This document shows, one piece after another, positions 1 through 37,291 of a stretch of DNA of 37,291 nt (positions are counted from its first letter, which is position 1; each line of letters begins with the position of its first letter). Below the pieces are notes generated by a model that was not told the DNA's origin, searched no databases, and worked only from the letters and a program-made list of their open reading frames with translations. Source of the DNA: Armatimonadota bacterium (GTDB lineage: Bacteria > Sysuimicrobiota > Sysuimicrobiia > Sysuimicrobiales > Humicultoraceae); contig JBBIOM010000019.1 in assembly GCA_037443365.1 (NCBI GenBank), positions 1 to 37,291 on the forward strand, written 5' to 3'. The position numbers and the translations under genes were made by a program.

Positions 1-1
1 C

Positions 2-55
2 CGAGAAGGCGGGCGGACGGTGGGCGCCGGCGTCGTCGTGAAGGTGGTGGAGTAG
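2..55 (+). CDS. tuf: Elongation factor Tu, C-terminal fragment (gene starts before the window)
   Basis: Manual translation [17 protein letters not shown] matches the EF-Tu C-terminus; it lies directly upstream of rpsJ. Confidence 0.95.
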
Positions 56-59
56 AGCG

Positions 60-371
60 ATGACGGTGGCGCAGAGGATCCGGATCAAGCTGAGGGCCTT
101 CGACCACAAGGTCCTCGATCAGTCGGCTGAGAAGATCGTGAGTGTGGCGCGGAAATCCGGCGCGCGCGTCTGCGGCCCGGTTCCACTGCCGACGAACCGC
201 AACACCTTCTGTGTCATCCGATCCCCTCACATCGACAAGGAGTCGATGGAACACTTCGAGATCCGGACGCATCGGCGCCTTATTGACATCCTGGAAGCAA
301 CGCCGAAGACGGTTGACGAGCTCATGCACCTTGACCTTCCGGCCGGCGTTGACATCGAGATCAAGCTGTAG
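60..371 (+). CDS. rpsJ: 30S ribosomal protein uS10
   Basis: [32 protein letters not shown] motifs. Confidence 0.99.
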
Positions 372-383
372 GAGTTGCAGGAG

Positions 384-998
384 ATGGCGGCCATCCTTGG
401 ACGAAAGCTCGGCATGACCCGCGTCTTCGATGAAGAGGGGACCAGTGTCGCCGTGACGGTCATCGAAGCGGGTCCCTGCGTCGTCATTGATGCGCGGACG
501 CCGGAGCGCGATGGCTACACCGCGATGCGGGTGGCCTTCGAGCCCGTGCCCGATCGCAAGGTGAACCGCCCGACCAAGGGCGTGTTCGCCCGTCGAAAGA
601 TGGCAACCCATCGGGTCATCCGGGAGCTGCCCCTGCCGGAGGGCGGGGTGGAGCCCGGGCAGGTCATCACGGTCAAGGAGTTCTCTCCCGGACAGGTCGT
701 GGATGTCACCGGCACCAGCATCGGCCGCGGATTCGCCGGCGCGATGAAGCGACACGGCTTTGGCGGCCAGCGCGACTCGCACGGCGTGTCGCTGATGCAC
801 CGCGCCGTGGGCTCGATAGGATCATCGGACATAGCCCGGGTGTTTCCTGGGAAGGGGATGCCCGGACGTCACGGCAACAAGCGGGTCACCGTCAAGCGGC
901 TTCGCGTCCTCCGCGTGGATCCCAAGAACAACCTCCTGCTGCTGCGCGGCGCGACGCCGGGCGTGCGGGGAGGGCTGCTGGTGGTGAGGAGCACATGA
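384..998 (+). CDS. rplC: 50S ribosomal protein uL3
   Basis: [21 protein letters not shown] motifs; ATG 384 follows CAGGAG SD. Confidence 0.98.
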
Positions 999-1633
999 CT
1001 ACCGCGACGCACAAGGCGATGACCTTCGATGCGACTGGCGCGCCGGCCGGCGAGATCGAGCTGCCCGCGTCGGTCTTTGGCCTGAGGCCGAACCGGGCCC
1101 TGATGCACCGCGCCGTTGTGGCCGAGATGGCGAACGCGCGGGCGGGTACGCACGCGTCGCGCACCAGGGGCGACGTGAGGGGGGGGGGCCGCAAGCCCTG
1201 GCGTCAGAAGGGCACCGGGCGCGCGCGCGCCGGAAGCCGGCGCTCTCCGCTCTGGACGGGTGGCGGGACGATCTTCGGTCCGCAGCCCCGCGACTACTCC
1301 CAGAGGCTCTCCAGGCAGGAGCGAAGGCTGGCCTTTCGATCGGCGCTGTCGGCGCAGGCCCAGGCCGGGCAGATCGTCGTCCTCGAGCGCCTGGCCGGTG
1401 GTGGGCCCAAGACCAGGACCGTGCTAGCGCTGCTGGAGAAGGCGGGGGTGAGGCCCCCCGCGGTCATCATCGCGGCCGACGGAGAAAGGGATCTGGCACG
1501 CGCCGCGCTCAATCTGCCGGGCGTGCGCGTGCTCTCCGCGCGCCGCCTTGCGGTCCGGCACCTGCTGACGCCGCACCCGCTGGTGGTCACGAGAGCGGCG
1601 TTGGCCGTTTTGCAGGAGGCATGGGGATCGTGA
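995..1633 (+). CDS. rplD: 50S ribosomal protein uL4
   Basis: RGGGRKPWRQKGTGRARAG motif; operon position. Confidence 0.98.
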   Translation: MTTATHKAMTFDATGAPAGEIELPASVFGLRPNRALMHRAVVAEMANARAGTHASRTRGDVRGGGRKPWRQKGTGRARAGSRRSPLWTGGGTIFGPQPRDYSQRLSRQERRLAFRSALSAQAQAGQIVVLERLAGGGPKTRTVLALLEKAGVRPPAVIIAADGERDLARAALNLPGVRVLSARRLAVRHLLTPHPLVVTRAALAVLQEAWGS

Positions 1634-1914
1634 ATCCGCGCGAGATCATCCGTCGTCCGATTCTGACCGAGAAGAGCCTGCGCGGCAACGAGGGCGGCAA
1701 GTACACGTTCGAGATCGCCCGGGGCGCTAACAAGATCGCGGTGAAGCAGGCGGTTGAGGCGATCTTCTCGGTGCGCGTGAGCCGCGTCAATGTGATCAAC
1801 ATCCCCGGACGCACGCGGCGGCGAGGCCGGTACGAGTTCACGTCGCCAGGCATGCGGAAGGCCGTGGTCACGCTGGCCCCGGGCAACAAGATTGATTTGG
1901 AGAGCATGACGTAG
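1630..1914 (+). CDS. rplW: 50S ribosomal protein uL23
   Basis: PILTEKS, KKAVVTL-like motif; GTG 1630 overlaps the rplD stop, with AGGAGG SD upstream. Confidence 0.97.
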   Translation: MNPREIIRRPILTEKSLRGNEGGKYTFEIARGANKIAVKQAVEAIFSVRVSRVNVINIPGRTRRRGRYEFTSPGMRKAVVTLAPGNKIDLESMT

Positions 1915-1935
1915 GCCGACGACTGGGAGGCCGCG

Positions 1936-2760
1936 ATGGGAATGAAGAAGTTCAAGCCAACGACGCCGGGACGCCGGTTTGCGACCGTCTCCAGCTTTGA
2001 GGAGATCACGAAGACCCGACCCGAGCGCCGGCTCCTGGAGCCGGTGCGCCGGCGGGCGGGCCGCAACGGGCAGGGCAAGGTGACCGTGCGCCATCGGGGC
2101 GGCGGGCACAAGCGCCGCTATCGGATCATCGACTTCAAGCGCGACAAGGATGGGATTCCCGCCCGCGTGGCCGCGGTGGAGTACGACCCGAACCGGTCGG
2201 CGCGCCTCGCGCTGCTGTACTACGCCGACGGCGAGAAGCGATACATCCTGGCGCCCGTGGGCCTGAGCGTAGGTGACACGGTCTCCTCCGGCGCGGAAGC
2301 CGACATCCGGCCCGGCAACGCGCTGCCGCTGCGGGCAATTCCGGTGGGCACGGTGGTTCACAACGTTGAGTTGATGCCCTCCCGTGGCGGCCAAATGGTG
2401 CGGGCCGCCGGTGCCGGCGCGCAGCTCATGGCGAAGGAAGGTGGGGTGGCCCACATCCGGCTGCCCTCGGGCGAGGTCAGGCTCGTGCCGCTGGACTGCC
2501 GCGCCACGATCGGCCAGGTGGGCAATGTCGACCACGAGGCCACCAAGATCGGCAAGGCAGGGAGATCGCGGTGGCTCGGGCGCCGGCCTTCGGTGCGCGG
2601 CGTGGCCATGGATCCTTCGAGCCACCCGCACGGCGGCGGGGAGGGGCGGTCCCCGATCGGGATGCCGGGCCCGGTCACCCCGTGGGGCAAGCCCACGCTG
2701 GGATACAAGACGCGCAAGGCCAAGCGCTCCGACGCGTTGATCGTCAAGCGGCGCAAGTAG
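1936..2760 (+). CDS. rplB: 50S ribosomal protein uL2
   Basis: [22 protein letters not shown] motifs. Confidence 0.99.
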
Positions 2761-2783
2761 GGCGAGGGAGGTCGGCACCAGCC

Positions 2784-3068
2784 ATGGGACGATCGCAAAA
2801 GAAAGGGCCGTTCGCGGACCAGCACCTGGTTCGGAAGATAAAGGAGCTGAACCGGTCCCGTGAGCGGCGCGTCATCAAGACCTGGTCGCGACGCTCCACC
2901 GTGCTCCCCGATTTCATCGGGCACACGATTGCCGTCTATGACGGCCGCAAGCACGTGCCGGTCTACGTGACCGAGCAGATGGTCGGACACAAGCTGGGCG
3001 AGTTTGCACCGACGCGCACGTTCAAGGGGCACAGCGCGCACACCGAGCGCGCGACGACGCCCAAGTAG
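2784..3068 (+). CDS. rpsS: 30S ribosomal protein uS19
   Basis: [30 protein letters not shown]; true start lies inside the longer ORF 2571..3068. Confidence 0.98.
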
Positions 3069-3095
3069 GCCGCCGGACCTGACGGGAGGAAGAGC

Positions 3096-3437
3096 ATGGA
3101 AGTCAAGGCCATCGCCAGGCACGTCAGCATATCGCCCCTGAAGGCCCGACGGGCGCTGGCGGTCCTTCGCGGGCTCCCGGTCCAGGAAGCCGAAGCGCGC
3201 CTGAGAGCCGCGTCCGACGCGGCATCCAGCGTGGTGGCCAAGGTGCTGAAATCGGCCGTGGCCAATGCCGAGAGCAACCACGAGATGGACGCCGAGGACC
3301 TGATCGTTGTGCGGGCCTATGCCGACCGGGCGCCAGTCACCAAGCGGGTCACGCCGCGCGCGCGGGGGCGGGCAGACATCATAACCAAGCGCAGCAGCCA
3401 CATCACCGTCGTTGTTGGCGAGCGTGCGGGCCGCTAG
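3096..3437 (+). CDS. rplV: 50S ribosomal protein uL22
   Basis: [22 protein letters not shown] motifs. Confidence 0.98.
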
Positions 3438-3466
3438 GTCGGGCAGCGCGATTCCGGAGGTGTGAG

Positions 3467-4208
<742 letters not shown>

Positions 4209-4231
<23 letters not shown>

Positions 4232-4622
4232 GTTCCGCAAGGCGCACCGGGGAAGCATGGCTGGCAAGGTTCGGGCCGGCACCACCATGGCGTTTGGGGA
4301 GTATGGCCTTCAGGCCCTGGATCCGGGATGGATCTCGAGCGCTCAGCTCGAGGCGGCCCGCCGCACAATCACCCGGTTCATCAAGCGAGGCGGGAAGCTC
4401 TGGATCAGGGTCTTCCCTGACAAGCCGGTCACGAAGAAGCCGGCCGAGACGCGAATGGGCAGCGGCAAAGGGAACCCCGAGTTCTGGGTGACCGTCGTCA
4501 GGCCGGGTAGGATTCTCTTCGAGCTGGCCGGCGTGGCTGAGCCCCAGGCGCGTCAGGCCATGTCCCTGGCCTCGCACAAGCTGCCGATCAAGACCCAGTT
4601 CGTTTCCAGGGTGGTGGCCTGA
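4209..4622 (+). CDS. rplP: 50S ribosomal protein uL16
   Basis: [18 protein letters not shown] motifs. Confidence 0.99.
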
Positions 4623-4624
4623 AG

Positions 4625-4819
4625 ATGAAGGCGAGCGTGTTGCGGGAGATGCTCCCGGCTGAGATCGAGAAGAAGATCGAAGAGGCCGAGCGCGAGTTGT
4701 GGTCGTTGAGGATCAAGGTCTCGCAGCAGCGCAACACGGCGCGGATCCGCACGCTGCGGCGCGACGTGGCGCGCATGAAGACGGTGCTGGGTGGCCGCAT
4801 GGCGGCCGGCCATAAGTAG
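4625..4819 (+). CDS. rpmC: 50S ribosomal protein uL29
   Basis: MKASVLRE...RRDVARMKTV; located between rplP and rpsQ. Confidence 0.95.
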   Translation: MKASVLREMLPAEIEKKIEEAERELWSLRIKVSQQRNTARIRTLRRDVARMKTVLGGRMAAGHK

Positions 4820-4835
4820 GGTCGGGGGGCTGAGC

Positions 4836-5093
4836 ATGGCGGAGCGGGCGATGCGCAAGAACCAGGTGGGCGTTGTAACCAGCGCCAAGATGACCAAGAC
4901 CGTGGTGGTGGAGATAGAGACCGCGATGCGCCACCCGCTCTACAAGAAGACCGTCCGACGGTCCAAGTCGCTCAAGGTTCACGATGAGCAGGGTGCTGCA
5001 CGCGAGGGGGATCGAGTGCGGATCGTGGAGACACGCCCTCTGTCCCGCGACAAACGGTGGCGGGTGGCCGAGATTCTCGAGCGGGCGCGCTAG
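4836..5093 (+). CDS. rpsQ: 30S ribosomal protein uS17
   Basis: GVVTSAKMTKT, HPLYKK, ETRPLSRDKRW motifs. Confidence 0.98.
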   Translation: MAERAMRKNQVGVVTSAKMTKTVVVEIETAMRHPLYKKTVRRSKSLKVHDEQGAAREGDRVRIVETRPLSRDKRWRVAEILERAR

Positions 5094-5120
5094 GCCCGCG
5101 GGCCGGATTGGGGTGCAGCG

Positions 5121-5489
5121 ATGATTCAGCAGGAGAGCCGACTGAAGGTGGCCGACAACACCGGCGCGCGAGAGCTTCTCTGCATCCGAGTCACGGGGGG
5201 CTCCCACCGGCGGTACGCCAGCGTGGGGGATGTCATCGTGGCATCGGTGAAGCAGGCCGTCCCCAACAGCCCTGTGAAGAAGGGAGAGGTCGTTCGCGCG
5301 GTAGTCGTGCGCACCCGGAAGGAACTGCGCCGTCGCGACGGGTCCTACATACGGTTCGACGACAACGCGGCGGTCTTGCTGTCCGACGCCACCAATCCAC
5401 GGGGCACTCGCATCTTTGGCCCGGTCGCGCGCGAGCTTCGAGAGAAGCAGTTCATGAAGATCATCTCTCTCGCGCCCGAAGTGCTGTAG
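5121..5489 (+). CDS. rplN: 50S ribosomal protein uL14
   Basis: [35 protein letters not shown]. Confidence 0.99.
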
Positions 5490-5516
5490 CGGGGGACTTG
5501 AACGGAGGCAGGGACG

Positions 5517-5858
5517 ATGGCGGTGGCAACAATGCAGGGACGGCCCCATCTCCGCAAGGGCGACATGGTGGAGGTGACCGGCGGCAAGTTCAGCGGAAGG
5601 CGGGGGAAGGTGCTCAGGGTTTCCCCCCGTGACGCGCGCGCCATCGTGGAGGGCGTAAACATCGTGAAGCGTCACGTGAAGCCCAGTCGCAAGACGCCCC
5701 AGGGCGGGGTGGTATCCAAGGAGGCGCCGATCCCGGTGGCGCGACTGATGATAGTGTGCTCCAGATGCGGGGAAGCCTCGCGGGCAGGGCACCGATACCT
5801 GGAAGACGGAACCAAGGTGAGGTACTGCAAGCGCTGCAAGGAGCAGATGGACAAGTAG
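5517..5858 (+). CDS. rplX: 50S ribosomal protein uL24 (CxxC...CxxC form)
   Basis: KGDMVEVTGGK KOW motif, VEGVNIVKRH, KEAPI. Confidence 0.98.
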   Translation: MAVATMQGRPHLRKGDMVEVTGGKFSGRRGKVLRVSPRDARAIVEGVNIVKRHVKPSRKTPQGGVVSKEAPIPVARLMIVCSRCGEASRAGHRYLEDGTKVRYCKRCKEQMDK

Positions 5859-5879
5859 GCTGGCAGGAGCGGGAGATAG

Positions 5880-6437
5880 ATGGCCACCAGGCTCAAGGAA
5901 CGATACCAGACAGACGTCATGCCGAAGATGCTCGAGCGGTTTCAGTATCGCAACCGCATGGAGATCCCTCGGCTCGAGAAGGTCGTCATCAACGTGCGGG
6001 TGGGCGGCGCTGTGGCGGATCCTCGCCAGATCGACAAGGTGGTCGAAGATCTGGTGGCGATCACCGGCCAGCGCCCGGTCGTTACGCGGGCTCGCCGTTC
6101 GATCGCCGCATTCAAGCTGCGGCAGGGCATGCCGATCGGCGTGAAGGTAACCCTGCGAGGCGACCGGATGTACCACTTCCTGGACAAGCTCTTCAACATC
6201 GCCCTGCCGCGGATCAAGGACTTCAAGGGCATATCCGAACGCGCGTTCGACGGCCGCGGCAACCTCAACCTGGGTCTTCGGGAGCAACTGGTCTTCCCCG
6301 AGATCGAGTACGACAAGGTTGACAAGATTCGCGGAATGGACGTGACGGTGGTCACCACCGCGCGTTCGGATGAGCAGGCGCGCGAGCTGCTCCGGGGTCT
6401 GGGCCTCCCACTGCGGGAGGCCGCGCAGGGCGCATAG
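5880..6437 (+). CDS. rplE: 50S ribosomal protein uL5
   Basis: [26 protein letters not shown] motifs. Confidence 0.99.
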
Positions 6438-6458
6438 GTCCGAAGGAGGAATCCGCGG

Positions 6459-6644
6459 GTGCCAAAGAAGTCGATGCTCGAGAAGTGGAAGCGCAAGCCC
6501 AAGTTCGCCGTGCGCAAGTTCAGCCGCTGCCGCCGATGCGGCCGGCCCCGCGCCATCTACAGGCGCCTGGGGCTGTGCAGGGTGTGCCTGCGGCAGCTGG
6601 CATACCGGGGCGAGATCCCGGGCATGGTGAAGGCGAGCTGGTAG
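6459..6644 (+). CDS. rpsZ: 30S ribosomal protein uS14, zinc-binding type Z
   Basis: 61 aa; RCRRCGR...[18 protein letters not shown]. Confidence 0.97.
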
Positions 6645-6657
6645 GGAGGGTAGCCCC

Positions 6658-7062
6658 GTGGGTGGAGTTGTCACGGATTCGATTGCGGACATGCTGACAC
6701 GGCTGCGGAACGCTAACGCCGCCAAGCACGACAACGTCATCGTTCCAACCAGCAGGATGAAGCTGGAGATCGCCAGGATCCTGAAGGCGGAAGGGTTCAT
6801 TGCCGACTTCCAGGTCGTGGAGCGCCAGCCGCAGGGCCAGTTGCGCATGACGCTCCGGTACGGACCCAAGCGTCAGCAGGTGCTGACCGGCGTCCGGCGC
6901 GTGAGCCGGCCCGGGCTGCGGATCTACGCCAAGCGCTCGGCCGTTCCCAGGGTCAGGGGCGGGATGGGCGTCGCGATACTGTCAACATCCCGCGGGATAA
7001 TGACAGACAGGGAGGCCCGCCAGTCAGGAGTCGGCGGGGAGGTCATCTGCTATGTCTGGTGA
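6658..7062 (+). CDS. rpsH: 30S ribosomal protein uS8
   Basis: [31 protein letters not shown]. Confidence 0.99.
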
Positions 7063-7086
7063 TTGCAGGGCGGGGAGGGACTGGCC

Positions 7087-7638
7087 ATGTCACGGATAGG
7101 GCGCATGCCCGTCAACCTGCCCGCGGGCGTGGGCGTGGCCGTGAGCGGGCGGAGCGTCGAGGTGGCGGGCCCCAAGGGGCGCCTGGTCCGTCAGGTGCAC
7201 CCTGACATGCGCGTGGTGGTCGAGGGCGGCGCGGTGACGGTTTCCAGGCCGACGGACCAGAAGTTCCATCGCGCGCTGCACGGGCTAACCCGGGCGATGA
7301 TCGCCAACATGGTGCGCGGTGTCGTGGATGGTTTCCGGACTGATCTGGAGATCCACGGCGTCGGATACCGCGCAGCGAAGCAGGGACGAGGGCTGGTTCT
7401 TCAGGTGGGGTACTCTCACACCGTTGAGCTGACCCCGCCCGATGGAGTCGAGGTGGAGGTTCCTGCGCCCAACAGGATCTCGGTCGTCGGCACCGACAAG
7501 GAAGCGGTGGGGCAATTCGCGGCGACCCTGCGGGCGGTCCGGCGCCCGGATCCTTACAAGGGCAAGGGCATCCGGTACGCGGGAGAGCGCCTGCGCCTGA
7601 AGGCCGGCAAGGCCGGGCGTACAGCCGGGAAGGCGTAG
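7087..7638 (+). CDS. rplF: 50S ribosomal protein uL6
   Basis: [25 protein letters not shown]. Confidence 0.99.
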
Positions 7639-7655
7639 GGAGGTCAAGGACCGCG

Positions 7656-8024
7656 ATGTACACTCTACCCGATCGCAACGCGCTTCGCCGCCGGAGGCAC
7701 CTGCGTTCCCGGAGGCGGCTGGCCGGAACGGCTGATAGGCCGCGCCTCTCGGTGTTCCGCAGCCTGAAGCAGATCTACGCGCAGGTCATCGATGATCAGA
7801 CCGGCCAGACGCTGGTGTCGGCCTCAACGCTTGACGCCGAGGTGCGACCGCGGATCGCCGCCAGGAAGAAGACAGAAGCCAGCGCGGTCGTGGGCGAGGT
7901 GCTGGCCCGGCGCGCCCTGGCCAAAGGCATTGCCGCGGTTGTCTTCGACCGAAGCGGATACCTCTACCACGGCCGCGTTCGTGCGCTGGCCGAGGCGGCG
8001 AGGTCGGCTGGGCTGCAGTTCTAG
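7656..8024 (+). CDS. rplR: 50S ribosomal protein uL18
   Basis: [25 protein letters not shown]. Confidence 0.99.
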
Positions 8025-8042
8025 TCACTCTGGAGGAGTCAC

Positions 8043-8555
8043 GTGCCGCAGCGCATAGATCCGTCATCTGTCAACCTGACCGTCGAGAAGGCGGTGTTCA
8101 TCAACCGCGTCGCCAAGGTGACGAAGGGCGCGAAGAGGTTCAAGTTCAGCGCCCTCGTGGTCGTTGGGGACGAGGACGGGCACGTCGGGGTGGGACTGGG
8201 CAAGGCATCCGAGGTGCCCGACGCGATCCGCAAGGCGGTCGAGGACGCGAAGAAGGGGCTCATGAAGGTCCGCCGGCGGGGCACCACGATTCCGCACGAG
8301 ATCGTGGGCACCTACGGCGCGTCGCGCGTTCTCCTGCGGCCGGCGTCGCGGGGGACCGGTGTCATAGCGGGGGGCGCCGCGCGCGCCGTGCTCGAGGCAG
8401 CCGGGATCAAGGACATCCTGACCAAGGCGCTGGGATCCACCAACTCCATCAACGTGGCCCGCGCGACGCTGGCCGGGCTGGAAGCGCTGCGCCTGCCGGA
8501 GGAGACGGCGCGCCTGCGCGGCCGGCCGGTCGAGGCGATGACCCGGAAGGCCTGA
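8043..8555 (+). CDS. rpsE: 30S ribosomal protein uS5
   Basis: [30 protein letters not shown]. Confidence 0.99.
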
Positions 8556-8607
8556 GGTGGGGCGCGTGGGGGACGGGACAGAGGCACAGGAGTCGCAAAG
8601 GAGCACG

Positions 8608-9078
8608 ATGCCGATGCTGGGAAGGTTGAAGCCGCAGCGCGGGGCGCACAGGCGTCGCCGACGCGTGGGCCGGGGGCTGGGCTCAGGTCGCGGAGCGTAT
8701 TCGGGCAGGGGCCGAAAGGGCCAGAAGTCCCGTGCGGGCTCGGGACCGCGCCCCGGGTTTGAGGGAGGGCAGACGCCACTCATCAAGCGCCTGCCGTTCC
8801 GTCGCGGCGTGCGCGGCGCCGGCAGCAACATGACCGGCGGTGGGCCCAGGCCCGCGATGCAGGAGGTTCGGCTGCGCGACCTCAACAGGTTTCCATCCGG
8901 GAGTGAGATAACGCCGGCGCTGTTGCGGCGCACCGGGATCGTCGGCGCGGGGCGTGTCAAGGTCCTGGCCACCGGCCGCCTGATGCACCCGCTGACCGTC
9001 AGGGCGCAGGCCTTCACGGCTGGTGCGCGCCGGGCGATCGAAGCCGTCGGCGGCCGTGTAGAGGTCATTCCCTCGTGA
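8608..9078 (+). CDS. rplO: 50S ribosomal protein uL15
   Basis: RVGRGLGSG, GQKSRAG, FEGGQTPL; ATG 8608 follows AAGGAG SD. Confidence 0.98.
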   Translation: MPMLGRLKPQRGAHRRRRRVGRGLGSGRGAYSGRGRKGQKSRAGSGPRPGFEGGQTPLIKRLPFRRGVRGAGSNMTGGGPRPAMQEVRLRDLNRFPSGSEITPALLRRTGIVGAGRVKVLATGRLMHPLTVRAQAFTAGARRAIEAVGGRVEVIPS

Positions 9079-10349
9079 TCCAGGTACGCTCGATGTCCAA
9101 CCCGCTGCGCATCCCCGATCTGCGGCGAAGGCTGCTCTTCACCGCCGCCATGCTCGCCCTCTACCGGCTTGGAGCCCACCTGCCCGTGCCCGGCGTGAAC
9201 GTCGCCGCCATCGAGAGCCTGTTCAAGCAGAAGGGCAGCCTGTTCAGCTTCCTCGACCTGTTCGTGGGCGGGGCGCTCTCCAACTTTGCCATCTTCGCGC
9301 TGGGCGTCTTTCCATACATCACCGCGTCCATCATCTTCAGCCTGCTGCAGGTGGTTTTCCCGCGTCTCAAGGAGATGGCCACCGAGGAAGGCGAGGCCGG
9401 CAGGCGCCGGATAGGGATGTACACGCGCTACCTGACCGTGGTGCTGGCGGTGATGCAGGGCGTCGGGCAGGTCTACCTCATCCGGAGCCAGGGCGCCGTC
9501 CTTGACCCCCGGCCGCTGATAATGGCCACGATCATCATCACCCTTACCGCGGGGACCATGCTGCTGACATGGATGGGCGAGATCATGACCGAGTACGGGG
9601 TCGGAAACGGCATCTCGCTGATCATCTTCGGCGGCATCGTCGCCCGGCTCCCCGCGCAGAGCGCCCAGACCCTCACGCTGGTGAGGGCGGGCGAGGTCGC
9701 GATCTGGAAGTTCCTCCTTGATATCGTAATAATACTGGCCAGCATCGTCGCCGTGGTGTTCATAACGCAGGCGATGCGCAAGATTCCCGTTCAGTACGCC
9801 AAGCGCGTGGTGGGCCGTCGGGTCTACGGCGGACAGTCCACGCACCTGCCCATGCGCCTCATCCAGGCCGGCGTGATCCCGATAATCTTCGCAGTGTCGG
9901 TGCTGCAGTTCCCGGGCACGATCGCGCAGTTCTCTCGCTGGGAGTGGATGCAGCGGTTTGGGCAGCGGATACTCCCGGGCCAGCCAATGGGGGACCTGCT
10001 CTACTTCGCGCTCATCATCGTGTTCACGTACTTTTACACCGCGGTGTCGTTCAACCCGAACGACGTTTCGAACAACATCAAGAAGTACGGCGGGTTCATC
10101 CCGGGCATCCGGCCGGGGAAGCCGACGAGCGACTACCTGTCGCGCGTCACCGAGCGCCTGACCTTCGTGGGGGCGCTGTCGCTGGCCACCATCGCCATTG
10201 CCCCGGTCTACCTGGCACAAGGCGCCGGCGCACTCACCCTGTATCTTGCAGGGACCTCGCTGCTCATCGTCGTCAGCGTGGCCCTTGAGACCATGAAGCA
10301 GCTGGAGGCCTATGTGCTCATGCGCCATTACGAGGGTTTCATGAAGTGA
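9075..10349 (+). CDS. secY: Preprotein translocase subunit SecY
   Basis: IFALGVFPYITASII, GVGNGISLIIF, FIPGIRPG, GTSLLIVV; multiple TM helices. Confidence 0.99.
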   Translation: MIQVRSMSNPLRIPDLRRRLLFTAAMLALYRLGAHLPVPGVNVAAIESLFKQKGSLFSFLDLFVGGALSNFAIFALGVFPYITASIIFSLLQVVFPRLKEMATEEGEAGRRRIGMYTRYLTVVLAVMQGVGQVYLIRSQGAVLDPRPLIMATIIITLTAGTMLLTWMGEIMTEYGVGNGISLIIFGGIVARLPAQSAQTLTLVRAGEVAIWKFLLDIVIILASIVAVVFITQAMRKIPVQYAKRVVGRRVYGGQSTHLPMRLIQAGVIPIIFAVSVLQFPGTIAQFSRWEWMQRFGQRILPGQPMGDLLYFALIIVFTYFYTAVSFNPNDVSNNIKKYGGFIPGIRPGKPTSDYLSRVTERLTFVGALSLATIAIAPVYLAQGAGALTLYLAGTSLLIVVSVALETMKQLEAYVLMRHYEGFMK

Positions 10350-10362
10350 GCGGCCTGGCGCG

Positions 10363-11019
10363 ATGAACCTGGCATTCCTCGGCCCGCCGGGCGTCGGCAA
10401 GGGCACGCAGGCACGCATGATCGAGCGGCGGATGGGCATCCCGCAGATCGCCACCGGTGACATCCTCAGGTCCGCGATCGCCCGCAAGACCCCGTTCGGC
10501 GAGGCGGCCGACCGGTACGTGAGCCGCGGCGAGCTGGTGCCCGACGCCGTTATGATCGAGGCGGTCGCGGACCGCCTCCAGCAGCCCGACACGGCGGGGG
10601 GGTTCGTGCTGGACGGCTTCCCCCGAACCATTCCCCAGGCCGAGGCGCTGGACGCGGTGCTGGCAGGCATGGACCGCCGCCTCGACAGGGTCGTCTTCTT
10701 TGAGGCGGCCGAGGAAGTGATCGTGCGCCGCATGAGCGGTCGGCGGATTTGCCGGGCATCTGGGCACATCTACCACCTGGACTGCCACCCACCCGCCGTC
10801 CCAGGGATCTGCGACATCGACGGAAGCCCGCTCTATCAGCGCGACGACGACCTGAACGCGACCGTGCGGCGCAGGATGCAGGTGTACCGCGAGCAGTCCG
10901 AGCCGCTTGTGGGCTTCTACCAGGCGCGGAACGTCTTCGCGTCGATCAAGGCCGAGGGCGGGGTCGAGGAGGTCTATCAGGCCTTGCTGGCCCTGGTGGT
11001 CCCGAAGGTGGTCGGGTGA
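10363..11019 (+). CDS. adk: Adenylate kinase
   Basis: GPPGVGKGTQA P-loop, LDGFPRT, QRDDD. Confidence 0.99.
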   Translation: MNLAFLGPPGVGKGTQARMIERRMGIPQIATGDILRSAIARKTPFGEAADRYVSRGELVPDAVMIEAVADRLQQPDTAGGFVLDGFPRTIPQAEALDAVLAGMDRRLDRVVFFEAAEEVIVRRMSGRRICRASGHIYHLDCHPPAVPGICDIDGSPLYQRDDDLNATVRRRMQVYREQSEPLVGFYQARNVFASIKAEGGVEEVYQALLALVVPKVVG

Positions 11020-11798
11020 AGCCCACTAGCACGATCGTGCTCAAGTCGGCGGACGAGATCGCGTGCATGCGGCGCGCCGGGCGGCTGGTGGCACTCGCGC
11101 TGCGCGAGGTGGCGCGCGCCGTGGCCCCGGGCGTCACGACGAGCGTCCTGGACCGCACCGCAGAGACGTTCATTCGCGACGGCGGAGGCACACCCTCGTT
11201 CAAGGGCTACAGAGGATACCCGGCGAGCATCTGCGCGTCGGTGAACGACGAGGTCGTCCACGGCATCCCCGGCACCCGCGTCCTGGAGGCGGGGTCGATC
11301 GTCTCGGTTGACCTGGGGGTATTTCTGGATGGCTTCCACGCGGATGCGGCGCTGACGGTGCCCGTGGGCGAGGTGAAGCCGGAGGCCCGGCGGCTGCTGG
11401 CGGTGGCCGGTAAGGCGCTTGAAGCCGGGGTGGCGGCGGCGAGACCGGGCAGTCGTCTGGGGGACATCGGGTGGGCGGTGCAGTCGGTGGTAGAGGCCGC
11501 CGGGTTCTCCGTGGTCCGGGACTACGCTGGGCACGGGATAGGACGGGCGCTGCACGAGGATCCGCAGGTGCCAAACACGGGCCGCCCCCGGACAGGCCTG
11601 GCGCTCGAGATCGGCATGACCCTGGCCATCGAGCCCATGGTCAATGCCGGAGGGCCCGAGGTTGCCCTGGACGCCGACGGCTGGACCGTGCGCACCCTCG
11701 ACGGCACGTGGTCGGCGCACGCCGAGCATACCGTGGCCGTAACGGAGGATGGGCCGGTGGTTTTGACTGGACTACGGAGCGGCGGGGCCCTATACTAA
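11016..11798 (+). CDS. map: Type I methionine aminopeptidase
   Basis: SVNDEVVHGIP, DAALT, GHGIG, AIEPM, AHAEHTV; GTG 11016 overlaps the adk stop. Confidence 0.98.
   Translation: MKPTSTIVLKSADEIACMRRAGRLVALALREVARAVAPGVTTSVLDRTAETFIRDGGGTPSFKGYRGYPASICASVNDEVVHGIPGTRVLEAGSIVSVDLGVFLDGFHADAALTVPVGEVKPEARRLLAVAGKALEAGVAAARPGSRLGDIGWAVQSVVEAAGFSVVRDYAGHGIGRALHEDPQVPNTGRPRTGLALEIGMTLAIEPMVNAGGPEVALDADGWTVRTLDGTWSAHAEHTVAVTEDGPVVLTGLRSGGALY
11768..11796 (+). promoter_or_regulatory. Putative internal sigma70-type promoter for the KOW-infA-rpmJ-alpha operon segment
   Basis: TGGACT (11768-73), 17-bp spacer, TATACT (11791-96), inside the 3' end of map. Confidence 0.6.
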
Positions 11799-11820
11799 GT
11801 CTTTACGGGGTCTTTACGGG
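11799..11820 (+). repeat. Perfect 11-bp tandem direct repeat (GTCTTTACGGG x2)
   Basis: Read directly from the sequence. Confidence 0.9.
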
Positions 11821-11827
11821 TCAGACC

Positions 11828-12106
11828 ATGGATAGAGCCCTGGGAGAGCTGGTAGGCATGGTGGTTACCTCGCGGGCAGGCCGCGACGCGGGAGACCGCT
11901 ACGTGGTGGTAGGAGCCGCGGGTGACGACATGGTGCTTGTGGCCGATGGCCGGCGCAGGGGCGCCGGCCGCCCCAAGCGCAAGAACCTGAAGCACCTCGC
12001 CGTGCACGGCCCGGCGGGTGATGTTGCCGAGCGGCTGCGTGGGGGGCAGGTCGTGACCGACGAGGACATACGGGCCGTACTGGCCAGGCCCACGGAGGGC
12101 CGATGA
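11828..12106 (+). CDS. KOW-domain RNA-binding protein (L14e-like)
   Basis: [29 protein letters not shown]; this family usually sits between map and infA. Confidence 0.9.
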
Positions 12107-12321
12107 CAAAGAAGGATGCCATCGAGGTCGAGGGAACGGTCGCGGAGGTCCTGCCGAACGCGATGTTTCGCGTAACGCTGGCCAGCGGGCACAAGGTGCT
12201 GGCCCACATCTCGGGCAAGATGCGCATCCACTTCATCCGGATACTCCCCGGTGACCGTGTCAAGGTGGAACTGTCGCCGTACGACCCTACGCGCGGCAGG
12301 ATCACCTACCGGTACCGATAA
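12103..12321 (+). CDS. infA: Translation initiation factor IF-1
   Basis: [26 protein letters not shown]. Confidence 0.99.
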
Positions 12322-12348
12322 GGATTCCGGCAGAGGGAGCGGGCAGGC

Positions 12349-12462
12349 ATGAAGGTTCGAGCGTCGGTTCGCACGATGTGCGAGAAGTGCAAGATCATCA
12401 AGCGGGGACGGCGGGTGCTGGTCATCTGCGAGAACCCCAAGCACAAGCAGAAGCAGGGATAG
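12349..12462 (+). CDS. rpmJ: 50S ribosomal protein bL36 (not in the ORF track)
   Basis: Manual translation [37 protein letters not shown]. Confidence 0.98.
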
Positions 12463-12472
12463 GAGGCCGAGG

Positions 12473-12871
12473 ATGGCACGGATCGCCGGGGTGGATCTGC
12501 CGAGAGACAAGCGCATCGAGGCGGCGCTGCCGTACATTTTCGGCATCGGGCCTAGCCGGGCCCGGGCCATCTGCCGCGCGACCGGCGTGAGCCCGGACAC
12601 GCGGGTGCGCGCGCTGGCCGAGGACGAGATAACGCGGCTGCGCGACTTCATCGAGCGCAACTACAAGGTGGAGGGTGACCTGCGCCGTGACGTGGCCATG
12701 GATATCCGCCGGCTCGTGGAGATAGGCTCCTACCGCGGGCTCCGGCACAAGAAGAGCCTGCCTACCCGCGGTCAGCGCACTCGTACGAACGCGCGAACCC
12801 GCAAGGGACCGAAGAGAACGGTAGGGGTCCGTCGCAAGGCCGCATCCGCGCCTGCGCCGGCCACCAAGTAG
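12473..12871 (+). CDS. rpsM: 30S ribosomal protein uS13
   Basis: [30 protein letters not shown]. Confidence 0.99.
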
Positions 12872-12889
12872 GCGCAAGGGGGATCGAGG

Positions 12890-13276
12890 ATGGCAAACAA
12901 GCCCAGGGGCCGGAAGCGCGAGCGCAAGCATGTGCCGGTGGGGATCGCCCACATCCGGTCAAGCTTCAACAACACGATCGTGACGATCAGCGACCCGCGC
13001 GGCAACGTCGTGGCGTGGTCGAGCTCTGGGACCTCGGGGTTCAAGGGCTCCCGGAAGGGCACCCCCTTTGCCGCCAGCGTGGCCGCGGAGACCGCCGCGC
13101 GCAGGGCGATGGAGCACGGCCTGAGGGCGGTGGAGGTGTTCGTGCGAGGCCCGGGTGCAGGCCGTGAGGCAGCCATCCGGTCGCTGCAGTCCGCAGGGCT
13201 AGAGGTCAACATGATCAAGGACGTTACGCCGGTGCCGCACAACGGGTGCCGTCCGCCCAAGCGGCGGCGCGTGTAG
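12890..13276 (+). CDS. rpsK: 30S ribosomal protein uS11
   Basis: [38 protein letters not shown]. Confidence 0.99.
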
Positions 13277-13285
13277 GGGGAGCGG

Positions 13286-13909
13286 ATGGGACGCTACACG
13301 GAATCGGTCTGCCGGCTCTGTCGGCGTGAGGGCATGAAGCTCTATCTCAAGGGAGACAAGTGCTACACCGAGAAGTGCCCGGTGCACAAGAGGCCGGCGC
13401 CCCCCGGGATGCACGGCGTCTCCAGGCGCAAGCTGAGCGAGTTCGGGGTGCGGCTTCGCGAGAAGCAGAAGCTCCGCCGCATCTACGGGGTCTACGAGGC
13501 GGCATTCAAGTCGTACTTCCAGCGCGCCTCCAGGTCCAAGGGCGTCACCGGAACCCGTCTGCTTCAGATGCTGGAGACCCGGCTGGACAACGTGATCTAC
13601 CGGCTCGGCATGGCCTCGTCCCGCAAGGAGGCGCGCCAGCTCGTGGCCCACGGACACGTGGCCGTGAACGGCGGACGCGTGAGAGCCGCTTCGTACCAGG
13701 TCCGGCCCGGGGAGAGGGTGACGGCCGCGTCCTCCGCCGGCTTCCCCCCAAAGGTGAAGGAACTGGCGGCGACTCCCGGGCGCAAGCCCCCTTCCTGGCT
13801 GGAGTTCGATCCCACCCGCATGGAGGCCCGCGTGCTGGCGCTTCCCTCGCGCGAGGAGATTGACGTGCCGGTGCAGGAGCAGTTGATAGTCGAGTACTAC
13901 TCCCGGTGA
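13286..13909 (+). CDS. rpsD: 30S ribosomal protein uS4 (zinc-binding form)
   Basis: CRLCRREG...KC...KC, LREKQK, LETRLDNV, EYYSR. Confidence 0.99.
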   Translation: MGRYTESVCRLCRREGMKLYLKGDKCYTEKCPVHKRPAPPGMHGVSRRKLSEFGVRLREKQKLRRIYGVYEAAFKSYFQRASRSKGVTGTRLLQMLETRLDNVIYRLGMASSRKEARQLVAHGHVAVNGGRVRAASYQVRPGERVTAASSAGFPPKVKELAATPGRKPPSWLEFDPTRMEARVLALPSREEIDVPVQEQLIVEYYSR

Positions 13910-13953
13910 TGATACCTTGGGAGCTCCCGTAGGGGGCAGGAGGTAGGTTGACC

Positions 13954-14916
13954 ATGACCGTGGGCATAGTGTGGGAGGCTCCGACGCCCAAGGTAGAGCA
14001 GGCCGAGCTTTCCGACACGTACGGCAAGTTCGTGCTGGAGCCGCTCGATCACGGCTTTGGCGTGACGCTCGGGAACGCGCTGCGCCGGGTGCTGCTGTCC
14101 TCGATCACGGGCGCGGCGGTGACCTCGGTCAAGATCGACGGCGTGCTTCATGAATTCTCGACGATCAGCGGCGTGGTCGAGGACGTCACCCAGATCGTGC
14201 TGAACTTGAAAGAGCTCACGCTGCGGCTCTACACCGACAAGCCCAAGTTGCTGCGGCTCGACGTTCGGGGGAAGAGGGAGGTCACGGCCGCGGATATCCA
14301 GGAGGACCCCGAGGTCGAGATCATCAACCCCGGCCTGCGCATCGCGACCCTGGACCGCAAGGACGCGCACCTGGCGATGGAGATAGTCGTGGAGCGCGGC
14401 AAGGGCTACGTTCCCGCCGAGCGCCATCGTCGCAGCGAGCACGTGATCGGCGTGATCCCGGTGGATTCGATCTTCTCGCCGATCCAGAAGGTGAACTTTG
14501 CCGTTGAGGACACGCGCGTGGGCCACTCGATCGACCTCGACCGGCTGGTGCTGGAGATCTGGAGCGACGGATCCATCCGGCCCGAGGAGGCCCTGCAGGA
14601 GGCGTCGCGCATCCTGATCGATCACTTCCGCCTGTTTGCGGGGATCGCGGACGAGTCGGGTCCCGGGGTGATCTTCGGCGGCTCCGATGATCCCGGTGTG
14701 GCCCGTGCCGCGACGATGCCGATCGAGGATCTCGACCTGTCGGTGCGGCCGTACAACTGCCTCAAGCGTGCCGGGGTGCACACCGTGGGCGATCTGATTC
14801 GGAAGACCGAGGACGAGGTCGTAGCGGTCAAGAACTTCGGCCGGAAGTCGCTGGACGAGGTGAAGGAGAAGCTGGCCCTTCACGGATTCAGTCTGCGGCA
14901 GAGCGAGCCGTCGTAG
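13954..14916 (+). CDS. rpoA: RNA polymerase subunit alpha
   Basis: EPLDHGFGVTLGNALRRVLLSS, GVLHEF, NFGRKSL; alternative TTG start at 13948. Confidence 0.99.
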   Translation: MTVGIVWEAPTPKVEQAELSDTYGKFVLEPLDHGFGVTLGNALRRVLLSSITGAAVTSVKIDGVLHEFSTISGVVEDVTQIVLNLKELTLRLYTDKPKLLRLDVRGKREVTAADIQEDPEVEIINPGLRIATLDRKDAHLAMEIVVERGKGYVPAERHRRSEHVIGVIPVDSIFSPIQKVNFAVEDTRVGHSIDLDRLVLEIWSDGSIRPEEALQEASRILIDHFRLFAGIADESGPGVIFGGSDDPGVARAATMPIEDLDLSVRPYNCLKRAGVHTVGDLIRKTEDEVVAVKNFGRKSLDEVKEKLALHGFSLRQSEPS

Positions 14917-14933
14917 GCGTAGGGAGCGAAACA

Positions 14934-15287
14934 ATGGGCATGGGAGCGAAGGGCCGCAAGCTGGGCCGCGACACGGGAGAGCGCCGGGCGCTGTTCCGCG
15001 ATCTGGTCGGCGCGCTGATTGTGCACGGGCGGATCGAGACCACGGGCGCCAAGGCGAAGGAGACCAAGAAGATCGCCGACACGCTGATCGCCACGGCGAT
15101 GGCCAACGACATGCACGCGCGGAGGCAGGTTCGCCGCTTCCTGGGGGACAGGGCCGTGCTGACGCGGCTCTTCAAGGACGTGGTCCCCAAGTTGCAGGCC
15201 GGCCGCGGCGGGTACACCCGCATCATCAAGACTCGGACCCGCCGAGGTGACGGCGCGGAAATGGCGCTGGTCGAACTGGTCAAGTGA
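14934..15287 (+). CDS. rplQ: 50S ribosomal protein bL17
   Basis: RKLGRD, IETTGAKAKE, GGYTRIIK, RRGDGAEMA. Confidence 0.99.
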   Translation: MGMGAKGRKLGRDTGERRALFRDLVGALIVHGRIETTGAKAKETKKIADTLIATAMANDMHARRQVRRFLGDRAVLTRLFKDVVPKLQAGRGGYTRIIKTRTRRGDGAEMALVELVK

Positions 15288-15302
15288 GGAGGGGTTCGCC
15301 AC

Positions 15303-16169
15303 GTGCGCGAGCCCCTGATTGAAGTAGCAGATCTCCGGCACGTCTATCATCCGAACACCCCGCAGGCCGTCGTGGCGCTCGACGGCCTGTCCTTTTCGGT
15401 CGAGCCCGGGGAGTACGTTGGGATTGTCGGCGGCAACGGATCCGGGAAGTCCACCCTGGCCAAGCACCTCAACGCGCTTCTCGCACCCACGGCCGGCTCG
15501 GTGCGCGTGGGGGGCCTCGACACGCGTGACCGCGCGTCGGTCTGGGAGACCCGCCGCCGGGTGGGCATGATCTTCCAGAACCCGGACAACCAGCTCGTGG
15601 CCACGGTCGTCGAGGAAGACGTGGCCTTCGGGCCCGAGAACCTCGGTCTGCCGCCGGCGGTGATCCGCGAACGCGTGAGCGAAGCGCTTGCGGCAGTGGG
15701 GATGGCGGAGTTCCGCCGGCGGCCCCCGCACCTTCTCTCGGGCGGGCAGAAGCAGCGCGTGGCGATCGCGGGCATCCTGGCCATGCGGCCGGAATGCCTT
15801 GTGCTGGACGAGGCGACGACGATGCTCGATCCCGCGGGCCTCGCCGAGGTGCTGGAGACCCTGGCGCTTCTCAACCGGCGTGACGGCGTCACGATCATTC
15901 TGATCTCCCATGCCATGGAGGATCTTCGCGACGCCCGGCGCATCATCGCGCTGGACCGAGGGCGCATCGTGCTCGATGGTCCGGCCGCCCGGGTCATGGC
16001 GCAGGCCGAACAGATCCCGGGCAAGCGTCTGTGCGCCCCGCCGATGGTGAGGCTCGCGCGCTGGCTCCGTGAGGACGGCCTCAACCTCCCGGAGGAAGCG
16101 AACACTATCGAGGCCCTCGCCGAGGCGGTGACAGCCGCCGTGGGCCCCGGGGCTGCGGGCGATGCCTGA
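15303..16169 (+). CDS. ecfA1: Energy-coupling factor transporter ATPase EcfA1
   Basis: GGNGSGKST, FQNPDNQ, LSGGQKQR, LDEATTMLDP. Confidence 0.95.
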   Translation: MREPLIEVADLRHVYHPNTPQAVVALDGLSFSVEPGEYVGIVGGNGSGKSTLAKHLNALLAPTAGSVRVGGLDTRDRASVWETRRRVGMIFQNPDNQLVATVVEEDVAFGPENLGLPPAVIRERVSEALAAVGMAEFRRRPPHLLSGGQKQRVAIAGILAMRPECLVLDEATTMLDPAGLAEVLETLALLNRRDGVTIILISHAMEDLRDARRIIALDRGRIVLDGPAARVMAQAEQIPGKRLCAPPMVRLARWLREDGLNLPEEANTIEALAEAVTAAVGPGAAGDA

Positions 16170-17034
16170 CCCTCTGATCGCCTGCCGCGGGCTCTGCCAC
16201 GTCTACCTGCGAGGGACGCCGATGGAAGCCGCGGCCCTGGACGGGGTCACGCTCGAGATCCGCACCGGAGAGATCGTGGCGATCATCGGCCCGACAGGGT
16301 CGGGCAAGTCCACGCTGATCCAGCACTTCAACGGCCTGCTGCGCCCGACCGCGGGTGAGGTGAGGATCGCCGGGTGTGACCTCTGGGGGCCACGCGCCGA
16401 CCGCCGCCGGGCCCGGCAGCAGATCGGGCTGGTCTTCCAGTTCCCCGAGTACCAGCTCTTCGAGGACACCGTGCGCAAGGACGTCGCCTTCGGGCCCAGG
16501 AACCTGGGGTTGCCGGCCGATGAGATCGCCTCCAGGGTGGAGGAGGCGCTGCGCCAGGCCGGTCTGGATCCGGAGCGATTCGGCGATCGCTCCCCCTTCA
16601 CGCTCTCAGGGGGCGAGATGCGGCGCGTTGCGCTGGCAGGCGTGCTGGCGATGAAGCCGCGAGCCCTGGTTCTGGATGAGCCCACCGCCGGCCTCGATCC
16701 TAGGGGCAAGGAGGAACTGCTCGACCGCATCGCCGCCCTGCACCGGGGGGGCATGACGCTTGTGTTCGTAACGCACAGCATGGACGAGGCAGCCCAACTG
16801 GCCCGGCGCGTTGTGGTCATGCACTCCGGACGCGTGATGGCGGACGGATCCCCCCGCGAGATCTTCGCGCGCGAGGATGCGCTCCGGGGTATCGGGCTTG
16901 CGCTGCCGCAGGCCGCGCGGCTTGTCCGGCTGCTTCGCAGTCGCGGAATGCCGGTCGGTGATGCGCTGACGATCGCGCAGGCACGGGCGGCCATCATGGC
17001 CGCGGTGCGGGAGATGCGGCGTGGAGCTCACTAG
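16162..17034 (+). CDS. ecfA2: Energy-coupling factor transporter ATPase EcfA2
   Basis: GPTGSGKST, FQFPEYQLFE, SPFTLSGGEMRR, LDEPTAGLDP. Confidence 0.95.
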   Translation: MPDPLIACRGLCHVYLRGTPMEAAALDGVTLEIRTGEIVAIIGPTGSGKSTLIQHFNGLLRPTAGEVRIAGCDLWGPRADRRRARQQIGLVFQFPEYQLFEDTVRKDVAFGPRNLGLPADEIASRVEEALRQAGLDPERFGDRSPFTLSGGEMRRVALAGVLAMKPRALVLDEPTAGLDPRGKEELLDRIAALHRGGMTLVFVTHSMDEAAQLARRVVVMHSGRVMADGSPREIFAREDALRGIGLALPQAARLVRLLRSRGMPVGDALTIAQARAAIMAAVREMRRGAH

Positions 17035-17827
17035 GTACATCACCGTCGGGCAGTACCTGCCCCGGGGGTCGCCGCTTCATCGCCTGGACCCGCGCACCAA
17101 GATCCTGGCCACGACGGCGCTCATGGTCACCCTGTTCCTGATCCCCTCCTTCGGGGGCCTCGGCCTTCTGGCCGCGGGCCTGCTGGCGCTTCTGGTGCTG
17201 GGGCAGATACCGCTGGGATACGCGCTTCGGGGCCTGCGGCCGATCGCCGTCCTGCTGCTGCTGACGGTCTTCCTCAACACCTTCTTCGGCGGAGGTGAGG
17301 GAGGGAGGGTCCTGTTCCAGGCCGGCCCGCTCGTTGCGACGGAAGAGGGGTTCAGGCGCGCTCTTTTCGTGGGGAGCCGGTTCATCCTGCTGGTGACCGC
17401 GGCCACGCTGCTGACGTTCGTCACCTCGCCGGTGGAGTTGACCGATGGCCTGGAGTGGCTTCTGCGCCCGTTCCGCCGCGTGGGGGTGCCCGCGCACGAG
17501 CTGGCGATGATGATGTCCATCGCGCTGCGCTTCATTCCGACCCTGCTTGAGGAGACCGAGAAGATCATGAAGGCCCAGATGGCCCGGGGGGCGGAGTTCG
17601 GCCAGGGTTCGGTGATCCGCCGGGCCCGCGCCTTCGTGCCCGTGCTGGTGCCGCTGCTGATAAGCGCCTTTCGCCGCTCGGAGGAACTGGCGCTCGCGAT
17701 GGAAGCGCGCTGCTATCGAGGAGGGGAAGGACGCACACGCATGAAGGAACTGCGGTGGCGCGTTGCCGATCTTGTGGCCGGAGCGTGCGTGGCCGCCGCC
17801 GCGGCGCTCCTGATTGGGTTGCGGTAG
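17021..17827 (+). CDS. ecfT: Energy-coupling factor transmembrane component EcfT
   Basis: GQYLP, HRLDPRTK, ALRFIPTL, ARG and ARC(Y) motifs. Confidence 0.95.
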   Translation: MELTRYITVGQYLPRGSPLHRLDPRTKILATTALMVTLFLIPSFGGLGLLAAGLLALLVLGQIPLGYALRGLRPIAVLLLLTVFLNTFFGGGEGGRVLFQAGPLVATEEGFRRALFVGSRFILLVTAATLLTFVTSPVELTDGLEWLLRPFRRVGVPAHELAMMMSIALRFIPTLLEETEKIMKAQMARGAEFGQGSVIRRARAFVPVLVPLLISAFRRSEELALAMEARCYRGGEGRTRMKELRWRVADLVAGACVAAAAALLIGLR

Positions 17828-17833
17828 TCGTCC

Positions 17834-18634
17834 TTGCGAAGGCTCGCACTGCTGATCGAGTACGACGGGACGCGATACGCGGGCTGGCAGCGCCAGCGCT
17901 GTGCCCCGACGATCCAGGGCGCGATCGAAGCCGCCGCGGGCTCGATCCTGTCGGAACCCATCTCCGCCGTCGCGGCGGGCCGCACCGATGCCGGCGTCCA
18001 CGCGCTCCGACAGGTGGCACACCTTACCACCCGCAGCGCGCTGCCCGTGGAGCGAATCCGGAGGGGCCTGAACGCGCTGCTGCCCGACGACATCGTTGTC
18101 CGAGATGTGCTGGAGGTGAGCCCGGGTTTCCACGCGCGCTACGACGCGCGCCTGCGCATCTACGGGTACGCGCTCCTGGCCCGTCCTGCGCCCTCGGCGC
18201 TTCTTTGCCGGTACACGCACCACGTGGCCGCGCCGCTGGACCTGGAGGCGATGCGCGCCGGCGCCGCCGGGCTCGCTGGCCGGCATGACTTCTCCGCGTT
18301 TCGCGTGGCGGGGACCGCCACGGCATCCGCGATCTGCACCGTGCACGCGGTGGAGGTGGAGCGCCGGGGTGATCTGGTCGTGGTGACGGTCGCCGCCGAT
18401 CGCTTCCTCCGACAGATGGTGCGGTTGATGGTGGGGTCGCTGGTGACCGTCGGACGCGGCAGCGCGCCGCCCGATGCGATCTCAGAGATCCTGCAGTCCA
18501 GGGGGGACCGCCGTGCCGGTCCCGCGCTTCCCGCGTGCGGCCTCTTCCTCGTGCGCGTGCTCTACGGTCACGAGCACGATCCCATGCTGAGCGGATCAAG
18601 ACGCGCCTCGGGCGACGGCGATGCTGTGCTATAA
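17834..18634 (+). CDS. truA: tRNA pseudouridine(38-40) synthase
   Basis: EYDGT..GWQRQ, GRTDAGVHA, FHARY, HDFSAF, FLRQMVR. Confidence 0.98.
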   Translation: MRRLALLIEYDGTRYAGWQRQRCAPTIQGAIEAAAGSILSEPISAVAAGRTDAGVHALRQVAHLTTRSALPVERIRRGLNALLPDDIVVRDVLEVSPGFHARYDARLRIYGYALLARPAPSALLCRYTHHVAAPLDLEAMRAGAAGLAGRHDFSAFRVAGTATASAICTVHAVEVERRGDLVVVTVAADRFLRQMVRLMVGSLVTVGRGSAPPDAISEILQSRGDRRAGPALPACGLFLVRVLYGHEHDPMLSGSRRASGDGDAVL

Positions 18635-18635
18635 T
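18625..18635 (+). promoter_or_regulatory. Extended -10 promoter (TGTG-C-TATAAT) for the tRNA-reoM-murA unit
   Basis: Perfect TATAAT at 18630-35 with TGn extension, 8 nt before the tRNA; overlaps the truA TAA stop. Confidence 0.8.
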
Positions 18636-18643
18636 CTTCGCGC

Positions 18644-18719
18644 GGGCCCGTAGCTCAAGTGGCAGAGCAGCGCCCTCATAAGGCGCCGGTTCCTGGATCG
18701 AGGCCAGGCGGGCCCACCA
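18644..18719 (+). tRNA. tRNA with CAU anticodon, most likely tRNA-Ile2 (lysidine type)
   Basis: Cloverleaf: GGGCCCG/CGGGCCC acceptor, GCGCC-CTCATAA-GGCGC anticodon arm, encoded ACCA. C4:G69 and C5:G68 fit Ile2; the paired G1:C72 excludes fMet. Confidence 0.9.
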
Positions 18720-18742
18720 CCGCACGCTCGGCCGCAGGGGTG

Positions 18743-19021
18743 ATGTCCGTGGAGGAACACGAGCGCACCGGTATCTTTCAGTTCGGTGACCTCAGGGCGC
18801 AGGGCGTGCAGGAGATCCTCAGGTTCGTCTACCGTGCGCTCCTGGAGCGGGGGTACGACCCTGTGGATCAGATCGTCGGGTACCTCCTGTCAGGAGACCC
18901 GACCTACATTACCAGCCACGGCGACGCCCGGAAGGCCATTCGTCAGGTGGATCGGATCCTGCTGCTAGAGGAGCTGGTTCAGGCCTACGTGGACGCCAGG
19001 TTGCGCGCCAGGACGCCGTAG
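18743..19021 (+). CDS. reoM: IreB/ReoM family regulatory phosphoprotein (UPF0297/DUF965)
   Basis: VYRALLERGYDPVDQIVGYLLSGDPTYITSHGDAR family signature; N-terminal Thr in ERTGIF. Confidence 0.9.
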   Translation: MSVEEHERTGIFQFGDLRAQGVQEILRFVYRALLERGYDPVDQIVGYLLSGDPTYITSHGDARKAIRQVDRILLLEELVQAYVDARLRARTP

Positions 19022-19057
19022 CATCGCACGCGCTCACTTCTCGGGAGGGTCGTCTCA

Positions 19058-20329
19058 GTGGAGTTGATCGTCAACGGCGGCCGCCGCCTGCGCGGCGCCG
19101 TGAGGGTGGCCGGGGGCAAGAACAGCTCGCTGGCCATCATAGCCGCTTCCGCGCTTGCCCCTGATGTCTCGACCCTCGAGAACGTGCCGCACTGCCGCGA
19201 CGTCCTGACGCTGCTGGAGATCCTGGAGGCGCTGGGCGCGCGCACGTCGCTTGGCGCCGGACGCCTGACGATTGACGCGCGCGGGATGAATGGCCACGTT
19301 GCGCCCTACGATCTGTGCCGCAGCATGCGCGCCTCGTTCTACACCGCGGGGGTCCTGCTCGGACGCGCGGGTAGGGCCCAGGTTCCCCTGCCGGGAGGCT
19401 GCTCGATCGGCGCCAGGCCGGTGGATTTTCACCTCCGGGGCTTTGCGGCTCTCGGCGCCCGCGTGGTCACGGAGCACGGGTACATGAAGGCCTCGGCGCG
19501 TCGGCTGAAGGGCGCTACCTTCTACGTCCCGCGCAGCAGCGTGGGCACGACGATCAACCTCATGATGGCCTCCAGCACCGCGCGGGGCACGACGGTCTTC
19601 CAGAACGCGGCGCGGGAGCCGGAGGTCGTGGACACCGCGGTCTTCCTGAACCTCATGGGCGCCCGGATCAAGGGGGCCGGCACGCACGCCATCACGATCG
19701 AAGGGGTCAAGGAGCTGCACGGCAACTCCTACGCCATAATCCCCGACCGGCTGGAGGCGGGAACCTTCCTCATGGCCGGCGCAGCCAGCGGCGGCGACGT
19801 GCTGGTGGAGGGGATGATCCCCGAGCACCTCACCGCGCTGCTGGCCAAGATGGAAGAGGCGGGAGTCGAGATCATACGCAACACCGACGGCGTGCGGGCG
19901 CGGGCCGGCGCCGACCTGCGCGGCGTGGACATAGACACCGCCCCGTACCCGGGATTCGCCACCGACCTCCATCCCCAGATGGCAGCGCTGCTGACCCTGG
20001 CCCGTGGCTCGTCCACCATCCGCGAGACCGTTTTCGAGGCGCGGTTCGCCTACACCGACGAGCTTCGCCGGATGGGAGCGAACGTCAAGGCCGAGGGCGA
20101 CAGCGTCCACATAACCGGCGTGGAGCGGCTCACCGGCGCGCCGGTCGAGGCGCCGGACATACGGGGAGGCGCGGCCGTGCTGATAGCGGCGCTTGCCGCC
20201 GAGGGCGAAACCGCGATAGGCCGGGTCGAGAATCTGGACCGCGGCTACGAGGGGCTCGAGCACAAGCTCGGGCTGCTGGGGGCGCACGTCACGCGCACCG
20301 GCTCTGCCGAGTCGCGGGAGGCGGGATAG
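19058..20329 (+). CDS. murA: UDP-N-acetylglucosamine 1-carboxyvinyltransferase
   Basis: [24 protein letters not shown] (catalytic Cys), [21 protein letters not shown]. Confidence 0.98.
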
Positions 20330-20351
20330 GCCAGGTCCTGCCCGGGGCGCC

Positions 20352-22763
20352 CTACGTCACGCGCTCCTTCGTGGCGCGCGCCAGATTGAGCCGGTTGACC
20401 TGCGTGACGGCGGGGATCTGGCTCAGCAACACCACGATGACGATTGCCACCGCGGCTATTACGTAGGTTCGCGGGTACACCACCGTCTTGAACGCGAAGA
20501 GCTCCATCTGCTCCTCGGTTGAGATCGCCTCGATGAAAGCGCTCACCAGGAACCTGCCCGCGGGCAGGCCCAGGCACACCCCGATAGCGGCCGTCAACGC
20601 GTTCTCCAGGGTGATCATCCCCAGGATCTTCCAGCGGCCGATGCCGAGCGTGCGCATCGTGGCCACCTCGCTGCTTCGCTCGAGCACGTTGATCGTTATC
20701 ATGTTGAAGACAATCGAGAAGGCCAGGGCCATCCCGAACAGGAGCATGATCGCGAAGACGTTGCGCATCACGGCGAGCATGTCGTCCAGCATCCTTCGGA
20801 AGTCGGCGAGGACATTCACAGCGCCGGCCCCCGGCAGGCCCAGCAGGCGCTCCCTGATCTCGGGCAGATAGCGCAGGTCGGCCTTGACACGCACGCCCGT
20901 GATGGCGCCGGGCGGGAGGGGGAGGTCTGCGCGGAACAACTGCCTGGCGCGGTCCAGGGGCAGGTAGGCCACCGTTCCGATCGACTCCCACACGAACCCG
21001 GCCACCCGCGCCGTCCGCTGCACCGGCTCCTGCTCAGAGCGAGTACGGGGCAGGGAGACCAGCACCGTGTCGCCCTGCTCGACCCCCAGCTTCGCCCGCA
21101 ACACCTGGCCGAGCAGCAGGCCGGCTTCGGTGGGCCGCATCCTCTCCCCGCCCTCGGATTGCAGGCGGTGGAGCCGGCTGCTGCCCTCGAGCCCCACGAG
21201 CAGCGCCGAGTAGGTTCGGTCTCCCTTCCTGAACTCCACGGGTATCTCGAGCGCGCCCTCGGCCCAGATGACCCCTGGTATTCCGCGCACGCCGTTGACC
21301 ACGCCGCGGTCCTGGTACGTTGCGAACTCCACGCGTACATCGTCGTGGAGGGTGTCGTGGATGAAGGAGTCCATGGCGGCCTCCGAGGAGTCCAGTAGCC
21401 CCTGGGAGACCATGATCAGCGAAATCGCGGCCGCGACGCCGAAGACCGTTGAGATGGTCCGCCTTGGATGGCGAAAGACGTTGCGGAGCGGAATGCGCCA
21501 GGCCAGCGCCATCTTCCCAAGGCCGGGCATCACCCGGTCGAGGAGAACTACGCGCCCGCTTGAGGGCACCTCGGCCCTGAGCGCCTCGGCCGGGCTCGTC
21601 CGAGCGGCCGCCCGGGCAGGCAGGATGCCGGCGGCCAGGCAGACCCCGGTCCCGATCATGACCCCGACCAGTATCGCTCCCCAGCGGGGGACCAGCATGA
21701 TGTAGGGGACGGACAGGAACGAAGCGTAGAAGCGCGTCACCAACCCAGAGAGCCAGAAGCCCGCGGCGCTGCCCAGCACGCTGGCCAGCCCGCCTACCAG
21801 CAGCGAGGCGGACAGGTAGTGCACCACGACGCTGCGCCGCGAGAAACCCGTTGCCATCAGCATCCCTATCACGGGGCGCTGCAGACGCACCATGCGCATC
21901 AGCAGCGTATACACCGTAAGCCCGGCGACGCTCAGGAAGAAGAACGGGAACAGGACGGAGTAGGCCCTGAACGAGGTCAGGTCCTGCTCCAGGAACTGGT
22001 GGCTGGGTTGATCCTCGCGGGCCACCGGTTCCTCGGCCCCGTAGGCATCGAGCAGCCGCTTGGCCTCCTGCATGATCGCGGGCCTGCGCCCCGGGTCGGA
22101 AGTGGTGGCCACGATGCTGCTGATGAGCCCTGGTTTGCCCACGAGAGGTCCGAGGACATCGCCCGAGACGAACATGACCCCGAAGGAATCGGGGAACGGC
22201 ATCAGGTCCTGCTTGCTGCGGATCACGTACAGGTACTCAGGGCTCATGGCCATCCCGGCGATCCGGAACCGCGCCCGCGCGCCGGCGCGCTCGACCTCGA
22301 TGGCGTCCCCTGGCCGCAGCTTGTGGTGCCGGGCGAAGCTGTTCTCGAGGATGACCTCGCGCGCGGTCCTGCCGGAGAGATACCGGCCCCGCGTGATGAG
22401 CAGGTCGTTGACAGAGGGCCGGCGGTCGCTCGGGATGGAGATGAGCCTGCCTATCAGCTTCTTCGTGGACCTGCCCGGGATCTCGATCACGACATCCTCG
22501 ATGAGACGCCCTTCGACCGCCCGGACGCCTGGTATCCGCCGCACCCTCTCCGCGACCCGCTCGGGCGCGGCGTGGAACGATACGCCGAAGTCCTCGAACC
22601 GAAGGCGATCGTAGGAGTGCCGGAAGGACGCATCCAGGTTTCCGTACGACATGTACGTCGCGCCGTATAGGGTCACGCCCAGCATCACCGTGAAGCCCAC
22701 GGCGAGATACTGCCAGCGTGATTGCCACAGATCCCTTACCAGCTTCAGGGCCAGGAGCGACAT
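20352..22763 (-). CDS. MacB/FtsX-family ABC transporter permease (two FtsX repeats)
   Basis: KLVRDLW N-terminus, QRPVIGMLMATGF and ERSSEVATMRTLG repeats; ATG at 22763. Confidence 0.9.
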   Translation of the reverse strand: MSLLALKLVRDLWQSRWQYLAVGFTVMLGVTLYGATYMSYGNLDASFRHSYDRLRFEDFGVSFHAAPERVAERVRRIPGVRAVEGRLIEDVVIEIPGRSTKKLIGRLISIPSDRRPSVNDLLITRGRYLSGRTAREVILENSFARHHKLRPGDAIEVERAGARARFRIAGMAMSPEYLYVIRSKQDLMPFPDSFGVMFVSGDVLGPLVGKPGLISSIVATTSDPGRRPAIMQEAKRLLDAYGAEEPVAREDQPSHQFLEQDLTSFRAYSVLFPFFFLSVAGLTVYTLLMRMVRLQRPVIGMLMATGFSRRSVVVHYLSASLLVGGLASVLGSAAGFWLSGLVTRFYASFLSVPYIMLVPRWGAILVGVMIGTGVCLAAGILPARAAARTSPAEALRAEVPSSGRVVLLDRVMPGLGKMALAWRIPLRNVFRHPRRTISTVFGVAAAISLIMVSQGLLDSSEAAMDSFIHDTLHDDVRVEFATYQDRGVVNGVRGIPGVIWAEGALEIPVEFRKGDRTYSALLVGLEGSSRLHRLQSEGGERMRPTEAGLLLGQVLRAKLGVEQGDTVLVSLPRTRSEQEPVQRTARVAGFVWESIGTVAYLPLDRARQLFRADLPLPPGAITGVRVKADLRYLPEIRERLLGLPGAGAVNVLADFRRMLDDMLAVMRNVFAIMLLFGMALAFSIVFNMITINVLERSSEVATMRTLGIGRWKILGMITLENALTAAIGVCLGLPAGRFLVSAFIEAISTEEQMELFAFKTVVYPRTYVIAAVAIVIVVLLSQIPAVTQVNRLNLARATKERVT

Positions 22764-22764
22764 C

Positions 22765-23481
22765 TCACCACCGGAGCCCCGCAGGATCCGCCGGAGCCGG
22801 GTTCTCCTCGAGCGAATCCACCGTCCCGCTGCGCAGGCGGACCACCAGATCGGCCATCGGCGCAATTGCGGAGTTGTGGGTGACCAGCAGCACGGTGCGG
22901 CCCTCACCGCGATTTATCTCCCCGATCACCTGGAGGATCCGTCGGCCGGTCTCGTGATCGAGCTCTCCGGTCGGCTCGTCGCAGAGCAGGAGAGGAGGGT
23001 TCTTCACGAGGGCCCTGGCGATTGCCACCCGCTGCTGCTCTCCGCCGCTCAGCTCCCCGGGGAAGTGGGCGGCCCTTTCACCCAGGCCGACGGCGTCCAG
23101 CACCTCGTCCGTGGGTCTGGGGCTGCGCACCAGCTCTGCGGCCAGCTCGACGTTCTCGCGCGCCGTCAGCGTCGGGATGAGGTTGAAGAACTGAAAGACG
23201 AAGCCGATGCGCTCTCTCCGGTACGCGGTGAGCTCGGCGTCACCGTACCGCACGATGTCCACGCCGTCGACCACGACGCGCCCCGAGGTCGGGACGTCAA
23301 TGCCGCCCACCAGATTGAGGATGGTCGTCTTGCCCGACCCGCTTGGACCCAGAATGACCACAAGCGCGCCCTGACGCACGGAGAGGCTGACCTCGCGCAG
23401 GGCGTGAACCTCGACCTCTCCCATCCGGTAGGTCTTGGAAACCCGCTCGAGCCGTATCAAGGCCTGGTCGTTCGGCGGCAT
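22765..23481 (-). CDS. ABC transporter ATP-binding protein (LolD/MacB-like)
   Basis: [44 protein letters not shown]. Confidence 0.95.
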
Positions 23482-23482
23482 G

Positions 23483-24916
23483 TCAGGGCCTCGCGCTCGG
23501 CACCACCCGGACGCGCCTGCCGTCTTGGAGGGTGTCCTTGCCTCCAACCACCACCAGATCGCCCTCCTTCAGCCCATCCAGGATCTCGGCCGCTGCGGGC
23601 GTCATGTATCCCACCCTTACCTCGCGCAGGCGCGCGACATCGCCCTCAACAAGGAAGACCACGTTCCGGTTGTCGCGGAACAGGAGCGCATCGCCCGGGA
23701 CCGAGAGCGCCTCGGGGACCATGGTGCCCTCTCCCTCCACGTCCACCTCCAGCCCGGGCCTGAGCAGATCCACCCCTTCCAGGAGCCGTACCTTGATCCG
23801 GACCACGCGCGTGCGCAGCGCCGCATCCGGCTTGAGTTCCGCCTGCGGCGCGAGCTCCTCGATGCGTCCCCGGAACCGCTGGCCCGGAAGGGCCGGGACA
23901 GTGACCGTGACGTCAGGGGAGTTCTGGGCCTTGGCGGCGTCCTCGTCGGCCACGTCGGCCGCGATCCAGAGGTCGGCAGGGTCGAACAGCGTGGCGACCG
24001 CAAGGCCCGGGGAGACGAGCTCTCCCACCTCGACGCCGATGCGGCTGACCACGCCCGCGAAGGGAGCCCGCAGGGTGGCCCCATCCAGCAGGGCGGCAGC
24101 AGCCAGGACCGCGGCCTCCGCCTGCAGGACCCGGGCGCGTGCCGCCTCGGCGTCGGTCTCCCTGAGACGGATCTCGCCGCGCGCGCTCCTCGCCGCCTCG
24201 ACCCCTGCCCTGGCCGCGTCCACCTGTGCTTTGGCGGCGGCCAGTTCTTCGATCCGCGCCCCTGCCCTGATCATGTCCAGGGCCTCGCTGGCAGCCCGGA
24301 ACTGAGCGCGCGCGATCTCGTGGCGCGCCTCCGCCTCGTCGAGGTCGGCCCGGGCGATGGCTCCCCGGGCGTGCAGGTCACGGGCGCGCTGCAGCGCTCC
24401 CTGGGCGGCCGTGACATTCGCCCTCGCCTGCTCCACCTGCTGCTGGGCCTGGGCCACCTCCTGCGGCCGGGCTCCTGCGCGCAGCTGCTGAAGCTGCGCC
24501 TCCGCTCCCCTGAGGGCGGCCTCGGCCTGCGCCTCACGCGCCCCAACCTGCTGCCGTGCAAGCGCCAGCGCGGCCTCGGCCTGCCGCACCCCGGCGCGCG
24601 CGGCGCGCAGCGCGGCTTCGGCCTCGTTCTGGCCTGCGCGCAGGTCGCGGGCGTCGAGCCTGACAAGGACGCTCCCGGGCTGGACCTGCTGGCCCTCGCG
24701 CACGAGGATCGCCTCAACGCGCGCCGCGACCTTGGTCGCGATGTTGACCGTCTTGCCCCTGATGACGCCGTCGGCCGTGAACGACGCGGTCAGGGGCCCT
24801 CGGCTAACCCTGGCAACCTCCACCCGGACAGGCCCACCCGATCTCGACCATTGGGCATAGACCACCAGGACCGCGACAGCCAACACGATGCCCAGGTAGA
24901 CCTTCCACCGCTTCAT
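23483..24916 (-). CDS. Efflux membrane fusion protein (HlyD/RND adaptor)
   Basis: N-terminal TM anchor, VREGQQVQPG lipoyl half, long Ala/Gln coiled coil, LRAPFAGVV, GLKEGDLVV. Confidence 0.92.
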   Translation of the reverse strand: MKRWKVYLGIVLAVAVLVVYAQWSRSGGPVRVEVARVSRGPLTASFTADGVIRGKTVNIATKVAARVEAILVREGQQVQPGSVLVRLDARDLRAGQNEAEAALRAARAGVRQAEAALALARQQVGAREAQAEAALRGAEAQLQQLRAGARPQEVAQAQQQVEQARANVTAAQGALQRARDLHARGAIARADLDEAEARHEIARAQFRAASEALDMIRAGARIEELAAAKAQVDAARAGVEAARSARGEIRLRETDAEAARARVLQAEAAVLAAAALLDGATLRAPFAGVVSRIGVEVGELVSPGLAVATLFDPADLWIAADVADEDAAKAQNSPDVTVTVPALPGQRFRGRIEELAPQAELKPDAALRTRVVRIKVRLLEGVDLLRPGLEVDVEGEGTMVPEALSVPGDALLFRDNRNVVFLVEGDVARLREVRVGYMTPAAAEILDGLKEGDLVVVGGKDTLQDGRRVRVVPSARP

Positions 24917-24995
24917 CGGACACCTCGTTTGAGAGGCAATGAGCCAGGCGATGAGCCTGTGTCCTGGATTCGCTGGGGGGCTTGCGCTTGCCTGC

Positions 24996-25070
24996 TGGTG
25001 GGCGAGGAGGGTCTCGAACCCCCGACCTCCTCTGTGTAAGAGAGGCGCTCTCCCGCTGAGCTACTCGCCC
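24996..25070 (-). tRNA. tRNA-Val(UAC)
   Basis: Reverse complement GGGCGAGTAGCTCAGCGGGAGAGCGCCTCTCTTACACAGAGGAGGTCGGGGGTTCGAGACCCTCCTCGCCCACCA. Confidence 0.97.
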
Positions 25071-25077
25071 GGCGAGA

Positions 25078-25107
25078 AGCATATCACCATGGATATCCTG
25101 TGGACAA
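25078..25107 (-). promoter_or_regulatory. Putative promoter of tRNA-Val
   Basis: Minus strand TTGTCC, 18-bp spacer, TATGCT with TGn extension, 7 nt upstream of the tRNA. Confidence 0.55.
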
Positions 25108-25171
25108 GCTGCTGCTATGTCTGAACGAGGAGGCCTGATGGGTTTAGTATTACTTATCTTCATGTAGTCTT

Positions 25172-25397
25172 GGTGCCAGAGGCGCGAATGACCCACACCG
25201 CTGAGAGCCTGACCAGGCGAGCCCTCCAGGGCCTGGTGGTGCCCGGAGCCGCCTGGCAAGCCCATCTGGCCCTTGTTCGCAGGGGAAACCCGGTCGCAGG
25301 GCGAAATCCCCGCAGCAAGCACGGGCGACGAGGCCAGTGGGATTCCCGGAGGGCGAAGTCTCGCCGGACGGTACTTTCGAAGCCGAGGTGAACCCTG
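25172..25397 (+). ncRNA. Candidate structured RNA or 5' leader of unassigned class
   Basis: Follows an AT-rich promoter-like patch (TAGTCT at 25165-70); several helices and GAAA loops; no Rfam family recognised by eye. Confidence 0.4.
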
Positions 25398-26129
25398 GTG
25401 AAGAAGCAAACGCCTGCCCAGCTCGAAGCGCTCCAGCGACTGATGCAGATGGCCGATACCCCCCCGAACCTGGAGGCGATGCAGTATGTCGTGTTCCAGT
25501 TCGACTTCCGCGACTACGACCAGTTCATCGTTGAGTGCCCGCCGGGTAGCATTCGCTTCAACAACCTGATCCGCATGGCCGTCTTCTGCGACAATGTTGG
25601 TTTCCTGGTGGAGAACGGCGTGGTGGATCGCGAGGCTGTATTCGAGCTCTTTCCCGTCCCCTGGGCGAAGGTCGAGCCCGTGATCCTGGGGATGCGCAAG
25701 GACCTGGACTGGCCCGACACCTTTGACTACTTCGAGCGTCTGGGGAGGGAGTACGTGAAGTGGTGGGAGGCCAAGCGCAAGCGGCTCAACGTACCGCCCA
25801 GTTCGCCCGAGCTGGGTGGCATGCCCCGGTCACTGGCCGTGGGCAAGCCCCGGCCGCCGGTCCCGGCCAGGCCTGCCCCGCCACCCAGGCCTGCTACGCC
25901 CACCCGCCCGCCAGCGCCCGTCCCTGCTGCGGCTCGCGCCCCTCACCTCGCGCCTCCGGCGGTATCCGCCGAAGCCGCGCCGGTGAAGCGCACGCTGCGG
26001 GTCAAGGTCCCCTCCAGGACTCCGTACAAGCCGGTCAGGATCGTCAGGAAGGAGAAGGCGAGCCCACGTCCCCGGCCAAAGGCGCGCGCCAAGGCCGCGC
26101 CCGCGAAGAGCAAGCCGAGGAAGCGATAG
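25398..26129 (+). CDS. DUF4760-like helical protein with a Pro/Ala/Lys/Arg-rich C-terminal tail
   Basis: GAGGTG SD. N-terminal pattern F..VG.LV.NG.VD...W.KVEP.I.GMR...P..F..FE.L recalls DUF4760; low-complexity basic tail. Confidence 0.6.
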   Translation: MKKQTPAQLEALQRLMQMADTPPNLEAMQYVVFQFDFRDYDQFIVECPPGSIRFNNLIRMAVFCDNVGFLVENGVVDREAVFELFPVPWAKVEPVILGMRKDLDWPDTFDYFERLGREYVKWWEAKRKRLNVPPSSPELGGMPRSLAVGKPRPPVPARPAPPPRPATPTRPPAPVPAAARAPHLAPPAVSAEAAPVKRTLRVKVPSRTPYKPVRIVRKEKASPRPRPKARAKAAPAKSKPRKR

Positions 26130-26133
26130 CCGG

Positions 26134-26841
26134 GTGGCCGCACTCCAGCTCTATGATCTCCAGCAGCTCGATGCGGCCGTCGCACGCACCGTAGCGACTC
26201 GCGCCGGCCTCGACGACGGCGCCGCGCAGCGCGCGGCGGTTGCCGTCGCGGTCCAGGAATTGGACAATGTGCGGGATCGGCTGGCCGCCTGGCAGGCCCG
26301 CCTGCGCGTGCTCGACCTCGAGACGAGTTCCATCGAGGCCAAGCGCGCCAAGTTCGAGTCCGAGCTCTACAGCGGCCGCACCGGCAATCCGAAGGAGCTG
26401 GCCGCCATGGCCGACGAGATACGCCTCCTGGAGCGTCTGAAGGCGGGTCTTGAGGAGGAGACACTGGTGCTGATGGAGCAGGTCGAGCGGGCCGAGTCGC
26501 AGGCGCGCGAGACCGCTGCCGCCCTCGCGGCCAACCAGGCCGCGTTGACCCGGCAGGAGGCTGCGTTCGTCGCGGCGACGGCGGCCGCCGATGACGAGAT
26601 CGCGAGCCTGACCGCCCGGAGATCGGCGCTCGCGGCTCAGATTGACGAGGCGTTGCTCCGGCGGTACGAGCGGCTGCGCGAGCACAAGGGCGGGATCGCG
26701 GTGGTGGCGGTCACGGGTGGGATCTGTGGGGGCTGCCACGTCGCCATCCCGGAGGGGCGGCTACAGAAGATCGCCGCGGATCCCGACGCGCTGGCATCAT
26801 GCGACGGCTGCGGACGCCTGCTCGTGGTTCGCGCACAGTGA
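26134..26841 (+). CDS. C4-type zinc-ribbon coiled-coil protein (DUF164/CT398-like)
   Basis: LYDLQQLD start, long coiled coil, CGGCH...CDGCGRLL. Confidence 0.92.
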   Translation: MAALQLYDLQQLDAAVARTVATRAGLDDGAAQRAAVAVAVQELDNVRDRLAAWQARLRVLDLETSSIEAKRAKFESELYSGRTGNPKELAAMADEIRLLERLKAGLEEETLVLMEQVERAESQARETAAALAANQAALTRQEAAFVAATAAADDEIASLTARRSALAAQIDEALLRRYERLREHKGGIAVVAVTGGICGGCHVAIPEGRLQKIAADPDALASCDGCGRLLVVRAQ

Positions 26842-28145
26842 AGCTCCGGCTGCTCGTGGACGGTGCCTCGAGGGGGAATCCCGGCCCCTCTGCAATTGGA
26901 GTGGTGGTGCAGGACTCCCACGGCCGGGTGGTCGCCGAGGTATCCGAGACCCTTGGTGTGGCCACCAACAACGTCGCCGAGTACGAGGCGCTGCTCCGAG
27001 CCCTGGAGGAAGCCCGCGCGCGTGGGGCAGACGAGGTCGAGATACTGGCCGACAGCGACCTCCTGGTCCGGCAGATAACCGGCGTCTACAAGGTCAAGAG
27101 CCCCAACCTGGCGCCCCTGCATCGAGCCGCGCTCGGCGCGCTTGCGGGCTTCCGCAGATGGCGCGTCACGTACATCCCGCGCAGCCGGAATGCAGCGGCC
27201 GACGCTTTGGCCAACCGCGCCCTGGACGCCTCGCCCTCGGAGGCAGCGGCCTCGCGCGCGAGCGATGCCGGCGCCGGCTTGCGCCGAGAGCTCGCTCGCT
27301 TGTCAAGCCGGCTGGATGGCGCACTTGGCGTCGGCGTCAAGACAATCTGGGACGGCCAGGAGTTGTTCCTCGAACCCGACCGGCCGTTTCCGACGGCCAG
27401 CGTGTTCAAGATCCCGGTGCTTTACGAGCTGCTGCTGCAGGTCGAGGAGGGACGCCTGGATCTCGACGCCAGGGTGGCGGTGACCGAGGAGATGAAGTCC
27501 CCGGGCTCGGGCGTCCTGAAGGAGTTGACTTCTTCCCCGGCGCTGAGCGTGGCGGACCTGGCGATGCTGATGATCATCATCAGCGACAACACCGCCACAG
27601 ACATACTGGTCGACATGGTCGGCAAGCAAGCCGTCAACCAGCGGCTGGCAGGGTGGGGCTTCTCGGTGACGCGCGTGCCCATGAGCTGCCGGGAACTGCT
27701 CTTCGAGCTGGCGGGCCGCCCCCGCGGCCCCTTCACCCCGGCGGCGCGCCTGGAAGTGGAGCAGGTGTTGAAGACGCGAGAGCGGTCCCTGACCGGAAGG
27801 GCCTACGCGGACCACAACAACAACCTCAGCACTCCCCGGGAGATGCTCGGGCTGCTCGAGATGCTCGTGCGCGACGGGCCGCTTCCGGCCCGCGTGCGCG
27901 AACGGGCACTGCACTTCATGCGCCGCCAGCAGGTACGCGACCGGCTGCCGCTCCACCTGCCGCCCGGCGCGGAGATCGCTCACAAGACAGGCTCGATCGC
28001 GGGTGTCCGCAACGACGCCGGGATCCTGTTCGTGCAGCGCGGGCCGGTGCTGGTCTGTGCCTTCGCCCGTGATCTGGCGGAAGATCAGGCCGGCGCCGCC
28101 GCGATCGCCGAGGTGGGACGGTTGGTGCACGCTGCCTTCGCCTGA
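26838..28145 (+). CDS. Ribonuclease HI fused to a class A beta-lactamase-like serine hydrolase
   Basis: N-terminal DGASRGNPG, TNNVAEY, DSDL, RNAAADALAN (RNase HI DEDD); C-terminal ASVFK, SDN, HKTG; GTG 26838 overlaps the upstream TGA. Confidence 0.9.
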   Translation: MKLRLLVDGASRGNPGPSAIGVVVQDSHGRVVAEVSETLGVATNNVAEYEALLRALEEARARGADEVEILADSDLLVRQITGVYKVKSPNLAPLHRAALGALAGFRRWRVTYIPRSRNAAADALANRALDASPSEAAASRASDAGAGLRRELARLSSRLDGALGVGVKTIWDGQELFLEPDRPFPTASVFKIPVLYELLLQVEEGRLDLDARVAVTEEMKSPGSGVLKELTSSPALSVADLAMLMIIISDNTATDILVDMVGKQAVNQRLAGWGFSVTRVPMSCRELLFELAGRPRGPFTPAARLEVEQVLKTRERSLTGRAYADHNNNLSTPREMLGLLEMLVRDGPLPARVRERALHFMRRQQVRDRLPLHLPPGAEIAHKTGSIAGVRNDAGILFVQRGPVLVCAFARDLAEDQAGAAAIAEVGRLVHAAFA

Positions 28146-28181
28146 GCTAGCAGAGAGCGCCCGTGCATGGCTTTGTGCGGT

Positions 28182-28210
28182 TTGACCCCTCCCCAGGCCG
28201 GTGCTACCAT
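28182..28210 (+). promoter_or_regulatory. sigma70-type promoter of rnpB
   Basis: TTGACC, 17-bp spacer, TACCAT with TGn extension, 5 nt before the RNA. Confidence 0.8.
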
Positions 28211-28215
28211 CGGAT

Positions 28216-28570
28216 GGGAGCAGGCCGGGCGGTCGCGGCGCGCAGGCGTCGAGGAAAGTCCGGGCTCCGCAGGGCAGGGTGCCGGGTAACCCCCGGCGGG
28301 GGCGACCCCAGGGACAGTGCCACAGAAACATACCGCCGGAGGGCTCGTCCCTCCGGCAAGGGTGAAACGGCGGGGTAAGGGCCCGCCGGCGGCCTGGCGA
28401 CAGGCCGGCCAGGCAAACCCCACCCGGAGCAAGGCCAGATAGGGGGAGATGAGGCGGCCCGCTGATCCCCGGGTAGGCCGCTCGAGATCACGGGCAACCG
28501 GCGATCCCAGAGAGATGACAGCCGCGCCGGAGATCCCGGCGCACAGAACCCGGCTTACAGGCCTGCTCCC
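28216..28570 (+). ncRNA. rnpB: RNase P RNA, bacterial type A
   Basis: GAGGAAAGTCCGGGCTCC, AGTGCCACAGAAA, GGTGAAAC, GGCAAACCCC..GGAGCAAG, ACAGAACCCGGCTTA; P1 GGGAGCAGGCC/GGCCTGCTCCC. Confidence 0.98.
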
Positions 28571-29785
28571 TTACGGATAGATCAGGTACGGGCTCCGCAG
28601 CATCTGGAACCGCCGTAGTTCGGGCTCCCAGCGAGCGGCGATTGCCGATGCCGGGGCGCCTCTTGTGATGGCCTTGCGCACGCTGCTGGTCCCCCAGACG
28701 AAGTCGAACATGTACCGGCCGCCCCGCGGCACGAACTGCAGCGTTGCGCCGTGGAGCCGCCGGATCTCGCACAGTATGTGGACCGCGGTGGTCGCGGGCC
28801 GGAAGCGCAGCGGGTCCGTCAACACCAGGCGGATCCCGCGGAGCGTGCTCCCTCCCCGCTCGAACTCGTATGCCTCAAACGTCACGCCTGCCAGCCCGAT
28901 CGCGTTGAGGCGCGCAGCCAGCCGGTCGCCGTTCAGCCACGGGCTTATCACGACCTCGAAGGGGTGCGGGGTGCCTATGCCGGCCGAGAGGTTCGTGCCG
29001 TCCAGTACGCCCGTGGCCGCATAGTAGAAGGGCGTCATCATCGTCGGGATGTTGGGCGACGGCCGCACCCAGGGCAGGCCCGTCTCTCCCCAGACCGTGC
29101 GGCGCGACCACCCTCGCATCGGCACCACGGTTAGCTGCGCGTTGATCTCGTACAACCAGTTGAAGAGCTGGGCCAGCTCACCCATCGTCATGCCGTGCAC
29201 CAGCGGTATCGGGTACATGCCGATGAACGACCTGTAGGCGGGCTCCAGCACAGGCCCGTCAATCTGCAGGCCGCCCTGCGGGTTGGGCCGGTCGAGGACC
29301 ACCACCGGCCTGCCGGCCTCGCGCGCGGCCTGCAGCACCAGCGCCATCGTGGACGCGTACGTGTAGGCGCGCGCGCCGACGTCTTGGAGATCAATCACAA
29401 AGGCGTCTATGCCCGCCATCATCTCGGGCGTGGGCCTGCGCGTGGCGCTGTAGAGACTGTAGACCGGCACACGGCCGGCAAGATCCGGGACCGCCTGGCC
29501 CGCGGGAATCGTTCCAGCGACCCCGTGCTCCGGGGCGAACAGGGCGCTGACCGTAAACCGCGGGTCGCGGAGCAGTGCGCTCGACGTCGTCTCGCCGGCG
29601 GCGGTCAGGCCCGCGGCGTGCGTCACGAGCCCGATGCGGCGCCCCTGCAGGAGCTCCGGCGTCTCCAGGAGAACATCCACGCCGGGCCGCGTCGGGCCCG
29701 CGGGCTGCGCCTCGGTGCGGCCGGGGCAGGAGGGAGAGGCGAGCAGGAGCAGCAGGGTCAGGAGGACGGCAGCGAGCGCGCGCAT
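28571..29785 (-). CDS. namZ: Exported exo-beta-N-acetylmuramidase NamZ (YbbC/DUF1343 family)
   Basis: Signal peptide MRALAAVLLTLLLLLA; LFAPEHG, DLQDVGARAYTY, VLDRPNP, HGMTMGELA, PSPNIP. Confidence 0.88.
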   Translation of the reverse strand: MRALAAVLLTLLLLLASPSCPGRTEAQPAGPTRPGVDVLLETPELLQGRRIGLVTHAAGLTAAGETTSSALLRDPRFTVSALFAPEHGVAGTIPAGQAVPDLAGRVPVYSLYSATRRPTPEMMAGIDAFVIDLQDVGARAYTYASTMALVLQAAREAGRPVVVLDRPNPQGGLQIDGPVLEPAYRSFIGMYPIPLVHGMTMGELAQLFNWLYEINAQLTVVPMRGWSRRTVWGETGLPWVRPSPNIPTMMTPFYYAATGVLDGTNLSAGIGTPHPFEVVISPWLNGDRLAARLNAIGLAGVTFEAYEFERGGSTLRGIRLVLTDPLRFRPATTAVHILCEIRRLHGATLQFVPRGGRYMFDFVWGTSSVRKAITRGAPASAIAARWEPELRRFQMLRSPYLIYP

Positions 29786-29888
29786 GATCGTCCTAGAATT
29801 CGGGCCGTGCGCGCCGATTCCCTGGCGGCCGCTCGACCCGATATCCCGGTGGGCTGGGCCGGCAGTCCGCCACATCTGAGGCGGGCTT

Positions 29889-31490
29889 GTGTCCAGCACC
29901 GCGATGCCCCCGAGTGACAAGGAACCCCAGGGCGGATTCGTGGCCCTGATGCGCCACCGCAACTACGGGTTGCTGTGGACGGGTCAGCTCATCTCCCAGG
30001 TGGGCGACCGGTTTCATTGGGTGGCCATCTCCCTCTGGGTGTACGCGCAGACCGGGTCGGCGCTCTCGGTTTCTTACGCGATCACCGCGCTATTGGTCGC
30101 GCCTGCTCTGGTCGGGTTCTACGCCGGCGCACTGGTTGACCGCCTCGACCGCCGCAGGATCCTGATCACCGCCGACCTGGTGCGCGCAGGGCTCGTGGCC
30201 GCCATCCCCTGGCTCATGCAGCAGGGGATCGCCTGGGTCTACCTCGACCTGTTCCTCATCTCCGCGGCGTCCGCGTTCTTCAGGCCGGCAATGTTCGCGG
30301 CGATCCCCCAGTCCGTTCCCAGGCCGCGACTGCTGCAGGCGAACGCCTACTTCGCCACCATGGACTCGAGCACCGAGGTGTTCGGGCCTGCCCTGGCCGG
30401 GCTCGTGGTGGCGAGGTTCGGCTACGCCACGGCCATGTACATTGACGCTGCCAGCTACCTGGTGTCGGCCCTGTTCGTGTCGGGCCTTTCGCTCCCGGCG
30501 CCCGAAAGGAGTCCGGACGACGCAGGAGCCACAGGCCGCCCGGGAACGATGCAGTCCATTCGGGAAGGCCTGCGGTACATCCGGAGAGACCGCATGCAGG
30601 TCGCCCTGCTGGGGTTCCTCCTGGCCGGGTTCTGGGTGGCAGGCCTGAACTCGCTCCAGACGCCGCTGGCCAAGGGTGTGCTCGGGGTCACCGACGAGCA
30701 GTTCGGCTGGTTCCAGAGCGTCTGGGGGATCGGGTTCATCGGAGCGTCGCTCTTGCTGGGCTGGTACGGCGGCCGGCTTCCCAAGGGCCATGCGATTGTC
30801 TTCGCCTATCTGCTTTGGGCGGCGGCCGCCGGCATCATGGGACTGAGCCCCAACTACGGCGTGCTCGTAGTGACGGGCTTCTGGGTCGGCTTCGCCAACA
30901 TGCTGCTCTTCGTGAACGTCTCGACCGTGCTGATGGAGCACACGCCGCCGGACAAGATCGGACGCGTGATCACCACCCGACAGGTGATGGTTGCGCTCAT
31001 TCGGGTGGCGGCGCTCGTGGGATTCGGGTGGCTGGCCGATCAGACCGGCGTGAGGCTGGCGATCCTGGTGATGGCAGGCATCTCGTTCGTCGGCACGCTG
31101 GCGGCCACTGTTCGGTATCCGGAGATGTGGCGGTACCGGTCCCCGGTGATGGCGCGGCCGCCGGAGGTGGCGCCTGTCGCAAGGGTGACCTTCGGGACGC
31201 TCAACCGGTACCTCGAGGCCCGCACCGATGCCGAGTTCGTGGTCTCAGAGCAACGGTGGCTCAACCTCGCGTCGCTGCTCATCGTCGGGGTGGGATGGGC
31301 CGCACTGCTCATCATCATGCCTGCGCAGGCGCTGGGGGTTGCCGCCTCCATCGCCGGGGCAGTAGGCCTGGCCGGCCTTGTGCGCGCTGCCGCCGGGCGG
31401 CTGAAGCCGGTGCTGGAGGAGCGGGAGCGCCGGGGCCCGGCCCTGTCGCTCGGCGCTGGCAGGAGGAAAAACGAAATGGGAGGCGAATAG
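29889..31490 (+). CDS. MFS transporter (DHA3/MFS_3-like) with C-terminal extension
   Basis: NYGLLWTGQLISQVGD, GALVDRLDRRRILI (motif A), FFRPA, REGLRYI; 12 or more TM segments. Confidence 0.93.
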   Translation: MSSTAMPPSDKEPQGGFVALMRHRNYGLLWTGQLISQVGDRFHWVAISLWVYAQTGSALSVSYAITALLVAPALVGFYAGALVDRLDRRRILITADLVRAGLVAAIPWLMQQGIAWVYLDLFLISAASAFFRPAMFAAIPQSVPRPRLLQANAYFATMDSSTEVFGPALAGLVVARFGYATAMYIDAASYLVSALFVSGLSLPAPERSPDDAGATGRPGTMQSIREGLRYIRRDRMQVALLGFLLAGFWVAGLNSLQTPLAKGVLGVTDEQFGWFQSVWGIGFIGASLLLGWYGGRLPKGHAIVFAYLLWAAAAGIMGLSPNYGVLVVTGFWVGFANMLLFVNVSTVLMEHTPPDKIGRVITTRQVMVALIRVAALVGFGWLADQTGVRLAILVMAGISFVGTLAATVRYPEMWRYRSPVMARPPEVAPVARVTFGTLNRYLEARTDAEFVVSEQRWLNLASLLIVGVGWAALLIIMPAQALGVAASIAGAVGLAGLVRAAAGRLKPVLEERERRGPALSLGAGRRKNEMGGE

Positions 31491-31648
31491 CGCCTTTTAC
31501 CGGACCGACAGCATAGCAGGCGCGACACTCCACGTCGCAAAGCGAACACGAAGCCCTCAACGAGGCCGCGCAGACTGCCGGCAGAGGGCCGCCTGTCATT
31601 CTCCGAGAGCAGCAGAGCGCGGTGTAGAAATGCTCCCCTGGAGATCAG

Positions 31649-31720
31649 GTGAAGGTCGTTCGCGCGATTGGTAACGCGATTGCTCGAGGGCTGTTGCTCG
31701 GCGGCGAGAGGGAATTGTAG
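31649..31720 (+). CDS. Candidate 23-aa peptide MKVVRAIGNAIARGLLLGGEREL
   Basis: GGAG SD 5 nt before a GTG start, TAG stop 33 nt before the HD-GYP gene; amphipathic and hydrophobic. Confidence 0.4.
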   Translation: MKVVRAIGNAIARGLLLGGEREL

Positions 31721-31753
31721 GCTGTCGGTCTGGTTCTTCATTTCCAGGGCCCT

Positions 31754-33058
31754 ATGCAGACCATAACACGCCAGGTACGCCTCTTCGTGGCAGTCGTGGT
31801 CGCCTCGGCGGCGGCCGTGGTGGTCTTGCACGCCGAGCGGGTCCCCTGGCATGCGTGGCCCCAGCTGATCTTGTTCTTCGGCTTGGCGGTCGTCGCCTAC
31901 TCGGCCCGCATCCCGGATCCGCGCGGCGGGGCGGTGACCCCTAGCACTCTCCTTTCCTATCTTGTCGTCTACTTGTTCAATCCTCCGACGGCCGTGCTCA
32001 TCATCGCGACCGGAAGAACCGTTGCCTACTCCCTGTCAAGAGGCTGGATACCCTGGCGCGCGCTCTTCAACGGCTCTCAGATCGCGCTCAGCGCTGCCGC
32101 GGGTGCGTGCGTATTCGCCATGCTTGGCGGAGTGCCCGGGGAGATCGAGCTGGCGTCGCGCTGGCCGGCGCTGCTAGTCGCCCCTCTGGCATTCCAGATC
32201 GCTAACAATTTCTTCGTGGCGTATGGCACGAGCAGCTGGAGGGGAACACCATTCCTGAGCACATGGTTCAGCAACACCCGCGACCTCTTCTGGCCGAATC
32301 TTCTGAGCATTCCCACGGCCATCCTGCTGGCGATTCTCTACACCGAGGTACACCCTGCCACCGTCCTGCTGTACGTGATGCTGTTACCGCTTCAGTGGCT
32401 GGCGCTCCACCTCTACATCAAGCGCCGCCAACTCTTTGCGCAGATCGTTGACGGCCTCGTAGTGGCGACGGACGTGAACTTCCCCCTGGGCAGGGGGCAC
32501 GCCAGGCGGGTGGCGGACCTGGCCGTCTCGATAGCGCGCGAGATGCGGTTGAGCGAGGCCGCGGTAGAATCGGTCCAGTTCGCGGCCCTCATGCACGACG
32601 TGGGCATGATCGGCAAAGATGAACTGCTGGACCGGCCTGTTCTGACCCCCGAAGACGCCGACGGCCTGCAAGACCACGTGCTGATAGGTGCCGAGGTGGC
32701 CAGAGAACTGCCGCGCAGAGAGATTGCCGCGATGATTCTGCGCCACCATGAACGATTCGACGGCGCAGGATACCCGGGGGGGCTGAAGGGCGAGGCCATC
32801 CCCCTGGGTGCGCGAATCATCGCGCTCGCCGAGGCCGCCGACAGCATGGCATTCGGGATCTATCCATATTCCGGAGCTATGCCCGCGGACGCGATTGCGC
32901 TCGTCGTCGAGAAGGAAAGGGGACGCGCCTTTGATCCAGAGGTCGCCGACGCCTTCGTCACGCTCGTGGAGAGGGGCCTCTACCCTCCTGGCGAGGCGCC
33001 CGTGGCTGAACCGCTCCCCCAGAAGGCGCTGCGGCTCGAGGAGACCCCGGCAACATGA
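31754..33058 (+). CDS. Membrane-anchored HD-GYP domain protein, degenerate
   Basis: About 7 N-terminal TM helices; HDVGM, HHERFDGAGYP; AEAADSM and YPYS replace the canonical AD..DA and RPYR. Confidence 0.9.
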   Translation: MQTITRQVRLFVAVVVASAAAVVVLHAERVPWHAWPQLILFFGLAVVAYSARIPDPRGGAVTPSTLLSYLVVYLFNPPTAVLIIATGRTVAYSLSRGWIPWRALFNGSQIALSAAAGACVFAMLGGVPGEIELASRWPALLVAPLAFQIANNFFVAYGTSSWRGTPFLSTWFSNTRDLFWPNLLSIPTAILLAILYTEVHPATVLLYVMLLPLQWLALHLYIKRRQLFAQIVDGLVVATDVNFPLGRGHARRVADLAVSIAREMRLSEAAVESVQFAALMHDVGMIGKDELLDRPVLTPEDADGLQDHVLIGAEVARELPRREIAAMILRHHERFDGAGYPGGLKGEAIPLGARIIALAEAADSMAFGIYPYSGAMPADAIALVVEKERGRAFDPEVADAFVTLVERGLYPPGEAPVAEPLPQKALRLEETPAT

Positions 33059-34293
33059 AGATCACCGGGCGGCTGATTGGTCTCAGGTCAGGGCTCGTGC
33101 TGATCGCCGCCTTCTCTCTAGGCCTGGGGCTTTCGACCGTTCACCGCGCCAACTTGCTTCCGGTGATCCTCCTCGTCGTGATGGCGGGCGTCGGGGAGTG
33201 GCTGGCCATTCGGCTCGGTCCGCAGGGTGTCTTTACGCTGCGGCCGGTCGCGGCTTTCGTCGGGCTGTGGATCGGTGGGCCGGCCATCCTGATGCTTGCA
33301 GGGCTGCTACCCATTCTCCTGGTGACCGTTCCCACTCGACGCCTCTCGGTCGGCGATGCCCTGCTCCAGGCAGGGGGGGACGCCCTGGGGTTCTGGGTCG
33401 GGTACCTGGCATACGCGGGGCTCGGTTGGGGCCTGGGATGGCATTGGGATCAGACGGCCGCTGTTGAGTTCGCCGCGCGCGCCGGAAGCATCATGGCGTT
33501 CTGGTGCATTCAGATCCCGTTCCAGGCGCTGGATCTCAACATCAGGGAGGGCATGCAGTTCAGGTCGGTCCTTCGGCACCTGACCCGGAATGGGTGGACG
33601 CACGTGGCCGCGCTCTCCGCCGCGGCCATCGCACTGAGCTACATCCAGGGCAGGTTCGGGCTGGTGGTCATGGGGATCGCCTCCGTAGTCCTCATCGAAG
33701 CCTACTATCCATGGAAGCTCCTTGGAGACCAGGGTGGTGTCCTGCTCACCAGCCTGCAGATGATGGCCCGGGCCGTTGACCTGAAGGATCCGTACACATC
33801 AAACCACTCCCAGAACGTGGCGCGATACGCGGTTCGCGTCGCCAGGGAAATGGACCTGCCAGAGACCGATGTCGAGCGCATCCGCATCGGCGCGCTCATG
33901 CACGACATCGGGAAGATCGGCATCAGCGGGCGCATCATCCGCAAGCCGGGCAGGTTGACACCCGACGAGCAGGCCGAGATGGCGCGCCACTCATCCGTGA
34001 GCGCGAACATCATCGAGCCCCTGGACATCCTGGGCGAATCGGCCGAGATGGTGCGTCACCACCATGAGCGATTGGATGGAGCTGGCTATCCCGATGGTCT
34101 GGTGGGAGCGCGGATTCCGGTGGGCTCCCGTATTATCCTTGTCGCTGACGCGTATGATGCGCTCACGACAGACAGGCCATACCGAAAGGGTGTCAGCTCG
34201 GCCGAGGCCATAGCCATTCTCAGACAGAACGCCGGAACGCAGTTCGACCGGATCGCCGTGGAAGCATTGCAGCGGGTTGCGTCCTACCTGTAG
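33055..34293 (+). CDS. Membrane-anchored HD-GYP c-di-GMP phosphodiesterase
   Basis: TM N-terminus; DLKDPYTSNHS, HDIGK, HHERLDGAGYP, ADAYDALTTDRPYRK, GTQFD. Confidence 0.93.
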   Translation: MKITGRLIGLRSGLVLIAAFSLGLGLSTVHRANLLPVILLVVMAGVGEWLAIRLGPQGVFTLRPVAAFVGLWIGGPAILMLAGLLPILLVTVPTRRLSVGDALLQAGGDALGFWVGYLAYAGLGWGLGWHWDQTAAVEFAARAGSIMAFWCIQIPFQALDLNIREGMQFRSVLRHLTRNGWTHVAALSAAAIALSYIQGRFGLVVMGIASVVLIEAYYPWKLLGDQGGVLLTSLQMMARAVDLKDPYTSNHSQNVARYAVRVAREMDLPETDVERIRIGALMHDIGKIGISGRIIRKPGRLTPDEQAEMARHSSVSANIIEPLDILGESAEMVRHHHERLDGAGYPDGLVGARIPVGSRIILVADAYDALTTDRPYRKGVSSAEAIAILRQNAGTQFDRIAVEALQRVASYL

Positions 34294-34385
34294 ACGTCGC
34301 GGCACTCACCACACCTGCCTCACTCAGCTTCAACCAGCACTGCCTGCGAGCCGGTCGCGAAATCGAAGACGCGTGGCGGTGCCTC

Positions 34386-37291
34386 ATGGCGAAACTAGGA
34401 ATCCGTCTGCTGGGCCGTTTCCAGGTCGTCTCGGACAAGGGCGCAATTGAGCTCAAGGCCAGGCCCGCGCAGCTGCTCGCCTACCTCGCGCTCGCGGGTG
34501 GGAGGCCTGTTTCCCGAACGCGCGTGGCAGGCGCGCTCTGGCCGGACCTGACAGAGGAGCGGGCTAGGGCCAATCTCAGCACGGTCATGTGGCGTCTTCA
34601 GGGTGCCATTGAGGCCAGCGGGCATTCGGCAGGAGTACTCCTGACTACGCCCACATCGGTGGGGCTCGACACGGGGTTGTGCGAGGTCGACGTCGAGGAA
34701 TTCCGGCGGGGAGCGCTGCGTCCTGGCCAGCCCACGACCGGCCTGGATCAGCTTTCTCGAACGATCCGCGCCCTTGAATACTACCGGGGAGACCTGCTGG
34801 AGGATTGGGATGTCGAGTGGTGCCAGCTTGAGAGGGAGAACCTGAAGCAGTGCTTCGTGTCCTCGCTTGTTACGGTAGCTGAGGGATTCGAACGTCGGGG
34901 TAGGTGCGATCTCGCCGTTGGGTACGCACGGCGGGCCGTGGAGGCCGACCCGTTCAACGAGCAAGTGCAGCGCGGCTTCATGCGGCTGCTCCTGCGCACT
35001 GGTGACAAGGTCGCTGCCGCCAGTCAGCTTAGGCGCTTCGCCCGGCTTGCCAGATCTGAACTCGGAGTCGAGCCGGATTCTGAGACGATGTCGGTGATTG
35101 CGGAACTGAAGCGATCCTCACACGCCGGCGGCCTCCAGGGTGCGCACACCCCCGCAGGGGTGACGATCCAGCCCGAAAGAGCGCCAGTTGTGGGCAGGAG
35201 CAGCGAACGGCAGGTGTCTGTCGCCGTCCTTGACACTGCGATGGCCGGCAGCGGCGGAGGGCTCTTGCTCGTGGGCGAGGCAGGTATAGGCAAGTCCAGG
35301 TTCGCCGAATGGGTGGCGGAGGAATGGGCCGCACGAGGTGGGGCTACCCTACGGGGGCGCAGCATCGAGTTCAACGAGCCGGTTCCGTACCAGCCGGTCC
35401 TCGACGCCCTCAGTGTGTTTGTAGATGCCGAAGATGTCGCACGGTTCGTCGCTCGCGACAGCAGCGCCCTTCCGGCCTCGGCCTTTGACGAAGCGGCGGG
35501 AAGCGCCGGCGACCCGTCCCCGTGGCCTCCGGGCAAGCTCCGGCTCTTCAACTGGCTCCAGGCCCCGCTCGAGGAGTCAAGCCGCAGCCGCCCCACGATG
35601 TTGCTGATCGAGGACTTGCAGTGGGCCGATACGGGCACGGTGGACTTCCTCACACATCTGCTGGAGCGGACCCGACGGATGCGGATTGTTGTGATCCTTA
35701 CCGCAAGACCGGTAGGCCCCAGGCCCGTGCACGACTCCAATCTTGAACGGCTCTCGCGCCATTGCAGGGCAGTGCTCCGGCTAGGTCCGCTCTCGGAGGT
35801 GGAGACAAGAGAACTCATCCGGGCATTGGTCGAAGAACAACATCTGCCCGCGCACCTCGAGGCGCATATCTTCGCGGAATCCGAGGGGAACCCCCTATAC
35901 GTTGTTGAGACGCTTCGGCTCCTCTTGCAACAGAAGTATGATCCGGTTCTCGGATGTTCCCAATACCCTGCACATTGTATCCCTCTAGAATCGGGCCTGA
36001 GTATCCCTGATAGCGTGCGCAACACAGTTCAGCAGCGATTGAGACTCCTCGAACCCAAGGTTCGCAAGGTAGCTGAGATTGCGGCAGTGCTGGGGAGAAG
36101 CTTCGATGAGGAATCACTTGCAATGATTGGCAGACTGGGCCACAACCGACTCTCGAGAGGCATCGAGCAGCTTGTGAAGGCGGGTATCTTCGAGCGTGAG
36201 CACGCTGGATACCGATTCTCTCACGACAAGATCCGGGCCGTCTGCTACGAGAGCTTGACTGCGCAGGCGCGTAGGGCATGCCACGTGCGGGCTGCGGCTA
36301 CACTGATGCAGTGGCCAGACGTTCCTCTGTATCGCCTTGCATGGCACCAGCACTCGGCGGGTCAGTGGCACCTTGCGGCTAAGTCCTGGACTCTTGCTGG
36401 AGATCAAGCGCGGAAGATGTACGCTCATGAAGAAGCATTGCTGGCCTACCGGCACGCCGCATTCTGCCTGAGGCGAGACCGCACAAAGGACCCAGATGAG
36501 AGCACTGGCGAGGAGTTTCTGCTATTGGCGGTGATGGATGAAATCCTGGAGGTGCTCGGAAGGCCCCAAGATCGGAAGGCCATCCTGAACCAGATGACTG
36601 CAATGTGTCAGCTGAGTAGCCAGCCAATACATCAAACTACCTGGCTACTGCGGTGCGCTGCGTTTGAAGACCATGCCGGCAATTTCACCCGCGCGGGGCA
36701 CTTAGCTCACCGGGCCTGGGCAATCGCGCGATCGACACACAACGCACAGGCCGAGGCTGAGGCACTGCAGATCCTTGCGTGGGCAAAGAACCGAGCTGGC
36801 CAACATGTCCGCTCTCTTGCAGTCACGAAGGTACTTCTTAGAGGACTCAGAGAAACACCGTCACTTACGAAAGCCACGGCCCTGTGGCAGGCTGCTGTTG
36901 CCTACATCAAGCTTGGCGACTTCGCCTCTGCTCTAGCCTTCACTAGATCGGCCAGGGAGACACTCACAGCATTGGGCTACCAGGATGATGTGCCCATGCT
37001 TCTCATGGTTGAAGCCATGGTTCTGAAGTGGACCGGGAATCTGCAGCAGTCTCGCGCAAGATTGCTCAGAGCCCGCAGGTTCTCCAGGGATGTTGGCGAC
37101 ATCACGACCGAGGCTCGAGCGATGATTCACCTGGCAACCCTGGACGCACTCGACCTGCGAGTAGGGGACGCATTGGCGAAGCTACGGGAGGCGTCTGTTA
37201 AGTGCCAGTCTGCCGGGTACACGCGTGCGCGCCTTTCCTGCCTCAACGAGATAGCCAACAGCGTCGGGCGCCAGATAGGCAACTACCGCTG
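34386..37291 (+). CDS. SARP/AfsR-like regulator: winged HTH + BTAD + STAND (AAA_16) NTPase + TPR-like repeats; truncated by the window end
   Basis: Manual translation: MAKLGIRLLGRF, LLAYLAL, LWPD, YRGDLL, DPFNE, ELGVEP, VVGR, GEAGIGKSR, IEDLQWAD, SEGNPLY, FSHDKIR. Same frame at start, P-loop and end; presumably missing from the ORF track because it has no stop. Confidence 0.92.
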   Translation, partial: MAKLGIRLLGRFQVVSDKGAIELKARPAQLLAYLALAGGRPVSRTRVAGALWPDLTEERARANLSTVMWRLQGAIEASGHSAGVLLTTPTSVGLDTGLCEVDVEEFRRGALRPGQPTTGLDQLSRTIRALEYYRGDLLEDWDVEWCQLERENLKQCFVSSLVTVAEGFERRGRCDLAVGYARRAVEADPFNEQVQRGFMRLLLRTGDKVAAASQLRRFARLARSELGVEPDSETMSVIAELKRSSHAGGLQGAHTPAGVTIQPERAPVVGRSSERQVSVAVLDTAMAGSGGGLLLVGEAGIGKSRFAEWVAEEWAARGGATLRGRSIEFNEPVPYQPVLDALSVFVDAEDVARFVARDSSALPASAFDEAAGSAGDPSPWPPGKLRLFNWLQAPLEESSRSRPTMLLIEDLQWADTGTVDFLTHLLERTRRMRIVVILTARPVGPRPVHDSNLERLSRHCRAVLRLGPLSEVETRELIRALVEEQHLPAHLEAHIFAESEGNPLYVVETLRLLLQQKYDPVLGCSQYPAHCIPLESGLSIPDSVRNTVQQRLRLLEPKVRKVAEIAAVLGRSFDEESLAMIGRLGHNRLSRGIEQLVKAGIFEREHAGYRFSHDKIRAVCYESLTAQARRACHVRAAATLMQWPDVPLYRLAWHQHSAGQWHLAAKSWTLAGDQARKMYAHEEALLAYRHAAFCLRRDRTKDPDESTGEEFLLLAVMDEILEVLGRPQDRKAILNQMTAMCQLSSQPIHQTTWLLRCAAFEDHAGNFTRAGHLAHRAWAIARSTHNAQAEAEALQILAWAKNRAGQHVRSLAVTKVLLRGLRETPSLTKATALWQAAVAYIKLGDFASALAFTRSARETLTALGYQDDVPMLLMVEAMVLKWTGNLQQSRARLLRARRFSRDVGDITTEARAMIHLATLDALDLRVGDALAKLREASVKCQSAGYTRARLSCLNEIANSVGRQIGNYR

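Follow-up and report, generated by a model that had tools for sequence, protein, structure and literature searches.

An RNase HI fused to a predicted cytoplasmic serine hydrolase of the class A beta-lactamase fold at a zinc-ribbon, rnhA, rnpB locus of an Armatimonadota bacterium

The stretch of DNA analysed here, hereafter the window, covers 37,291 nts of contig JBBIOM010000019.1 from an Armatimonadota bacterium (assembly GCA_037443365.1). On its forward strand, a gene of the CT398/HP0958 type (26134..26841) encodes a 235 aa protein with a coiled-coil (Pfam CT398_CC, E 2.7e-20) and a C4 zinc-ribbon (Zn_ribbon_9, E 1.1e-8), which scores 56 bits against the NCBIfam CdsZ model, below its cut-off of 275. 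The TGA stop of this gene overlaps, as GTGA, the GTG start of a single 435-codon ORF on the same strand (26838..28145), in which an RNase HI is followed by a serine hydrolase. The list of open reading frames gives this frame as 26799..28145 on the + strand (448 aa if read from an ATG), and the codon equivalent to the GTG at 26838 is GTG or ATG in same-genus orthologues. The bacterial class A RNase P RNA gene rnpB lies 72 nts downstream from the stop codon of the fused gene (28217..28573, + strand; Rfam RF00010, full model, 264.9 bits, E 4.3e-86). A sigma-70-like promoter, by consensus match only (28182..28210, + strand; TTGACC, 17 nts, TACCAT, with a TG preceding the second hexamer), ends 7 nts 5′ of the rnpB start and is the sole promoter-like match between 25000 and 28700, where shuffled sequences give a mean of 0.1. 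The original prediction held that the order zinc-ribbon, rnhA, rnpB is a recurring one, in agreement with the related RNase H loci: the zinc-ribbon gene is upstream in all 35 and rnpB is downstream in 28 of them.

Pfam finds two domains in the product of the fused gene, in the order RVT_3/RNase H with an intact DEDD set, a disordered linker of 16 residues and Beta-lactamase2. This bears out the prediction of an RNase HI joined in one intact ORF to a hydrolase of the penicillin-binding fold. The seven motifs named in support (DGAS, AEY, DSD, AAD, SxxK, SDN and KTG) are all present, with no variation across 45 fused homologues. The structure model comprises two confident domains separated by the disordered linker (mean pLDDT 90.3, pTM 0.68). 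Its first RNase H strand starts already at residue 2, in line with the predicted lack of a signal peptide. We read the gene product as a real cytoplasmic two-domain protein.

The N-terminal domain (residues 1-131; 26838..27230, + strand) belongs to the archaeal/actinobacterial RVT_3 type of RNase HI. It matches RVT_3 at residues 7-128 (E 2.8e-23, 82.6 bits for a cut-off of 21.6) and RNase_H at residues 5-83 (E 1.5e-9, 38.6 bits for a cut-off of 25.8). Its catalytic acids D8 (DGAS), E48 (AEY), D72 (DSD) and D122 (AAD), the same in all 45 fused homologues, align with the matching motifs of 4e19, 3hst and 3u3g, which are also found as PDB sequence matches (E 1.9e-31, 2.2e-30 for the Rv2228c N-domain and 5.9e-28, respectively). 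The best of these, 4e19 from Halobacterium NRC-1, is an archaeal-type RNase HI aligned over residues 6-130. In contrast to the fused protein, 4e19, the metagenomic 3u3g/4h8k and 2ehg from Sulfolobus tokodaii are single-domain or N-terminally extended, and none has a trailing hydrolase. The N-domain evolves under purifying selection (dN/dS 0.07-0.15). It is the sole RNase_H/RVT_3 match in a genome that is 97.7% complete and which also encodes an RNase HII. Hence it is the only type 1 RNase H of this genome and, judging from family membership, would be expected to cleave the RNA of RNA:DNA hybrids.

The two domains are joined by an Ala/Ser/Gly low-complexity linker (residues 132-147; 27231..27278, + strand; SPSEAAASRASDAGAG), for which the structure model gives pLDDT values below 50 at residues 132-143. 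Fused homologues differ in linker length and sequence, with ORFs of 432 to 482 aa spread over an alignment of 503 columns. The dN of the linker, calculated from only 17 codons, is about 0.5, compared with 0.07-0.09 in the domains. Near the domain boundary, TTG at 27279 (L148) is the only start-type codon in frame. As the original prediction had it, no Shine-Dalgarno is located nearby, and the strain variants of sequencing runs X2 and X3 have CTG in place of this TTG.

A fusion of this kind could be an artefact in which an assembly or sequencing error at the linker merged two genes. A stop or frameshift there, which had been named as evidence against a fusion, is absent from the contigs of runs X1, X2 and X3, all of which cross the linker without an indel or a stop. 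Over 27092-27355, the X2 and X3 contigs show four substitutions and lack indels. This comparison was made at the level of contigs; run X1 is possibly the source of the window itself, and no X2 to X4 piece covers the whole gene; that is a caveat for it, while no observation supporting an artefact was found. Since the same uninterrupted frame is present with linkers of differing length in 15 genomes and 8 metagenome contigs, and since 53 of 120 listed homologue clusters are fused, an artefact is extremely improbable.

The C-terminal part of the protein (residues 148-435 and the stop codon; 27279..28145, + strand) is a serine hydrolase domain of the class A beta-lactamase/PBP-A fold according to Pfam, PDB and Foldseek. 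Beta-lactamase2 is matched at residues 165-409 (E 1.3e-59), with the motifs SVFK (S188..K191), SDN (249-251) and KTG (383-385). SxxK, SDN and KTG are invariant in the 45 fused homologues and in 28 stand-alone or split ones, and the C-domain is under purifying selection (dN/dS 0.13-0.25). When aligned with ancestral class A enzymes, the domain places Cys284 opposite the Glu of the RWEPELN stretch (C-R-E-L-L for E-P-E-L-N), a Glu which we take to be Ambler 166. By this sequence alignment, the domain has no Glu166/Asn170 pair; the class A Glu166 motif had been predicted to be missing, and a Cys is aligned in its place. The close family shows no variation at Cys284-Arg285, but in the wider family of about 300 aa proteins this pair is found in the majority and not in all members. 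The surrounding omega-loop region is some 25-45 residues longer than in PBP-A and 4ewf and includes the invariant C284, R285, R304, R316, G320, R321 and Y323. The domain lacks an export signal: in the fused protein it follows the RNase H, and in stand-alone and split homologues the first helix is preceded by about 10 residues.

Among solved structures, PBP-A (Tll2115 of Thermosynechococcus elongatus) and 4ewf (Sphaerobacter thermophilus) are nearest to the C-domain in both sequence and fold. The PDB sequence matches reach E values of 2.5e-28 for the PBP-A entry 2j7v and 8e-26 for 4ewf at 26-28% identity. Foldseek returns 4ewf, PBP-A and ancestral class A enzymes with target TM scores of 0.83-0.89; E values for PBP-A and 4ewf are about 1e-18 to 1e-19 (target TM 0.83-0.87), and ranks 5 to 11 are PBP-A chains (0.83-0.86). 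SxxK, SDN and KTG are common to the C-domain, PBP-A and 4ewf. PBP-A also resembles the C-domain at the 166-equivalent position, where it too lacks a Glu; the titles of entries 2j9o and 2jbf read “L158E mutant”. PBP-A is described as a DD-peptidase active on muropeptides, whose native form, anchored to the membrane by its N-terminus, works outside the cytoplasm (PMC11189452). In contrast, the C-domain has no anchor and is fused behind a cytoplasmic nuclease, hence it does not share this extracytoplasmic location. Class A beta-lactamases, including the ancestral GNCA and PNCA, have the same fold and the three active-site motifs but differ from the C-domain, which lacks an export signal and an aligned Glu166/Asn170 and scores below the family cut-off. 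The inactive, precursor-like LRA-5 likewise lacks Glu166, and its activity requires V166E among other changes, according to the portion of the report available (PMC12777564).

The acylation machinery is retained, a Cys takes the position of the deacylating Glu166 and the omega-loop region is enlarged; our expectation is therefore a peptidase, an amidase or an esterase with a cytoplasmic substrate. We read the C-domain as a putative cytoplasmic serine acyl-hydrolase and not as a beta-lactamase: beta-lactams may acylate it but should not be turned over efficiently. Activity as a beta-lactamase or as a sensor of beta-lactams would account for the class A fold, the three serine-enzyme motifs and the match to NCBIfam bla_class_A (NF033103, E 2.1e-37). 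However, that match reaches 128.7 bits for a cut-off of 200, the domain is cytoplasmic and without a signal peptide, a Cys rather than a Glu is aligned at position 166 beside the enlarged omega-loop region, and the nearest solved relatives are a DD-peptidase, PBP-A, and 4ewf, which was deposited as a beta-lactamase. Taken together, such an activity is highly improbable. The domain could instead be a catalytically silent pseudoenzyme serving in binding or scaffolding, which replaced a HicB-like tail as an accessory of RNase H. That tail, found in most relatives, is missing from the fused proteins, and BlaB, a class-A-fold regulatory protein according to its entry title, is among the matches. 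We consider a pseudoenzyme very unlikely, because SxxK, SDN and KTG, invariant in the 45 fused and 28 other homologues, form the pattern of an active acyl-enzyme catalyst and because stand-alone orthologues occur without any RNase H.

In mycobacteria, RnhC (Rv2228c/MSMEG_4305) has a similar organization, with the same RVT_3-type N-terminal RNase HI (3hst, E 2.2e-30) and a variable linker leading to a second enzyme. Directly upstream in both cases is a CT398-type zinc-ribbon gene: Rv2229c is in an operon with Rv2228c (PMC7466739) and MSMEG_4306 has a CT398-type zinc-ribbon structure (PMC5947703), as stated in the sections of these papers that were consulted. The papers searched gave no statement that places rnpB beside this locus in Actinobacteria. 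The difference lies in the C-terminal partner, which is a histidine phosphatase in RnhC and a penicillin-binding/beta-lactamase fold here. The NCBIfam model for the “bifunctional RNase H/acid phosphatase” (NF005567) matches only residues 1-143, corresponding to positions 2-145 of its 378, with 139.8 bits, below the cut-off of 326, and Pfam finds no phosphatase family, including His_Phos, in the fused protein. The suggestion that the hydrolase occupies the slot held by the CobC-like phosphatase in RnhC therefore stands. The fusion described here arose separately from RnhC, within one family of another phylum.

The fused frame is present in 15 of 94 genomes of the phylum, all of family f1, with two of the 15 cut by contig ends, and in 8 of 12 close metagenome loci. 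PF13456 and PF13354 occur together in 53 of 120 listed homologue clusters at 63-86% identity. The fusion is kept in at least five genera and is confined to a few related ones. The original prediction regarded the pairing as unusual, and it is indeed rare, the fusion forming one 50%-identity cluster among the 150 matches listed of 1.84 billion representatives. No independent RVT_3 and Beta-lactamase2 fusion was found in 40 proteins scanned with Pfam among the best 150 of 25,524 representatives. These 40, which were picked because they had more than one matched stretch or were longer, correspond to tandem RNase H, tandem Beta-lactamase2 or other partners. Both domains would not fit into the unscanned proteins of about 140-340 aa; a few others are longer with a single matched stretch (e.g., P0215, 373 aa). 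A limited word search of the literature found no description of the fusion.

Relatives carry the locus in four states: an RNase H with a HicB-like tail, adjacent and translationally coupled RNase H and hydrolase genes, the fusion, and an RNase H alone. Two separate genes in relatives had been named in advance as an argument against the fusion, and they do occur side by side in some (G021/L042, L057 and L058). In the split form of G021/L042, the TAA of the first gene is followed by the ATG of the second (TAAATG junction), with a GGAGGAG Shine-Dalgarno 6 nts upstream. The RNase H is alone in G004 and G007, two genomes of a genus that is otherwise fused. The hydrolase tree separates the rnhA-linked domains, a single clade (100/100), from a clade of stand-alone f4 hydrolases (100/100), and one member of the hydrolase clade, L064, is located away from rnhA.

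Merger of two neighbouring genes is the most likely origin of the fusion. A resident stand-alone hydrolase gene would have moved between rnhA and rnpB and become translationally coupled to rnhA, as the junction and Shine-Dalgarno of split relatives suggest, after which the two frames would have merged into one and the ancestral HicB-like tail of RNase H would have been lost. No remnant of this tail was detected when four tails were compared by tblastn with the linker DNA of 23 fused loci in all frames, the best match (E 0.009) being noise. The backbone of the hydrolase tree is a polytomy, which fits either a split state first or a later fission.

The original prediction proposed that the fusion links R-loop or primer removal to an acyl-hydrolase or beta-lactam-sensing activity. 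The relatives speak against this proposal, since some are split, some are devoid of the hydrolase and some carry it unlinked from rnhA. Stand-alone orthologues adjoin an MFS gene in 4 of 4 cases in one genus, and a gamma-glutamyltranspeptidase (GGT) or S9 peptidase gene in another; these neighbours are a further argument against the proposed linkage and only hint at the substrate of the hydrolase. The MFS gene of the window (29889-31490) was considered as an orthologue of the MFS genes beside the stand-alone hydrolases and discarded, as it has no similarity to them (E 1.4); hence there is no shared module of MFS and hydrolase genes.

A mechanistic link of the hydrolase to R-loop removal is therefore without support, and we infer, by analogy with what is reported for the mycobacterial RNase H/CobC fusion, that the two domains would work independently, tethered by a disordered and fast-evolving linker. 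The report on MSMEG_4305 describes its domains as functionally dissociated, its linker as variable and drift as the probable cause of fixation (PMC7466739). Elsewhere, RNase H domains of this type are joined to unrelated partners, namely a Trp 2,3-dioxygenase, NIF3 and an FMN reductase.

Functional coupling of the domains, in which the hydrolase would act on a nucleic-acid-tied substrate (e.g., RNA or DNA carrying an acyl- or peptidyl-ester) or would sense a cell wall precursor ending in D-Ala-D-Ala and thereby modulate RNase H, appears unlikely. It would fit the persistence of the fusion in at least five genera, the purifying selection on each half, the TAAATG junction retained in split relatives, the single clade of rnhA-linked hydrolases, the many invariant Arg residues of the hydrolase domain and the Arg/Thr-rich N-terminal tails of some stand-alone homologues. 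However, G004 and G007 dispense with the hydrolase in an otherwise fused genus, L064 keeps its hydrolase apart from rnhA, and the neighbours of stand-alone orthologues are transporter and peptidase genes and not nucleic-acid genes. Furthermore, the linker is disordered and variable, a pTM of 0.68 gives no fixed interface, and this RNase H type is joined to several unrelated enzymes.

In a bolder and very unlikely version, the C-terminal end of RNase HI at the zinc-ribbon, rnhA, rnpB locus would be a slot that repeatedly captures enzymes through a useful partnership. Here, a Cys166-type hydrolase would strip acyl or peptidyl groups from nucleic acid, or sense precursors ending in D-Ala-D-Ala, tying hybrid removal to the status of the envelope. 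If true, this would be a nucleic-acid-linked cytoplasmic role never described for the penicillin-binding fold. On balance, the fused gene probably encodes an RNase HI and a predicted cytoplasmic acyl-hydrolase, acting as independent domains and merged from neighbouring genes.

This case alone opens no long-standing question. It does mark out a fairly large and uncharacterised family of cytoplasmic serine hydrolases that have the class A fold and a Cys at the Glu166 position; annotation pipelines label these hydrolases “beta-lactamase class A”, a name that is probably misleading for surveys of resistance genes. Beside mycobacterial RnhC, it is a second, independent case of an RNase HI gaining an unrelated C-terminal enzyme at the same conserved locus. 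If the merger of neighbouring genes holds, the family would display the stepwise birth of a multidomain enzyme, by gene relocation, translational coupling, frame merger and loss of an older accessory domain, with all intermediates alive in related genomes.

The RNase HI and hydrolase domains are encoded by a single open frame on the forward strand (26799..28145), from which 435 residues are translated starting at the GTG codon at 26838. This codon is likely the start of the fused gene, as it shares bases with the TGA stop of the preceding gene (GTGA) and the equivalent codon is a GTG or ATG start in same-genus orthologues. Pfam places RVT_3 at residues 7-128 (E 2.8e-23), RNase_H at residues 5-83 and Beta-lactamase2 at residues 165-409 (E 1.3e-59), and the translation contains D8, E48, D72, D122, S188xxK191, S249DN251 and K383TG385. 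The original prediction that one ORF carries both domains, with every motif listed, is thus fully confirmed.

Both PF13456 and PF13354 were found in 53 of the 120 best homologue clusters (63-86% identity), the fused clusters bearing source names such as "serine hydrolase [Armatimonadota bacterium]" and "beta-lactamase class A/ribonuclease HI". A genome search followed by frame tracing identified an uninterrupted RNase H and hydrolase frame in 15 of 94 phylum genomes (G000, the window's genome, G005, G006, G008, G009, G020, G024-G031 and G033), the frames of G024 and G029 being cut by a contig end; G025 is flagged as unpublished, and no claim depends on it alone. Every fused genome belongs to the window's family, f1: the fusion is present in 7 of the 8 genomes from the window's genus, in 4 of 6 from g3 and throughout genera g9, g11 and g12. 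Among the 12 closest metagenome loci, 8 are fused. Since the linker varies in length among fused homologues (ORFs of 432-482 aa), a shared sequencing error cannot account for the fusion. At the level of contigs, not raw reads, the sequence assembled independently from the probable source run is identical at positions 26700-27582, and in two further runs of that study the contigs spanning 26976-27419 differ by four substitutions alone (27250 C>T, 27278 C>T, 27279 T>C and 27282 C>A), none of which creates a stop codon. Of the two observations proposed as evidence against the fusion, relatives with two separate genes do exist (G021/L042, L057 and L058), but a stop or indel in the linker was not found in the contigs.

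In Nei-Gojobori comparisons of five same-genus genes, dN/dS lies between 0.07 and 0.15 in the RNase H part and between 0.13 and 0.25 in the hydrolase part; dN of the 17-codon linker is about 0.5 in comparisons involving the window gene. The structure model of the fused protein, built from a 45-sequence alignment, contains two confident domains (mean pLDDT 90.3) joined by a linker whose residues 132-143 have a pLDDT below 50; its pTM of 0.68 suggests no fixed packing between the domains.

The N-terminal domain matches Halobacterium RNase HI (4e19, E 1.9e-31), the N-terminal domain of Rv2228c (3hst, 2.2e-30) and 3u3g, with which its catalytic motifs align, and D8, E48, D72 and D122 are invariant across 45 fused proteins. 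Because it is the sole RVT_3/RNase_H match in a genome of 97.7% estimated completeness, in which an RNase HII gene is present elsewhere, this domain is the predicted housekeeping RNase HI of the organism.

The best solved relatives of the C-terminal domain by sequence are PBP-A (2j7v, 2.5e-28) and the structure 4ewf (8e-26), after which come reconstructed ancestral class A enzymes, LRA-5, BlaB and ORF12, and Foldseek ranks them in the same order (target TM 0.83-0.89). VTRVPMSCRELL is aligned with VTRLDRWEPELN of the ancestral class A enzymes, so that Cys284 replaces the general-base Glu, which we take to be Ambler 166, and Leu replaces Asn170; about 25-45 additional residues lie between the Cys284 region and the NNLSTP stretch. 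The protein reaches 128.7 bits with the NCBIfam class A model, whose cut-off is 200 bits. Cys284-Arg285, PGSGVLKE, RxYxD and RQQxRDRLP do not vary among the fused proteins or in 28 split or stand-alone homologues (49-70% identity), while at 31-50% identity the three classical motifs alone remain invariant. No signal peptide was found in the fused, split or stand-alone homologues examined. PBP-A is described as a membrane-anchored DD-peptidase (PMC11189452), and conversion of LRA-5 into a beta-lactamase is reported to require V166E among other changes (PMC12777564). Taken together, the Cys284 replacement, the class A score below cut-off, the lack of a signal peptide and the comparison with PBP-A and LRA-5 lead us to read this domain as a putative cytoplasmic acyl-hydrolase, acylatable but not a beta-lactamase. 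Three of the four tested features of class A beta-lactamases fail, hence the protein is not assigned to that class, and its likeness to PBP-A is one of fold only.

Several stand-alone homologues of about 300 aa (P0063, P0071, P0079, P0083, P0087, P0093 and P0106) have 20-70 extra N-terminal residues that are very basic and rich in Arg, Thr and Ser, with no hydrophobic stretch behind them. Many phylum genomes contain Beta-lactamase2 paralogues of about 35-45% identity; in the window's genome, a second one (locus L003, G000:C29:25289-25510, minus strand) is cut by the contig end and 44% identical to residues 356-427 of the fused protein.

The gene 5′ of the fused gene encodes a CT398-type coiled coil with a C4 zinc ribbon (Pfam), and rnpB follows at 28217-28573 (+, 264.9 bits). 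A sigma-70-like site with an extended -10 at 28182-28210 (+), the only promoter-like match in 3.7 kb, stops 7 nt short of the rnpB 5′ end, so rnpB probably has its own promoter within the 72-nt spacer that separates it from the fused gene. The originally noted recurrence of the zinc-ribbon, rnhA, rnpB order holds in a comparison of RNase H loci from 20 non-fused phylum genomes with 15 fused loci: the zinc-ribbon gene lies upstream in 35/35 and rnpB downstream in 28/35, the misses being contig ends or no match inside the fetched stretch. Elsewhere in the window, a homologue of the exo-beta-N-acetylmuramidase NamZ (28571-29962, minus strand; NamZ_N E 6.5e-75, NamZ_C 9.3e-35) is convergent with rnpB, its stop codon beginning at 28571 and overlapping the final bases of rnpB (28573). 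Directly 5′ of the zinc-ribbon gene, a 243-aa ORF (25398-26129, +) with a long C-terminal tail rich in Pro, Ala, Lys and Arg shows a weak, below-cut-off match to DUF4760 (E 8.4e-4). HD-GYP-type signalling is a possible role for two adjoining HD_5/HD-domain proteins of 434 and 412 aa (31754-34293, +), the first of which has a MASE9 sensor domain.

Thirteen of the 20 non-fused loci encode an RNase H that ends in a tail of 68-95 residues, in which the motif VPALPG...LP(K/R)E(E/H)R is conserved (L037:2738-3022, minus strand; L042:3413-3649, plus strand; L038, L039 and L043-L051); the metagenome loci L057 and L058 encode this tail too. The remaining seven encode five short RNases H (135-144 aa) and two with different tails. 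This tail looks like a HicB-N-terminal/UPF0150-like domain on three concordant weak lines: Pfam matches below threshold to HicB_lk_antitox (E 8.8e-4 in 1 of 10 sequences, 0.084 in another), profile matches to HicB 6g1n (E 0.003) and TTHA0281 (E 0.019) in the PDB, and a model (pLDDT 87) for which Foldseek ranks nothing but TTHA0281 or HicB in the top 12 rows (E 0.02-0.16, TM 0.54-0.64). The window's fused protein does not have it, and no trace of a remnant was found in the linker DNA of fused genes.

In three relatives (G021/L042, L057 and L058), the hydrolase is a separate gene right behind the tailed RNase H. At the G021/L042 junction (...GGAGGAGTCGTAAATG), a Shine-Dalgarno sequence is present and the ATG directly follows the stop; L057 and L058 correspond to the 291-aa proteins P0056-P0059. 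One clade member, L064, lacks RNase H within 570 nt upstream, where a minus-strand ORF lies instead. The orthologue of family f4 (51-53% identity) is on a different contig from the RNase H gene, being followed by an MFS gene in 4/4 genomes of one genus and preceded in another by a gamma-glutamyltranspeptidase (2 genomes) or S9 peptidase gene (2 genomes). In a maximum-likelihood tree of 38 hydrolase domains, leaving out three short rows (L014, L016 and L067), the rnhA-linked domains and the stand-alone domains of f4 fall into two distinct clades (100/100 each). The backbone within the linked clade is a polytomy; the tree is therefore compatible with a single fusion event and gives no order of split and fused forms. 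G004 and G007, from the same genus as four fused genomes, encode a 139-aa RNase H followed by rnpB, and only a paralogue of about 45% identity, not an orthologous hydrolase, was found in them.

A genuine functional coupling of the two domains, the main alternative reading, would fit the persistence of the fusion across five genera and the close coupling seen in the split forms. However, given the split and stand-alone relatives and the RNase H alone in G004 and G007, we consider this unlikely, and the proposed link of R-loop or primer removal to acyl-hydrolase or beta-lactam-sensing activity is unsupported.

Of 1.84 billion 50%-identity representatives scanned in full with HMMER, 25,524 matched; among the best 150 of these matches, both domains occur in one cluster only (P0039, plus fragments P0055 and P0061); among these, the pairing is thus restricted to one narrow clade. 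Scanning of 40 listed proteins, picked for several matched stretches or extra length, revealed tandem RNase H, tandem Beta-lactamase2, RNase H fused to NIF3, FMN reductase, SAP or tryptophan 2,3-dioxygenase, and Beta-lactamase2 fused to ChaN or PDZ. RVT_3-type RNase H is often fused to unrelated enzymes. Such fusions (tryptophan 2,3-dioxygenase, NIF3/DUF34, FMN reductase and SAP) include P0222, P0227, P0248, P0212, P0142, P0149 and P0240, the SAP-domain protein having three tandem RNase H copies behind SAP. The NIF3 fusion is notable because the mycobacterial operon contains Rv2230c, presumably a NIF3-type protein. The same Rv2230c is called a predicted GTP cyclohydrolase in an account of that operon (PMC7466739).

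The nearest known system is mycobacterial RnhC (Rv2228c/MSMEG_4305), and the original analogy to Rv2228c proved apt: both proteins combine this type of RNase H with a second enzyme that follows a variable linker, and both genes have a CT398-type zinc-ribbon gene upstream. Rv2229c is described as "in the operon" with Rv2228c (PMC7466739), and a structure of MSMEG_4306 has been described (PMC5947703). Since the partner domain differs, the fused protein is not a member of the RnhC family. Removal of the CobC domain from MSMEG_4305 is reported to have hardly changed growth or hybrid levels, and the authors concluded that the fusion was probably fixed by drift (PMC7466739), while the title of a preprint credits the phosphatase module with rifampicin and pigmentation phenotypes (10.1101/2022.11.09.515703). 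For family f1, the reading we moderately favour is a lineage-specific fusion, in which translationally coupled neighbouring RNase H and hydrolase genes would have merged into one frame, giving a bifunctional cytoplasmic protein whose halves may act independently.
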